Positions 1-64,000 of a stretch of 64,000 nucleotides of DNA are shown one piece after another. A model generated the notes under the pieces. That model was given only the letters and a program-made list of their open reading frames with translations. It had not been told where the DNA came from and ran no database searches. The stretch spans positions 992,001 to 1,056,000 of the forward strand of contig CAVXPZ010000001.1 in assembly GCA_963763775.1 (NCBI GenBank), in the 5' to 3' direction. This DNA is from an uncultured Chloroflexia bacterium (GTDB lineage: Bacteria > Chloroflexota > Limnocylindria > Limnocylindrales > CSP1-4). Within the stretch, counting starts at the first letter, position 1, and every line of letters starts with the position of its first letter. The translations under genes were made by a program, and so were the position numbers.

Positions 1-36
1 CATGCGAGCGCTCGCGCAGCTGCGCGGCGAGGCGCG

Positions 37-1056
37 CTAGGCGCGCTCGTCCACCCGGACGATCCAGCGGCCGCGGGCCGCGCCGGCGACGATCCCGTCG
101 AGGGCCTCGTCGAGCGTGTCGAGGGTGACCTCGGTCGCGTGTGCGCCGAGGTCGCGCGGCCGCAGGTCTGTCGCGAGCCGGTCCCAGATGTGGCGACGGC
201 GCTCGATCGGGACGTTGACCGAGTCCATGCCCAGCAGCGCGACGCCCCGCAGGATGAACGGGAAGACCGTGGTGTCGAGCTTCGGCCCGCCGGCGTTCCC
301 GCTGGCCGCCACGGCCCCGCCAGTCCGGAGCGTCCGAAGGATGTACGGGAGCGTCGCCCCGCCGACCGCGTCGATCGCCCCGGCCCATCGTTCCGATTCG
401 AGTGGCCGGCCTTCGCCGGTCACTTCGTCCCGAGCCAGGATCCCGGCCGCGCCAAGGGCCGTCAGCCTCGCGGCCTCGTCCGCCTTGCCGGTCGCCGCCC
501 ACACCTCGTAGCCGCGGTCCGCGAGGATCGCGAGCGCCGTTCCGCCGACACCCCCGCTCGCCCCGGTCACGAGGACCGGACCGTTCGCGGGCTCCAGCCC
601 GCGCTCTTCGAGCGCGACGACGGACATCGCCGCCGTGAAGCCCGCGGTCCCGATCGCCATCGCGTCCCGCGGCGACAGCCCGGGCTCGAGCGGCACGACC
701 CAGCCGGCCGGCACACGCTGGTATTCGCTGTAGCCGCCATGCCGCGAGACGCCGAGCTCGTAGCCGTGCGCCAGCACGGCCGACCCGACAGTGATCGCCG
801 GGTCCTCGCTCGACACCACCTCGCCGGCCAGGTCGATCCCCGGGATGAGCGGGCTGATGCGCGCGACCTTGCCGTCCGCCCGCGTCGCGAGGCCGTCCTT
901 GTAGTTGACGCTCGACCACGCGACGCGGACCTCCACCTCGCCCGGCGGCAGATCGCTCTCAGCGAAGGGGACGACCCCGCGGCGGACGGCCGCGGCCCCG
1001 TCGGTCTCGAGCTTCTCGGCCACGAAGGCGCGGAACGTGGCGGGGATGGCGGTCAT
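37..1056 (-). CDS. YhdH/AcuI-family NADPH quinone oxidoreductase (acryloyl-CoA reductase-like, MDR family)
   Basis: SSVNYKD, IPGID, GTAGFTA, VTGASGGVG and PFILRGV motifs typical of YhdH/YhfP. Confidence 0.88.
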   Translation of the reverse strand: MTAIPATFRAFVAEKLETDGAAAVRRGVVPFAESDLPPGEVEVRVAWSSVNYKDGLATRADGKVARISPLIPGIDLAGEVVSSEDPAITVGSAVLAHGYELGVSRHGGYSEYQRVPAGWVVPLEPGLSPRDAMAIGTAGFTAAMSVVALEERGLEPANGPVLVTGASGGVGGTALAILADRGYEVWAATGKADEAARLTALGAAGILARDEVTGEGRPLESERWAGAIDAVGGATLPYILRTLRTGGAVAASGNAGGPKLDTTVFPFILRGVALLGMDSVNVPIERRRHIWDRLATDLRPRDLGAHATEVTLDTLDEALDGIVAGAARGRWIVRVDERA

Positions 1057-1117
1057 GGTCGAAGCCTAGCGCGGCGCCGACTCTCGCGGCGGCAACGTTG
1101 CGTTTGGGTGGCGTCCG

Positions 1118-1147
1118 TTGACGACCGTCGCGCGACTCCGGCACCAT
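1118..1147 (+). promoter_or_regulatory. Putative sigma70-type promoter for the met leader
   Basis: TTGACG (1118-1123), 18-nt spacer, CACCAT (1142-1147); the leader GTG starts at 1157, so the transcript may be near-leaderless. Confidence 0.45.
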
Positions 1148-1156
1148 CGGCGGACC

Positions 1157-1225
1157 GTGAACACGATCCTCGTCACCGCGAACATGTGTATGCGCAGGCG
1201 GCCCCACCGAGAGGTCCGGGTCTGA
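1157..1225 (+). CDS. Putative leader peptide MNTILVTANMCMRRRPHREVRV (Met-Cys-Met)
   Basis: GTG...TGA short ORF with ATG-TGT-ATG at 1184-1192, upstream of a terminator and metY. Confidence 0.55.
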   Translation: MNTILVTANMCMRRRPHREVRV

Positions 1226-1253
1226 CGTCCCGCGCACGTACGAGATGACGTAG

Positions 1254-3723
<2,470 letters not shown>

Positions 3724-3750
<27 letters not shown>

Positions 3751-4137
3751 GGCGGGGCGGTCGAGGGCCGCGTAGGCCGCCTTGACGGCCCCCGCCAGCG
3801 CCTCCGGCCGGTTGGAGCCGGAGACGACGGCACCGGCATCCGCCTGGGCCCAGCCCACGTCCATCCCCTGCGATGTGAGGACGATGGCCTTGCCCGGGTA
3901 CTGGTCGATGAGGTCCTGGGTCAGTTCGTCCTCACCCGTTCCGGAGGCCCAGACGTCGTACACGAGGACGTCCGCCCATTCCACCTGCCAACACGGCATC
4001 CCGCGGAGGACGGGGCAGGCCGTGAGGGCATGGGTCGGCCCACCGCATTGGTCGACCTCGAACCCGGCGCGCCGAAGCGTGTCAACCTTCATGTCCGCCA
4101 GATCCACGTCGTGATCGACGACGAGCACCTTGACCAT
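3724..4137 (-). CDS. Response-regulator receiver-like small protein with Cys cluster
   Basis: KVLVVDHD receiver-like start; CGGP...CPVLRGMPC. Confidence 0.6.
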
Positions 4138-4331
4138 GGCCGCGCCCTCCTTCGCCGGTCACGATCCCAGCGGCTGGCGGTGGCGACCGCGCCGTGCGAT
4201 CAAGGGAGGCTGGGCGCGACCTGGACCGTCCGCAAGGGCCGGGAGTCACGGGTCGAGTGGGTCATTCGGCGTGTGCCCCGGTCGGCCGGCGAGCCGCGAA
4301 GCCAGTCAGCCGGTCCCAGCGACGTGCGGAG

Positions 4332-5129
4332 CTAGCCGACCGGTGTCGGAACAGGCGTGGGCGTCGGCGTCGGGGTGGGCTCCGGGGTCGGCGTGGGCGT
4401 GGGGGTGGCCGTCGGCGTGCCGGCCGTCTGGCGCCGCCACAGGTATTCGCGCAGCGTCAACCCGCTGTCGTGGACCCGCTTCGCGTTCGCCCGCCCGACG
4501 TAGCGGAAGTGCCACGGCTCGTACATGTAGCAGGTGACCGCGTCCTGACCCTTCGGGTAGCTCATCACGAAGCCGTACTTCCAGGCGTTCTTGCGGAGCC
4601 ACGTCCCGGCCTTGGAGTTGCCCCAGTCCGAGAGGTCCCACGGCGCCGCACCTTTGTAACTGCGCAGGTCGAGCGCCGTGCCCAGCTGGTGCTCGCTGTG
4701 CCCGGCGCGGGCGCTCTCGGTCAGCGCGTACGCGTACCCGTGCAGCTTGACCCAGTAGGCGAACGTCGAGCGCTGCGTGGCGTAGCTGCGATACCCCGAC
4801 TGCACCGAGAATCGCGCCTTGGCTCGCTTGGCGGCCGCCGCCATCGCCCGAAGATCGGTGATGACCAGGCGCCGCACCTTGATGCCGCCGTTCAGCCCGG
4901 CCGTCGACGTGGACCGCAGGTCCGTGGGGGCGTGGGCGTTCGTCAGGCGATACGTCGTGTCGAGCAACGCGCGGGGCCAGTCGGTGAGCTTGCGGTGCGC
5001 CGTGAGCTTGTCCGCGACCGCACAGGCGGGCAGCGGCGCGTACGCCGTGACCGTGGCCGGGAGCCCGGAGACGAGCAGGACCGCCAGCACGACGAGCAGG
5101 ATCCGACCACGCGGCCGCCGGGTCAGCAT
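4332..5129 (-). CDS. D-alanyl-D-alanine carboxypeptidase, M15B (VanY-like), secreted, PT-rich tail
   Basis: SGYRSY, SARAGHSEHQLGTALD, YEPWHFRYVG. Confidence 0.9.
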   Translation of the reverse strand: MLTRRPRGRILLVVLAVLLVSGLPATVTAYAPLPACAVADKLTAHRKLTDWPRALLDTTYRLTNAHAPTDLRSTSTAGLNGGIKVRRLVITDLRAMAAAAKRAKARFSVQSGYRSYATQRSTFAYWVKLHGYAYALTESARAGHSEHQLGTALDLRSYKGAAPWDLSDWGNSKAGTWLRKNAWKYGFVMSYPKGQDAVTCYMYEPWHFRYVGRANAKRVHDSGLTLREYLWRRQTAGTPTATPTPTPTPEPTPTPTPTPVPTPVG

Positions 5130-5211
5130 GCCCAGAGGCTACCCCGATACGCCGTCGCCGGCACCTCCCCCGAACGTACCAGCGGGTCGGCGACCTGCCG
5201 AGGCGGACCGT

Positions 5212-6807
5212 CTAGGGCCCGACGGGCGTCGGGGTCGGTTCCACGGGCGTCGGCGTCGGCGTCGCTTCGGTGCTTGCCGTCGCCGTCGGCTTCGCGGTCG
5301 GCTTCTTCGTCGGCTTCGGTGTCGGCTTCCTCGTCGGCGCCGGGGCGCAGCCGCTCACCCCGCTCGTCGAGGCGCGCTTGGTCGAGCTCTTGGGCGCCTG
5401 GTACGAGCGCTTCGGGAGCGAGCCGTCCACCGGGAACAGGTCGTCGGCGAGCCGGCGGATCGACTTGATGACCGGCAACTGGATGGACCCGCGGCGGTCG
5501 AAGCCGGACTTCACGAGCGGGTGCGTGATGACCGCGCGGTAGATGTGCGAGCGGTCCACCTTGGCGGCCGCGTCCGCGAGGTCCGGGAGCTTCTTGCGCG
5601 GGATGTTCGTCGAGACGGTCTTGCCGATCGCCTTGAGCAGCCCGATCGGGTCGTTGAGGAACCCGCCGCGCTCGATGGTGTCGCGCATCCCGGTCAGCAC
5701 TTCCTGCTGGCGGGCGGCGCGGGTGAAGTCGCTCTCGCCGTTGGGCTTTCGGACGCGGGCGTAGGCCAGTGCCTGGTTGCCGTTGAGGTGGTGGCGACCG
5801 GCCGTGATCGAGAAGCCGTGCTTGTAGCCGTACTCCTTGTAGTGCGGGTCGCAGAATGAGCGCTCCACGTTGACGTCGACGCCGCCGAGCGTGTTGACGA
5901 TGCTCACGAACCCGCCGAGGTCCACCGCGGCGTAGTACGGGATGTCGAGGCCGAGCAGCTTCCCGAGCGCGCCCTGAAGGACGTCGAAGCCCTTGCCGCT
6001 CGAGCCCGGGAACTGCTTGGGATGGTGCCGCGCGTAGGCGACGAGCCCGTTGATCTTGGCGCTGTACTTGCGGCCGTCGGCGAGCGGGACGTCCACCATG
6101 TCGCGCGGGACCGACACCATCGAGACCGTGCCCGTGTTCGGGTCGAGCGAGACGACGATCATCGTGTCCGTGAGGTAGGTGCTGCGGCCCACGCCGGCAT
6201 CGGCGCCGACGACGAGGGCGTTGATCCGCTGGTCGACCGGGGTCGGCGACGGCGAGACCGAGGCGCCGGGGTCGGCGCTCGCGCTCGGGTCGGCCGGGAT
6301 GAGGAAGCTCGGGTCGGGCTCGGGCGCGACGGACGGGCCGGCCGCCACCACCGGCGATGGCTCGTCCTGGAAGACCTCGTCGGCGGTCTCGCGGGTGATC
6401 TCGGTGCCGTACGCGGCATAGGCCTGCGGGGCGATCACGACGAAGAGCAGGAGCACGATCGGGAGCGCATCGAACGCGCGCAGCCTGGGGAGCCCGGGCG
6501 CCGTGAGGCTCGACCCGACGGCGAGCAGCCGCCAGATGAGCAGGAAGGCCTGGAAGGCCATCAGCCCCCACAGGACGCCCGAGTCGAGGAGGCTCGCGGC
6601 GATCCGCGTGGGCGAACTCGTCAGGCCGATGAAGACCGCCGCGGCGAGCGCGATGAGGATCGGCGTCAGGAAGAGCAGGCCGCGGTTGCGGCGTCCGGCG
6701 AACAGGTGCCCGACGCCGGGGATGATGGCGTCGAGGATGGCCGGTACATAGCGACCGCGGCGAGACGGTTCAGCGGACGTCAGCGGGCCCGCGGGTGGGT
6801 TCGGCAC
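5212..6807 (-). CDS. LCP (LytR-CpsA-Psr) family protein with N-terminal TM helices
   Basis: TDTMIVVS, SVPRD, KIN, ALAYARVR, SDFTRAARQQ. Confidence 0.9.
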   Translation of the reverse strand: MPNPPAGPLTSAEPSRRGRYVPAILDAIIPGVGHLFAGRRNRGLLFLTPILIALAAAVFIGLTSSPTRIAASLLDSGVLWGLMAFQAFLLIWRLLAVGSSLTAPGLPRLRAFDALPIVLLLFVVIAPQAYAAYGTEITRETADEVFQDEPSPVVAAGPSVAPEPDPSFLIPADPSASADPGASVSPSPTPVDQRINALVVGADAGVGRSTYLTDTMIVVSLDPNTGTVSMVSVPRDMVDVPLADGRKYSAKINGLVAYARHHPKQFPGSSGKGFDVLQGALGKLLGLDIPYYAAVDLGGFVSIVNTLGGVDVNVERSFCDPHYKEYGYKHGFSITAGRHHLNGNQALAYARVRKPNGESDFTRAARQQEVLTGMRDTIERGGFLNDPIGLLKAIGKTVSTNIPRKKLPDLADAAAKVDRSHIYRAVITHPLVKSGFDRRGSIQLPVIKSIRRLADDLFPVDGSLPKRSYQAPKSSTKRASTSGVSGCAPAPTRKPTPKPTKKPTAKPTATASTEATPTPTPVEPTPTPVGP

Positions 6808-6912
6808 CGGCGCAGGGTACCAGCAGATGGCACCGGAGGCGTCCGGCGAGGCCCTATCGCGGCCGTCGGGCGGCTGCCCGCCGACGATGCGGTATCATCG
6901 CGGCCGCTCCAC

Positions 6913-6987
6913 TGGCGAGTGGCCAAGCGGTAAGGCGCCTGACTCTGGATCAGGAGATCGAAGGTTCGAATCCTTCCTCGCCAGCCA
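6913..6987 (+). tRNA. tRNA-Gln (anticodon CTG), CCA encoded
   Basis: TGGCGAG/CTCGCCA acceptor stem, CCTGA-CTCTGGA-TCAGG anticodon arm, GTTCGAATCC T-loop; TATCAT -10 just upstream. Confidence 0.95.
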
Positions 6988-7207
6988 TCCTCCTGAACAC
7001 GACACGGCCCCCGGAGGCGACTCCCAGGGCCGCTGCGATCCCGAGCCGCCCGGTGATCCTCGTCAAGCGCGACTTGGGCCGGACGTGGTCACCCCTCACG
7101 CCGTCCCCTCCCGCGCAACGCATACGATCCGCAAGGGGCTCGATGGCCCCCCCGGTGGGGCGATCCGGCCGGGGGCGCATCGCGGACCCCAGCCGTAGAC
7201 TCGATCG

Positions 7208-9637
7208 ATGAGCGCCATCGCCCGACCTGCCGTCACGCCCCCGAACGGGGCGACCGAGCCACCGACGAACCCGATCGACCTGGCCCGCGATCTGGTCGAC
7301 CGCGCGATCCTGCCGATGACCGTCGTGGGTCTCGTGGCCGGGCTGGCGTTCATCTGGGCAGGCAACGAGGACGCGGCGGTGGTCGCCTGGACCGTCCCTG
7401 CGGTCGTGGTGGCCGTTCGCCTCGCGTGGGCGATCGTGCGTGACCTGGTGCACGGCGAGCTCGGTGTGGACCTCATCGCGATCCTGGCCATCGTCGGTGC
7501 GCTCCTGCTTGGCGAGCCGTTCGCGGCCGCGGTCATCGGTGTCATGCTGGCGACCGGCGAGGCGCTGGAACGCTATGCGCAGGGACGCGCTCATCGAGAG
7601 CTGACCGCCCTCCTTGGACGCGCCCCTCGCAACGTTCAGCGATACGTCGATGGCCGACTGGAGACGACGCCGATCGAGGCCGTCATCCCAGGCGACCTGC
7701 TCGCGATCCGCCCTGGCGATGTCGTGCCAGTCGATGGGATGGTCGTCGGGAGCCCGGCCATCCTCGACGAATCCGCGCTCACCGGCGAGTCGCGGCTGAT
7801 GACACGCGAGGAAGGCGATGCGGTCAGCTCCGGCACAGTCAACGCCGGCTCCTCGTTCGACCTCCGGACCGTGGCGACCGCCGCCGACAGCGCTTACGCC
7901 GGCATCGTCCGTCTCGTCCAGGAGGCACAGCACAGCAAGGCGCCATTCGTCCGTCTCGCGGATCGGTATGCCCTTATCTTCGTGCCGTTCACCTTGGCCA
8001 TTGCCGGGGCGGCCTGGCTCGTGTCCGGCGATCCGGTTCGCGCCCTGGCGGTCCTGGTGGTGGCGACACCGTGCCCGCTCCTGCTCGCCGCTCCGATCGC
8101 GATCGTCGCCGGGATCTCACGTGCGGCCCGGCGAGGGGTGATCGTCAAGGGCGGCGGTCCGCTCGAGACCTTGGCTCGCTCGCGGGTCGTGCTGTTCGAC
8201 AAGACAGGGACGCTCACCGCCGGCCGGCCCCGGCTCGCTACGATCGATGTCGGCCCGGCAACCGAGCCGACCAGCTTCGATCAGGGCGAGGTCCTGCGGT
8301 TGGCGGCCTCGGTCGAGCAACTGTCGCCGCACGTGCTCGCCGGTTCGATCGTGCATGGGGCCCGGGAACGGGGCCTCGAGCTGTCGATGCCAGTCGACGT
8401 CGTGGAGACGCCGGGCGCGGGCGTGGCCGGACTCGTCGACGGCCAACGGGTCGCCGTCGGGACGGCGGAGTTCTGCGCCGGCGACGGCGGGCTGCCCCGA
8501 TGGGCCCGCGAGGTGCGACGCAGAGCCGCGTTCGAGGGTTCGACGTGTGCGTTCATCCGGATCGACGATGTGGTCCGCGGCGCGCTTGTTCTCGACGACC
8601 CACTCCGGCCCGAGACCCCACGGGCGATCCGCTCACTTCGGCGGATCGGCTTCACCCGGATCGTGATGGTCACGGGCGACAACGCGGCAGTCGCCGACAT
8701 CATCGGGTCGGCCATCGGCGTCGACGCGGTGCTCGCCGACCGGGTGCCCTCGGAAAAGGTCGATGCCGTCAACGCCGAACGGTCGGACGCCGCCGGGCCG
8801 ATCGTGATGGTCGGCGACGGGCTCAATGACGCGCCCGCCCTGGCCCTCGCCGATGTCGGCGTGGCGATGGGTGCGCGGGGGGCGAGTGCGTCCTCGGAGG
8901 CAGCCGATATCGTGATCGCCGTCGACCGACTCGATCGCCTGACCGAGGCCGTCCAGATCGCGCGACGAGCACGCTCGATCGCCGTGCAGAGCGTCGTCCT
9001 CGGGATGGGGATGTCGATCGTCGCGATGGCTGCCGCGGCGCTTGGCCTCCTTCCGGTCGTCGCCGGGGCCATCCTCCAGGAGGCGATCGATGTCATCGTG
9101 ATCCTCAATGCACTCCGCGCTCTGCGAGGCGGTGTGGAGGTCCCGGTTCGGATCGCCGGCTGGACCGAGACAAGCGCACGCCTGCGCGCGGCGCACATCG
9201 AACTGGAACCGTCCATCGTCCGGATCCGCGCGACGGCCGATGTCCTCGACAGCCTGTCCGCAGCGGCCGCGTCGGCCGCTCTCGAGGAGGTCCGCACGTT
9301 CGTGTCGGATGATCTCCTCCCGCACGAGGAGATGGAGGACCGGACGATCTATCCGATGCTCGCCAACGCGATGGGCACCGACGACGCGACCGCGTCGATG
9401 CACCGGACGCATCAGGAGATCTTCCGACTCGCGCGGCAGCTCGATCGCCTGGTCCGCGACCTTCCGCGGGAGGGTCCGAGTGGCGATGACCGGACGGATC
9501 TCCAGCGCCTCCTCTACGGCCTGGAAGCGATCCTTCGCTTGCATCAGGCGCAGGAGGAGGACCTTTATATGTCGATCGGTGACAGCACCGCGCCGGCCGA
9601 ACGATCGACCCCCGCTGCGGCGCCGGTCCGGCCCTGA
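7208..9637 (+). CDS. Heavy-metal P1B-5-type ATPase with C-terminal hemerythrin domain
   Basis: TGES, TPCP, DKTGT, GDGLND, Qx4Gx3Sx3M and QEx2Dx5N; C-terminal H/HxxxE/H/HxxxE pattern. Confidence 0.9.
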   Translation: MSAIARPAVTPPNGATEPPTNPIDLARDLVDRAILPMTVVGLVAGLAFIWAGNEDAAVVAWTVPAVVVAVRLAWAIVRDLVHGELGVDLIAILAIVGALLLGEPFAAAVIGVMLATGEALERYAQGRAHRELTALLGRAPRNVQRYVDGRLETTPIEAVIPGDLLAIRPGDVVPVDGMVVGSPAILDESALTGESRLMTREEGDAVSSGTVNAGSSFDLRTVATAADSAYAGIVRLVQEAQHSKAPFVRLADRYALIFVPFTLAIAGAAWLVSGDPVRALAVLVVATPCPLLLAAPIAIVAGISRAARRGVIVKGGGPLETLARSRVVLFDKTGTLTAGRPRLATIDVGPATEPTSFDQGEVLRLAASVEQLSPHVLAGSIVHGARERGLELSMPVDVVETPGAGVAGLVDGQRVAVGTAEFCAGDGGLPRWAREVRRRAAFEGSTCAFIRIDDVVRGALVLDDPLRPETPRAIRSLRRIGFTRIVMVTGDNAAVADIIGSAIGVDAVLADRVPSEKVDAVNAERSDAAGPIVMVGDGLNDAPALALADVGVAMGARGASASSEAADIVIAVDRLDRLTEAVQIARRARSIAVQSVVLGMGMSIVAMAAAALGLLPVVAGAILQEAIDVIVILNALRALRGGVEVPVRIAGWTETSARLRAAHIELEPSIVRIRATADVLDSLSAAAASAALEEVRTFVSDDLLPHEEMEDRTIYPMLANAMGTDDATASMHRTHQEIFRLARQLDRLVRDLPREGPSGDDRTDLQRLLYGLEAILRLHQAQEEDLYMSIGDSTAPAERSTPAAAPVRP

Positions 9638-9667
9638 CCCGCACCGAGGGTCCGAAAGGCGATCGCC

Positions 9668-9781
9668 CTAGGCGTCTCGGTCGCCGCTCCGGCCAGGACC
9701 CCGAGTCTGCCTGATCTTGGCCAGGGCCACGATGATGCCTGCGAGGAAGGCCGTGACCGGGAGGAAGAGGCGCTTGCGCAT
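9668..9781 (-). CDS. Small single-TM protein (MRKRLFLPVTAFLAGIIVALAKIRQ...)
   Basis: ATG-TAG ORF 3 nt after the upstream small ORF; hydrophobic core; absent from the ORF track. Confidence 0.4.
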   Translation of the reverse strand: MRKRLFLPVTAFLAGIIVALAKIRQTRGPGRSGDRDA

Positions 9782-9784
9782 CCG

Positions 9785-9868
9785 TCAGGCCTCCGCGCGA
9801 CGGCCCAGGAGCGCGCGGTGGTTGAAGCCGGCGATCGCCCCAAGGACGATCCACGAGATGATGCCCAC
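9785..9868 (-). pseudogene. Truncated GlsB/YeaQ/YmgE (transglycosylase-associated) family protein, 27 aa
   Basis: GGAGG RBS + GTG; MGIISWIVLGAIAGF is the typical family N-terminus but the remaining helices are missing. Confidence 0.55.
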
Positions 9869-10011
9869 GAAGCCTCCATCGACGACCGGAGCGATCCCGC
9901 GGGTTGGCCCGCGACCTGGACGGCTGATGATCCTCGTGACCCGATGCTACGCCTGGCCGCAAGCTGTGCCGGCTTGCAGGGCCATGATGGCGTCGGGGTC
10001 GCTGGTCCAGC

Positions 10012-10385
10012 TCACTGGACGATGACTGTCGCCTTCATCGACGAGTGGATCGCACAGTGATAGGCAAAGGTGCCGGCCGTCGCGAACGTCTGCGTGAACG
10101 TCGAGCCAGTCGCGATCGTCTTGCTGTCGAACGAGCCATCGTCCGCGGTCACCGTGTGCCCGGTGCTGTCGTTGTTGGTCCACGTGATGGTGGTCCCGAC
10201 CGGGACGGTGATGGACCCCGGCTGGAAGCTCAGGTTCGCGATCGAGACGGTGTTCCCGGAGGTCGCAGACGTCGCCGCGGGTGGCGCGCTCGCGGCCGGC
10301 GAGGCTGTGGCGCTCGAGCCGCCGCCACACGCGACGAGCGTCAGGATGGCCGCGACGCGAGGGCGGCGGGACGGATGGATCGCAT
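10012..10385 (-). CDS. Cupredoxin (plastocyanin/amicyanin-like) lipoprotein; frameshift in signal region (~10357)
   Basis: Read from sequence: LVAC lipobox, FQPGSITVPVGTTITWTN, HTVTADDGSFDS, YHCAIHSSM (type-1 Cu ligands H, C, H, M); missed by the ORF track. Confidence 0.85.
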
Positions 10386-10475
10386 CGTTCGAGCTCCTGT
10401 TGCGGTTCGCGTGAGCGTAGTCGTGTCACAAGAGGCGGTACGTCTCCCCGGCGACCATGGATTGCGCGGTTGACG

Positions 10476-10503
10476 TGTAACGAGTCCGCTCGCGGTGGCA
10501 TCT
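10476..10503 (+). promoter_or_regulatory. Possible ECF-type autoregulatory promoter
   Basis: TGTAAC...GCATCT shortly before the sigma-factor ATG; no RBS. Confidence 0.3.
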
Positions 10504-10510
10504 GTAGCGC

Positions 10511-11050
10511 ATGATCGGCAGCGTGATCGCGGAGGCGGAGCCACAGCGGTCCATCGTCGAGCGGGCGATCGCCGGCGATGAGGTGGCGTTCGCCCGGATC
10601 GTGGCGGCGCACCACGGCGACATGGCGCGCATCGCCTACTTCGTCTGCGGCGACCTCGATGTCGCGGAGGAGGCCGAGCAATCGGCCTGGGCGGTCGCCT
10701 ACCGGCGCCTGAAGGACCTGCGGGACCCGGAGCGCCTGCGCCCGTGGCTGATGTCGGTCGCGGCGAACGAGGCGCGGCAGATCGCCCGCAGCCGGCGACG
10801 ACGCGCCGTGCGGGAGCTCGCCGTCGCGGATCCGACGCGGCCGGCCGATGTCGACCACGCCGCGATGATCGACCTCGCGGACGCCCTTGGTCGACTCGAC
10901 CCGACGGACCGGGCGATCGTCGGGCTGCGATTCATCGGTGGCTTCGAGTCAGCCGAGATCGGGCAGGCGATGGGCATGACCGCGACGGGCGTACGCGTAC
11001 GCCTCCACCGACTCCTCGAACGATTGCGAAAGGACCTCGGCGATGACTGA
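10511..11050 (+). CDS. ECF RNA polymerase sigma factor
   Basis: Region 2 (AEEAEQ...LRPWLMSVAANEAR) and region 4 HTH (SAEIGQAMGMTATGVRVRLHR). Confidence 0.9.
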   Translation: MIGSVIAEAEPQRSIVERAIAGDEVAFARIVAAHHGDMARIAYFVCGDLDVAEEAEQSAWAVAYRRLKDLRDPERLRPWLMSVAANEARQIARSRRRRAVRELAVADPTRPADVDHAAMIDLADALGRLDPTDRAIVGLRFIGGFESAEIGQAMGMTATGVRVRLHRLLERLRKDLGDD

Positions 11051-12398
11051 GCGAACCGACAGCGAGCTGTTCGAGGCGAGGTTCGCCGATCGCGTCCACG
11101 CGTACACCGAGGTCGCGACCGTGCGGCCGTTCGATGCGTCGGCAACCTCACGGACCGCGATGACGTCCGCGCGGAACGTCGGCTGGCCTGAGCGCCTGAT
11201 GGGCGATCGGCGCGGTCTGCGGATCGGTGGCGCGCGGTTCGCCGCCATCGCCCTCGGCGTCGTCCTGGTCGGCGTCGTCGCGGTCGGCCTCCTCGGGCAG
11301 CCGCACGCCGTGGTCGGCCCGCAGCCGACCTCGTCCGCGTCGGCCACGAGTGCTGCCGCCGCGGCCGGCGGCCCGATCCCCGACGACCTCATCCACTCGT
11401 GGGAACGGCCGTATGCCGTCACGCCCGGCCTGGACCGATGGCCCACCGCGTCCCTTCGGCTGACGAGCGACCTCCTTGAGGTCGGGCCCGGGCCGGTCGC
11501 CGAAACGTCGCGGTCCACGGTCTCGACGGCGGGTGCAAGCACCATAGACGCGGTGGCGACCACGGAGACCCGAGGTTGCGCGACCGGCGACCAGGGCGCC
11601 TACCACTGGTCGGTGGACTCGAAAGACACGGTCCTGACGCTGACGCCGAGCGGGACCGATGCGTGCGCGGCCCGGCAGACCGCCCTCGCCGGCGACTGGG
11701 TGCGCTCCGATCTGCCACCCGTGCCGGACTCTAGGACCCCGCTGCAACCGGGACCGAACGAGACGTCGAGCTTCGACCCGTTCGGCGGCGCGGCGACGGC
11801 CGGCCGGCTCTCCTATACCGTGCCAGCGGGCTGGTCCCTCGAGGAGGACGCAGCCGGGTCGGTCACACTCCGTCGCCTAGAGGACACCTCCGGAAGCCAG
11901 CCATCGCACGAACCGTTCATCGCCCTCATCGCGCGGCCCGCCGTGGCCGCGGAGCCCAAAGCCGGGGTGGTCTGCGGCCCGTTCGCCGACGCACCGGGCA
12001 TCGGCCACAGCGTCGCTGACATCGTGGCAGCGATCACGACCCGACCCGGCGTGGAATCCACGTCGGCGCCCGTGACCATCGGCGGCTATGACGGCCAGGT
12101 GCTCGACCTCCGCGTCGCGGCGTCGTCGACGAGCGGTTGCCTCGCACCGGACGGGCTGACGAGGGGGATCCCGATCCTCCTGCAAGCGGGTTCGGCGAAC
12201 GGGCCCGCGGCGGGCATCGACCCGGACCATCCGATCCGGCTCATCCTGCTCGACCTGGGTGGCGGCCGGACGATGGCCGCGGTGATCTTCGATCCCGTAC
12301 CGTCCTCGTCGTCTGCAGCCGGATCGTCGTTCGAGGCGCAGGTCGCCAAGGCGATGCCGGTCATCGAGAGTTTCGAATTCCACCCGTCTGTGCCGTAG
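11043..12398 (+). CDS. Putative membrane-anchored anti-sigma factor
   Basis: Overlaps the sigma-factor stop; short cytoplasmic N-terminus, one TM helix, large extracellular region with Cys pairs. Confidence 0.65.
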   Translation: MTERTDSELFEARFADRVHAYTEVATVRPFDASATSRTAMTSARNVGWPERLMGDRRGLRIGGARFAAIALGVVLVGVVAVGLLGQPHAVVGPQPTSSASATSAAAAAGGPIPDDLIHSWERPYAVTPGLDRWPTASLRLTSDLLEVGPGPVAETSRSTVSTAGASTIDAVATTETRGCATGDQGAYHWSVDSKDTVLTLTPSGTDACAARQTALAGDWVRSDLPPVPDSRTPLQPGPNETSSFDPFGGAATAGRLSYTVPAGWSLEEDAAGSVTLRRLEDTSGSQPSHEPFIALIARPAVAAEPKAGVVCGPFADAPGIGHSVADIVAAITTRPGVESTSAPVTIGGYDGQVLDLRVAASSTSGCLAPDGLTRGIPILLQAGSANGPAAGIDPDHPIRLILLDLGGGRTMAAVIFDPVPSSSSAAGSSFEAQVAKAMPVIESFEFHPSVP

Positions 12399-12408
12399 CA
12401 CCGCGCCG

Positions 12409-12900
12409 CTAGCCCTCGCGTCGCCCGACGAGTTCCGCCACCCACGCCCGCAGGCGGTCGAGATGCTCCGTGTAGTGGTCGCACCCGGACTTCCGGATCC
12501 ACCACGCCGCCTCGTCGCTCGGGGCGGCGAGGTGGGACCACTCGTCGACCATCCGCGAGCGCCCCGCGTTCGCCTGGACCCAGGCGACCTCCCACGGGTG
12601 CCCGGCCATCGCCTCGAGGAAGGTGGCGTTGAGGCGGTCGATGTCGACGTCGTGGCCCTCGTACGTGCCCGCAGTGATCCGCTCGAGCTGCGCCTGGCCT
12701 TCGGCGAGCCACGTCCCCAGGTGCGCCACGACGTCGCGGACCGTCCAGTCCGGGTCCGTGTAATAACCGGGGATGAGGCACTCGTCGGGGGTCAATGAGC
12801 GCACGAGGGCCGCGATGTCATACCAGCCGACCCGCTCCGCCTCGAGCTCGACGGCGTAAGGGCGTGGCGACTCGGGCGGCGTCGGCCCCTCGTCGGTCAC
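12409..12900 (-). CDS. DinB/MDMPI N-terminal metal-binding domain protein
   Basis: WTVRDVVAHLGTW and HYTEH. Confidence 0.75.
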   Translation of the reverse strand: MTDEGPTPPESPRPYAVELEAERVGWYDIAALVRSLTPDECLIPGYYTDPDWTVRDVVAHLGTWLAEGQAQLERITAGTYEGHDVDIDRLNATFLEAMAGHPWEVAWVQANAGRSRMVDEWSHLAAPSDEAAWWIRKSGCDHYTEHLDRLRAWVAELVGRREG

Positions 12901-13268
12901 GGCGACCCCACCATGTCGCCCACCAGCGGGAGCCCGGCATCCTCCCAATCGAGCAGGCCGCCCGAGTAGCGGCGGACGTTCCGGTAGCCTCGGCGCACGA
13001 GGTCGCGGTACACCGCGACGCTCGAGAGGCAGTCGACATGCGAGCAGTACACCACGACCTCATCGTCCGGGTGGACCGCGGCGTAGAGCGCCTCCGGCGT
13101 GTCGAAATGCACCGAACCGGGGATGTGCTTGGCCTCGAAGGCCCAGCGGTTCAGGGCCATGATCAACGTCACGTCGTCGCCGCGATCGAGCTTGGCCTTG
13201 AGCTCGTCGCGGCCGATCGTGCGGATCGGCTCCGTGCCGAGGGCGGCGCTGGGTCGCGGTTGATCCAT
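12897..13268 (-). CDS. Rhodanese-like domain protein
   Basis: HIPGS, VVVYCSHVDC, YSGGLLDW. Confidence 0.85.
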   Translation of the reverse strand: MDQPRPSAALGTEPIRTIGRDELKAKLDRGDDVTLIMALNRWAFEAKHIPGSVHFDTPEALYAAVHPDDEVVVYCSHVDCLSSVAVYRDLVRRGYRNVRRYSGGLLDWEDAGLPLVGDMVGSP

Positions 13269-13323
13269 GGCCGACCGATTATCGTCTCCGTGACGACACC
13301 GAGCACGGAGGATCCACCGACCC

Positions 13324-14223
13324 ATGGCCTCGCCCCAGACCGGCATCTTCGCGCTCGGGACCTCGTCGCACGCCTGGCTCGAGTTCGACCTCGAGCCCTC
13401 CGTCGACCCGGCGACGGCCGTCGCGGCCGTGGCCTCGCTGCGCGAGCCGAGGACGACGATCGGCGGGGTCAACCTCGTCGCCGGGTTCCGGCCGTCGCTG
13501 TGGGCCGCCGCCGCACCCGACGCGGCCCCGCCCGATGCCCGGGACTTCGACCGACCGGTGACCGGCCCCGACGGCTACGCCATGGCGGCGACCCAGCACG
13601 ACGCGGTCATCTGGCTGACCGGGTCCGGGTACGACGTGGTGTTCGACCTCTCGCGGGCCGTGGCGAGCGCGCTCGCGGGGAAGTTGCGCCTCGCGCACGA
13701 GATGGTCGGCTGGCCGTACCACCACGACCTCGACCTCACGGGCTTCATGGACGGCACCGAGAACCCGTCCATCGTCGAGGCCACGAGCGAGGTGCTCGTC
13801 CCGGCCGGCGACCCGGGCGAGGGCGGTTCGATCCTGCTGCTCCAGCAGTGGGAGCACGACGCGGCGTCGTGGGAGGCGCTGCCGACGGATCGACAGGAGG
13901 CGGCCATCGGCCGGCGCAAGACGGACAGCGTGGAACTCGACCCGAGGCCGGCGTCGTCGCACGTCGCCCGCACGGACCAGGACTCGTTCGGCCGCATCTT
14001 CCGTCGGAACATCGCCTACGGGTCGCTCACGACGCACGGGACGGTCTTCGTGGGCTTCAGCGCCCACCAGGGGGTCCTGGCCGCGATGCTCGACAGCATG
14101 GTCGGCCGCGGCGGGCCCCGCGACGAGCTGACGCGGTCGACGCGGGCGCTGACCGGCGCGTACTACGTCATCCCGTCGGCAGAGCGGCTGGCGGCCTCAG
14201 GCACGCGGCCGGCGGAGGCGTGA
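13324..14223 (+). CDS. Dyp-type peroxidase
   Basis: GFMDGTENP, IGRRK, SHVAR, IFRRN. Confidence 0.9.
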   Translation: MASPQTGIFALGTSSHAWLEFDLEPSVDPATAVAAVASLREPRTTIGGVNLVAGFRPSLWAAAAPDAAPPDARDFDRPVTGPDGYAMAATQHDAVIWLTGSGYDVVFDLSRAVASALAGKLRLAHEMVGWPYHHDLDLTGFMDGTENPSIVEATSEVLVPAGDPGEGGSILLLQQWEHDAASWEALPTDRQEAAIGRRKTDSVELDPRPASSHVARTDQDSFGRIFRRNIAYGSLTTHGTVFVGFSAHQGVLAAMLDSMVGRGGPRDELTRSTRALTGAYYVIPSAERLAASGTRPAEA

Positions 14224-14308
14224 GGGACGTCCCTGCCTCGGAAATCGGGTACCTTCATGCGGCCTCCGGCCTCCGGAGCGAGCCAGCGGACCTGCGTCGG
14301 GAGTTGAC

Positions 14309-15895
14309 GTGACCACTCGGACACTGACCCTCGGCGCCAGCACGTACCCGGTCATCCTGCCCAACATCCGGGACCCGCGGCTCCACGTCGCGGCCGTGAT
14401 CATCACGATCCACATCCTCGGGCAGACCGTGCTGGCGTTCCGGGTCAGCGTCCCGCAGATCCTGGCGGCCATCCTGACGTGCGCGATCATCGAGGTCGCG
14501 CTCACGTTCCGAGCGACCAGGTCGTTCGTGTGGCCGGCCAGCGCGATGCTCACCGGCAGTGGCGTCGCCCTGATCCTCCGGGTCGTGGGGACGCCGCCGA
14601 ACGATCCGTGGACGACCTACGGCTGGTACATCTTCGCGGGCGTCGCGGCGTTCTCGCTCGCCACGAAGTACCTCATCAAGTACCGCGGCACGCACGTCTT
14701 CAACCCGTCCAACATCGGGCTGGTCGTGGCGTTCGTCGTGCTCGGGAGCACGCGGATCGAGCCGCTCGACTTCTGGTGGGCGCCGCTCGCCGGGCCGATG
14801 GCCGCGGCGTACGCCGTCATCCTGACCGGCGGACTGCTCATCACGCGACGCCTGCACCTCCTGGCGCTGGCCGCGACGTTCTGGGTGACGTTGGCGATCG
14901 GGGTCGGCCTGCTTGCGGACTCGGGCCACTGCATGGTCGCGAACTGGGCCTTCGCGCCGGTCTGTGGGTTCGACTTCTGGCGCGTCATCGTGACCTCGCC
15001 CGAGGTGCTGATCTTCCTGTTCTTCATGATCACGGACCCCAAGACCACCCCGGGCGGCCAGGTCGGGCGCATCGTGTTCGGGTTCCTCGTCGCGGTGGCG
15101 AGCACGCTCCTGATGGCGCCGCAGACCAACGAGTTCGGCACGAAGGTGGGGCTGCTCGCGGGCCTCGTCGTCATCTGCGCCGCACGCCCGCTGCTCGACC
15201 GCATCCTCCCCGAGCCTCGCTCGTCCGCCGACGACATCCGGCTCTTCGCGTCACGCCTCGTCCGCGGTGAGGGGTCAGGCGCCGGTGCGCTCCGCGGGGC
15301 CGCGCGTCTGGCCGTCATCGCCGTGGCCGTGCTCGGGATCGGCGTCGGGATCGTCGCCGCCGGCACGCCCGCGCGCGGCTCGGTCCCGCCGGACACGGCC
15401 GAGATCCTGGCCCGCGTCCCCCACCAGGTGGACGCGTCGACGTTCCCCGCGATCACGGTCGGACAGGACGTGACCGACTGGGACCACACGATCGTCGGGC
15501 CGGGTGCCGAGGCGATCGTCTTGACGATGGCCCAGAACCTCGAGGTGGAGGCCCAGGCCCTCCGGCGTCGCGACCCGAGCATCCTGCCGGCCGTGGACCA
15601 CGGCGACCGGCTCCTCGAGATGCAGGGCCGGCTCCAGGCGGCCGGGACCGCCGGGACGGTGGTGGTCCCGCGATATCACTTCGACCGCATCGACATGCGG
15701 CTGCTGCAGCCGTTCGGGCGCCAGGACGGCCTCAGCATCGGCCTGGACAGCAGCGGGACCGTGACCGAGGAGACCTACGACGCGGCCGGGAACCTCCAGT
15801 CGAGCACGACCGCGCCATTCGCCAAGACCTTCGTGGTCCGCCGCGCGACCGGCGACCGCTGGCTCAACGTGGCGGCGCTGCCCGCCGGCGGCTGA
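14309..15895 (+). CDS. RnfD/NqrB-like (UnbU-like) membrane protein with C-terminal extracellular domain
   Basis: SAMLTG, HVFNPSNIGL, FLFFMITDPKTTP. Confidence 0.7.
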   Translation: MTTRTLTLGASTYPVILPNIRDPRLHVAAVIITIHILGQTVLAFRVSVPQILAAILTCAIIEVALTFRATRSFVWPASAMLTGSGVALILRVVGTPPNDPWTTYGWYIFAGVAAFSLATKYLIKYRGTHVFNPSNIGLVVAFVVLGSTRIEPLDFWWAPLAGPMAAAYAVILTGGLLITRRLHLLALAATFWVTLAIGVGLLADSGHCMVANWAFAPVCGFDFWRVIVTSPEVLIFLFFMITDPKTTPGGQVGRIVFGFLVAVASTLLMAPQTNEFGTKVGLLAGLVVICAARPLLDRILPEPRSSADDIRLFASRLVRGEGSGAGALRGAARLAVIAVAVLGIGVGIVAAGTPARGSVPPDTAEILARVPHQVDASTFPAITVGQDVTDWDHTIVGPGAEAIVLTMAQNLEVEAQALRRRDPSILPAVDHGDRLLEMQGRLQAAGTAGTVVVPRYHFDRIDMRLLQPFGRQDGLSIGLDSSGTVTEETYDAAGNLQSSTTAPFAKTFVVRRATGDRWLNVAALPAGG

Positions 15896-15953
15896 TGATC
15901 GCCGGCCGCGGAACGGCCCCGCGCACGCCGCCGAGCGGCCCGGGAGCCGACCG

Positions 15954-17015
15954 CTAGACCCCGAGTTCGCTCGACGCCAGCGCGGTCCCCTCGACCCGTG
16001 CCCGGATCTTGGCGAACGCCGTGTCACGCGACGTGGAGGTGTCGTCGCCGAACGGCGAGAAACCGCAGTCGTCGGTCGTCCCAAGGTGCGATGGATCGAT
16101 GAACCGCGCGGCCTCGAGCACCCGGACGCGGACGTCGTCGGCTGTCTCGACTCGCGGGTCCAACGGGTCGATGACGCCCACGAAGATGCGCCGGTCGCCC
16201 GTGGCCTGCTCCCCGAGGATGCCCAGCACGTGCTCCCGGTCGGGCTCGCTCGCCAGCTGGACATAGAAGTTGGGCACATGCAGCTTGAAGAGCCCGGGCA
16301 GCAGGTGGTGGTAGTCGACGTCGGCGCTGTGGGTCGAGTCCTGGTCGCCGCCGGGGCACGTGTGGACGCCGACCTGCGCCCGCTCGGCGTCCGTCAGCCG
16401 GTCGAGCACCTGGTTGTTCACGTCGACGAACGCGTCGAGCAGCCCGCCGGACGGATCGAGCTTGAGCGACAGGCGGGCCTCGGTGAAGTCGATCTGGACG
16501 ATGGCGCCGCGCTCGATGCAGCCCCGGATCTCGTCGACGGCCTCGGTCACGAGGTCCTCGATGAAGGCCTCGCGTGGGTAGCCGGCGATGCCGTCGGCGG
16601 GGTACAGGAGGCTGAGTGCGGACGCCGAGATCACGGCCTGCTTCATGCGAGCCGCCGTGTGCGCGCGGGCGCCGTCGAGGTAGGACCACGCCTTGGTCGA
16701 GTACCGGAACGGGCCGGAGGTGATGACCGGCAGCTGCCGCGTGTGGCCGTCCTCGAAGGGGATGGTCACCCCGCCCGGTGCGAGGTCGGTCAGGCCGGCG
16801 ACCGGGTACGTCGCGAAGCTGGGCTTGCGCTGCTCGCCGTCGGTGATGACCGGCGATCCGGTCGCCTCGAACCGCTGGAGCGTGTCGAGCACGGCGTCGT
16901 CGTACAGGGCGTCGAGGGCCGCTGCCGAGAGGGTCCCGGCGGCGGCCGCGTGCATGCCGTCGATGAGGGCCTGGGGTCGGGGGATGCTGCCGATGGGCTC
17001 TGTTGGTATGGTCAT
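15954..17015 (-). CDS. Cobalamin-independent methionine synthase II family (single-barrel) protein
   Basis: IGSIPRP, TDGEQ, HTC and DDCGF Zn ligands. Confidence 0.85.
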   Translation of the reverse strand: MTIPTEPIGSIPRPQALIDGMHAAAAGTLSAAALDALYDDAVLDTLQRFEATGSPVITDGEQRKPSFATYPVAGLTDLAPGGVTIPFEDGHTRQLPVITSGPFRYSTKAWSYLDGARAHTAARMKQAVISASALSLLYPADGIAGYPREAFIEDLVTEAVDEIRGCIERGAIVQIDFTEARLSLKLDPSGGLLDAFVDVNNQVLDRLTDAERAQVGVHTCPGGDQDSTHSADVDYHHLLPGLFKLHVPNFYVQLASEPDREHVLGILGEQATGDRRIFVGVIDPLDPRVETADDVRVRVLEAARFIDPSHLGTTDDCGFSPFGDDTSTSRDTAFAKIRARVEGTALASSELGV

Positions 17016-17073
17016 GTCCGCATGCTACGCATGATCGTGGCGAATGGCACCCTACCGACGGAGATGACCCTTC

Positions 17074-17697
17074 ATGACCCGTGACGCGGAACGACTCGAG
17101 CGAGCCCAGGAGCGCCCGATCGTCGGGGGCCTCCCCGACGTGCCGGGGATCGTGGTGGCGATGCGCCTGACGCCGGGCCTCGGGGTCCACATGCGCGGCC
17201 TCGCCGACGAGTTGCTCGTCAACGACTTCCCGGGCGCCACGATCACCCGCGCCGAGCGCGAGATGCTCGCGACGGCCGTCTCCGCGCAGAACGACTGCTT
17301 CTTCTGCATGGACTCGCACGCGGCGCACGCGACCGCGCTGCTCGAGCGGACCGGTTCGACGGAGCTCGTGCCGCTCCTCGACGAGCTCAAGCTGGGCTCC
17401 TCCGAGGGCGTCGGCGACAAGATGGCGGCCTTGCTGCACGTCGCCCGGACGGTCGGCCGTGCCCCGCGGGAGCTGACCGCCGACGATGTCGCCGCCGCCA
17501 CGGCGGCCGGCGCCGCGGATGCCGACGTCCAGCTCGCCGTGCTGATCGCGGCCGGGTTCTCGATGTACAACCGCATGGTCGACGGCTTCCGCGCCGGGAC
17601 GGCGCCGAGCACGGAGATGTATCTCGCGCGCGCCGGCGAGATCGCCGAGAACGGCTACAGCGCCCCGCCGGTCGCCGCCGGGGCAGCCCCCCGCTGA
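17074..17697 (+). CDS. AhpD/carboxymuconolactone decarboxylase family peroxidase-related protein
   Basis: EREMLATAVSAQNDCFFCMDSH (CxxC + H). Confidence 0.8.
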   Translation: MTRDAERLERAQERPIVGGLPDVPGIVVAMRLTPGLGVHMRGLADELLVNDFPGATITRAEREMLATAVSAQNDCFFCMDSHAAHATALLERTGSTELVPLLDELKLGSSEGVGDKMAALLHVARTVGRAPRELTADDVAAATAAGAADADVQLAVLIAAGFSMYNRMVDGFRAGTAPSTEMYLARAGEIAENGYSAPPVAAGAAPR

Positions 17698-17704
17698 ATT
17701 ACGA

Positions 17705-17729
17705 CGGGCGGTCCAGGCTGGACCGCCCG
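17705..17729. terminator. GC hairpin between convergent genes
   Basis: CGGGCGGTCCA-GGC-TGGACCGCCCG. Confidence 0.6.
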
Positions 17730-17753
17730 CTGAGGGAGCAAGGGCCCGCGCGA

Positions 17754-17984
17754 TCAGCTCTTGGCGTTCATCTGCTTGTCGACCTCGGCCTGGATCTGTG
17801 CGTCGCGTCGATTCTTGACGCGGCGGGCGAGCATCAGCCCGATGAACCAGGGCCACAGCAGCGCGATGATGGCCCCGATGACCACGGCCGGCAGGTACTT
17901 GTCCGAGAACTGGCTGCCGACCATGATGATCAGCAGGACGTACGTCGCCACCGCCCCGATCACGACGCCGATGATGTGATGCAT
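17754..17984 (-). CDS. Small two-TM membrane protein (WPW family; paralog of 59548-59805)
   Basis: GGAGG RBS, two hydrophobic helices, similarity to the second copy. Confidence 0.75.
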   Translation of the reverse strand: MHHIIGVVIGAVATYVLLIIMVGSQFSDKYLPAVVIGAIIALLWPWFIGLMLARRVKNRRDAQIQAEVDKQMNAKS

Positions 17985-18278
17985 CGAGTCTTCCTCCCGT
18001 CACGCCCAGCCGCCGATCGCATCGTCGCGCAGGCGGGAGCCTGAGCCTAGGACCGGCGAGGGTCGCAGCTCGACAGCGTACCGACCCTGCGATGCCGCCG
18101 TGACTCGACCTCGGGACGTTCGACGGGCCGCACGGCCCCCGGCGGAGGGGCAGAACGGCCCGCAGCACAGGTCGACCGGCCCCTAGGCGCGACGACCCCT
18201 TCCGCGCACGATCGACTCGAGTTCGACGACCGGACCACATCAGGACGGCGCACCGGGCTCAAGCGGAAGGAACGGATC

Positions 18279-18794
18279 ATGGAAAAGGCGAAGGGTCTCG
18301 CCGCACTGCGGATCGTCATGGGCATCGGCTTCCTCTATGCCGGGCTCGAGAAGGTCTTCGACTTCACCGCCTCCGGCAAGGCGTTCAGCGCGGCCGGCTT
18401 CCTCAAGTTCGGCACGGCCGGCACGCTGCCCGGGTCCGCCCAGGACGCGGTGGTCAACCCGACCCACGACTTCTGGATCGCCCTGGCCGGCAACACGGCC
18501 ATGATCGATGCGATGAACTTCCTCGTCGTGTTCGGCGAGCTGGCGATCGGCGTCGCGCTGATCCTCGGCTTCGCGACCCGCTTCGCGGGCGTGATGGGCG
18601 CCATCCTCATGGGTCTCATCACCGTCGCGGCCTGGGACTTCGGCTTCGGCCCGATCAACGAGACGGTCCTGTACGCGGTGGTCGCCCTCTACCTCGCCTA
18701 TGCCGAGGCCGGGCTCGCCTACGGCATCGATGCGGTCATCGAGAAGAGCGAGTTCGTCGCCCATCGGCCGGCGCTCCACTACCTGCTCGGATAG
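18279..18794 (+). CDS. DoxX/DoxD (TQO small subunit-like) membrane protein
   Basis: LRIVMGIGFLYAGLEK, GELAIGVALILG, YGID. Confidence 0.8.
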   Translation: MEKAKGLAALRIVMGIGFLYAGLEKVFDFTASGKAFSAAGFLKFGTAGTLPGSAQDAVVNPTHDFWIALAGNTAMIDAMNFLVVFGELAIGVALILGFATRFAGVMGAILMGLITVAAWDFGFGPINETVLYAVVALYLAYAEAGLAYGIDAVIEKSEFVAHRPALHYLLG

Positions 18795-18891
18795 CGTCCC
18801 GGCTCACCTTCCAGCCGGGCCGCGACCCGGACGACATCGACCGGCGGATCCCCAAGGGTCCGCCGGTCCTTCGTGCGGATGGAGGTCGACG

Positions 18892-19290
18892 ATGACGGAC
18901 AGTCCGGCTCCCCGGACCGCGCAGCCAGACGGTGGGCATCCGGTGGAGGTCGCGGCCGTCAAGGTCGTCCACACCGCCGTGTTCCTCACGGAGCTGGCCG
19001 CGATCGCCTGGCTCCTGGTGACGGGCCTCGCGGGGCGTCGCGACCGGAGCGTCGGCCTCGCCGCGGCCGCCGTGGCCGGCGAGGTGGCGGTCTTCCTGGC
19101 GAACGGCGGCGTCTGCCCGCTGACGCCGCTCACCGAACGGCTCGGGGCGGCGCGGGGCTCGGTGTCCGACATCTTCCTGCCGGACGCGGTCGCCCGCACG
19201 ACCCCGATCTGGTCGAGCGCGCTCGTCGCCCTGGCGATCGTCGCGCACGTGAGAGCGTACCGTCGGCGGGACGCCGCTTCCGCGACCTAG
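18892..19290 (+). CDS. Small membrane protein (DUF2784-like, CPLT motif)
   Basis: KVVHT, GGVCPLTPL; GGAGG RBS. Confidence 0.6.
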   Translation: MTDSPAPRTAQPDGGHPVEVAAVKVVHTAVFLTELAAIAWLLVTGLAGRRDRSVGLAAAAVAGEVAVFLANGGVCPLTPLTERLGAARGSVSDIFLPDAVARTTPIWSSALVALAIVAHVRAYRRRDAASAT

Positions 19291-19327
19291 GCGGCCCGGC
19301 GCTCAGGCGCAGGCCGCCCCGACCGGG

Positions 19328-19615
19328 TCAGGCGACCGATTCGTTCCCGTCCCGGCCACTGCCGAGGTCGCCGCTCACGGCGGCCGCACCGTTGGCGATG
19401 GACCAGGTGCTGACCGCATCGGCCAGCGCCACGGACCCGGGGCGGACCGCCAGGCGGTCGTCGAGGCCGCGGATGCCGGGGCCGAGTTCGGCCAGCCGGC
19501 CGCGGTACGCGGGCTTGTCGCCGTTCACTCGGGCGGTGGTCGGATAGACGTCGAAGTAGCCGTCCGTGCTGACGACGATGTTCGCCTCGGGCTGGGCGAA
19601 CGCGGTGCGAGCCAT
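19328..19615 (-). CDS. Hypothetical protein or gene fragment
   Basis: Coding-like codon pattern in the first half only. Confidence 0.3.
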
Positions 19616-19774
19616 GGGTGGGGATCCGATCCGGTCGCGCGCTTCGGACCGACGAGCTGCGAGCCCGGCGCCTGCGACCTGACCCCCACCATCGGGCCGC
19701 GGCTCGAATCCGTCAAACGGCAGGTCACCCGTCGGGCTCGCAGGGCGGCCCTCCGGTGCCGTCAGCGGCGCTCG

Positions 19775-19797
19775 GTTTGTGTTCGTCCCGCACAAAC
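19775..19797. promoter_or_regulatory. ROK/XylR-type operator upstream of xylA
   Basis: Palindrome GTTTGTG-N9-CACAAAC next to a TACACT -10 box (19803-19808). Confidence 0.75.
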
Positions 19798-19875
19798 TGC
19801 GCTACACTCGGGCAGATGGTTGCGGCCGGGCGCGCGACCGGTGTCGATCGGGTGGCGGGGCAGGAGGGACGGGTC

Positions 19876-21237
19876 ATGGGCGAGGAGTTCTTCACCGAGG
19901 TATCGGGGCCCATCCCCTTCGGCGGGCTCGCTTCGGACGACCCGTTGACGTTCAAGGTCTACGAGCCCGACCGTCTGGTCCTCGGCAAGCGGATGGAGGA
20001 TCACCTCCGCCCCGGTGTCTGCTTCTGGCACTCGTTCGCGTGGCCGGGCACCGACATGTTCGGCGTCGGGACCATGGACCGCCCGTGGATCGGTGCCGCC
20101 GACGAGATGGCCGCCGCCCGCGCGAAGATGGCGGTCGCCTTCGAGTTCTTCACGAAGATCGGCATCCCCTACTACTGCTTCCACGACCGCGACGTGGCGC
20201 CGGAAGGCGACTCCTACGCCGAGTTCCGCGCGAATCTCGACGCGCTCGTCGACGACGCGGCCGGCTACCAGGAGCGCACGGGCGTCCGGCTCCTGTGGGG
20301 GACGGCCAACCTCTTCACGCACCCGCGCTACCAGGCCGGCGCCGCCACCAATCCCGACCCCGAGGTGTTCGCCTTCGCCGCGGCGCAGGTCAAGCACATG
20401 CTCGACGTCACACTGCGACTCGGTGGCGAGAACTACGTCCTGTGGGGCGGCCGCGAGGGCTACGACACGCTCCTCAACACCGACCTCCGACGCGAGGGCG
20501 ACCAGCTCGCCCGGTTCCTGCACCTCGTCGTCGAGCACAAGCACAAGATCGGCTTCGCCGGCCAGCTCCTCATCGAGCCCAAGCCGATGGAGCCGACCAA
20601 GCACCAGTACGACTACGACACCTCGACCGTCCACGGCTTCCTGGTGAAGCACGGCCTCGAGGGCGAGTTCCGCGCCAACATCGAGGCGAACCACGCGACC
20701 CTCGCCGGGCACAGCTTCCACCACGAGGTGGCGTACGCGACCGCCAACGGGATGCTGGGCAGCATCGACGCCAACCGCGGCGACCCGCAGAACGGGTGGG
20801 ACACCGACCAGTTCCCGAACTCGGTCGAGGACCTGGCACTGCCGATCTACGAGATCCTCCAGAGCGGAGGCATCGCCCCGGGCGGGTTCAACTTCGATGC
20901 GAAGCTGCGCCGCCAGAGCACCCACCGGACGGACCTGTTCCACGCCCACATCGGCGGTCTCGACACCATCGCCCAGGCCCTGCTGGTCGCGGCGGACCTC
21001 GTGGAGCGTGGCGAGCTGGCCGCCTTGAAGGCGGAGCGCTACGCCGGGTGGGACGGCCCCCTGGGCAAGGCCATCGCCGACGGGACCGAGTCGCTCGAAT
21101 CGCTCGAGGCCAAGGTCGCCGCCGGCAAGATCGCCCCGACGCGCGTTTCCGGCGGCCAGGAGCGCCTCGAGAACCTCGTCAATCGATCGGTCTGGGCGAC
21201 CGGCGGAGCCCGCGCGAAGGTCGGCACCGAGCGCTGA
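19876..21237 (+). CDS. xylA: Xylose isomerase (class II)
   Basis: [38 protein letters not shown]. Confidence 0.96.
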
Positions 21238-21242
21238 CGCCG

Positions 21243-22727
21243 ATGGCCCACGTCATCGGGATCGACGCCTCCACCACCGCGACCAAGGCCGTCCTGATCG
21301 ACGACCGCGGGGCGGTCGTCGGCGTGGGCATCACCGAATACGGCTTCGAGGTCCCACACCCGCTGTGGAGCGAGCAGTCGCCGGACCTGTGGTGGGACGG
21401 CGCGGTGGCGTCCATCCGCTCCGTGCTCGCCTCGACCGGCGTCCCCGGCGACGACGTGGTCGCCGTAGGTCTGACCGGTCAGATGCACGGGGCGGTCCTG
21501 CTCGACGCCGGCGGCGCGATCCTCCGGCCCGCGATCCTCTGGAACGACCAGCGGACGGCCGCCGCCTGCGATGCCATCCGCGAGGCCGTCGGGCCGGAGC
21601 GCCTCATCGAGATCACCGGCAACGACGCCCTGACGGGTTTCACCGCCCCCAAGCTGGTCTGGGTCCGCGACAACGAGCCCGACGTGTGGCGTCGGATCGC
21701 GCACGTGCTGCTGCCCAAGGACTTCGTGCGGCTGCGCCTCACCGGCGAGTACGCCCTCGACAAGGCCGATGGCGCAGGCACGATCCTCTTCGACCTCGCG
21801 GCCCGGGACTGGTCGCCCGAGGTCCTCGCCGCGCTCCGGATCGACCCGGCCTGGATGCCCCGGACCTACGAGGGCCCCGAGGTCACGGGCACCGTATCGG
21901 CCACGGCTGCCGCGGCCACGGGACTTCGAAGCGGCACGCCCGTCGTCGCGGGCGGCGGCGACCAGGCCGCGAACGCGGTCGGTGTCGGCGTCGTGTCACC
22001 CGGCACCATGGCCCTCTCGCTCGGCACATCGGGCGTGGTCTTCGCCGCGACGGACCGACCGATCCACGAGCCGCGCGGCATCGTCCATGCGTTCTGCCAT
22101 GCCGTCCCGGGACGCTGGCACATGATGTCGGTGATGCTCTCCGCGGCCGGGAGCCTGCGCTGGTTCCGCGACACGGTGGCGCCTGGCGTCGAGTTCGGCG
22201 ACCTCGTCGCCGAGGCCGGAGGCGTCCCGGCGGGCAGCGACGGCCTGCTCTTCCTCCCCTACCTCACCGGCGAGCGCAGTCCGCACCCGGACCCGCTCGC
22301 GCGCGGCGCGTTCGTCGGGCTCACCGTGACCCACGATCGACGGCACCTGACGCGCGCCGTCCTCGAGGGGGTCGCGTTCGGGCTTCGCGACGGACTGGAC
22401 CTCATGACGGCGGCCGGGATGCCGGCTCCCGACCAGATCCGGGCCTCCGGCGGCGGCACGGCGAGTCCGCTCTGGCGGCAGATCCTCGCCGACGTGCTGG
22501 ACGCGGAGATCGCCACGGTCGATACGGCCGAGGGCGCCGCCTACGGTGCCGGGCTGCTGGCGGCGGTCGGCGCCGGCTGGTTCCCGACGGTCGACGCCGC
22601 GACGGCAGCGTTCGTCACGGCCACGCCCGTCGCGAGTCCGGGACCGGACACGAGCCGGTACGCCGAAGCGCATGCGATCTACCGCGACCTCTACCCGGCG
22701 CTCGCGCCCGCGTTCCGCCGGATGTGA
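21243..22727 (+). CDS. xylB: Xylulokinase
   Basis: GIDASTT, TGQMHG, LWNDQR, GGGDQ, PYLTGER. Confidence 0.93.
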
Positions 22728-22767
22728 CCGCCCGACGGCCGGGCCGTCGGGACGATCGGCACGCTGG

Positions 22768-23737
22768 TCAGCCGTGCAGGATCTCGAGCTCCTTCTCGGA
22801 GACCTCGTCGGGGAGCTTGCCCATGATGATCATGGCGAGCACCTCGTCCTTGGTCACCTTGGTCTTGTCCACGGTGCCGACGAGCTTGCCCTGGAGCATC
22901 ACGCGAGATCCGGTCCGCGAGGTCGAAGACGTCGTGGATGTCGTGGCTGATCAGGAAGATCCCGATGCCCTCTTCCTTGAGCTGGGCCACGAGCTCGCGG
23001 ACCTGGGCGGTCTCCGCCGGGCCGAGCGCCGCGGTGGGCTCGTCCATGATCAGGATCTTCGCGTTGAAGTGCACCGCCCGGGCGATCGCGACGGACTGCC
23101 GCTGGCCGCCGGACAGGGACTTCACGGGGGTCTTGAAGTTCTTGAACTTCGGGTTGAGCCGGCCCATCACGTTGCGGGTCGCCGATTCCATCGCGGTGTC
23201 GTCGAGCGACCCGAACCGGGTCGTGAGCTCGCGGCCCAGGAACAGGTTCGCCGCGGCGTCGATGTTGTCCGCCAGCGCGAGGGTCTGGTAGATGGTCTCG
23301 ATGCCGTGCGCCTTCGCGTCCCGAGGGTTGCCGATCGTGACCTTCTGGCCGTCGATCAGGATCTCTCCCTGGTCGGCCTGGTGGGCACCCGACAGCACGC
23401 GGATGAGCGTCGACTTGCCGGCGCCGTTGCCCCCGACGAGGCCGATGACCTCGCCCGGGTAGACGTCGATGGTGACCCCGTCGACCGCGTGGACGCCGCC
23501 GAACGAGACCCGGATGTTGCGCATCTCGGCGAGGGGCGGGCGCCCGGTCAGGGCCGATTCCACGGTCGATGGCGCGCGCCTGGCGACGTGCCCCGCGGGC
23601 ATGGACGTGACGCTCGGCGGTGGCGGCGCGGTCGACACCAGCGCCTCGGCCGGGATCGGTTCCGGCTCGCCGGACGGCGAGATGGCCGATGCCGGCACGG
23701 GGTCGGGGCCTTCGGAAGGGTTGAACTCGCTGGTCAT
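22768..23737 (-). CDS. Sugar ABC transporter ATP-binding protein; +1 frameshift near 22903
   Basis: [22 protein letters not shown]; the C-terminus VMLQGKLVG...ELEILHG continues in another frame. Confidence 0.88.
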
Positions 23738-23754
23738 CGTCGTCCTCCCGTCGC

Positions 23755-25068
23755 TCAGCGTGCCCGACGGCGGGCGATGGTGTCGAGGCCGACGGCCGTG
23801 ACGAGGACGACGCCCACGACGACGTCCTGGATCGGGGTGTCGACGTTGATCAGGACCATGCCCGACTGCAGCGACTGCATGACGACCGCGCCGAGCACGG
23901 CGCCCGGGATCGTCCCGATGCCGCCGGCGAACGACGTCCCGCCGATGACCGCGGCCGCGATGACCGCGAGCTCGGCTTGGGTGCCCAGGCCCGTCACCGC
24001 CGCGTTGAGGCGGGCGGTCTGGACCGCGGCGCTCAGGGCGGCGAGGAAGCCCATGATCACGAACGTCAGCAGGATCGTGCGACGGGTGTTGATGCCGCCG
24101 AGTTCCGCGGCCTCGGGGTTGCCGCCGATCGCGAACACGTAGCGGCCGAACCGCCGTCGAGTCGCGAGGATCGTCATGACGATCGTGACGCCGATGCAGA
24201 TGAGGACGGGGTTCGCGATCCCGGTCGGGATCTGGAGGCCACCGGGCGGCGCGACGATGCCGTGGGCGGCGGCGTACTGCTTCGCGAGCTCCTCCGGCCA
24301 GAAGTAGCTGTTGGCGACCCAGACGGCCGCGATGACCGCGACGCAGCCCAGGATGCCGATCGTCATCTCCGCCCACATCGGCCGCAGCGGGAACCCGAAG
24401 TGATGGCGCCGACGCCGGCTCGAGATGAGGCTGTAGACGATGCCGATGCAGGCAAGGATGCCCAGGACCCAGCTCACCGTGTCCCCGACGGATCCCTTCG
24501 GGCCGCCGCCGAGCAACTGGTAGGTGGCGTCCATCGGGGCGATGGTCCGCCCGGACGCGAGCTCGAAGGTCAGGCCGCGCCAGACGAGCAGTCCGCCGAG
24601 CGTGACGATGAATGACGGGATGCCGATGAAGGCCACCAGGAACCCCTGGAGGCCGCCGATGAGGGCCCCGAGGGTCACGCCGATCAGGACGGCGATGATC
24701 CAGGTGTACGGCTGGTCGAAGCCGAGGCCGAGGTTCTGCGGGATCCATTCGGCCTGGACCAGCGCCATCGTCATGCCCGTGAACCCGAGGATCGAGCCGA
24801 CGGACAGGTCGATGTTGCGCGAGACGATGATCAGGACCATGCCGGTCGCCATGATCGCGACGGACGCGCTCTGGACCGAGAGGTTCCAGAGGTTCCGCGG
24901 CGTCAGGAACAGGCCGCCTGACATCACGTTGAAGACGAGCCAGATGACGACGAGGGCGAGGATCATGCCGAGGAGGCGGGTGTCCACCTCCGCGGAGAAC
25001 AGCAACGAACGGATCGAACGCGGCGGTTGATCGCTCGGTCGAGCGGACGCGACGGATGCCTCAGCCAT
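23755..25068 (-). CDS. Xylose/sugar ABC transporter permease (XylH-like)
   Basis: [33 protein letters not shown]. Confidence 0.9.
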
Positions 25069-25097
25069 CGTGACGCCTCATAGCCCTGGATAGGACT

Positions 25098-25135
25098 GCG
25101 CCCTGCGCCGCGGGGTCACCGCGGGCGCAGGGCGC
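25098..25135. terminator. Stem-loop between the SBP and permease genes
   Basis: GCGCCCTGCGCC...GGCGCAGGGCGC. Confidence 0.55.
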
Positions 25136-25162
25136 TTCATGGATCGGTTCAGCGGCGGGAGA

Positions 25163-26305
25163 CTACGGGCAGACGGGGACGGAACCCGCCTTGACGCCCT
25201 GGCACAGGGTGGCCACGTCGATCCATCCGGCGTCGAGGACGTCCTTCAGGTTGGCCTGGGTGATCGCCTCAGGGGTGAGGAAGACCGAGGTCATGCTGTT
25301 CCCACCGGGGCTCTGGAACTGCACGGTGCTGGGGACGGACTTGACGTCCTTGTTGGCGCACAGCGCGATCGCGGCATCACCGGCCGCCTTGCCAAGCACG
25401 CGAGCGTCCTTCCAGACGTCCACGGTCTGCGTGCCAAGTGCGACGCGGTTCAGCGCCGGGGCGTCGCCGTCCTGGCCCGAGACCGGCACCTTGCCGTCAA
25501 GGCCCTGGGCAGCGAGAGCGGCGATGACGCCGCCAGCCATGCCGTCGTTCTCGGAGAGAACGGCGTCGATCTTGTTGCTGGCAGCCGTGAGGATCTGCTC
25601 CATCTCGGTCTGCGCGTTCTTCGGATCCCAGTTGTCGGTGTACTGCTCGGCGGCGATCTTGATATCACCGGCCTTCACGGCGGCACCGATGACCTCTTCC
25701 ATGCCGGCTCGCAGGAAGTCGGCGTTGGCGTCGGCCTTGTTGCCCTTGATGATCGCGTAGGTGCCCTTCGGCACCTTGTCGAAGATCGCCTGCGCCTGCA
25801 GGTGACCGACGAGCTTGTTGTCGAACGTGACGTACAGCGCGTTCGGGTCCTCGATCAGGCGGTCATACGCGATGACCGGGATCCCAGCCGCGGTGGCGGC
25901 AGCCACGGACGGCTTGATGGCCGTGCCGTCCTGCGCGAGGATGATCACGACGTTCGCGCCCTGCGAGATCAGGTTCTCGACGTTGGTCGCCTGGGTCTCA
26001 GCGGACGACTTGGCGTCGTTCTCGATGTAGGTCCCGCCACCAGCCGCGACGGCGGCCTGGATGGCCGGCTTGTCGAACTTGGCCCAGCGAGGCTCCTGGA
26101 AGTTGTTCCACGAGACGCCGACCTTGCAGGCGGCGGCTGCGGCCGATGCCGACTCCGACGGAGCGGCAGCGCTCGGGGCAGCCGCGCTCGGCGCAGCGGC
26201 GCTCGGGGCGGCCGCGCTCGGGGCGGCAGACGACCCGCTGCTGCTACAAGCAGCGAGCAGGATCACGGCGGCCGACCCAAGGGCCGCCAAACGGCGATTG
26301 AACAT
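25163..26305 (-). CDS. D-xylose ABC transporter substrate-binding lipoprotein (XylF-like)
   Basis: LAAC lipobox, SAAAP linker, EPRW, IAYDRL, NDGMAGG, SGQDGD, VWKD. Confidence 0.9.
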   Translation of the reverse strand: MFNRRLAALGSAAVILLAACSSSGSSAAPSAAAPSAAAPSAAAPSAAAPSESASAAAAACKVGVSWNNFQEPRWAKFDKPAIQAAVAAGGGTYIENDAKSSAETQATNVENLISQGANVVIILAQDGTAIKPSVAAATAAGIPVIAYDRLIEDPNALYVTFDNKLVGHLQAQAIFDKVPKGTYAIIKGNKADANADFLRAGMEEVIGAAVKAGDIKIAAEQYTDNWDPKNAQTEMEQILTAASNKIDAVLSENDGMAGGVIAALAAQGLDGKVPVSGQDGDAPALNRVALGTQTVDVWKDARVLGKAAGDAAIALCANKDVKSVPSTVQFQSPGGNSMTSVFLTPEAITQANLKDVLDAGWIDVATLCQGVKAGSVPVCP

Positions 26306-26527
26306 AGTTGCTCCTCTCCTCAAGACGATGTTTCCCCCCATTCGTTCATGACTCCCCGTCTGAACCGTTCTACGGTAGCACCCTCCTCAGCCCATTTCAG
26401 CGTCGGGGCTCGCATGCGGCTTGGTGGATCCGGCCGCATCAACGCGGACCATCTCGTCCGGCACGAGGGAGGAGGGCTCGGGCGGGACGAGGTCGTCAGC
26501 GTGGAGACGGGACATCACACACATGAT

Positions 26528-27763
26528 TCAGGCGCTCGCGAGCGCCGTGAGGTCGGCTCTCGGCCCCAGCCACGAGGCCGGGTCCGCCAGGAGCGGCTCG
26601 AACGCCAGCTCGGCGGCACCGAGCAGCGGCGCGTCCACCCCGATCGAGGACGGGACGACGCGGACGAGAGCTCGCGGGGCGGCGAGGGTCCGGCGATCGA
26701 GCTCGGCCTCGACGGTCGCGCCGACGTACGGATGGATGCGGCTGAAGAAGCCGCCCAGGACGATGAGCCGGGGGTCGAAGACGTTGATGAGCCCCGCGAG
26801 GCCGATCCCGAGCCAGCGCCCCACGTGATCGAGCGCCGCGAGCGCGACCGGCGAGCCTGCGGCGGCCTCCGCGATGACGGCGTCCACCTCGGCTCGGCCA
26901 CCGCCGGCGTCACGGCCGGCCCGGGCCAACAGGGCACCTTCGCCCACCTCGGTCTCCCAGCAGCCGATGGACCCGCAACGGCAGGCGATGCCATCCGGGT
27001 TGAACGGCAGATGGCCGATCTCGCCGCTGTATCCGGCCACGCCGGTCAGGGGCTCGCCGCCGACGATCAGCCCACCTCCGACGCCGACCTCGCCTGACAC
27101 GTACAGGATGTCGTCGGCCCCGCGAGCGACGCCGCGCCGCATCTCCATCAGCGCGCCGAGGTCCGCATCGTTGGCCACCATGACCGGTAGTCGCGTGCCA
27201 AGCGCACGGGCCAGTTCCGCGCCGAGCGGGACATCGACCCAGCCCAGGTTCGGAGCCATCGAGACGAACCCGTCGCTGCGCCGGACCACGCCGACCACGG
27301 AGACGCCGATGCCGATGATCCGGTCGTCGTCGGGCCGCGTCGCCTGGAGCCCACGGGCGAGCTCGGCGAGGTCGCCGGCGATCTCCTCGACGGAGAAGTG
27401 GCCGCGCGGCCGGTCCACCCGGACCAGCTCGACGACCTCGCCGCCCAGCCCGACGATCGCGGCGGCGAGCGAATCGACCGCGACTTCGAGCGCCAGGATC
27501 ATCGCCCCGTCGGTGTTGAGGCGGACGAGCGGCGAGGGCCGGCCCGGGATGCCCAGCGGCGTCGGCCGCTCCTCGGTGACGAGGTCCCCGAAGGCCAGCT
27601 CGCCGATCAGGCTCCGGATGGCGCTGCGCGTCAGACCGGTGCGAGCGACCAGCTCCGATCGGGACAGCGGGCCGCGCGTGTGGAGCTCTCGGACGAGCGC
27701 GCTCAGGTTCGCCCGCCGGACGGTCTCGCTGCGCTGGCCGATGTCGTCGCGACCCTTCGTCAC
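26528..27763 (-). CDS. ROK family transcriptional repressor (XylR-like)
   Basis: N-terminal HTH, GRP, NDA, GEIGH, CRCGSIGCWE. Confidence 0.92.
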   Translation of the reverse strand: MTKGRDDIGQRSETVRRANLSALVRELHTRGPLSRSELVARTGLTRSAIRSLIGELAFGDLVTEERPTPLGIPGRPSPLVRLNTDGAMILALEVAVDSLAAAIVGLGGEVVELVRVDRPRGHFSVEEIAGDLAELARGLQATRPDDDRIIGIGVSVVGVVRRSDGFVSMAPNLGWVDVPLGAELARALGTRLPVMVANDADLGALMEMRRGVARGADDILYVSGEVGVGGGLIVGGEPLTGVAGYSGEIGHLPFNPDGIACRCGSIGCWETEVGEGALLARAGRDAGGGRAEVDAVIAEAAAGSPVALAALDHVGRWLGIGLAGLINVFDPRLIVLGGFFSRIHPYVGATVEAELDRRTLAAPRALVRVVPSSIGVDAPLLGAAELAFEPLLADPASWLGPRADLTALASA

Positions 27764-27766
27764 CGG

Positions 27767-27789
27767 GTTTGTGTTCCTCTCTTATAAAT
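27767..27789. promoter_or_regulatory. Second ROK operator, between the ROK gene and the Gfo/Idh/MocA gene
   Basis: GTTTGTGTTCCTCTCTTATAAAT; first 10 nt identical to the xylA operator. Confidence 0.65.
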
Positions 27790-27903
27790 GACCGTGCTAG
27801 GGTGTTCCAAGGCTTCGGCGGTGTCAAGCCACGTTCTCGTTCGGTGTCGCCTGGGACATCCCCACCCCCTGGAGGCCGATGTGACCGCAACCATGCCCAC
27901 CCG

Positions 27904-28893
27904 ATGACCACCCTCCGCTGGGGCATCCTCGGTCCCGGCCGCATCGCCCCTCGCCTGGTCCGCGGGGTGGCCGCGAGCCCCCGGGGCGACCTCGTCGCCG
28001 TGGCCAGCCGGGATCTCGCCCGGGCGTCCGCGTTCGCGGCGACCCACGGGATCGCGCGGGCCTACGGCTCCTATGCCGAGCTGCTCGACGACCCCGAGGT
28101 CGACGTCGTCTACATCGCGCTGCCCAACCACCTGCACGCGCCCTGGGCGGTCCGTGCCCTCGATGCCGGCAAGCACGTCCTGTGTGAGAAGCCGCTCGCG
28201 CTCGCGGCCGAGGACGTCGACGCCATCATCGCCGCGAGCGAGCGGTCGGGCCGGGCGGCAGCCGAGGCGTTCATGTACCTCCACCACCCGCAGATCGTCC
28301 GATCGGTGGCGCTGGCGCGGGATGGCGCCCTCGGGACCCTCCAGGTCGTCCTCGGGTCGTTCTCGTTCTTCCTCGACCACCCGGGCGACCCGCGCGCGGA
28401 GCCGTCCATGGGCGGCGGGTCGATCTGGGACGTGGGCTGCTACCCCGTCAGCCTGGCCCGCCGCGTCGCCGGCGAGGAGCCCGACAGGCTCGCCGCGTCC
28501 GCCCGCTTCGACGAGCGGGGCGTCGATCGCACGTTCGTCGGGCAGCTGCACTTCCCGAGCGGCCTGCTCGCACAGTTCGACAGCGGGTTCGCGGCGCCGG
28601 ACCGCCAGCGGATCGAGATCGTGGGGTCCGAGGCGACCCTCGTCCTGGACGCCCCGTTCCTGTGCGCGCCCGACGGTCCACGGCCGACCGTGACGATGTG
28701 GCGGGACGGCGAGGGCATGCCGGTGGACGTGCCGTCGGTGGACCAGTACGCCCTGGAGGTCGAGGACCTGACCGCGGTCATCCTCGATGGTCGAGCCCCG
28801 CACCTGACGCTCGGGTCGAGCCGCGGCAATGTCGCCACCCTCGCGGCACTGGACCGTCTGGCGCGGGCGAACGCCGGGCTGAACGCTGGCTGA
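27904..28893 (+). CDS. Gfo/Idh/MocA oxidoreductase (possible D-xylose dehydrogenase)
   Basis: WGILGPGRIA, CEKP, GGGSIWDVGCY. Confidence 0.85.
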   Translation: MTTLRWGILGPGRIAPRLVRGVAASPRGDLVAVASRDLARASAFAATHGIARAYGSYAELLDDPEVDVVYIALPNHLHAPWAVRALDAGKHVLCEKPLALAAEDVDAIIAASERSGRAAAEAFMYLHHPQIVRSVALARDGALGTLQVVLGSFSFFLDHPGDPRAEPSMGGGSIWDVGCYPVSLARRVAGEEPDRLAASARFDERGVDRTFVGQLHFPSGLLAQFDSGFAAPDRQRIEIVGSEATLVLDAPFLCAPDGPRPTVTMWRDGEGMPVDVPSVDQYALEVEDLTAVILDGRAPHLTLGSSRGNVATLAALDRLARANAGLNAG

Positions 28894-29010
28894 CGACCCG
28901 GGTCTCGGCTCGTTCGGCGGACTTGTGCTTGAATGCCCCGGCGTCGTCAGGCGCCGCGCGCCGGGGGCCGCGTGTCGGTCGGGACCGGGTCCGGAGGATC
29001 GGTGGAACGC

Positions 29011-30669
29011 ATGAGCCGGAGGACCCGAAGGACGGCACTGGGGCTCGGCGTCGTCGCGGTCGTCGCCCTCGGCCTCCTCGGCGGGCTGGTCGCCACCGGG
29101 ACCCTCGGGCCGCGCGTTGGGTCCAGCGCGCTCCCCGCGCCGCACTTCGTGTCGGAGGCCTCGGCGGCCGGCATCGACCACGTCTATGACGGGGACGTCG
29201 AGTTCTTCGAGGGCGGCGGGGTCGCGGCCTTCGACTGCGACGCGAACGGGTCGCCGGACCTCTACCTCGCCGGCGGCACCAACCCGGCGACGCTCTATCG
29301 GAACGAGAGCCCGGTCGGTGGCGCCCTGAAGTTCGAGGCCGTCCACGACCCGGTCACGGACCTGACCGACGTGACCGGCGCGTATCCCATCGATATCGAT
29401 GGCGACGGGGTGACGGACCTCGCGGTGCTGCGCGTCGGTGAGAACGTCCTGCTGCGTGGCCTCGGCGACTGCCGCTTCGAGCGGGCGAACGAGGCCTGGG
29501 GGTTCGACGGCGGTGCGGCGTGGACCGATGCCTTCAGCGCGACGTGGGAGGACCAGCGGTCGTTGCCGACGCTGGCGATCGGGAACTACCAGGGTCTCGA
29601 CGCGAACGGCAAGGCGACCGGGGACTGCGCGGACAGCGAGCTCATCCGCCCGCAAGGCGACCGGTACGGGACGCCGACGCCGCTGTCCCCCGGCTACTGC
29701 ACGCTGTCGGCGCTCTTCAGCGACTGGGACCGCAACGGGCAGCACGACCTGCGGATGACGAACGACCGCAACTACTACCGGGACGGATCCGACCAGCTCT
29801 GGAAGGTCACGCCCGGCGAGCCGCCCCGGCCGTACACCACCGCGGAGGGCTGGCAGCCCCTCAAGATCTGGGGGATGGGGATCGCCAGCCAGGACCTCAC
29901 CGGCGACGGCAAGCCGGAGGTCTTCCTGACGAGCCAGGGGGACAACAAGCTGCAGAGCCTCGTGGATGGCGCGACCGGGCCTGACTACCGCGACATCGCG
30001 CTGTCTCGTGGGGCCACGGCCACCCGGCCGTACATCGGCGACGAGGGCCTGCCCTCGACGGCCTGGCACCCGCAGTTCGAGGACGTCAACAACGACGGCC
30101 ACATGGACCTGTTCGTCACGAAGGGCAACGTCGAGGCGATGCCGGACTACGCCGCCAAGGACCCGAGCAACCTCCTCATCGGCCAGGCCGACGGCACGTT
30201 CGTGGAAGGTGCCGAGACGGCGGGGATCGTCAGCTACGCCCGCGCCCGCGGCGCCGCCGTCGCCGACTTCAACCTCGACGGCCTGCTCGACATCATCGAG
30301 GTCAACCGGCGCGAGAACGTGAACCTGTGGCGCAACGTGGGCTCGGGCGACGGGGCGACCGGCGGGAGCATGGGGAACTGGCTCGCGGTCCGCCTCGAGT
30401 CACCGGGCGCAAACCGCGACGCGATCGGGGCCTGGATCGAGGTCGTCGCCGGCAGCCAGACCACGAATCGCGAGCTGACGGTCGGGGGCGGTCACGCCGG
30501 CGGGCAGCTCGGGTGGACGCACTTCGGCCTCGGTGACGCGGACAAGGCGGAGGTCCGTGTCCACTGGCCGGACGGCGGGACCGGCGCCTGGCACGCCATC
30601 GACGCCGACCAGTTCGTCATCCTGTCCCGTGACGGGAAGGTCCAGCCATGGAGCCCCACCCAGCCGTGA
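29011..30669 (+). CDS. CRTAC1/ASPIC-UnbV family FG-GAP repeat protein, secreted or anchored
   Basis: Repeated DxDxDG..D Ca-binding loops; C-terminal NRDAIGA...HFGLG...VHWPDG. Confidence 0.85.
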   Translation: MSRRTRRTALGLGVVAVVALGLLGGLVATGTLGPRVGSSALPAPHFVSEASAAGIDHVYDGDVEFFEGGGVAAFDCDANGSPDLYLAGGTNPATLYRNESPVGGALKFEAVHDPVTDLTDVTGAYPIDIDGDGVTDLAVLRVGENVLLRGLGDCRFERANEAWGFDGGAAWTDAFSATWEDQRSLPTLAIGNYQGLDANGKATGDCADSELIRPQGDRYGTPTPLSPGYCTLSALFSDWDRNGQHDLRMTNDRNYYRDGSDQLWKVTPGEPPRPYTTAEGWQPLKIWGMGIASQDLTGDGKPEVFLTSQGDNKLQSLVDGATGPDYRDIALSRGATATRPYIGDEGLPSTAWHPQFEDVNNDGHMDLFVTKGNVEAMPDYAAKDPSNLLIGQADGTFVEGAETAGIVSYARARGAAVADFNLDGLLDIIEVNRRENVNLWRNVGSGDGATGGSMGNWLAVRLESPGANRDAIGAWIEVVAGSQTTNRELTVGGGHAGGQLGWTHFGLGDADKAEVRVHWPDGGTGAWHAIDADQFVILSRDGKVQPWSPTQP

Positions 30670-30688
30670 GCGACCGAGGAGCCTGCCG

Positions 30689-32062
30689 ATGACGACGCCC
30701 CGCCTGGCCGAGGTCGCCCTCCCGGAGTTCGGCGTGCCCGACGAACGCCCGCTGATCCCGGCCGCGACCTACGCGGCCCGCCTGGAGGCACTCCGCGATC
30801 GGGCCGAGGCGCGCGGCTACGACCGCGTGGTCGTCTACGCGGATCGCGAGCACAGCGCCAACCTCTCGTTCCTCACGGGCTTCGACCCGCGCTTCGAGGA
30901 GGCGATGCTCATCGTCGGGCCTGTGGGCGTCCCGGCGATCCTGGTCGGCAATGAGTGCTGGGGGATGGCCGGTGCGGCGCCGCTGCCGATGGAACGCCAC
31001 CGGTTCCAGGACTTCAGCCTGCCGAGCCAGCCGCGCGACCGGTCCCGGCCGCTCGGCGAGATCCTGGCCGGCGAGGGCGTCGGCTCCGGCAGCCGCGTCG
31101 GGGTCATCGGCTGGAAGACCTACGCACGGCGCGAGACGCTCGAGGTGCCGGCGTTCATCGTGGACGAGCTGCGCACGCTGGTGGGTCCAGGCGGGATGGT
31201 CGAGAATGCCGGCGACCTCCTCATCGGCGCGGCCGACGGGCTGCGGATCGTCAACGACGCCGACCAGATCGCGGCCTTCGAACACGCGGCGTGCCAGACC
31301 TCCGCGGGCGTGCGCGGCGTGCTGACCGGCGTCCGGCCCGGCATGCGCGAGTCGGAGGCCGTGCGGCTGCTCCGCTGGGACGGATCGCCGCTCTCGTGCC
31401 ACCTGATGCTCACCGCGGGGCCGCGCGCCTCGCTCGGGCTGCTCAGCCCGGGCGACCGTCGCATCGAGCGGGGCGACCGGTTCACCGTGGCCTTCGGGAT
31501 CTGGGGCGCCCTGAACTGTCGCGCCGGGTTCGTGGTGGAGGACGCGTCCGAGCTGCCCGCGGGCATCGCCGACTACGTCGAGCGGCTGGTGGGTCCGTAC
31601 TTCGCGGCCGTGGCCGAGTGGTACGCGGCGCTGCACATCGGCCAGACCGGCGGGACGCTCCAGGCCATCATCGACCGCCACCTCGGCGACCCGTTCTTCG
31701 GGATCTTCCTGAACCCGGGCCACCAGCTCCATCTCGACGAGTGGGTCAACTCGCCGGTCGGTCCCGGCTCGACGGTCGAGCTGCGATCCGGGATGGTCAT
31801 GCAGGTCGACATCATCCCGGCCACCGGGACCGACCACTTCACGACCAACATCGAGGACGGCCTGGCGCTGGCCGACGCGAGTCTGCGCGCGACCATCGCG
31901 GCACGCTACCCGGAGACGTGGACGCGCATCCAGGCGCGCCGCGCGTTCATGGCGGGCTCGCTCGGCATCGAGCTCCACCCGGACGTTCTCCCCTTCTCGA
32001 ACATCCCGGCCTACCTGTCGCCGTTCATCCTCCGCCCGGACCGGGTCATGACCCTGGCCTGA
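30689..32062 (+). CDS. M24 (Xaa-Pro aminopeptidase)-like protein
   Basis: LSFLTGFDPRFEE, LNPGHQLHLDEW, NIEDG. Confidence 0.65.
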   Translation: MTTPRLAEVALPEFGVPDERPLIPAATYAARLEALRDRAEARGYDRVVVYADREHSANLSFLTGFDPRFEEAMLIVGPVGVPAILVGNECWGMAGAAPLPMERHRFQDFSLPSQPRDRSRPLGEILAGEGVGSGSRVGVIGWKTYARRETLEVPAFIVDELRTLVGPGGMVENAGDLLIGAADGLRIVNDADQIAAFEHAACQTSAGVRGVLTGVRPGMRESEAVRLLRWDGSPLSCHLMLTAGPRASLGLLSPGDRRIERGDRFTVAFGIWGALNCRAGFVVEDASELPAGIADYVERLVGPYFAAVAEWYAALHIGQTGGTLQAIIDRHLGDPFFGIFLNPGHQLHLDEWVNSPVGPGSTVELRSGMVMQVDIIPATGTDHFTTNIEDGLALADASLRATIAARYPETWTRIQARRAFMAGSLGIELHPDVLPFSNIPAYLSPFILRPDRVMTLA

Positions 32063-32099
32063 GCGGGCCGCACCACCGACCCGGACCGAGGTTCCACCG

Positions 32100-33251
32100 A
32101 TGGCGTCCGCCGTGACGGTCGATCGCGTCGCCAGCCTGGTCGTCGTCTTCGCCTTCTCGATCGGCCTGGGCGTCGCGACGATCGCGATCCCGCTCCTGGC
32201 GCTCGATGCCGGGTACGACCCGGCGACCATCGGCTTCCTCGCCGCGACGTCCGCCGCGAGCCAGCTCGGATTCCGGCTGTGCCTGCCGTGGCTGTTCGGG
32301 CGGTTCGCGGATCGCACGCTCATCGCCGGCGCGGCGATGCTGATGGTGGCGGCGTTCGCGAGCCTGCTGGTCTCGACGGCGATCGCCGTCTTCGTCACCT
32401 CGCAGCTCCTCCAGGGTGCCGCGCGGGCCATCTTCTGGACCAGCAGCCAGACGCACGCGGTCCGCGGCGTGGGTCGGCCGGTCGACCGGCTGGTCGACGT
32501 GAACGTGGCGGGCAACGCGGGCACGCTGATCGGGCCGGTGATCGCGGGCACGCTCGCCGTGTTCGGCCTGCCGGTCGCGATCGGGGCGGCCGCCGTCGGC
32601 GCGCTGGTGGCGGTCGCGGGCACCGGCCTGCTGCGCCGCCTGCCGCCGTACGACCGGCGCCGGTCCGCGGGCACGATGCGGCTCCTGCGCCGCGACGGCG
32701 TCGACATCGCCTGCTGGGCGAGCGTCGTCGGCGGCGGCTGGTGGGCGATGCTCGGCTCCTACATCCCGGTCATCCTCGTGGGCGCCGGGCTCGGCGCGGC
32801 GGGGATCGGCTGGCTCGTGACGCTCTCGGAGGCGGCGTCCATCGGCGGGATCCTCGTCCTGCGGCGGCTCCCGGCGGGCCGGATCCGCGCGGCCGTCGCG
32901 ATCGGGTCGTACGGTGCCGCCGCGGTCCTGGCCGGGCTGGCCGTCATCCCGGAAGGGCTCGCCGGCTACGCGATCCTGCTCGTGGTCGGCGGGGTCGCCA
33001 GCGGCACGATCACGACCCTCGCGCCCGCGATGGCGAGTCTCGCGGCCACGGCCGACGAGCAGGGCGACGTGCTCGCCCTGTCGGGGACGTTCCGCGCGGC
33101 GGCGCTGCTGGCGGCGCCCGCCGCGGTCGGCGCGCTGCTCTCCGTCGTCGCCCTTCCGGCCGCGGTCGTCCTGCTGGGGGCGGGCCTCGGCCTTCCAGGT
33201 CTCGCCCTGGGGCGACGCCAGACCGACCCGGAGGCCGCGTCGGTGGCCTGA
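32100..33251 (+). CDS. MFS transporter
   Basis: About 12 hydrophobic helices. Confidence 0.8.
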   Translation: MASAVTVDRVASLVVVFAFSIGLGVATIAIPLLALDAGYDPATIGFLAATSAASQLGFRLCLPWLFGRFADRTLIAGAAMLMVAAFASLLVSTAIAVFVTSQLLQGAARAIFWTSSQTHAVRGVGRPVDRLVDVNVAGNAGTLIGPVIAGTLAVFGLPVAIGAAAVGALVAVAGTGLLRRLPPYDRRRSAGTMRLLRRDGVDIACWASVVGGGWWAMLGSYIPVILVGAGLGAAGIGWLVTLSEAASIGGILVLRRLPAGRIRAAVAIGSYGAAAVLAGLAVIPEGLAGYAILLVVGGVASGTITTLAPAMASLAATADEQGDVLALSGTFRAAALLAAPAAVGALLSVVALPAAVVLLGAGLGLPGLALGRRQTDPEAASVA

Positions 33252-33261
33252 GCCAGGACCG

Positions 33262-34032
33262 TCAGTCGGCCGTCGGCCGGGCGAACAGGTAGAGGGACCA
33301 CCCGAGCGTCTCGCGCCCCCACGTGAGGTACTCGTGTCGCGAGTGCGCGACTCGTTCCAGCACTTCGGGAACGTCAGGGTCCTCGGGGTTCGCGGCGGCG
33401 TATCGGGCGGCGGCTCGCCATTGGAGCGTCTCGTAGCGGTCCCAATCGTCGCCGTTGCTCACGAGCGCGAGGAGCGGGATCAGGCCGACGGACGCACCGG
33501 TCTCGACGTTCGACGCGTGCGTCCCGAACGCATCGCGGCGCAGGCCGGACCACTCGAGGTAGGCCGGGTCCGGCTCGGAGCGCCAGAACGGCTCGCCGAC
33601 GAGGACCTGGCCACCGGGCCTGGCGGCGTCACGCAAGGTGCTGAGCGTCTGCCGGTGCCCGCCGAACGTCCAACTCGCCCCGATGCAACTCGCGAGATCG
33701 AACGTGCCGGGCTCGGGGCGGTAGTCGGCGCCGTCCATCTCGTGGAGCTCGAACCTGGAGGCGGGGACGCGACGCCGGGCCGCGTCCTCGAGCTCCGCGA
33801 TGGCGAACGGCGACAGGTCGACGCCCACGCCGTGGAACCCGCCGCCCGACCGCGCCGCCGGCGCTTCGGCGAGCCGCAGCAGGAACTCGCCCTTGCCACA
33901 CGCGATGTCGAGCACGGTGGGTCGCGGCGACAGGTCGATGAGCGCGATGACCTCGTCGAGCTTGCGCAGGCTCGTCGGATTGCAGATCCGATGGTCGCGA
34001 TGCGTGATGTCGTAGAACTTCCAGGTGTCCAA
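33262..34032 (-). CDS. Class I SAM-dependent methyltransferase (YjhP-like)
   Basis: HRICNP, VLDIACGKGE, CIGASW, VGEPFW. Confidence 0.85.
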   Translation of the reverse strand: MDTWKFYDITHRDHRICNPTSLRKLDEVIALIDLSPRPTVLDIACGKGEFLLRLAEAPAARSGGGFHGVGVDLSPFAIAELEDAARRRVPASRFELHEMDGADYRPEPGTFDLASCIGASWTFGGHRQTLSTLRDAARPGGQVLVGEPFWRSEPDPAYLEWSGLRRDAFGTHASNVETGASVGLIPLLALVSNGDDWDRYETLQWRAAARYAAANPEDPDVPEVLERVAHSRHEYLTWGRETLGWSLYLFARPTAD

Positions 34033-34096
34033 ATCGGCCCTCCGTGTGCGCCGACCGGGTCCGGCTGTGGGGACGCCCGGTGTCTCGTCGTCGGGA

Positions 34097-34570
34097 TCAG
34101 CCTGTCGCGTCGAGGGCGGCCTCCAGTCGCTCGAGGAGCGGGATCTGCCGGTCCTTGATCTTCAGGCGCGCGGCCGCCGGGTCGAACCAGGCGACGCGGT
34201 CGATCTCCGGGAACCGGGTGCTGATCCCCGAGTGCGGTGGCCACTCCATCTCGAACTCGTTCGAGATCGACCGGGCCGGGTCCAGGTCGCCCTCGACGGC
34301 CCAGGCGTGGACGACCTTGCCACCCTTCTGCGTGACGGACCCGAGATCGATGACGGGACCATCCGGGACGGGGTGGCCGGTCTCCTCGGCGAACTCGCGG
34401 CGGGCTACCTCGAGGAACGGCTCGGCGCTGTGGTCGGGCTCCCCTTTCGGGATGGACCAGGAGCCGTCGTCGCGCTTCGCGAACATCGGGCCACCCGGGT
34501 GCGCGAGGAGGACCTCGAGGCCGTCGCGCTGCCGATAGAGGAGGATCCCTGCACTCGTCCGCGTCGCCAT
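34097..34570 (-). CDS. NUDIX hydrolase
   Basis: HPGGP, WSIPKGE, ARREFAEETG, FPEIDR. Confidence 0.9.
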   Translation of the reverse strand: MATRTSAGILLYRQRDGLEVLLAHPGGPMFAKRDDGSWSIPKGEPDHSAEPFLEVARREFAEETGHPVPDGPVIDLGSVTQKGGKVVHAWAVEGDLDPARSISNEFEMEWPPHSGISTRFPEIDRVAWFDPAAARLKIKDRQIPLLERLEAALDATG

Positions 34571-34628
34571 CGCCTCCCATGGTACGGGCGGCGACGGCCG
34601 GCCACGACCCGGCCCGTGGCGGCGGGCG

Positions 34629-35078
34629 TCAGCCCTCGGCGAGGATCGGCAGGAGCATGCGGTCCTCGCACTCCATGTGGGCGCGGAGGAGTCCCTCGAG
34701 CCCGAAGATCCGGTAGCGCAGCTCGGTGGCCTGCGGATGCGTCAGCTCGTGACCCAGCGCGGCCTGTTCGGTCGCCAGTCCCCGGACAGCGGCCCGGATC
34801 TGCTGGTGCTCGAAGCGCATCGTCCTGGTGGCCCACGGGGTGTCGGTGCGCTGGTCGATCTCCGGGTAGAGCCACGTCTCCTCCCAGGCCACGTGGTCTT
34901 CGAGATCGTGCTCGAGCCAGAGGATCACCCGGTGAAGGGCGACCGACACCTCGCCGACCGAGTGATGGCCGACGGAGGCACCGACGTCGTGGAGCCGATC
35001 GAACCCCCGGAGCAGCTCCCGGTGCTCGTGCACCACGAATTCCCGTTCCGCCACCGCGTCGTGCATCGGCCTGGCCAT
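34629..35078 (-). CDS. Hemerythrin domain protein
   Basis: EH, HVAWEE, EH, HMECED; AGGAGG RBS. Confidence 0.85.
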   Translation of the reverse strand: MARPMHDAVAEREFVVHEHRELLRGFDRLHDVGASVGHHSVGEVSVALHRVILWLEHDLEDHVAWEETWLYPEIDQRTDTPWATRTMRFEHQQIRAAVRGLATEQAALGHELTHPQATELRYRIFGLEGLLRAHMECEDRMLLPILAEG

Positions 35079-35330
35079 CGCCCACCTCCTTCGCGGCCCT
35101 CGGCCGCACCCTGAGTCTCGGACACCAGGGGTCGCTAGCCCTAGGGCCGCGGGGCATCTCGTCACGGGCCGCTCGGACCGAACACCGTGCCCGCGTCCGC
35201 GGCCGTCGCGGCGGCTCGAGCGAGAGGTCGGGCCGTTCGTCACGCGGCAACGCACCCGATGGCCGATGCGGCTGCCCGCCCCCGGCCGGAGACTCGGGAG
35301 GCGAATGACGCCGCTAGGAGGCACGATCCG

Positions 35331-35861
35331 ATGGATGATCGCCGCGCTCCGCGTGGGCACGAACGGCCCCGCGCCCTCATCTGGGTGGACACGCGAGAGG
35401 CCATCGTCGTCCGCTGGGAGGACGAGCAGGCCCGGATCGTCCGCGTGACCTCCGAGGTGCCGGACCAGCACAAGTCGATGGGTCACGTCCGCCACGATCC
35501 GGCGGTCCGCCATGGCGGCGGTCGCTCCCAGGCGGCGGAGACGACGCGGCGAGACGCGTACCTGCACCGGTTCCTGAAGGACGTCCTCCGCCACGTGCCC
35601 GTGGCCACGGACCTCACGATCCTCGGCCCGGGCTCGATCCACGACCACCTCGCCAAGCTCATCCGGGCGGCGGACCACGAGCACCGGGATCCGCGCGAGG
35701 TGGTCGGGCGCCGGTCGTCTCGTCTGACCGACCGGCAGCTCATCGCGTTCCTTCGCGAACTGGACGACGACGCGGCGCCGCGTCGCATCGATGACGGTCC
35801 GCCGCCGATCGAGACGCCAGCGCGTCGGCGGGACGGCGTCCCCGTCAGGGGATCGGCCTAG
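35331..35861 (+). CDS. eRF1-domain-2-like / host-attachment-like protein
   Basis: IWVDTREA, ILGPG, LTDRQLIA; family recognised by pattern only. Confidence 0.55.
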   Translation: MDDRRAPRGHERPRALIWVDTREAIVVRWEDEQARIVRVTSEVPDQHKSMGHVRHDPAVRHGGGRSQAAETTRRDAYLHRFLKDVLRHVPVATDLTILGPGSIHDHLAKLIRAADHEHRDPREVVGRRSSRLTDRQLIAFLRELDDDAAPRRIDDGPPPIETPARRRDGVPVRGSA

Positions 35862-35968
35862 GAGCCTGTCCGAGGGTCCGCCCAGGCGGGGATGGACCCC
35901 GTGGGGAACGGACTGGCCGTCCGGTCCGACGCGAGCCGGGGCGGACGGCCAGTCGCTCCTCCGAAGCG

Positions 35969-36370
35969 TCAGCGCGCGATGACGACCGTCGCGTCGGCGT
36001 GCGTGGCGACGTGCTCGGACACGCTGCCCTGCAGCACGCGCCCGACGGCGCTCATCCCGCGGGTGCCCATCACGATGACGTCGTACTTGCCCTCGCTGGC
36101 GACCTTCTCGATCACCGGGCCAGGGGCCCCGGAGGGCTCGAGCAGCTCCGCTTCGATGCCGAGCGCATGGAGGGCGGCGCTCGCCTCCTTGAGCTGGGCG
36201 CTATGGACCTCGGTATCGTCCCAGGGGTCGATGGGGGCGCGTCCCGGGTGGATCGGGACCACACTGACGACCGTCACGGTCGCCTCGAACTTCTTGGCCA
36301 GGTCGGCCGCCAGGGCGAGCGCCTTCTGCGCGGGCTCGGCGCCGTCATAGGCCAGCAGGATCCGCTGCAT
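35969..36370 (-). CDS. Universal stress protein
   Basis: ILLAYDG, IVMGTRG...GSVSEHV. Confidence 0.92.
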   Translation of the reverse strand: MQRILLAYDGAEPAQKALALAADLAKKFEATVTVVSVVPIHPGRAPIDPWDDTEVHSAQLKEASAALHALGIEAELLEPSGAPGPVIEKVASEGKYDVIVMGTRGMSAVGRVLQGSVSEHVATHADATVVIAR

Positions 36371-36507
36371 CGCGACTCCGCTCCTTTCCGGCGGGACCGA
36401 CCAGGGTGTCGGTGTCCGCGTCGAGCGTGGTCCGACCGGCGTCCGAGCACACCGGCCCCAGGTCACGACCCGACGGGCCATCCGGCCCACCGGATGGGGG
36501 CCGGTCC

Positions 36508-37035
36508 TCAGGCGGCGGTCGAGAGCACCGGCGGCAGATCCAGCGTCGCGGTCACGACACCGGCTCGTGGCGTCGACAGGCGCGTCGGGACGCGGACGGA
36601 TCGCAGCAGTCCGAGGATGGCGCTGTTCGTCGTCAGCATCGACGCCTGGAGGCGCCGGACGTGATGACGGCCCGCCCAGTCGACCGCGGCGTTCAGGAGG
36701 GCGGTCCCGATATGCCGGCCCTGCCAGCGATCGGCCACGGCGACCGCCATCTCGACGGTCTCGTCGCCGGCGGGCTCGAGGCAGAGATGGCCCACGATCA
36801 CGGCGCCGGTCGCCGGGCCGACCGTCGCGGTCGCGACGAACCCCTCGCGGTGCTCGTGGTCCGGGCCGCAGAAGACCGTCGCGGTCCCGGCAGAGATGCC
36901 ATGGGCGACGCCGTGGAACCGCGACCAGAGGCTCTCGTCGGAGAGGCCGGCATAGAACGCCGCGAGCGCGGTCTGGTCGTCCGGACCGATCGGCCGGATG
37001 GTGATGCCGACAGGCAAGGTCGCGGCGGTTCCCAT
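36508..37035 (-). CDS. GNAT N-acetyltransferase (Pat/PatZ GNAT-like)
   Basis: IRPIGPDD, LSDESLWSRF, AVADRWQGRHIGT. Confidence 0.8.
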   Translation of the reverse strand: MGTAATLPVGITIRPIGPDDQTALAAFYAGLSDESLWSRFHGVAHGISAGTATVFCGPDHEHREGFVATATVGPATGAVIVGHLCLEPAGDETVEMAVAVADRWQGRHIGTALLNAAVDWAGRHHVRRLQASMLTTNSAILGLLRSVRVPTRLSTPRAGVVTATLDLPPVLSTAA

Positions 37036-37158
37036 GCTCGCAGCGTCCCGCGCCCGGCGCGTGAGCGACAAGGGCCGAACGTCACGCCCGGAACGGGCCA
37101 CCGGACCGATGCCACAGCCATCGCGGGTCACGAGCATGTGGTCATGGAGGAGGTCGTG

Positions 37159-37596
37159 ATGACGGTCGAGCGGTCCCACGGCATCGATGCGCCGCTCCCG
37201 GTGGGCGCGGTCATGACCCCGTTCCCTGTCGTCGTGCGGGTGGACACATCCCTCGACGAGATCGCCGAACTCCTGGCGGAGAACGACGTCTCGGGCGTCC
37301 CGGTCGTCGACGCCTCCGGGGTCCTCGTCGGCGTGGTCAGCCAGACGGACCTGATCCGAGCCGCGGCGTCGTCCGGCCACGGGCTGCGTCCGTGGACCGG
37401 GTATACGGCGCGGCACGTCATGAGCCGCCACCCGGTCATCGCCCACGAGGACACGCCCCTGGTCGAGGCGGCGAGGCGCCTGGAGCGCCACGGGATCCAC
37501 CGGCTGGTGGTCGTCGCCGCGGACGGCACGACGCCGATCGGCGTGGTGTCGATCAGCGACCTGCTGCCCCTGCTCGTCGACGCCGCCGACATCTGA
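37159..37596 (+). CDS. CBS domain pair protein
   Basis: VSGVPVVD, GVVSQTDL, IHRLVVV. Confidence 0.88.
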   Translation: MTVERSHGIDAPLPVGAVMTPFPVVVRVDTSLDEIAELLAENDVSGVPVVDASGVLVGVVSQTDLIRAAASSGHGLRPWTGYTARHVMSRHPVIAHEDTPLVEAARRLERHGIHRLVVVAADGTTPIGVVSISDLLPLLVDAADI

Positions 37597-37716
37597 CGCC
37601 TCGCCGGCGTCCCTCCCGCCCGGACCCGCCGTGACGTCTGGCCACGCCGTTCGGGCCGAACGGCACGCGGGCGGACCGGGCCCACTCCGTACGGTGGGAC
37701 TCGCAAGGAGGTCGCC

Positions 37717-38196
37717 ATGATCGGCGCGTCGGGACCCGTCACGCTTCGGGACACCTGGTTCGGCTCGCGGCTCCCGGAGGACGCGCTCGCCCGGCTCGAG
37801 GCCCGCGTCCGGTCCGCGTCGTACGCGGCCGGGGCCGAGATCCTCCGCGAGGGCGAGCCGACCGCCTCGTTGGGCGTCGTCGCCCGCGGGCGCGTGGCGC
37901 TTCGCCTGCGGGTCCCCGAACGGGGGCCCACGACCATCCTGACCGTCGAGGCCGGCAACATCATCGGTTGGTCCGCGGTCATCCCGCCCCACCGGGCGAC
38001 CTCGACCGTCGTCGCCCTGATGCCCACGGACCTGCTGCTGCTCGACGGCGCGACGCTCCGCGCCGAGCTCGACGCCGACCCGGTCCTGGGCGCCGCCGTC
38101 TATCGCTCGCTCCTCGAGGCGTTGGCGCATCGGCTCAGCGGGACGCGGATGCAGCTGCTCGACCTGTTCTCGCAGCACGGAGACGAACCGTGGTGA
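37717..38196 (+). CDS. Cyclic nucleotide-binding domain protein (hydrogenase-associated)
   Basis: ILREGE, GNIIGWS, TRMQLLDLF. Confidence 0.85.
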   Translation: MIGASGPVTLRDTWFGSRLPEDALARLEARVRSASYAAGAEILREGEPTASLGVVARGRVALRLRVPERGPTTILTVEAGNIIGWSAVIPPHRATSTVVALMPTDLLLLDGATLRAELDADPVLGAAVYRSLLEALAHRLSGTRMQLLDLFSQHGDEPW

Positions 38197-40226
38197 TCGC
38201 GACGCCCGCCCCCGCGTTCCTCCCCCGTCCGGATCTCGACCGCCTGCTCGAGCTGCTGCACGCCGACGGCCGACGGGTGATCGGACCGACGATCAGCCAG
38301 GGCGCCGTCGTGTACGGCGAGATCGCGTCGGCGGCCGACCTCCCGGCCGGATGGACCGCCGACCAGGGCCCGGGCTCGTATCGACTGCGGCGGACCGGCT
38401 CGGAGCGTGCCTTCGACTACGCGGTCGGGCCGGCGGCCTGGAAGCACGAGACCTTCCCGCCGCGCGTGCCGATGACGGTCGGCCACCGCGTCGACGGGCA
38501 GTCCTCCTTCGAGGATGTCGTCCCCGACCCGCCGTCCGTCGCCTTCCTGGGCGTGCGCGGTTGCGAGATCGCCGCCCTGCTGACGCAGGACCGGGTCCTG
38601 GCCGCCGGTCCCGCGGTGGACCGGGACTACGTGGCCCGCCGAGCCGCCGCGCTGGTCATCGCCGTCGAATGCTCCGTCCCGGCGGACACCTGCTTCTGCA
38701 CCTCGATGGGCACCGGTCCCGAAGTGACCAGCGGCTTCGACCTCGCCCTGACCGAACTCGACGACGGATTCGTCGTGCGGTCCGGGTCGGAGGCCGGGGA
38801 AGGGCTGCTGGCCCGGCTCGACCTGGGGCCCGCTGGTGAGGCTCGCGAGGCCGCCGCCCGATCGTCCGTGGCGGCCGCCCGCGAGCGGATCGGCGACCCG
38901 GTCCCGACGGCCGGTCTCCCGGCCCGACTGATCGCCGCGGCCGACAGCCCGCGCTGGGCGGAGATCGCCGAGCGGTGCCTCGCGTGCGCCAACTGCACGC
39001 TCGTGTGCCCGACCTGCTTCTGCACCAGCGTCACCCAGGTGTCCGACCTCGACGGCGCGGAGTCGATCGCCGAACGGTCGTGGGACAGCTGCTTCACGGT
39101 CGGGTTCGCCCGGGTCGCGGGCGGCAACTTCCGGCCGCGCACCCAGGACCGGTACCGCCAATGGCTGACGCACAAGTTCGGGACCTGGTGGGACCAGTTC
39201 GGGACGTCGGGCTGCGTCGGCTGTGGCCGGTGCATCACGTGGTGCCCGGTCGGCATCGACATCCGCGAGGAACTGATGGCCGTCGCGCCGCCCGCGGCTC
39301 TGGGCGGGATCGAGGCCTCCCCGATCGCCCGGTCCCCCGCGGCCGAGCGGTCGCCGGTCGCTCCTTCGGCGGCTCTCCGCGCCGTCGGCCGCCCGCTGCC
39401 AGTCATCGACGCGTTGTCGCCGACGTACGCCCGGGCCTTCGTCGTCGAGCGCCGACGCGAGACCCACGATGTCGTGACGCTGCGGCTCGAGGTCGACGAC
39501 CCCGGGATCCTCGCGGGACGACCCGGGCAGTTCGTCATGGCGGCGCTTCCCGCGTTCTCGGCCGCCCCCATCTCCGTGTCGCGCTTCCGCCCCGACGGCA
39601 TCGAGCTCTCCGTCCGTGCCGCGGGCGCGGCGACGCGCGCGATCTGCGGCCTGCGTCGCGGCGACTCGCTCGGCGTCCGTGGGCCTCTCGGTCGCGGCTG
39701 GCCGGTCGAGGTCGCGCACGACCGCGACGTGATCGTCGTGACGGGTGGGATCGGGCTCGCCCCGCTCCGACCCCTCGTCGACGCCGTGCTCGCCGACCGC
39801 GACCACTTCGGGATGGTCCGATTGATGTACGGCGCGCGGACGCCCGGCGATCGTCTCTTCGTGGACGAGCTTTCCGCCTTGACCGCTCGCCAGGACCTCG
39901 ACGTCGGCCAGACCGTCGACCGCGCCGGGCCGGATTGGCTCGGACGCGTCGGCGTCGTGACCGAGCTGTTCGACCAGGCGCGATGGAACGGCGCGCGCGC
40001 CACGGCGTTCATCTGCGGCCCCGAGCGGATGATCGAGGCCACCGTCGAGGTCCTGCGGGACCGCGGCATGACCGACGACCGGATCTGGGTGACGCTCGAG
40101 CGCCACATGGAGTGCGGCGTGGGCCTGTGCGGCCACTGCCAGCTCGGGAAGGTGTTCGTGTGCCGCGACGGGCCGGTGTTCTCGCTCGCCGAGCTCGGTC
40201 CGGACTTCGGACGGGAGGGGCTGTGA
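38193..40226 (+). CDS. Fused group 3b NiFe hydrogenase beta (4Fe-4S) + gamma (FAD/NAD(P)-binding) subunit
   Basis: CFCTSMG, CLACANCTLVCPTCFC, CVGCGRCITWCP; then PGQF, RGPLG, GGIGLAP, CGPE, CGVGLCGHC, all in one frame. Confidence 0.88.
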   Translation: MIATPAPAFLPRPDLDRLLELLHADGRRVIGPTISQGAVVYGEIASAADLPAGWTADQGPGSYRLRRTGSERAFDYAVGPAAWKHETFPPRVPMTVGHRVDGQSSFEDVVPDPPSVAFLGVRGCEIAALLTQDRVLAAGPAVDRDYVARRAAALVIAVECSVPADTCFCTSMGTGPEVTSGFDLALTELDDGFVVRSGSEAGEGLLARLDLGPAGEAREAAARSSVAAARERIGDPVPTAGLPARLIAAADSPRWAEIAERCLACANCTLVCPTCFCTSVTQVSDLDGAESIAERSWDSCFTVGFARVAGGNFRPRTQDRYRQWLTHKFGTWWDQFGTSGCVGCGRCITWCPVGIDIREELMAVAPPAALGGIEASPIARSPAAERSPVAPSAALRAVGRPLPVIDALSPTYARAFVVERRRETHDVVTLRLEVDDPGILAGRPGQFVMAALPAFSAAPISVSRFRPDGIELSVRAAGAATRAICGLRRGDSLGVRGPLGRGWPVEVAHDRDVIVVTGGIGLAPLRPLVDAVLADRDHFGMVRLMYGARTPGDRLFVDELSALTARQDLDVGQTVDRAGPDWLGRVGVVTELFDQARWNGARATAFICGPERMIEATVEVLRDRGMTDDRIWVTLERHMECGVGLCGHCQLGKVFVCRDGPVFSLAELGPDFGREGL

Positions 40227-41056
40227 TGACCGGGGTCGCTCGAGCCACCGTCGCGCCACGACCGCGTCTCGGGATCATGAAGATGGCGTCCTGCGACGGG
40301 TGCCAGCTGACCTTGCTGGACCTCGAGGACCACCTGCTCGACCTGCTGGGTCGCTTCGACCTGGTCGAGTTCGCGGAAGCCTCCGACTACCGCTCGTCGG
40401 GGCCGTACGACATCGTGCTCGTCGAAGGCTCGGTCAGTACCCCGGAACAGGCCGAGGAGATCGTCCGGATCCGCCGGGAGACGCCGCTCCTGGTCACCAT
40501 CGGGGCGTGTGCCACGGCCGGCGGCATCCAGGCCCTCCGCAACTGGGCCGATCACGACGCGTATCGGGCCGCGGTCTACGCGCATCCCGAATACGTCGAG
40601 TCGCTCGCGACGGCGACACCGATCGCCGACCACGTCGCCGTCGATGCCGAGCTGCGCGGGTGTCCGATCGACCCGGGTCAGTTGCTCGAACTCCTGACAT
40701 CGTTGACCGTGGGTCGCCGGCCGCAGCTGCCCGACGAGGCCGTCTGCCTCGAGTGCAAGCGACGCGGCACGGTGTGCGTGCTGGTCACGGGCGTCGGCAC
40801 GTGTCTCGGGCCGGTCACCCACACCGGCTGCGGGGCCCTGTGCCCGGCATTCGCGCGCGGCTGCTACGGCTGTTTCGGGCCGCGCGAGCGGGCGAACGCG
40901 CCGAGCCTCGCCCGATGGTTCGGGCGCGACGGGCAGCCCGACGAGGACACCGCCCGCCTCTTCTCCGGGTTCACCGCCTACGCGAAGCCGTTCCGCGACG
41001 TGATCGACAGCCTGGGTGGACCCCCGGTCGCGGCGAAGCAGCCGGAGGACGCCTGA
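40226..41056 (+). CDS. Group 3b NiFe hydrogenase delta (small) subunit
   Basis: SCDGC, EGS, GACA, GCP, CLEC...CLGPVT...C...CYGC. Confidence 0.92.
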   Translation: MTGVARATVAPRPRLGIMKMASCDGCQLTLLDLEDHLLDLLGRFDLVEFAEASDYRSSGPYDIVLVEGSVSTPEQAEEIVRIRRETPLLVTIGACATAGGIQALRNWADHDAYRAAVYAHPEYVESLATATPIADHVAVDAELRGCPIDPGQLLELLTSLTVGRRPQLPDEAVCLECKRRGTVCVLVTGVGTCLGPVTHTGCGALCPAFARGCYGCFGPRERANAPSLARWFGRDGQPDEDTARLFSGFTAYAKPFRDVIDSLGGPPVAAKQPEDA

Positions 41057-42372
41057 TGCACGGCACCAACCTCGTCTCCACGGAACGCCGTTTCGAGGTC
41101 GCCGGGATCACCCGCGTCGAAGGCGAGGGGTCGCTCCGCCTCGTCGTCCGTGACGGGCGGGTCGAGGAGGCGCAGCTGGCGATCTTCGAGGCGCCGCGCT
41201 ACTTCGAGCAGCTGGTCGTCGGGCGTACGCCGGACGAAGTCCTCGACATCGTCGCCCGCATCTGCGGCATCTGTCCGATCGCCTACCAGATGTCGGCCGT
41301 CCATGCCTTCGAGGACCTCGCGGGGATCGCCATCGATCCAGCGGTGCGGGCCCTGCGACGCCTGCTGTACTGCGGGGAGTGGATCGAGAGCCACGCCCTC
41401 CACGTCTACCTGCTGCACGCCCCGGACTTCCTCGGCTGCGCGAACGCGGTCGAGCTCGCCGCGCTCGACCGGGCGGCCGTCGAGCGCGGCCTCCAGCTCA
41501 AGCAGGCCGGCAACCGGATCGTCTCCGTGCTGGGCGGGCGACCGATCCACCCGGTCAGCGTGCGGGTCGGCGGGTTCTCCCGTGTCCCGACCAGGGCCGA
41601 GCTGGCCGTCCTGCGCCCGGACCTCGAGCGGGCACTCGACCAGGCCCTCGCCACCGTCGACTGGGTGACGGGCTTCTCGCCGCCCGACTTCGAACGCGAG
41701 GAGCGGTTCGTCTGCCTGCGCCATCCGGACGAGTACCCGATGAGTGACGGCCGGATCGTGTCGTCCGACGGCCTCGACCTGGCGCCGACGGCCTGGGAGG
41801 AGGCGTTCGCCGAGGAGCACGTCCCCTGGACGCACGCCCTCCAGTCGCGCATGGCCGATCGCGTGCCGTACCTGCTGGGACCGGCGGCCCGGATCACGCT
41901 GACGCCCGAGCGACTCCATCCGGAGGCGCGGACGGCCCTCGAGCGGACCGGGCTCGCCGGCGAGATCGCCCGCAACCCGAACTGGAGCATCGCGGCCCGG
42001 GCCGTCGAGCTCGTGCACGCGGTGGCCGAGGCCCTCGATGTGATCGACGGCTACGCGCCGCCTGACCGGGCCGCCGAGCCGTACGTCCCCGGCCCCGGGA
42101 CCGCCGCGTGGGCGACCGAGGCGCCGCGCGGTCTCCTCTTCCACCACTACGAGCTCGATGCGCGCGGCCGGATCGCCAGCGCGAAGATCGTCCCCCCGAC
42201 GAGTCAGAACCAGGCGGCCATCGAAGCCGACCTGGCCGCCTTCGCCCCCTCGATCCTCGGCGAGCCGCACGACATCGCCGTCAAGCGACTCGAGATGCTG
42301 ATCCGGAGCTACGACCCGTGCATCTCGTGCGCCACGCACTTCCTCGACCTGCGCGTGGAGGCGGCACCATGA
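41056..42372 (+). CDS. Group 3b NiFe hydrogenase alpha (large) subunit
   Basis: RVEGEG, L1 RICGIC, APRG, L2 DPCISCATH plus cleavable C-terminal tail. Confidence 0.94.
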   Translation: MHGTNLVSTERRFEVAGITRVEGEGSLRLVVRDGRVEEAQLAIFEAPRYFEQLVVGRTPDEVLDIVARICGICPIAYQMSAVHAFEDLAGIAIDPAVRALRRLLYCGEWIESHALHVYLLHAPDFLGCANAVELAALDRAAVERGLQLKQAGNRIVSVLGGRPIHPVSVRVGGFSRVPTRAELAVLRPDLERALDQALATVDWVTGFSPPDFEREERFVCLRHPDEYPMSDGRIVSSDGLDLAPTAWEEAFAEEHVPWTHALQSRMADRVPYLLGPAARITLTPERLHPEARTALERTGLAGEIARNPNWSIAARAVELVHAVAEALDVIDGYAPPDRAAEPYVPGPGTAAWATEAPRGLLFHHYELDARGRIASAKIVPPTSQNQAAIEADLAAFAPSILGEPHDIAVKRLEMLIRSYDPCISCATHFLDLRVEAAP

Positions 42373-42911
42373 ACGGCGTCCTCCCGAGCCCGACGATCCG
42401 CATCGTCGTCTGCGGGAACGCCGACCGGGGCGACGACGGCGCCGCGCTCGTGACGGTGGCGACGCTCCTGCCCGCCCTCCCCCGTCCCCTCCTCAAGAAG
42501 CTCGAGGTGCGCCGCTGCATGGAGTTGCGGGTCGAGGACCTCGTCGACCTGCCGGCCGATGTGTGGTGCCTGATCCTCGATGCCGTGATCGGCGTCGAGC
42601 CCGGAGAGATCGTCAAGATCACGCTCGAGGAGCTCGCGGAACGGCCGGCCTTCACGCCCCGTTCGTCGCACCAGCTCCCGATCGACATGGTCCTGGGCCT
42701 GGCCGGCATCCTGCGCAACGGCCCGGTCATGGGCACGTTCATCGGTCTCGCTGGGCACGGGTTCGGCTACGGGACGCCACTGTCGCGCGTCGTCCGAGCG
42801 GCCATCCCGGCGTATCGGACCGCGATCGAGACCGAGTTGCTGCATCTGGCGGCCCACACCGAGACGACCGCTGACCGCCATCCCGCCAACCACGTCGGCG
42901 GGGAGGCGTGA
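42369..42911 (+). CDS. Hydrogenase maturation protease
   Basis: CGNADRGDDG, ILDA, SSHQ. Confidence 0.85.
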   Translation: MNGVLPSPTIRIVVCGNADRGDDGAALVTVATLLPALPRPLLKKLEVRRCMELRVEDLVDLPADVWCLILDAVIGVEPGEIVKITLEELAERPAFTPRSSHQLPIDMVLGLAGILRNGPVMGTFIGLAGHGFGYGTPLSRVVRAAIPAYRTAIETELLHLAAHTETTADRHPANHVGGEA

Positions 42912-42912
42912 C

Positions 42913-43152
42913 ATGTGCCGCACCACCGTCGGCGCCGTCATCGCCGTGGAGGACGGGGTCGCGCTCGTCGACCTCGACGGGGTCACCCGTCGCGCCATCG
43001 CGCTGATGGTCCCCGACCTGGAGCCGGGCGAGCTCGTGCTCGTCGGACTCGGGACGGTCCTGGGCCGCGTCGCACCGGCCGATCGAGCCGTCCTGGACGC
43101 CCTCGACCGCATCCCGCCGCCAAACCAGCCGGGCGCCCCCGGCCCCGTCTGA
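42913..43152 (+). CDS. hypC: HypC/HupF family hydrogenase chaperone
   Basis: N-terminal MC, small beta-barrel-like sequence; the usual His in LVH is absent (LVLVG). Confidence 0.7.
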   Translation: MCRTTVGAVIAVEDGVALVDLDGVTRRAIALMVPDLEPGELVLVGLGTVLGRVAPADRAVLDALDRIPPPNQPGAPGPV

Positions 43153-43174
43153 TCAGTCCCCCAAGGAGGACACC

Positions 43175-44092
43175 GTGTCGATCCCGCGAACCACCGGATG
43201 GGGGGTGGGGCTCGCTGCCACCACCGCCGTGATCTCCGGCGTCTCCATCTTCGTCAACGGGCTCGTCGTGAAATCGTTCCCGGACCCGGTCGCCCTCACG
43301 GGAGCCCGCAACGCCATGGTCGGGTTCGTGCTCGTGGCGATCCTGCTGGCGACCGGGGGTCTGGCCGAAGTCCGCGCGCTCGACCGGCGGCGGGCGGGCG
43401 GACTGGTCGTCCTCGCGGTCATCGGCGGCAGCGTGCCGTTCATCCTGTTCTTCAGCGGCCTCGCGGCCGCTACCGGCCCGGGCGCGGCGTTCATCCAGAA
43501 GACCCTGTTCATCTGGGTGGCCGTCCTCGCGATGGTCTTCCTCGGCGAGTCACTCGGGATCGCCCAGGTCCTCGCGCTCGGCGCCCTCCTGGCGGGCGTC
43601 ATCCTCGTCGGGCCGAGTGCGGCCCCCGGCGCCGGGCCGGCGGAGTTCATGATCCTGGTCGCCACCCTGTTCTGGGCCGTCGAGGTGATCGTGGCTCGGC
43701 GCCTGCTCGGGTCCGAGGGCGTCAGCGTCCGCCTGGCGGCCGCATCGCGGATGGCCCTCGGCGCGCTCGTCATCGCGGGGTTCCTGCTGGTCACCGGCCG
43801 GATCGGCGCGGTGGCCGCCTTCACGCTCGACCAATGGGCCATCGTCGCGACGACCGGCGCGCTCCTGCTCGGGTACGTGACCACCTGGTACGCCGCCCTG
43901 CAGCGAGCCCCCGCGAGCATCGTCACGGCGGTGCTGGTCGGGGGCGCCCTCATCACCGCCGCGCTGTCCTCGATCCGCACCGGCGAGCTCCCCGCCCCGA
44001 CCGCCGAGGGCGGGCTCGTCCTCCTGGCCGTCGCGATCGCGATGGTGGCGTGGACAGGCACCCGATCGCGGCAGACGCGTGTCGTGGCATGA
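43175..44092 (+). CDS. DMT/EamA family transporter
   Basis: 10 TM helices, LGE loop, two-repeat layout. Confidence 0.8.
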   Translation: MSIPRTTGWGVGLAATTAVISGVSIFVNGLVVKSFPDPVALTGARNAMVGFVLVAILLATGGLAEVRALDRRRAGGLVVLAVIGGSVPFILFFSGLAAATGPGAAFIQKTLFIWVAVLAMVFLGESLGIAQVLALGALLAGVILVGPSAAPGAGPAEFMILVATLFWAVEVIVARRLLGSEGVSVRLAAASRMALGALVIAGFLLVTGRIGAVAAFTLDQWAIVATTGALLLGYVTTWYAALQRAPASIVTAVLVGGALITAALSSIRTGELPAPTAEGGLVLLAVAIAMVAWTGTRSRQTRVVA

Positions 44093-44895
44093 CCGACCTG
44101 GCATCGTCGGCAGCCGTCCCGGCCGGGTCCGAGCCGGCGCCGCGCGGCGCCCTCGGCCAGTGGCTGCCAGGCCCCCTGTTGTTCGCCCGGTTCGCGTTCC
44201 CGCCGAACCGGCTCGGCCTCTGCGGGCCGGAGAGCGGCGGGGCCCTTCCCGAGCTCGTGCGCACGGGCCGCATCGATCCAGAGCTGCGCCGCATCGCGCA
44301 AGGGTTCGAGGGCGCGTACCCATACCTCGAGATGATCGCGGCCGAGAACGACCTCGCGGATCCGCTCGACCCGCGCGTCGTCGAGGCGTATTGGCTCGGG
44401 AACGACCTGCTCGGCGGCGTGGGCCCTCGGGCGCGCCACGACGACCTCACGGGACGTTTTCGGGCACGAACGGCCCTTCGCGAATGGCCGTGGCTGGAAG
44501 CGAAGGCGGGATCCCCGTCGGTCGTCCACCACAGCTTCCACGTGCTCGAGATCCTGCCGCGGATCGGCCTGATCCGGGGCGGCCTGCCGCCCGCCATGAC
44601 CCGCGTCCTCGAGCGCTGCCTCGTCCGGCCGGCGAGGCTCGTCGCCGTGGGGCCCGAGTCGCTGGATGTCGAGCTCCGGCCGCTCGAGATGCTGGATGGC
44701 GCCCTGGCGTGGGGGGCGCCGCGGATCGAACGGCTGGAGCCACCGAACGGCGAGGGCTACGGGGACGTGCTCCTCCCCGGCGATGACGTGGCCGTCCATT
44801 GGGACCGGGTGTGCGGCCGGCTTGCGCCGCGACAGGTCGCGCGACTGACCGCGGTCACGGACCGGAACCTCGCGGTCGCGAACCAGACGATCTAG
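44089..44895 (+). CDS. DUF6390-like protein (hydrogenase-cluster associated)
   Basis: FARFAFPPNRLGLCGP, VEAYWLGN, HHSFHV, AVHWDRVC. Confidence 0.7.
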   Translation: MTDLASSAAVPAGSEPAPRGALGQWLPGPLLFARFAFPPNRLGLCGPESGGALPELVRTGRIDPELRRIAQGFEGAYPYLEMIAAENDLADPLDPRVVEAYWLGNDLLGGVGPRARHDDLTGRFRARTALREWPWLEAKAGSPSVVHHSFHVLEILPRIGLIRGGLPPAMTRVLERCLVRPARLVAVGPESLDVELRPLEMLDGALAWGAPRIERLEPPNGEGYGDVLLPGDDVAVHWDRVCGRLAPRQVARLTAVTDRNLAVANQTI

Positions 44896-45554
44896 ATCCC
44901 CGCCGCCGCGCGCAGGGCCTGACCGGCCGCCCACAGGTCGGGAACGTCGCGCCGCAGCCGGACCTCCTCGACCTGGAGGAGCCGCCACAGGTCGCCGCGG
45001 GCGAGCCGGAGCTGGTCGCTGTGCCGGTATCGGTCTGCGACGTCGGCGACGAACGCCGCATACCGAACCACCGGAGCCGCGTCGGCGACCTTCGTCTCGA
45101 AACCGGGCGCGTAGTCCACCGCGACCATGAGTCGGCCGAAGAACGCGCCGAGGTCCTGGGCCCCGATGTCCCAGGCCTGCGAATGGCCGCCGCGCCGCAG
45201 CAGCGGGGCCGGCGAGGTGAAGACCGCGACGGTCACGCCGTCCACCGAGCCGGCCGACAGGTGGCCGCCGAACGTCAGGTACTCGTTCGACACGGACAGC
45301 CGGTCGACGATCCGGATGAGGCCCCAGGAGAAGTCGGCCGCGACCGGCATCCGGTCGGCGTGGGTCAGCGTGGCACGGGTCCCGCGGCCGCCCGAGGTGA
45401 CCCAGTACTCCACGACCTCGGGGTCGTAGTGACGGAGCGTGGGCTGGTCGCGGAGCGCGACCAGCAGGTAGGCGGGCCCCGGCCGGTCGGGCAGGTCCGG
45501 CTCGGCCAGGAACCCCCACTCGGCGAGTCGCGTCGCGGCCTCGGTCAGCTCCAT
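44892..45554 (-). CDS. Hypothetical protein
   Basis: Strong coding codon bias; no family recognised. Confidence 0.65.
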   Translation of the reverse strand: MELTEAATRLAEWGFLAEPDLPDRPGPAYLLVALRDQPTLRHYDPEVVEYWVTSGGRGTRATLTHADRMPVAADFSWGLIRIVDRLSVSNEYLTFGGHLSAGSVDGVTVAVFTSPAPLLRRGGHSQAWDIGAQDLGAFFGRLMVAVDYAPGFETKVADAAPVVRYAAFVADVADRYRHSDQLRLARGDLWRLLQVEEVRLRRDVPDLWAAGQALRAAAGI

Positions 45555-45767
45555 GACCCCATCCTCGCACGGCCACCGGGCACGGCGAGGGCCGAAGGGA
45601 CCGTCCGGCCCGTGCCGAACGGGCGTCGGCCCGTCCGCATCGCCCGTCCCAACGTGACCTTCGACCCTATCGACCGCCGCATGTGGGCCCGAAGCTCAGG
45701 GCACGAACCACGACGCGTCCCCTCGGACGCCCGCCAGCACGTGCCACAGGAAGGCTCGGTGACCACG

Positions 45768-46472
45768 ATGATGACCATCCAGAACGTCATGACCTCCGAG
45801 GTGACGGCGGTCCACCCGGAGACGACGCTCAAGGACGTCGCACGGATCCTCGTCCAGCGCGGCATCAGTGGCCTTCCCGTGGTCGACGACGACGGCGTCG
45901 TCCTCGGCGTCATCTCGGAGGCGGACCTGCTCATCAAGGAGCAGGGGGCGACGGCGATCCCGCATCGGCGCGGCGCCCGGATCCGCGGCGAGTCCAGGAC
46001 CCACCACACGGCGCTCGCCAAGGTCAAGGCGACGACCGCCGGTGAGGCCATGACGTCCCCGGCGATCACGATCGAGCCCGAGGCGTCGCTCCCAGCGGCC
46101 GCGGCGATCATGGTGGACCGAGCCGTCAACCGGCTGCCGGTCACCAAGTTCGGCGTCCTCGTCGGGATCGTGTCGCGGGCCGACCTCGTCCGCGCCTACG
46201 TCCGCAGCGACGACCAGATCGCGGAGTACATCCGCTACGACCTCCTGCTCCGTCACCTGCTCGTGAACCCGGTCCTCTTCGAGCTGACGGTCAAGGACGG
46301 GGTGGTCCACATCGCCGGCCAGGCCGAGACCCGCTCGATCGCCGAGATGATCGACCGCCTGGTCGCCACCGTGCCGGGCGTGATCGCGGTCGATGCCAAG
46401 ATCACCTGGGCCTTCGACGACGGGCACGTCGCGGCGCCCGAGCGCGACCTCGTCTATCCGTCGTCCCGGTGA
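45768..46472 (+). CDS. CBS domain pair + BON domain protein
   Basis: ISGLPVVD, VNRLPV, then a BON-like domain (VKDGVVHIAG...VPGVIAV). Confidence 0.87.
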   Translation: MMTIQNVMTSEVTAVHPETTLKDVARILVQRGISGLPVVDDDGVVLGVISEADLLIKEQGATAIPHRRGARIRGESRTHHTALAKVKATTAGEAMTSPAITIEPEASLPAAAAIMVDRAVNRLPVTKFGVLVGIVSRADLVRAYVRSDDQIAEYIRYDLLLRHLLVNPVLFELTVKDGVVHIAGQAETRSIAEMIDRLVATVPGVIAVDAKITWAFDDGHVAAPERDLVYPSSR

Positions 46473-46477
46473 CGACG

Positions 46478-48465
46478 ATGATCGACCAGGCGCCGGTCAC
46501 GCCCCGCTACCCGGGGACGCGCGCGATCGTCGACGGTTCGGAAGCGATCGCGTCGGTCGAGACGCGCATCAGCGAGGCGGCGTGCGCCTACCCGATCACG
46601 CCGTCGACGACGATGGCCGCGATCTACCAGGCGGCCGTCGCCGACGGCCGCACGAACCTGTGGGGCACGCCGCTCCGGTTCATCGAGCCGGAGTCCGAGC
46701 ACTCCTCGGCGTCGGCCGCCGAAGGGTTCGCCCTCGCCGGCGGTCGCGTGACCAACTTCACGGCTGGCCAGGGCCTGATCCTCATGAAGGAAGTCCTGTA
46801 CGTGATCGCCGGAAAGCGACTTCCCGCGGTCTTCCACGTCGGGGCCCGCGCCCTGACCAGCCAGGCGCTGAACATCCACGCCGGCCACGACGACATCATG
46901 GGTGTCGCGGACACCGGCTGGGCCATGCTCATCGCCCGCAACGCCCAGGAGGCCGCGGACCTGACGGCGATCGCCCGGCGCGTCGCCGAGGAGACCGAGA
47001 CGCCGGTCTTCGTGGTCCAGGACGGGTTCCTGACCACGCATACGCTCGAGGACCTCCGGCTGCCCGAGGACGAACTGCTGCGGGCGTTCGTCGGCGACCC
47101 GCGCGAGCGGATCCGGAGCTACTTCGACCCCGACGAAGCCCTGATGACCGGCGTCGTCCAGAACCAGGACAGCTACATGAAGGGCCGCATCGGCCAACGG
47201 GCGTTCTACGACCGGCTCCCTGGAGCCCTGGCCGCTTCGATGGCGGAGTGGACACGCCTGACCGGCCGACCGTACGGCCCGATCGATGCCTACCGCTGCG
47301 AGGACGCGACCGAGATCGTCGTGGCGATGGGCACCATCGCCGACACCGCGGCCGCGGTCGTCGATCACCTGCGAGCCCGGGGCCGCGCCGTCGGGTGCGT
47401 GGCGGTCACCGCGTTCCGCCCCTTCCCCGCGACGGCGCTCGCCGAAGCGCTGCACCGCGCCCGGACGATCGGCGTCATCGAGCGCACCGACGATCCGGCG
47501 GCGGGCGAGCAACCCGCTCACCCGCGAGGTCAAGGCGGCGCTGTTCGACCTCGCGTCCGACAGCTGGCCCGCGCCGCGCGTCATGTCCGCGTCGGCGGGT
47601 CTCGGCTCACGCGACGTGACGCCGGGCGACCTCGTCGCGTGCTTCGACTGGCTCGCCGACCCCAAGGCCCACGACCGCCGGTTCGTCGTGCTCGGCGTCC
47701 GTCATCCGCTCGCGCTCGAGCGCGTGGACGGTCGACCTGACGCCCGCCGGGCGCCTACCGCGTGCGCGGCCACTCGATCGGCGGCTTCGGGTCGGTCACG
47801 ACCAACAAGCTCGTCGCGGCCGCTCGTCGGCGACCTGTTCGGCCGGCACGTCCAGGCCTACCCGCGGTACGGCTCGGAGAAGAAGGGCCTGCCGACCAGC
47901 TACTTCCTGATGATCGCGGACGCGCCGATCCACTCGCACGCCGAGCTCGACCACGTCGACTTCGTGCCGCTCCACGACGTGGCCGCGTTCCGGCAGGGCG
48001 ACCCGCTGAGCGGGCTGGTCGATGGCGGGGCGGTCTTCGTCCAGACCCCGCTCGAGCGACCCGGAGGCGATCTGGTCAGCCATCCCGGCCGAGGCGCGCG
48101 CCGAGATCCTCGCGCGCGGCATCCACGTCTGGCGCCCTCGACACGACCGCGCTCGCCCGCGCCCACGCGCCCCGACCCGAGCTGCTCGTCCGGATGCAGG
48201 GGGTTGCGCTCGTCGGGCGTCTTCCTGCGGGTCGCGCCGTTCGCCTCGCAGGCCGGCTTCGACCGCGAGGCGCTCCTCGGCGCCGTCCGGGTCCAGCTCG
48301 GCCGGTTCTTCGGCAAGCGCGGCGGGGCCGTCGTCGACGCCAACCTCGCGGTCGTCGACCGCCGCCTACGACCACGTCATCGATGTCACCGGGGCCGTCA
48401 CCGGTCTCGTGCCCCGCCCCGCCGCCGAGCTGGTCGCCGTCGGGACCGGGAAGGAGGCCGACTGA
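46478..48465 (+). CDS. Pyruvate:ferredoxin oxidoreductase (NifJ-type) N-terminal half; multiple frameshifts after ~47503
   Basis: YPITPS, ESEH, HVGAR, DGFLTTH; downstream frames give GHSIGGFGSVTTNK and YGSEKKGLPT. Confidence 0.82.
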
Positions 48466-48881
48466 TGGATCCCACCGTCACCCGAGAACTGGTCCGCGAT
48501 CTCATGACCGCCGACCCGATCATGGTCACGGCCGACACCCCGCTGCCGGAGGTGGCCGAGCTGCTCGAGCGGTCCGACATCAGCGGCGTGCCGGTCGTCG
48601 ACGACGCGGGCTCCCTGGTCGGGGTCATCAGCGGCACCGACCTGATGAAGGTCCGCGCGACGGACGACCTCTGGTCGAGGTGGCCCGGTCTCGCGGCCCG
48701 CCACCTCATGACCCACCCGGCGCTCACGGTCTCCGCGGAGACGCCGATCACGGACGCCATCCATCGGATGGAGGCCGAGCACGTCCATCGGCTCGTCGTG
48801 GTCGCCGATGACGGGCGGACGCCGATCGGCGTCATCTCGACGACGGACGTCGTGCGGGCCATGACCGGACGACGGGCATGA
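48465..48881 (+). CDS. CBS domain pair protein inserted between the PFOR halves
   Basis: ISGVPVVD, VHRLVVV; translationally coupled on both sides; similar to 37159-37596. Confidence 0.88.
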   Translation: MDPTVTRELVRDLMTADPIMVTADTPLPEVAELLERSDISGVPVVDDAGSLVGVISGTDLMKVRATDDLWSRWPGLAARHLMTHPALTVSAETPITDAIHRMEAEHVHRLVVVADDGRTPIGVISTTDVVRAMTGRRA

Positions 48882-50584
48882 CCGACCTGCTGAGCCCGCT
48901 GACGCCCGAGGACACGACCCTGCGCAAGCCGGTCGGCGAGCCCATGGAGGCCCACCAGGCGACGCTCGCCGGCACCGCCACGACGTTCGACGTCCACGGC
49001 TACGTCGACGACTTCAACAGCACCGTCATCGATGCCTACCGGCGCAATGTCGCCGATGGCGACCTGCCGGCGGACCGGGCCGTCGCGCGCAGCATCATCC
49101 CGCCCGCGACGGCGGCGGTCCGCGACTTCAGCGGGCTGGCGCCGCTCATCCCCGACGTCATCCGGGAGGCCTGCGTCGGCTGCATGACCTGCGTCAGCGC
49201 CTGCCCGGACACCGCCATCCTGGGGATCGCCCTGCCGGGCGGCACGCTCGAGGAGCGCACCGCCGCGTTCGTCGCCGCCACCCCGGCGCCAGACGCGGCC
49301 CGCGCGTCGATCGAGGCGCACTTCTCACGGACGCAGAAGTACGCCGAGGTGCCGTCGCGCAAGGGCCTCGAGCCGGCGTCGTTCGGGATCTTCGTCGACC
49401 CGATCCACTGCAAGGGCTGCGTCGGAGTGCGTCGACCGTCTGCCACGCGCTCGGGTACGACGCGCTCCGGATGGTCGACAAGACCGCGGTCGAGCCGAGT
49501 GGCGAGCGGGTCCTGGACCGCGTCGAGCGCGACATCCGCTTCTTCCGCACCCTGCCCACGACCCCGATCGAGTATCGCAACGAGAAGGCTCTCGCCGACA
49601 TCATGCTCGGCGAGCACGCGCTCGGGCTACGTCGGCGGTGCCGGATCGTGCTCCGGCTGCGGCGAGGCCACGGCGCTCCGGATGCTCGTCGCGGCCACCC
49701 GCCAGGTCCACGGCCCCGAGATCGATGGGCATCGTCGCCGCGACCGGCTGCAACACGGTCTACGGCAGCACGTATCCGTTCAACCCGTACCTCGATCCCG
49801 TGGACGAACTCGCTCTTCGAGAACGCCCCGGCGGTCGCGCTCGGGATCCGGGCCCGATGGGACGCCGGAGGCCATCGCGACCGACGGCTGTGGGTCGTCG
49901 GCGGCGACGGCGCGATGTACGACATCGGCTTCCAGGCGCTGTCGCGGATGGTCGCATCCGGCGCCGACATCAAGGTCCTCGTGCTCGACACGCAGGTCTA
50001 CTCGAACACCGGCGGGCAGGCGTCGACGGCCACGTTCGGCGGCCAGGTGACGAAGCTGTCGGCGTTCGGGAAGGCGCAGCACGGCCGGCCCGAGCGGCGC
50101 AAGGAGCTCGGCCGCATCCTGATGGCCCACGGCGATGTCTACGTCGCCGAGTCCACACCGGCCCACATCAACCACTTCTACCGGGCGATCATGGACGCCA
50201 ACGCGTACCCCGGGCCGGCCGTGATCATCGCGTACACGCCCTGCCAGCCGGAGCACGGGATCGCCGACGACGCGTCGAACCGCCAGGCGAAGCTCGCCGT
50301 GGACTCGCGCGCGTTCCCGCTCTTCACGTACGACCCGCGCCGCGGTCCATCGATGCACGAGCGGCTGTCCCTCCAGGGCAACCCGTCGCTGCGCGAGGAC
50401 TGGACGGCGCTCCCCGACGGGACGTCCGTGGACTTCCTCGCCTTCGCGAGGACCGAGGGCCGGTTCGCGCCGCACTTCGGGCCCGACGGGACGCCGACGC
50501 GCCGAGATCCTCGCGACGCAGGAGGACCGGCTCCTGAACTGGCGCGGCCTCCAGGAGCTGGCCGGCACGACGCCGAAGGCCTGA
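48878..50584 (+). CDS. PFOR C-terminal half (ferredoxin + TPP-binding domains); multiple frameshifts
   Basis: CVGCMTCVSACP, CKGC, SCSGCGE, ATGC, GGDGAMYDIG, YSNTGGQ, TPC across frames. Confidence 0.82.
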
Positions 50585-50692
50585 CGCCCGCGCTGGACCG
50601 CGTTTCGCCCGGCGCGACTTCCGTTTCGGTGATCATCCTGTTACCGTAGCCATCCGGTTACCGACCGCGGCGACGACACAGGAGGCTCCACC

Positions 50693-51100
50693 ATGGCCAG
50701 CGGCAGTGGCACACGCGAGGATCCCTGGGACCTGACGACCGCGCCCGGGACGTCGGGCTACCAGATGTGGCGCGACGAGGCCGCCGACCCGCCGGCGCTC
50801 GTCTGTCAGGTCGGCGGCACGCAGCTCCGCTACCAGCTCCGCTGCATCGACGACCTCCACGCGATGCTCAAGGCGCACGGCGACTGGATGCCGCTGGGCG
50901 GCGCCGACGAGCAGAAGCCGGCGCCCGACGGCAGCGTCGAGGCGTGGGGGCGCGCCGAGGGGAACCCGGTCGGCGGGTGGTACGGGCTGAAGAAGGGGCT
51001 CCGCGGCCGGTTCGGCGTCTACCTGCCGCCGCTGCTCGAGGCGCTCGGTCTCGCCGAACTCACGCACGACGCCAAGAACAACCGGATGCGCGCCATCTGA
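50693..51100 (+). CDS. Conserved hypothetical protein (DUF6855-like)
   Basis: AGGAGG RBS; Trp/Gly-rich motifs (NPVGGWYGLKKGLRGRF); family name from recall. Confidence 0.65.
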   Translation: MASGSGTREDPWDLTTAPGTSGYQMWRDEAADPPALVCQVGGTQLRYQLRCIDDLHAMLKAHGDWMPLGGADEQKPAPDGSVEAWGRAEGNPVGGWYGLKKGLRGRFGVYLPPLLEALGLAELTHDAKNNRMRAI

Positions 51101-51483
51101 TGTCCCGGCCGAACGCCGCCCGATCCCGAGGCCGGGCTCCCGCGCCGGCCCGATCGCCTGGTGGATCGCCGACCCGGGCTGGCGGCGACCCGTTCGATGC
51201 GCTCGGCGATCCGAACCGTCGAGCGATCGTGGAGCTGCTCCGCCCCGGCGGGCGGTCCGTCCAGGACCTCGCCGACGCGCTGCCGATCAGTCGGCCCGCC
51301 GTCTCGCGCCATCTGCGGCTCCTGAAGGACGCGGGGCTCGTCGTCGAGGAGCCCCGCGGGACCCGCCGCATCTACCGACTGCACGACGCCGGCGTGGAGG
51401 CGGTCCGCGAGTACCTCGAGCGGGTCTGGGGCGACGCCGCCGGACGGTTCCGGCTGGTCGCCGAGAACCGGCGCCGACCGTGA
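51100..51483 (+). CDS. ArsR/SmtB family regulator
   Basis: FDALGDPNRR, SRPAVSRHL. Confidence 0.88.
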   Translation: MSRPNAARSRGRAPAPARSPGGSPTRAGGDPFDALGDPNRRAIVELLRPGGRSVQDLADALPISRPAVSRHLRLLKDAGLVVEEPRGTRRIYRLHDAGVEAVREYLERVWGDAAGRFRLVAENRRRP

Positions 51484-51971
51484 TCGACCCGATCCGCCTC
51501 TCCTTCGAGGTCCGCTGCCCGCCGGAGCAGGCCTTCGAGACGTGGACGGCGCTGATCGACACGTGGTGGCCGCACGACCACACGGTCACGGCTGCGGACG
51601 AGCTCGCCGTCGTCCTCGAGCCGCGGCCCGGCGGTCGCATCTACGAGCGGACCGGCGCGGGCGACGAGTATGAGTGGGGCGAGGTGACCGTCTGGGAGCC
51701 GCCGACGCGGTTCGGCTACCTCTGGCACCTGCGACGGGACCGCGCGGATGCGACCGATGTCGAGGTGCGGTTCGTCGACGCGGGCGACGGGTCGACGACG
51801 GTCGAGATCGTCCACAGCGGCTGGGAGCGCCTGGGCGCCGAGGGCGAGCCGTGGCGCGACCGCAACCACGGCGGATGGGCCACCCTCCTCCCGCACTTCG
51901 TCGAGGCCGCGGAGCGCGCCAGCCAGGGCGACGCGGACTCAGCCCAGGGCGTCGAGCACCGCGTCGGATAA
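51480..51971 (+). CDS. SRPBCC (AHA1/START-like) domain protein
   Basis: WWP, WEPP, VEVRF, HSGW, GGW. Confidence 0.85.
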   Translation: MIDPIRLSFEVRCPPEQAFETWTALIDTWWPHDHTVTAADELAVVLEPRPGGRIYERTGAGDEYEWGEVTVWEPPTRFGYLWHLRRDRADATDVEVRFVDAGDGSTTVEIVHSGWERLGAEGEPWRDRNHGGWATLLPHFVEAAERASQGDADSAQGVEHRVG

Positions 51972-52772
51972 CGCCGGCCAGGCGTCCAGCGCCCATGGCC
52001 CGAACTCGCGGTCCGTCAGGACGACGAGCGCGATATCCGCCTCCGGGTCGGCCCACACGAACGTACCGGCCCCGCCGAAGTGGCCGTACGTGGCCGGGCT
52101 TGCCCGCTCGCCCATCCAGTGCGGCGACTTGCCGCCATGGAGCTCGGGTCCCAGCGCCCAGTCGCACGGGGCGAAGTTGCCGACACCCGGCACGACCCCC
52201 GCGAGTCCCGGGAAGGCGACCGTCGTGGCCGCCACGACGGTCGACGGCGCCAGCAAGGTGGGACGCAGGAGCTCGCCCGCAAAGGCGGCCATGTCGTCCA
52301 CGGACCCATCGAGGCCCTGCGACGGCCGGTCGACCAGGCGGGTCCGGCCCATCCCGAGCGGCTCGAGGACGTCGGACCGGACGATCGCCTCGAACGATCC
52401 GGGCGCCTCGCCACGCGACTCCGCCACGAGCCGACCGAGGGCGTCGTACCCCGGGTTCGAGTAGATCCGGCGACGGCCCGGTGCGGAGATCGGCGTCTCG
52501 CCCTCGAACGGCAGACCCGAGGCGTGGGCCAGCAGGTGGCGCACGGTCGCCCCGGGCGGCCCGGCCGGCGCGTCGAGATCGAGCTCGCCCCGGTCGGCGG
52601 CCATCAGGACGCTCCACGCGGTCACGAGCTTGGTCAATGAAGCGAGCCGGAAGACCTGCCCAGGATCGCCGTGACGCGCCACGACACCATCCGGGCCGAC
52701 CACGGCGGCGGCCGCGTGGGTCGCACCCCAGTCGTCGACGCGGGCCAGGACGCTTGCGAGCCGGTCGGTCAT
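51939..52772 (-). CDS. Serine hydrolase, beta-lactamase family
   Basis: SLTK, LLAHASG, YSN, GHFG. Confidence 0.88.
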   Translation of the reverse strand: MTDRLASVLARVDDWGATHAAAAVVGPDGVVARHGDPGQVFRLASLTKLVTAWSVLMAADRGELDLDAPAGPPGATVRHLLAHASGLPFEGETPISAPGRRRIYSNPGYDALGRLVAESRGEAPGSFEAIVRSDVLEPLGMGRTRLVDRPSQGLDGSVDDMAAFAGELLRPTLLAPSTVVAATTVAFPGLAGVVPGVGNFAPCDWALGPELHGGKSPHWMGERASPATYGHFGGAGTFVWADPEADIALVVLTDREFGPWALDAWPALSDAVLDALG

Positions 52773-52920
52773 GACCGGGATGCTACCGGCAGGACGGCGT
52801 CGACGGCCTCGGCGGCCCGGGCCGGCCCGCGGCGCGACGAACGCGAGCGGGACCTCCGGCGAGGGCCACCCGCCCGACCGTCGGGTGGCCGGACTTGCCC
52901 AGGGGCGTCACCATGTCGAC

Positions 52921-54528
52921 GTGTCGTCCGGCTGCCTCCCGAAGATCGCGCCGCCCTCCCTCATCCTCGGGCTGCTCGCCGCCGCGCTGATCTGGCCGGC
53001 GAGCGTGTCGGCGAACGAGTTCCCGTCGGGCCATACCGCGTACCACACGTACACCGAGGTGGGCACCGAGGTCGCGGCCGTCGCGGCCGCCCACCCAGAT
53101 ATCGTCAAGCGGTTCTCGATCGGCCAGAGCTACAAGGGCCGAGAGCTCTGGGCCGCGAAGATCTCCGACAACGTGGCGACGGACGAGAACGAGCCCGAGG
53201 TGCTGTTCGACGGCGGCACCCATTCCGATGAGCACATGGGCGTCGAGATGTCGCTGCGGATCCTGCACTGGCTCGCCGACGGCTACGGCACCGACGCGCG
53301 CATCACGAACATCGTGAACAGCCGCGAGATCTGGATCGTGTTCATGGTGAACCCCGACGGCGCCGAGTACGACATCTCGGGCGGCAAGTTCCACTACTGG
53401 CGCAAGAACCGCCAGCCGACCCCCGGCACGACCTCCATCGGGACCGACCTCAACCGGAACTTCGGCTATCGATGGGGCGGCGGCGGCCGGACCAGCTCGA
53501 ACCCGCAGGCGATCACGTACCGCGGCCCGAAGGCGTTCTCGTCGCCCGAGACCCGCGCCATGCGCGACTTCCTCGCCAGCCGGGTCGTCGGCGGTCGCCA
53601 GCAGATCCGTGCCGCCCTCTCGTTCCACGAGTCCGGCCGACTGATCCTGTGGCCGTACGGCTACACGCTGACGAACATCCCCTCCGACATGACCGTCGAC
53701 GATCACGCGGCGCTGGCCAAGATCGCGAAGCACATGGCCGCGTCCAACGGCTACCGGCCCGAACAGGCGAGCGACCTGTATGTCAGCTCCGGGACCACGC
53801 GCGACTTCGAGTACGGCACCTACCGGATCTTCTCGTACACCGTCGAGCTGTCCGTCACGGATTACCCGGGCGACGCGAAGATCGCCACCGAGACCGGCCG
53901 GAACAAGGAGGCGGTGCTCTGGTTCATGGAGCAGGCGTGGTGCCCGCTCGGCATCCTCGGGGCGACGGTGCGCACAGCCCGGTGCGGCGCGTTCGACGAC
54001 GACCTCGAAGTCGGGCGCGGGTGGGCCGTGAACCCGGACGGCACCGACACGGCGCCCGCATCCGGACGGTTCGTCCGTGCGAACCCCGCGACGACGACCT
54101 CGTCCGGGACGAAGCAGCGCGGCACGACGACGTCCGGCTCGAAGGCGTTCGTCACCGGCGCCCCGGCCGGGTCCACGCCGAAGTCGCACGACCTCGACGG
54201 GCGGACGACGGTGCGCTCGCCGGTCATCGCCCTCCCGGCGACGACGGGCCAGCGGCTGACCTTCCGGTACGTGTTCGCGCACGACGCGGCATCGACCTCG
54301 GCCGACGGGCTCAAGGCGATCGTCGAGCGTGGTGACGGGTCGACCACCACGGTGTGGAGCGTCGCCGGGAGCGCCCACGACCTCGATGGCGCCTGGCGGA
54401 CCGCGTCCGTCCCGATGGACGCCTTCGCCGGCGAGTCGGTGCGCATCCGGTTCGTGGCGACCGACGGCGGACCCTCGAACCTCGTCGAGGTCGAGATCGA
54501 CGATGTGCGAGTGACGCGCGGCTCGTAG
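52921..54528 (+). CDS. Secreted M14 zinc carboxypeptidase (carboxypeptidase T-like) with C-terminal beta domain
   Basis: HSDE, RKNR, DLNRNF, SFH, TVEL; start codon uncertain. Confidence 0.88.
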   Translation: MSSGCLPKIAPPSLILGLLAAALIWPASVSANEFPSGHTAYHTYTEVGTEVAAVAAAHPDIVKRFSIGQSYKGRELWAAKISDNVATDENEPEVLFDGGTHSDEHMGVEMSLRILHWLADGYGTDARITNIVNSREIWIVFMVNPDGAEYDISGGKFHYWRKNRQPTPGTTSIGTDLNRNFGYRWGGGGRTSSNPQAITYRGPKAFSSPETRAMRDFLASRVVGGRQQIRAALSFHESGRLILWPYGYTLTNIPSDMTVDDHAALAKIAKHMAASNGYRPEQASDLYVSSGTTRDFEYGTYRIFSYTVELSVTDYPGDAKIATETGRNKEAVLWFMEQAWCPLGILGATVRTARCGAFDDDLEVGRGWAVNPDGTDTAPASGRFVRANPATTTSSGTKQRGTTTSGSKAFVTGAPAGSTPKSHDLDGRTTVRSPVIALPATTGQRLTFRYVFAHDAASTSADGLKAIVERGDGSTTTVWSVAGSAHDLDGAWRTASVPMDAFAGESVRIRFVATDGGPSNLVEVEIDDVRVTRGS

Positions 54529-54584
54529 CGGCGGGTCCTGCCGGTCGTCACCGACCCGTCACGAACCACGGCTAGACTCCGGGC

Positions 54585-55262
54585 ATGAGGTTCTTCCAGT
54601 CCACCCCCAAGTCCATCCCCTCCCCCGCCGAGACGCTGCCCGGCCGAACCGAGCCGATCATGACGCCAGGCATCCACACGATCCTCGGCACGCCCCTCGC
54701 CGGTCCGTGGCCCGAGGGCACCAAGACCGCGATCTTCGGCCTCGGCTGCTTCTGGGGTGACGAGAAGGACTTCTGGCAGCTGCCCGGTGTCGTGACGACG
54801 GCCGTCGGCTATGCGGGCGGGACGACGCCCAATCCGACCTACAACGAGACCTGCACCGGCCGGACCGGCCATGCGGAGGTCGTCCTCGTCGCGTACGACC
54901 CCTCGCGGATCACGTATGAGCAGCTCCTGAAGACCTTCTGGGAGCACCACGATCCGACGCAGGGAATGCGCCAGGGCAACGACGTCGGGACGCAGTACAG
55001 GTCGATCATCCTCACCGCCGACGACGAGCAGCGGGCCGCCGCCGAGGCGTCCAAGGCGATGTTCCAGGACCAGCTCACGAAGGCGGGCTACGGCCAGATC
55101 AAGACTGAGATCGTCGACGCCGCCTCGAACCCGTTCTACTACGCCGAGGACTACCACCAGCAGTATCTCGACAAGAATCCCCGGGGTTACTGCCCCAACC
55201 ACGCAACCGGCGTAAAGCTACCCGACGACTTCGCGGTCACACCGCTCCAGTACGTGGACTAG
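54585..55262 (+). CDS. msrA: Peptide methionine sulfoxide reductase A
   Basis: [31 protein letters not shown]. Confidence 0.95.
55176..55262 (+). repeat. msrA 3'-end repeat, copy 1 (functional tail)
   Basis: 87 nt encoding [28 protein letters not shown]. Confidence 0.9.
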
Positions 55263-55304
55263 CAACCTCCTTCCGCCTGTGACAATGGATGAGGGGGGCT
55301 GCGA

Positions 55305-55670
55305 GTGGAGGCGAAGCGGTCGATACGGTTTCCCCGCAAGCTCTGGCTCGCGGTCGGCCTGGTTGTCGTCGGTGTCCTCCTTCTGGCGCAGAACTCGACG
55401 GTTCTTGTTCCGAACGTGGACTCCTACGTCGTGGTCAACGCGCGCACCATCGCACTGAAGGTCGCCGTCGCCCCGTGTAGCTGGACGCGGGTCACCAACG
55501 TCGCGGAATCCCCCACCGTCGTCCAGGTCAAAGTCGAGACGTGGCCCTGCCCGATCCCGCTCCCCGGCACGGGCGAGCTGGCCGCTCAAGACCTGACGGT
55601 CCTGCTCGCCGCCGACCTCGCCGGGCGGGACGTCCAAGACGCAAACGGGCAAGCGGTTCCTTCGCGGTAG
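55305..55670 (+). CDS. Hypothetical exported protein (cassette 1)
   Basis: N-terminal TM helix, two Cys, beta-rich; lower GC than flanks. Confidence 0.65.
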   Translation: MEAKRSIRFPRKLWLAVGLVVVGVLLLAQNSTVLVPNVDSYVVVNARTIALKVAVAPCSWTRVTNVAESPTVVQVKVETWPCPIPLPGTGELAAQDLTVLLAADLAGRDVQDANGQAVPSR

Positions 55671-55682
55671 GCGGAAATGGCA

Positions 55683-55789
55683 CCGGCAGCAGTCTCGCTG
55701 AGGATCCCCGTGGTTACTGCCCCAACCACGCGACCGGCGTAAAGCTCCCCGATGACTTCGTGGTGACGCCGCTCCAGTACGTGGACTAG
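55683..55789 (+). repeat. 20-bp motif + msrA 3'-end copy 2
   Basis: CCGGCAGCAGTCTCGCTGAG, then 79/87 identity to the msrA tail including TAG. Confidence 0.9.
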
Positions 55790-55816
55790 TCGACCCCCAT
55801 CACTACACTCGGGGAC

Positions 55817-56182
55817 ATGAAAGCGACACCGTTCGTCCGCCTCGCCGAGATCGACATCGACCCGGCACAGCGCGAGGCGTTCAACTCGGCGGTCAAGGAA
55901 GAGATGGACGAGTCGGTTCGAGTCGAGCCGGGCGTGTTGGCCCTCTATGCCGTAGCCGAGAAGGACGACCCGTCCCGCCTGCGATTCTTCGAGATCTACG
56001 CCGACGAAGCGGCGTACGACAGGCACCTGGAGTCGCCCCACTTTCGGAAGTACCGAGCAACCACCGAGCCGATGATCCGGTCGCGTACGTTGACCGAGAC
56101 CATCCCGATCCAACTCAGCTCGAAGCCGAATTGGCAGCAGGATCAGGGAGATGACAAAGCCCGCCGGCAGCAGTCTCGCTGA
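55817..56182 (+). CDS. Antibiotic biosynthesis monooxygenase / quinol monooxygenase family (cassette 2)
   Basis: EPGVLALYA, FFEIYADEAAYDRHLESPHF; TACACT -10 at 55804. Confidence 0.85.
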   Translation: MKATPFVRLAEIDIDPAQREAFNSAVKEEMDESVRVEPGVLALYAVAEKDDPSRLRFFEIYADEAAYDRHLESPHFRKYRATTEPMIRSRTLTETIPIQLSSKPNWQQDQGDDKARRQQSR

Positions 56183-56266
56183 GAATCCGAACGGCTACGG
56201 CCCCAACCACGCGACGGGCGTTCGGCTGCCGGACGGCTTCGGGTCACGCCGCTGCAGTACGTCGAC
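56164..56266 (+). repeat. 20-bp motif + degenerate msrA 3'-end copy 3
   Basis: Same 20-mer, then [27 protein letters not shown] with a 1-nt deletion and no stop. Confidence 0.85.
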
Positions 56267-56444
56267 CAACGCCCGATCCTGTCGAGCCCGATCGTCAGCG
56301 GTCAACGCCAGGCCGTGAACTTCGCGGCTTGATCCGCCAGGTTCACTCCGTCCGCCGGACGCGCCTCTGCGAAGATGCAGGGAGCGTGCCCGGGTGCGTC
56401 GACGAACGTCGGCGTCCTTCGCCCGTCGACGCCCTGGAGGGCCG

Positions 56445-57299
56445 ATGACTGGATCACTGCTGGTTCATCCCGCGGCGGACGAGACCGCGTTCGCGAACAG
56501 CGGTGGCATCCGCATCGCATGGCGCCGATATGGAGATGGTCCCGAGACGATCCTCCTCCTGCCGACGTGGAACTTCGTCGACTCCCGCGTCCAGCGCCAC
56601 CAGGTGGACGCGCTCCGTGATCAATTCCGAGTGCTGACGTACGACGCACGCGGGTCCGGCCAAAGCGACCATCCCTCGGCCGGATACCGCTTCGCAGACC
56701 ACCTCGAGGACGCGCTCGCGGTGCTCGACGCGACCCAGACGGCGGCCGCATCCGTCGTGGCGGCGTCAAGAGGCACACACGTCGCGGTCCTGCTCGCGAC
56801 CGGACATCTCGATCGCGTGCATCGCATGGTCCTGGTCGCACCCGCGATCGACGTTCCGGCCGACGACCAGCTTGTGGCGCCGACGGAGACGGAGGACGAA
56901 CCCGACTGGCGGACCGACTACGCAGCGTTCGTTCACTGGTTCATCTCCACGGCGTTCCCGGAACCTGGCCAGGAGACGACGATCGCGGAGATCGTGAAGA
57001 TCGCCCTGGGCGCCGACCATGCGATGCTGCTCCAGCAAGGCACGGAACTCGACTGGGACGAGGCCCCGCGTCGTCTCAAGGACGTACGCTGCCCGACGCT
57101 CGTGATCCATGGGACCGCAGATCGGACGCTAGACGTGGACTCGGTGAAGGCCGTCGCGTCGTCGATCCCCGGCGCGGACCTCGTGCTACTCGACGGCCTG
57201 GGCCATCGTCCCGATATCAGTCGGCCGGCCATCGTCAACCCGATCCTCGCCGACTTCCTGGGTACCGCGCCATCGGCCGTGTCTGCTCCGGGTAGCTGA
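56445..57299 (+). CDS. Alpha/beta fold hydrolase
   Basis: YDARGSGQS, ASRG elbow, HGTAD, GH. Confidence 0.85.
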   Translation: MTGSLLVHPAADETAFANSGGIRIAWRRYGDGPETILLLPTWNFVDSRVQRHQVDALRDQFRVLTYDARGSGQSDHPSAGYRFADHLEDALAVLDATQTAAASVVAASRGTHVAVLLATGHLDRVHRMVLVAPAIDVPADDQLVAPTETEDEPDWRTDYAAFVHWFISTAFPEPGQETTIAEIVKIALGADHAMLLQQGTELDWDEAPRRLKDVRCPTLVIHGTADRTLDVDSVKAVASSIPGADLVLLDGLGHRPDISRPAIVNPILADFLGTAPSAVSAPGS

Positions 57300-57358
57300 G
57301 GACCGGATCCGTGCGTGAGCGATCTGCTGGCGGACGCCGCGGCGTACGTCGGGTAGGC

Positions 57359-57760
57359 CTATGCGGGTGGTCGCCCGACCTGGCGCGCGTAGTCAGCTGC
57401 GTCGAACCAGCCTCGGGACGACCTGACCAGGTACTCCGCGTCGACGTCCCACTCTTCCCAGCCGGGGATCCGTAGCGCGTTGCCGGTCGTCACGGCGGTC
57501 CCGGTGAAGGTCCACAGGTAGGCGACGTGGTCGCCGGCGATGCGCAGGCCGTCGCAGACGAGGGCGAGATCGGGCACGTCGGCGAAGAAGCCCGCAGCCA
57601 TCTCTGCGACCCCGGTCCGACCCTCCCAGAGGCGACCGCGGTTGATGACGATCCCGCCGTCCGGGGCATAGAACTGCGCGACAGCCTCGGCGGATCCTGA
57701 GTTCCACGCCGCGGTGTACGCGTCCGCGACCTGGCGCATCCGGTCGTGATCGATGGTCAT
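57359..57760 (-). CDS. SnoaL/NTF2-like protein
   Basis: YTAAWNS, FFADVPD, WTFTGT. Confidence 0.8.
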   Translation of the reverse strand: MTIDHDRMRQVADAYTAAWNSGSAEAVAQFYAPDGGIVINRGRLWEGRTGVAEMAAGFFADVPDLALVCDGLRIAGDHVAYLWTFTGTAVTTGNALRIPGWEEWDVDAEYLVRSSRGWFDAADYARQVGRPPA

Positions 57761-57780
57761 CGTCGTGTCCCCTCTGGTTC

Positions 57781-58341
57781 TTACTCGGTGGCGTAGCCCA
57801 GGTACGTCACGCCCGATGAGAACGTGCGGGTGTCGGTGAGGCGTAGGCGGATCGGCGCGTCGAGGGGCGGGAGGTACGGCGTCCCGGACCCGAGGATGAC
57901 CGGGTGCACGACCAGCTCGTACCGGTCGACCAGGCCCCGCCTGATGAACGCGGACGCCAGGGTCGGACCGCCGACCTCGAAATCACCGTCGAGCTCGGTG
58001 CGCAGCCGTGCGAGCTCCTCACCGACGTCGCCACGGACCAGCCGGCTGTTCCAGTCGACCGACGTCAGCGTGGATGAGAAGACGAACTTGGGGATGCCCA
58101 GCCAGAGGCGCCCGAACTCGCGCATGGGCTCGGTCGCGGCGGGGTCGTCCTGGGCCGTCGGCCAGTACGCCGACATCAGCTCGTACAACCTGCGGCCATA
58201 GAGCGAAGCGGCGAGGCCGCGCGCCCGATCGGTGAACCAGGTGAGGAGCTCGTCGTCGTTGACCCCCCAGTCGACCGAGTGGTCCGTGGTCTCGATGAAC
58301 CCGTCAAGCGAAACGTTGAGGGTGTAGATCAGCCTGCCCAT
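57781..58341 (-). CDS. Dihydrofolate reductase / RibD C-terminal family protein
   Basis: VSLDGF, GRRLYE, VGGPTLA, PVILGSG. Confidence 0.88.
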   Translation of the reverse strand: MGRLIYTLNVSLDGFIETTDHSVDWGVNDDELLTWFTDRARGLAASLYGRRLYELMSAYWPTAQDDPAATEPMREFGRLWLGIPKFVFSSTLTSVDWNSRLVRGDVGEELARLRTELDGDFEVGGPTLASAFIRRGLVDRYELVVHPVILGSGTPYLPPLDAPIRLRLTDTRTFSSGVTYLGYATE

Positions 58342-58421
58342 CCGCGCCTCCGTGTGGTCACGTCGTCTGCCGCGATGGACGACAGGAGGTCGAGCTTAGA
58401 GGCTGCCGTCCGGGGACCGGA

Positions 58422-59340
58422 TCAGTCGCCAAGCGTGAGAGCGAACTTGCCGGCGACCTCGCGGTCCTGCAGCCGCTGCATGGCCCCCTCGATCTCCTCC
58501 CACGGCGATGCCCCGGCCAGTTGCGGATCCAGCTTGCCCTCGCCCACGAGGGTCGCGAGGTATCCGAGGTCGCGACCGAACGGCTCGTCCCCGAAGAACA
58601 GTTCGAATCCCTGGAGGCGAACGAGACCGTCGTTGAAGACGTCCCTGACGTCGAAGGTGGTCGGCTCGCTGGAGCTGTTGCCGAACATGACGAGCGTCCC
58701 ATCAGGGTCGACGATCGTGACGAGCCGGCCGAGCGTCGCGCCTCCCACCGACTCAAGGATCAGGTCGAACCGGCCGCGGAGCTGCCCGATGTCTGCCACG
58801 ACCTCGTCGGCCCCGAGGTCCCGAAGGCCCGCCGACCGCGCCGAACCCTCGCTGACCAGTGCCGTGACCTCCGCGCCACCCAGGTGGGCCAGCTGGATCG
58901 CGAACCGGCCCACCCCGCCGGAGGCGCCCGTGATGAGGACGCGTCGCCCGAGGATGGCGGGTCCCGAGCCTGAGCATCCGTAACGCGGCCAGACCGGCGG
59001 TCGGGATCGCGGCCCCCTGGGCGAAGGACACGGCGTCGGGCAGCTCGGCGATCGAGCCCGGCGCCACCGCGACGCGCTCCGCCCACGTGCCACCTTGCCG
59101 GATCCCGACGACTCTCGTACCGGCTCGCAGACCCCCGTCGATGTCGACCTGGAGCGTGCCCGCAAAGTCCCATCCCGGACGCCATCCATCCGGCTTTCGC
59201 CGGAGCAACCCCAGCTCGCCGCGATTGATCGAGAACGCACGAACGGCGACGGGCACCTCGCCGGGCGCCACGACCGGCTCCGCAACGTCGCGCAAGGCGA
59301 TCCTGCCGGGAGCCGAGCTGTCAGCCACGAATGCGCGCAT
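58422..59340 (-). CDS. Zinc-binding (MDR) dehydrogenase; frameshift near 58968
   Basis: SINRGE, PGWDFAG, PTAGLAA in one frame; ITGASGGVG, ESVGG, GKFAL in the next. Confidence 0.82.
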
Positions 59341-59460
59341 CGTGTCAGGCCCCCTTAGACGAAGCACGCACGTTCAGACGATCGTACGCCCCAGCAGTGT
59401 GAGCCAGATCCGCCCCGTCGGGGGGGCCGATCGGCGGAGGGGAGGAGCGACAGGAAAGCG

Positions 59461-59489
59461 TTGACGGGCCGAGCCCCGGCGCATAGGCT
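59461..59489 (+). promoter_or_regulatory. Sigma70-type promoter
   Basis: TTGACG-N17-TAGGCT. Confidence 0.55.
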
Positions 59490-59547
59490 CAGGTCGAGGG
59501 CGCTCCGCCGCATGAGCGAGTGCTGCCCACGGGACGGAGGGCTCGCA

Positions 59548-59805
59548 GTGATTCGGCGGATCACCGGCATCATCCTTGGCGTGGTGGCCTTCTTGATCGT
59601 GTACTGGCTCTCTGGCGGATTGGCGACACCGTCCACGCCCAACTGGGCACTGGCGATCCTCGTCGGCCTGGTGGTCGCGCTCATCTGGCCATGGATCATG
59701 GGTCTGATCCTGGTCAGGCGCACCCGGCAGCGCCGGCAGAACGAGATCGACGAGGAAGTCCAGAAGCAGCTCGCGCAGCAGCAGAACAACCCACCAAAGT
59801 CCTGA
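59548..59805 (+). CDS. Small two-TM membrane protein (WPW family)
   Basis: GGAGG RBS + GTG; paralog of 17754-17984. Confidence 0.75.
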   Translation: MIRRITGIILGVVAFLIVYWLSGGLATPSTPNWALAILVGLVVALIWPWIMGLILVRRTRQRRQNEIDEEVQKQLAQQQNNPPKS

Positions 59806-59932
59806 TCCCGGCCACGGACGGACACGGGCGGTCGCTGCATCGCGATGACTCGCCCACGAACCCGGAGTCCGGGATTCGGCAGACGGTGACGTCGATCCCG
59901 GCGCCCGCTACGCTACCGGCGGAGGTGTCCCT

Positions 59933-60166
59933 ATGACGGTCCAGGCGGCCTTGGAAGAGGCCATGCACCACGAGACCTCGGCCGGCGTGATGAACGCCCT
60001 CGTCAAGCAGGGCGTATGGATGGCCGACGAAGACACGATGACGGCCGCGATCCACAACGTGTACTGCGGCATCATGGCCGACCACGACCACCCGAACGAG
60101 AAGGACCGCGATCAGGCGCGACAGCTGATCGCCGCGATCGGCCAGTCGAACGAGACCGGGGCCTGA
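59933..60166 (+). CDS. Small His/Cys-containing hypothetical protein
   Basis: GGAGG RBS; HNVYC...DHDH. Confidence 0.7.
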   Translation: MTVQAALEEAMHHETSAGVMNALVKQGVWMADEDTMTAAIHNVYCGIMADHDHPNEKDRDQARQLIAAIGQSNETGA

Positions 60167-60223
60167 GCCACCGGGACGGATGACGCGGGCGGACCGTCGA
60201 TCCTGACGATCCCACCGAGTACG

Positions 60224-60255
60224 AAGAGACCCTCCCGGGAACGGGAGGGTCTCTT
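60224..60255. terminator. Hairpin terminator between convergent genes
   Basis: AAGAGACCCTCCCG-GGAA-CGGGAGGGTCTCTT. Confidence 0.75.
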
Positions 60256-60302
60256 GTGTATCTGGCGGTGGGCCGGCTCCGACCGGCGCACCCGACGGAA
60301 CG

Positions 60303-61473
60303 CTACTTGCGGCTGTTGTACGTCGCGAGACCCGACCAGTCGCCACGGACCGCGTACGACGCCTGGGTCGGCCACGTGTCGAGGCTCGACGGTGGCAGCG
60401 CCCCGCCTTGCGCGATGATCTTGCGCAGCGCCGATGGATCGGTGTGCTCGAGCTCCTCGTAGGTGGTCACGCCGCCGGCGGCCAGGATCGAGGAGATCCG
60501 GGGTCCGATGCCGTTGAGCTGGGTCAGGTCGTCGGGCGCGGCGGCCGGCGCGGCCTTCGGCTTGGACGCAGCGTGGTGGGCCGGCTCGGACGCACGCTTG
60601 TTGTACTTGTTCAGGCCCTGCCAGTCGCCCTTCACGGCATACGTGGCCTGCATCGGCCACGACGCCACGTTAGCGGGCGGCACCATGTCGGCCTCGTGGA
60701 GGGCGTGTCGGAGCTGTGGCTCGTTCGCCTCGGCGAGCGCGGCGTACGTCGTGATCCCCGCGGCGGCCAGCGCCTCGCTGGCCTTGGGGCCGATGCCCGT
60801 CAGCTGCGTCAGGTCGTCCGGCGTCGCCGCGGCCGGAGCCGCCTCGACGGCCGCCGCGGCGACCACGGCCGGTGCCGCCTCCTCGGCGGGAGTCGCCTCG
60901 GCGACCTCGACCTCGTAGTCGGACACGACTTCGTCGCCGCCCAGGGCCTCGACGGCCGGGTCCACGAGCGCCTTCAGGGCCGCCTCGGTCTTGGGCGGCA
61001 ACGTGCTCGAGATGAGGAGGGCCTTCTCGCGTGGTGATGGCCTGCTCGATCATCCCGATCGAGGCCGCCCAGTTCCCTTCGTACAGGATGAACAGCGCGC
61101 TCTTCCCGCGGTCGAGCTCCTTCGTCACCTGGCGCATGAACTTGTCGTCGATCCCGATATCGTGCAGCCGGTTGCGCAGCCCGTTCAGGACGCCGACCGC
61201 CGCGCCGCCGACGACCGCGCCGGCCGGCCCGAGGACGATCGCGCCGACGATGACACCGAGCCCGGCGCCGCGGGCGGCCCCCTTGGCGCCACCACGGTCC
61301 GTGGTCTGATGGACCTTGACCCGGAACCGGGTCCGGTCGGCGATCGCGGCATCGACGATCTTCACGTTGGCGTCGACGTCGTCGATCTCCTCGATCCGCT
61401 TCAGCAGGCGCTTCGCCGCCTTGCCCGAGTCCAGCACGAACGCGGCGAGGGTCTGGCCATATTCATCGGTCAT
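60303..61473 (-). CDS. DUF1269-like membrane domain fused to two helix-hairpin-helix repeats; frameshift near 61032
   Basis: Gly-rich TM + GIDDKFM in the first frame; two DDLTQLxGIGP...SWPxQA repeats in the second. Confidence 0.72.
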
Positions 61474-61873
61474 CGATCCGGTCTCCTCTCATCTGGGGAC
61501 GGGGTGCGCCAGCCTACTGGCCGGTCGTCTAGGCGGCGTCAGGTCATCGAACACGAACCGGTCCGGACCTGATCGTCGGGGTGGATCGCGGGGAGGCGGG
61601 AGGTCGGTCGCGTCGGTGTTCCGGGTGTCCGCTGCGCGGAGGCATCCGACGACGCTCGTTGACCGAACCTTCGGACACCTCCCTCCTGGATGCCTGCCGC
61701 ATCGGTCCCCGCGAAGCGATGCGGGGGACTCGACGAGGACGCCGACGGGCGCTCGATGATGCTAGGCCCCGCCGGGCCGTCGTGCAACGACCAACGCCGA
61801 ATGCCGACCCGCTTCGCGGTACCATCGGGCCGGCCGCTCGACCGCAGGTCGGGACGATGATCGGCGGGAGTGC

Positions 61874-62554
61874 ATGGACGACGCGACACGGATCGAGCCA
61901 CCGACGGCGATCGACCCGCCGGCCGGCGAGCGCTTCCTCCTCCTGGCCGACATCTCCGGCTACACCGGTTTCATGGCCGGCGTCGAGCAGGAGCACGGCG
62001 TCGACTTCAGCGCCGGCATCCCGGCGGCCTACTCCGTGCTCGGCGCCCTGCTGGACGCTGTGATCGTCGGCCTCGAGCCGGACTTCGCCCTCGTCAAGCT
62101 CGAAGGCGACGCGGTGTTCGCCGCCGCGCCGGCGGCGGCGCTTGACGACCACGGGCAGCGCGTCCTCGCCACGATCCACTCGACCTATGAGGCGTTCATC
62201 GCCGCGCGAACGGCCGCGATCCCGGCCAACGACCACATCTGCACGGCGTGCCCGGCCGTCGCGCACCTCGATCTCAAGGTGATCCTGCACCGAGGTCACA
62301 CGGTGCGCCAGTCGGTCGGCACGAGCAGCGACTTGCTCGGCCCGGCGGTCACGGTCGCCCACCGCCTGCTGAAGAACACCATCCGTGACCGGATCGGCTA
62401 CCGCCCGTACCTGTTCGTCACGGATGCCGCGGCCGCCGCGCTCGGGCTGCCGGGCCTCGGCACCGCCCACGAAGAGACCTACGGCGACGCCGGGACGATC
62501 GAGGGCCGAGTCCTCGAGCTCGGCGAACCGACGCCCGGAGGGATCCCCGCCTAG
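61874..62554 (+). CDS. DUF2652 / adenylate cyclase-like domain protein
   Basis: ADISGYT, KLEGDA, CTAC, AHRLLKN. Confidence 0.8.
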   Translation: MDDATRIEPPTAIDPPAGERFLLLADISGYTGFMAGVEQEHGVDFSAGIPAAYSVLGALLDAVIVGLEPDFALVKLEGDAVFAAAPAAALDDHGQRVLATIHSTYEAFIAARTAAIPANDHICTACPAVAHLDLKVILHRGHTVRQSVGTSSDLLGPAVTVAHRLLKNTIRDRIGYRPYLFVTDAAAAALGLPGLGTAHEETYGDAGTIEGRVLELGEPTPGGIPA

Positions 62555-62594
62555 CCGGAAGGCCCGACCAGGCGGGTCAGGGCGACGGGCCCGG

Positions 62595-63123
62595 TCAGTC
62601 GGACGGCGTCGCCGCCGCCGGCGACTCGACCGTCGAGACGCGACCGTCGAGCGCGCCGAAGTCCCAGACGTCGATCGACGGTGGCTCGATGCCGAGGTTC
62701 GTGAGCGCGGTGCAGACCTGGCTGCGGTGGTCGGTGCCGTGGTGGAGCGCCTGGGCGAGCCGGACCCCGAGGGGTGCGTGGGTCTCGTAGCCGCTGATCT
62801 CGACCTCGACCACGTCGACGCGTCGGGTCGAGGTCGCCGGCGAGCAGCCGCTGCCACATCGCCTCGTGACCGGCCATGGCGGTCCGCATCATCGGGATAT
62901 CGCTCGCCGGCTCGTCGAATGGCTCGGGCTCTCCGCCGCGGAGGATGTCGAGGTAGAACACGTCGGCACCGACGAGGTGGCGGAGCGTCTCGATGATCGA
63001 GCCGTACGTCCCGGGCACCACCGAGCCGAGCTGGTCGTCGTCGAGCACCGCGCAGGCATCGAGCACGCGGATCGTCGCCCAGACATGGTGGCCGAAGGCG
63101 TCGGCGAGGACGGATGTGGGCAT
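62595..63123 (-). CDS. DinB family protein; frameshift near 62820
   Basis: HHVWA, GSIIETLRHL; HHGTDHRSQV in the second frame. Confidence 0.8.
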
Positions 63124-63188
63124 CCGCGTCAATGTAGCAGCAGCGACGGTGGCGTCGGAGCCCGCTGTCGAGTGAAGGAGCTTGGCCG

Positions 63189-63572
63189 ATGCTCAGCGAC
63201 CACCTGGTGTTCCCCATCCTGCTGTCGACGGACCTCGACGCGAGCCGGCGGTTCTACCGCGACACGCTGGGGCTCGAGATCCTGCGCGAGGACCCGGGCG
63301 ACCGGATCGTGTTCCGATGCGGGGCCGGGACGCAGATCGCGGTCACGCTGAGCACGGTCGGCACATCCGACACCCAGACCCAGCTCGCCTGGCGGGTCCC
63401 GGACATCCACGCGGCCGTCGCCGACCTGCGGGCCCGGGGCGTCACGGTCGAGGAGTACACGGCGCCCGACCCGGTCACCACCGACGGCGTCGCCGATATG
63501 GGCCACTCGTGGGCCGCCTGGTTCGTGGACCCGAGCCGGAACGTCCTCGCGGTCGTCCAGCCGAAGGGTTGA
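63189..63572 (+). CDS. VOC/glyoxalase family protein
   Basis: RRFYRDTLGL, AWFVDPSRN. Confidence 0.85.
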   Translation: MLSDHLVFPILLSTDLDASRRFYRDTLGLEILREDPGDRIVFRCGAGTQIAVTLSTVGTSDTQTQLAWRVPDIHAAVADLRARGVTVEEYTAPDPVTTDGVADMGHSWAAWFVDPSRNVLAVVQPKG

Positions 63573-63590
63573 GCGGGGCGTCGGTCGGCG

Positions 63591-64000
63591 CTAGAGGTAG
63601 CCCTCGGGGACCGGCCCGACGACGTCCATCCCGTGGCGCCGGGCGATGCCCTCCAGCCGCTCAGGGTCCGCGTCGCCGGTGGCGATCGCGGCGCTGAGCT
63701 CGTCGAAGTAGCCGACCATCGCCGCCGGCGTGTACAGGTTGAGCTTGCGGCTCGCCTCATCGCCCACCCGGAAGCCGTGCGGGATGCCGGGCGGGATGAA
63801 GACGAAGGACCCGGCGGGACAGGTGAACGTCCGCTCCTCGATGAAGATCCGGTACTCGCCTTCAAGGACGTAGAACGCCTCGGCCGCGTCGTGATGGATA
63901 TGCATCGGCGGCCCGAAGCCGGCTGGCTCGGCCGCCTCGAGCAGCGCGAAGGCCCCGCCGGTCTCGGCGCTCTCGGCCTTGAGGGACATCGCGAAGTTCC
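63591..64000 (-). CDS. Cupin domain protein (quercetin dioxygenase-like), 5' end outside the window
   Basis: PPMHIHHDAAEAFYVLEG, PPGIPHGF. Confidence 0.85.
   Translation of the reverse strand, partial: NFAMSLKAESAETGGAFALLEAAEPAGFGPPMHIHHDAAEAFYVLEGEYRIFIEERTFTCPAGSFVFIPPGIPHGFRVGDEASRKLNLYTPAAMVGYFDELSAAIATGDADPERLEGIARRHGMDVVGPVPEGYL

Follow-up and report, generated by a model that had tools for sequence, protein, structure and literature searches.

Tandem gene cassettes, each with a spare copy of the msrA tail, follow msrA in uncultured Chloroflexota of one family

The stretch of DNA analysed here, hereafter the window, comprises 64,000 nucleotides from the genome of an uncultured member of the Chloroflexota. 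In it, the gene for peptide methionine sulfoxide reductase, msrA, is followed by two small genes, each bounded by further copies of the msrA 3' end, and then by a longer run of accessory genes:

54585..55262, + strand: msrA, peptide methionine sulfoxide reductase, the attachment gene (ORF listing; PF01625, PMSR domain, E 4.5e-62)
55160..55194, + strand: native target site, a dyad GCAGTA (55160-55165)...TACTGCC (55188-55194) with a 22-nt spacer (from the sequence)
55176..55702, + strand: cassette 1, 527 nt, made up of tail 55176-55262, cargo A 55305-55670 and the 20-mer 55683-55702 (alignment, motif search)
55703..56183, + strand: cassette 2, 481 nt, made up of intact tail 55703-55789, cargo B 55817-56182 and the 20-mer 56164-56183
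56184..56266, + strand: decayed displaced tail, the oldest detectable, with a 1-nt deletion, a Cys-to-Gly change in YCP and loss of the stop codon (alignment, nhmmer score 83.6)
56267..60669, no strand assigned: probable older, tail-less part of the island (Pfam; homology to array genes elsewhere), with the next five genes
56394-57299, + strand: alpha/beta hydrolase (Pfam)
57359-57760, - strand: SnoaL (Pfam; 77-78% identity to cassettes in L039 and L040)
57781-58341, - strand: RibD_C (Pfam; 92.7% identity to the first cassette of L049)
58422-59285, - strand: ADH_zinc_N (Pfam)
59461-59805, + strand: small membrane protein (~90% identity to genes in or just past the arrays of L036, L039, L040 and L045)
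60670..61473, - strand: DUF1269/helix-hairpin-helix family gene, by homology (BLAST 80-84%; Pfam call from the homologues L040:6813-8105 and L045:9304-10470)

An earlier note on this DNA had described three occurrences of the last 29 codons of msrA (55176-55262, 55703-55789 and 56184-56266), and alignment bears this out. The final 87 nt of msrA itself (55176-55262) form the currently functional tail. The middle copy is 89% identical over 97 nt, with frame and stop codon intact, and the distal one ~82% identical, with one base deleted and the stop codon lost. Tail starts are spaced by 527 and 481 nt, in agreement with the claimed unit size of ~0.5 kb. The intervening genes are, as also claimed, unrelated to each other and lower in GC (0.62-0.67 versus 0.71 for the genome). 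Cargo A encodes an orphan protein of 121 aa that has a hydrophobic N-terminal segment and belongs to no Pfam or NCBIfam family; cargo B encodes an ABM-domain protein, and its ORF stops at a TGA inside the end motif. No msrA tail was found in the 3.3-Mb assembly beyond the three copies of the window, and no known RNA or tRNA was found within the repeats. A tRNA-Pro called by ARAGORN at 52374-52471 was rejected; it sits within a beta-lactamase-like ORF. Comparison of the genome with itself by BLAST gave 61 nearby repeat pairs, with three or more copies only at msrA and in a promoter-like chain on contig C3; considered as a further tail array, this chain proved unrelated to the msrA tails.

An assembly artefact had been named as one way in which the repeats might be explained away. 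This did not apply: short, near-identical contigs from other public runs span junction 2 (55652-55802, 0 differences) and junction 3 (56170-56320, 1 difference), so that the tail repeats are not an artefact. These contigs come from 4 public runs, each with a share of at most 0.07, one of which may be the source sample; the parts they leave uncovered are uninformative. The sole read joint, 55168->56242, occurs in one contig (side 29) and falls under the reliability threshold.

Both displaced tails are directly preceded by the identical 20-mer CCGGCAGCAGTCTCGCTGAG (55683-55702 and 56164-56183), as first reported. It occurs exactly twice in the window, and positions 55683 and 56164 are also its only exact matches in the 3.3-Mb assembly; chance would give 0.01 matches even with 3 mismatches, and none of 100 shuffles gave two. 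The CAGC/GCTG 4-nt arms to which attention had been drawn are present on inspection, but they are trivial and not a general feature. Tails of L037, L055 and L044 are preceded by the window-type motif GGCAGCAGTC(T/C)CGCTGAG, and those in most other arrays by a related class-B motif; junctions of this type thus accompany other cargo, contrary to one of the outcomes that might have undone the original proposal. Across displaced tails the conserved right-end motif reads GGCA(G/A)TA...GACCTG.C.GAG, and its conservation begins ~22 nt left of the tail boundary. Of 79 displaced copies, 33 contain GCA[GA]TA; shuffled sequences lead one to expect 0.9 and never gave more than 4, and a control window yielded 2 of 79. 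Compared with the msrA sequence, class B carries a 6-nt insertion and class A a 2-nt loss. The 201-genome count of the class-B motif with up to 2 mismatches is uninformative, since it equalled that of a reversed-pattern control; two exact matches were seen among the matches listed for these genomes, both within arrays. As a candidate phage attP the class-B motif was discarded: its 33 matches in viral contigs were all chance coding for QYxDLxE/K, with no tail after them.

At the native site the homology boundary falls at AAG|AAT (55175|55176), and the 22-nt dyad spacing recurs in 71 of 80 native msrA copies. Across native and cassette junctions the arm spacing is quantised at 22, 28 and 34 nt, the cassette-derived arms lying 6 nt farther out on either side than the native ones. 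This quantisation could reflect plain two-codon indels in coding-derived sequence. The dyad itself resembles the duplex sites typically bound by a dimeric recombinase, and comes closest to those of large serine recombinases (Ccr/DsiB-type).

The host family consists of uncultured Chloroflexota of soil and freshwater, where it is abundant. Within it, clusters of 2-7 msrA tails are present in at least 24 of the 201 genomes sampled, from 10 genera, as counted from two or more strong matches on one contig with up to 4 scored per genome. A class-level search met multi-copy loci only in family f1; with 2 candidates scored per genome, it speaks to presence there, not to absence elsewhere. The set studied in detail holds 72 tails in 21 loci (2-7 per locus), enclosing 49 closed cassettes of 106 to 3455 nt, with a median of 708. 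Their cargo, found on both strands, includes small accessory enzymes, glyoxalase/VOC, SnoaL, ABM, acetyltransferase-like and SUKH proteins. The array genomes are MAGs, 63-95% complete (87% for the window's genome), and related ones are not independent of each other. Of the 14 genomes in the window's own genus, 8 possess a single tail and the other 6 possess 2-4. Almost nothing 3' of msrA is common to the window and these relatives, so that a fixed gene order, which would have spoken against variable cassettes, was not observed.

The cassettes have spread horizontally. They recur in other genera, in different order and with identities of up to 96-98%, and cargo genes are 95-98% identical between genomes whose msrA genes are 71-80% identical. 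The window's two cassettes occur in swapped order in L052, where the homologue of cassette 1 follows the ABM cassette and that of cassette 2 is 83% identical over 310 nt; L049 holds an inverted homologue of cassette 1. Several genes of the segment 56267-60669 are likewise cassette genes within the arrays of other genomes. No additional tail is detectable in this segment, which is probably an older portion of the island that has become tail-less. Beyond it, the DUF1269/helix-hairpin-helix gene is a conserved distal neighbour, abutting the last tail in L040 and following the arrays in L045 and L054. Cassettes move as units: in gapped alignments, chosen in view of the 6-nt length classes, of cassette 2 of L047 with cassette 1 of L054, the upstream tail is 88% and the cargo 90% identical and the end motif is homologous, while the msrA bodies are 71% identical and the downstream tails are different alleles. 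Among 12 pairs examined, only some show cargo clearly linked to the tail upstream of it.

The tails, for their part, evolved as coding sequence. Among 42 displaced tails in register, 198 of 333 differences fall at third codon positions, and 39 of 79 displaced tails keep both frame and stop codon. They are also imports rather than local duplicates, 43 of 49 displaced tails being closer to another genome's tail than to the proximal tail of their own. Decay grows with distance from msrA: by rank, intact tails number 20 of 21, 12 of 21, 6 of 14, 2 of 7 and 2 of 7.

With moderate confidence, we favor the view that the arrays grew by serial, site-specific accretion of non-autonomous cassettes through a recombinase acting in trans, a pattern that deletion and recombination within tails have since blurred. 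One may picture small circular cassettes integrating in succession at a fixed site ~87 nt ahead of the msrA stop codon. Each would comprise a substitute tail for msrA, as a rule a single cargo gene, and a ~27-nt right-end motif that mimics msrA to the left of the site. Every insertion would provide msrA with a new working tail and shift the old one a step downstream, behind the incoming end motif; the newest cassette would therefore adjoin msrA, and older tails would decay. From this anatomy we infer circular intermediates, an enzyme, and a crossover where motif and tail meet; candidates for the enzyme are a non-resident serine recombinase and the host's Xer-like pair. After insertion, homologous recombination or gene conversion between tails would produce mosaic tails and cassette exchange, and deletions would strip displaced tails from the arrays. 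Counting against this view, neither circular forms nor a polymorphism between empty and occupied sites was seen, and the single-tail genomes L235 and L236 hold cassette-type cargo that lacks both an end motif and a second tail.

Three recent events have their breakpoints within or at the end of the tail, away from the motif|tail boundary, so that homologous exchange from tail to tail also has a part in shaping the arrays. For L047/L236 and L237/L235, identity is 91-98% in the cargo and only ~80-83% in the tail; in L048/L232 perfect identity runs across the boundary to +17, drops in mid-tail and recovers at the tail end. Could such exchange account for the arrays by itself? The tails would then be portable homology arms, tail-cargo-tail DNA from relatives would be swapped in, or circles closed tail by tail would re-enter by a single RecA crossover, with no site-specific enzyme at work today and the end motif a relic. 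Mosaic tails and the three breakpoints speak for this account, the arrays have no linked recombinase (an Xer-like pair alone is present in 13 of the 21 array genomes), and the inverted tail copies seen in arrays, like the inverted cassette of L049, suggest ectopic exchange. We nevertheless hold it to be unlikely: it leaves unexplained the origin of the first duplicated tails at a single fixed place, the conserved non-msrA motif that unrelated cargo shares at a fixed 22-nt offset (the 33 of 79 copies given above), and the quantised arm spacing. Repeats of 85 nt that are 80-90% identical are, moreover, a poor substrate for RecA, and the polarity of decay fits insertion at the msrA end better than random exchange.

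As to the enzyme invoked by serial accretion, no integrase, resolvase or transposase family was found among 343 ORFs (150 + 123 + 70) at the 21 arrays, ~85 further tail-bearing loci and 10 same-genus loci. Six-frame searches of the 21 array genomes placed no PF00589 match closer than ~70 kb to an array. The absence of an integrase from the window, noted at the outset, is confirmed for tyrosine and serine recombinases: the PF00589 matches of its genome lie at C1:649-694 kb and C1:1562-1569 kb, whereas the window spans C1:992-1056 kb, and PF00239 and PF07508 gave no match in this genome at 87% completeness. PF07508 matches occur in 4 of the 21 array genomes, always on contigs other than the array contig. 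In the 13 genomes mentioned above, the Xer-like pair, the only site-specific recombinases found, is encoded away from the array. The tail had no match in phage records, plasmid records or viral contigs, and no cognate autonomous element at the same site turned up there or in the 201 family genomes, an absence from samples and not a proof. Since the MAGs are 63-95% complete, the enzyme may be carried on an unassembled plasmid or phage.

The same searches bear on the idea that the units are decayed remnants of large integrase-bearing msrA islands or prophages, which integrated in tandem and then lost their integrases and most genes, leaving one or two genes per unit in the manner of fixed cis-mobilizable elements. 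Deletion is active: in L036 a tail is fused to the start of a YecM gene via GATGAC microhomology, the third tail of L237 is truncated, and tails have been lost in L235. Known analogues mix integrase-bearing and integrase-less units (16 with and 15 without an integration module in the available part of PMC3146451). Against this, neither the ORF scans nor the six-frame searches revealed an integrase-bearing unit or island or an integrase fragment at any array, and the tail is missing from the phage, plasmid and viral sequences searched. Other genera have these same single-gene cassettes, complete at both ends, at other ranks and in other orders, a pattern that independent decay would not produce. 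We regard this origin as decidedly unlikely. None of the refutations named beforehand applied, and the original reading is supported in part: its serially inserted, minimal and non-autonomous units, which combine cargo with a new tail and a common end motif, stand and are widespread, and the recombinase acting in trans is a proposal.

Might host XerC/XerD integrate the cassettes at a dif-like site, as they do CTX/TLC-type elements at dif? Such elements (IMEX) are integrase-less and regenerate their site in tandem arrays, and the Xer-like pair is the sole site-specific recombinase found in many array genomes. Yet on inspection the msrA junction has no dif-like 11-6-11 core, and the locus lies neither at a turning point nor at an extreme of GC skew; in the closed genomes G027 and G021 it is ~25% of the chromosome from dnaA. 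A location at the replication terminus was discarded on these positional grounds, GC skew and distance from dnaA; a dif-like search pattern matched nothing, the family's own dif site included. Nor do the junctions adopt a CTX-type or attC-type single-stranded fold: for 40 displaced junctions, folded with DNA parameters on both strands, z averaged -0.6 and -0.4, with 10% of junctions under -2. An IMEX-like array is thus very improbable. The folding result also upholds the observation that attC-like palindromes are absent.

The comparison with integrons made in the earlier note holds in part. Integron-like features are the small, similarly sized cassettes, mostly of one gene and devoid of a recombinase, the single proximal site restored at each insertion, an order shuffled between relatives and a cargo of small accessory enzymes. 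The arrays do not qualify as integrons, however: IntI is absent, both beside the array and elsewhere (only Xer-type matches occur, and the one protein scored against the NCBIfam integron-integrase model, from L056, reached 104 bits where the cut-off is 265), and the attC fold is lacking; cargo lies on both strands, and the site is inside a coding sequence, so that every cassette carries 87 nt of the gene. It is tempting to speculate that the Chloroflexota possess an integron-like gene-capture system of their own, with the msrA 3' end as permanent dock, the ~27-nt msrA-mimicking motif as signal and, as driver, a host enzyme hitherto not associated with cassette capture, the Xer-like pair or an unrecognised recombinase. 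New cassettes could form whenever this enzyme brought the msrA site together with similar pseudo-sites 3' of neighbouring genes, and end motifs would consequently resemble the msrA half-site yet vary among cassettes. We put this forward as a tentative possibility, open to considerable doubt.

Tandem accretion of units without a recombinase, behind a gene present once per genome, has precedents, the closest known being SCC at rlmH (PMC13739063) and the Dehalococcoides islands at ssrA (PMC3146451), on the available part of each source. Like the msrA arrays, SCC and ccr-less SCC units of staphylococci insert into the 3' end of a protein gene (rlmH/orfX) that the element restores; they form tandem composite arrays with the oldest unit outermost, some att-flanked units lack a recombinase gene, and their att sites are two half-sites around a central crossover (PMC13739063), a layout that the dyad GCAGTA...TACTGCC, with its spacers of 22, 28 and 34 nt, may resemble, recent events breaking elsewhere in the tail. 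SCC units, in contrast, measure 1-200 kb and many encode CcrAB or CcrC, while msrA units have a median of 0.7 kb and no recombinase; the msrA repeat is ~87 nt of coding sequence plus motif and not a short att core, and host phylum and target gene differ. The Dehalococcoides islands, served by the CcrB-family serine recombinases DsiB/DsiA, belong to the same phylum and stand in tandem 3' of a single-copy gene, bounded by direct repeats of the gene end; the insertion point is marked by a conserved 15-bp motif that immediately precedes every repeat and does not align with the target gene (PMC3146451). Fifteen of them, without an integration module, were read as cis-mobilizable elements accreted in tandem; their target is a tmRNA gene, the repeat measures 20 bp, the islands span many kb and 16 have a recombinase module (PMC3146451). 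No member of the msrA arrays has a recombinase, the units are gene-sized, and each completes the frame of a protein gene. The arrays therefore share with the SCC/ssrA-island type the 3'-end integration and the direct repeats bounding tandem units, and differ in having no unit-encoded Ccr/DsiB-type large serine recombinase (0 of 343 ORFs). With cis-mobilizable elements they share att-flanked units without recombination or transfer genes; the cognate autonomous element (ICE or IME) with which these accrete was not found in the samples searched. The tycheposons and tRNA-linked accretion of Prochlorococcus also show successive integrations at one site, split by partial target copies and with degenerate remnants deeper, but have their own integrases and replication genes and target tRNAs (10.1101/2020.12.28.424599, available part). 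No description of msrA-end cassette arrays was found in a literature search whose scope lacked most subscription journals.

Cassette arrays on the integron scale are the best-understood bacterial route for stockpiling and shuffling single genes, but they are bound to a single family of enzymes and to particular phyla. The arrays described here have a comparable architecture in uncultured Chloroflexota, built on a protein-coding gene that each cassette must repair, and more than 100 loci show no recombinase. Should the enzyme prove to be host-encoded or new, cassette capture would have been invented independently here, and the arrays would represent a compact targeting system of ~50 bp, with an intact msrA as selectable read-out. 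If a Ccr/DsiB-type enzyme acts from elsewhere, SCC-like biology would reach down to gene-sized satellites and into another phylum. Either way, the msrA arrays are a natural record of insertion order, and they mark a hotspot that accounts for much of the gene-content variation beside msrA in these genomes.

The msrA gene of the window ends in an 87-nt (29-codon) segment, here called the tail, which recurs twice downstream, as the earlier note had claimed:

54585-55262 (+): msrA, PMSR domain (E 4.5e-62), its final 87 nt forming the proximal, working tail
55703-55789: second tail copy, frame and stop codon kept; 89% identity over 97 nt
56184-56266: third tail copy, ~82% identity; one base and the stop codon gone, and the Cys of YCP changed to Gly

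The note's other observations also hold. An identical 20-mer directly precedes both displaced tails (two occurrences against 0.01 expected), and the tails are separated by two unrelated 121-codon genes of lower GC (0.62-0.67 against 0.71 for the genome); its description was right in every detail that could be checked. For the first intervening gene, an orphan, Pfam and NCBIfam give no family and the protein Atlas only unnamed clusters; the second encodes an ABM-domain protein. No further exact copy of the 20-mer and no other copy of the tail was found in the whole assembly (3.3 Mb, four contigs), and the repeats match no Rfam family or credible tRNA. Junctions 2 and 3 are bridged by near-identical short contigs from other public runs. 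The island probably runs on, tail-less, up to a conserved DUF1269/HhH gene (60670-61473). Past that gene, positions 61916-62537 are 76-78% identical to DUF2652-family first cassettes of two relatives (loci L040 and L052), so that cassette-type genes also occur outside the msrA-DUF1269 interval. Upstream of msrA, ARAGORN reports a 98-nt tRNA-Pro(CGG) at 52374-52471 (-), within a beta-lactamase-like ORF (51939-52772), a call that is probably spurious.

A tail search of relatives, which the earlier note had proposed, revealed variable arrays family-wide. The sample from this family comprised 201 genomes, each scored for up to four candidates; 82 match the tail and at least 24, from 10 genera, have two or more strong matches on a single contig (some of the 201-genome tallies, for tails and for large serine recombinases, take in the unpublished genomes G194, G082 and G139, on which no specific claim depends). 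A tail profile counted 72 copies over 21 loci, two to seven at each, with seven in L039 and six in L038. A pattern scan of contigs from one genome per species gave more than 134 loci among the matches listed, several more of them multi-tail; these are mostly MAGs titled uncultured Chloroflexia, Candidatus Limnocylindrales or Chloroflexota, which suggests that the lineage is a high-GC family within Chloroflexota. In a class-level sample with two candidates scored per genome, multi-copy loci turned up in this family alone; single matches came from 4 of 103 genomes of a sister family. In two closed genomes, G027 and G021, msrA lies about 25% of the chromosome from dnaA, a position thus conserved despite the hypervariable neighborhood. 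Within the window's own genome, msrA is the sole gene with such an array. Another contig of that genome (C3:753690-758762) carries a 56-84-nt repeat four times (L229:4691, 7836, 8873, 9708; CGCCCGGAGGGATC.GAGCGCGCGGTGCAAACC...CGTC...) in a region holding an ECF-sigma-like gene, and a similar 101-nt pair occurs at L230:3864 and L230:9152, with an ECF-sigma-like gene immediately downstream of its first copy. The arrangement resembles a repeated promoter or leader rather than a gene tail.

Each unit consists of a tail, its cargo and a right-end motif that precedes the next tail. The start of msrA homology is constant, after ...GACAAG and before AAC/AAT (between 55175 and 55176 in the window). To the left of this boundary, displaced copies carry no cargo-specific sequence; a conserved motif stands there, akin to msrA yet distinct. 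In its class B form, (C)GGCA(G/A)TA..C.GACCTG.C.GAG, GCAGTA lies 22 nt ahead of the boundary, against 16 in native msrA; class A, the window type, reads GGCAGCAGTC(T/C)CGCTGAG and is also present in L037, L055 and L044. Over 79 anchored displaced copies, conservation climbs about 22 nt left of the boundary, and GCA[GA]TA occurs in 33, against 0.9 in shuffles (maximum 4) and 2 of 79 in a control window placed further left. The GCAGTA arm and the TACTGC found 3' of the boundary are inverted complements. The spacer between these arms is quantised because tail length varies, with a short form and forms that exceed it by 6 nt: it measures 22 nt in 71 of 80 native msrA copies and 28 nt in four, and 22, 28 or 34 nt (n = 11, 10 and 4) in displaced junctions having the left arm. 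Since single-strand folding of the junctions is no better than in shuffled controls, we read the dyad as a putative duplex recognition feature. The 49 closed units span 106-3455 nt (median 708), with cargo on either strand. They encode small accessory proteins, namely glyoxalase/VOC, SnoaL, ABM, RibD_C, YecM, DUF2652, F420H2-dependent reductase, MarR, cyclase-hydrolase fusions, esterase, alcohol dehydrogenase, SUKH, TMEM175 and one glycogen-debranching-type enzyme. The sole nuclease-type cargo seen is a PD-(D/E)XK protein (PDDEXK_13, E 3.4e-60; L109:880-2028 (-)), within 2 kb of an msrA tail.

In 42 in-register displaced tails, 198 of the 333 differences from consensus fall on third codon positions, and an open frame with a stop at codon 25 survives in 39 of the 79 anchored copies; the tails thus evolved as functional reading frames, roughly half of which have decayed since then. 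The best match of 39 of 49 displaced tails is in another genome, and 43 resemble at least one foreign tail more closely than the working tail of the genome they sit in, counts to be read knowing that 20 foreign arrays were available as a match against one own array. By this measure the displaced tails are imports rather than local duplications. By rank from msrA, tails are intact in 20/21, 12/21, 6/14, 2/7 and 2/7 cases, the pattern expected if new units enter beside msrA. Cargo travels as well: there are 15 cross-genome pairs, up to 95-96% identical between genera whose msrA bodies are 71-80% identical. Both window cassettes recur in L052 in reversed order, and one also in L049, inverted. The first cassette of L049 matches the window's RibD_C gene, now devoid of flanking tails, at 92.7% identity (msrA, 74%). 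The cleanest pair is cassette 2 of L047 and cassette 1 of L054, with upstream tails 88% and cargo 90% identical, homologous end motifs, downstream tails that are different alleles, and msrA bodies 71% identical; the same cassette stands at rank 2 in L047 and supplies the working tail in L054. In L049 (9345-10644 (+) against 12246-13077 (-)), two tails and the homologue of window cassette 1 are inverted relative to msrA, and the msrA-proximal tail has its frame broken by indels; an inversion inside the array or noise in the assembly could explain this.

Several features jointly argue for site-specific integration: a fixed boundary, a conserved target-mimicking end motif on unrelated cargo, a quantised dyad, coding-type tails of foreign origin, and decay that increases away from msrA. 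On balance we lean towards a process in which small circular units would integrate repeatedly at the msrA site, the recombining enzyme acting in trans. No integrase, resolvase or transposase family matched any of 150 ORFs in or just after the 21 arrays, namely the window's and 20 fetched multi-tail loci (155 ORFs were selected; of the other five, four were scanned separately and one antisense ORF was left out), any of 123 ORFs (230 aa or longer) lying no more than about 2 kb from tails at further loci (211 selected; references from non-Chloroflexota loci left out), or any of 70 ORFs at ten same-genus loci. Decay from large integrase-bearing islands is thus quite unlikely, since neither such an island nor a fragment of one was found at the loci examined and identical small units recur elsewhere.

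Because the ORF sets had passed a GC3 filter, six-frame family searches were added. In the 21 array genomes, no tyrosine recombinase match lies nearer than about 70 kb to an array, and in 13 the only tyrosine recombinases are an Xer-type gene pair, 40-45 kb apart, one of which scores as a generic XerC/D in the window's genome. That the arrays arise by an Xer/dif mechanism is very improbable, both site sequence and chromosomal position being against it; the locus is not at the replication terminus. The window's genome has an XerD-like gene beside recN (L059:1213-2175 (-), C1:~649 kb) with two PF00589 matches in different frames. Its C-terminal translation appears frameshifted, and G045, G081 and G011 show the same split; either a sequencing error or a genuine feature could lie behind it. 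Large-serine-recombinase matches are found in 81 genomes of the 201 in the family. Among the 21 array genomes just 4 have them, in each case on a contig other than the array's, and the window's genome (87% complete) has none. About 515 kb from its array, a low-GC island (C1:1562-1569 kb; L058:1186-2064, L060:587-1860) encodes two integrases, a small tyrosine one and a P4-like one split into three ORFs; foreign origin and a binning artefact are both possible.

That units, some of them without a recombinase, can accrete in tandem where a single-copy gene ends is known in principle. SCC elements are described as integrating at the rlmH 3' end through large serine recombinases, forming composites with the oldest unit outermost and including att-flanked units without ccr genes (PMC13739063). 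The account of Dehalococcoides ssrA islands, 16 with DsiB and 15 without, reports a conserved motif upstream of every repeat, unlike the target (PMC3146451), and that of Tycheposons partial tRNA copies left between successive elements (10.1101/2020.12.28.424599). The msrA arrays differ in their integron-sized units, their long coding repeat (87 nt) and their lineage, and in that no autonomous member turned up among more than 100 loci. They show neither the IntI and attC fold of integrons nor the recombinase of SCC and ssrA islands. An independent cassette-capture system, driven by a host or unrecognised enzyme, is a tentative idea that we rather doubt.

Three recent events show that the motif-tail boundary is not the sole breakpoint. 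Cassette 2 of L047 and the post-msrA sequence of L236 share cargo at ~98% identity, over a stretch that opens ~12 nt before the tail ends and closes at the cargo stop codon; the tails themselves reach just ~83%, and L236 lacks both an end motif and a second tail. Cargo of L237 cassette 2 is 91-95% identical to that of L235, with tails at ~80%; L235 has two cassette-type genes without an intervening tail, and the third tail of L237 is truncated. L048 and L232, 96% identical across 9.5 kb of downstream core, match perfectly from -52 through the boundary to +17, fall to ~79% in mid-tail and recover over the last 25 nt, with nothing related past the stop codon. It follows that tails are mosaic and that deletion removes displaced ones. 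In L036, displaced copy 3 (~L036:11025-11109, minus strand) stops after ...CCGGATGACTTTG and is followed directly by a YecM-family start codon (ATGACCGACCCG...), a fusion produced by deletion at GATGAC microhomology. Homologous recombination between tails clearly takes place, but it is unlikely to be the whole explanation, as by itself it cannot account for how the architecture arose. Cassettes may today be exchanged mainly by this route. Since tails are lost by deletion, the arrays understate the number of insertions.
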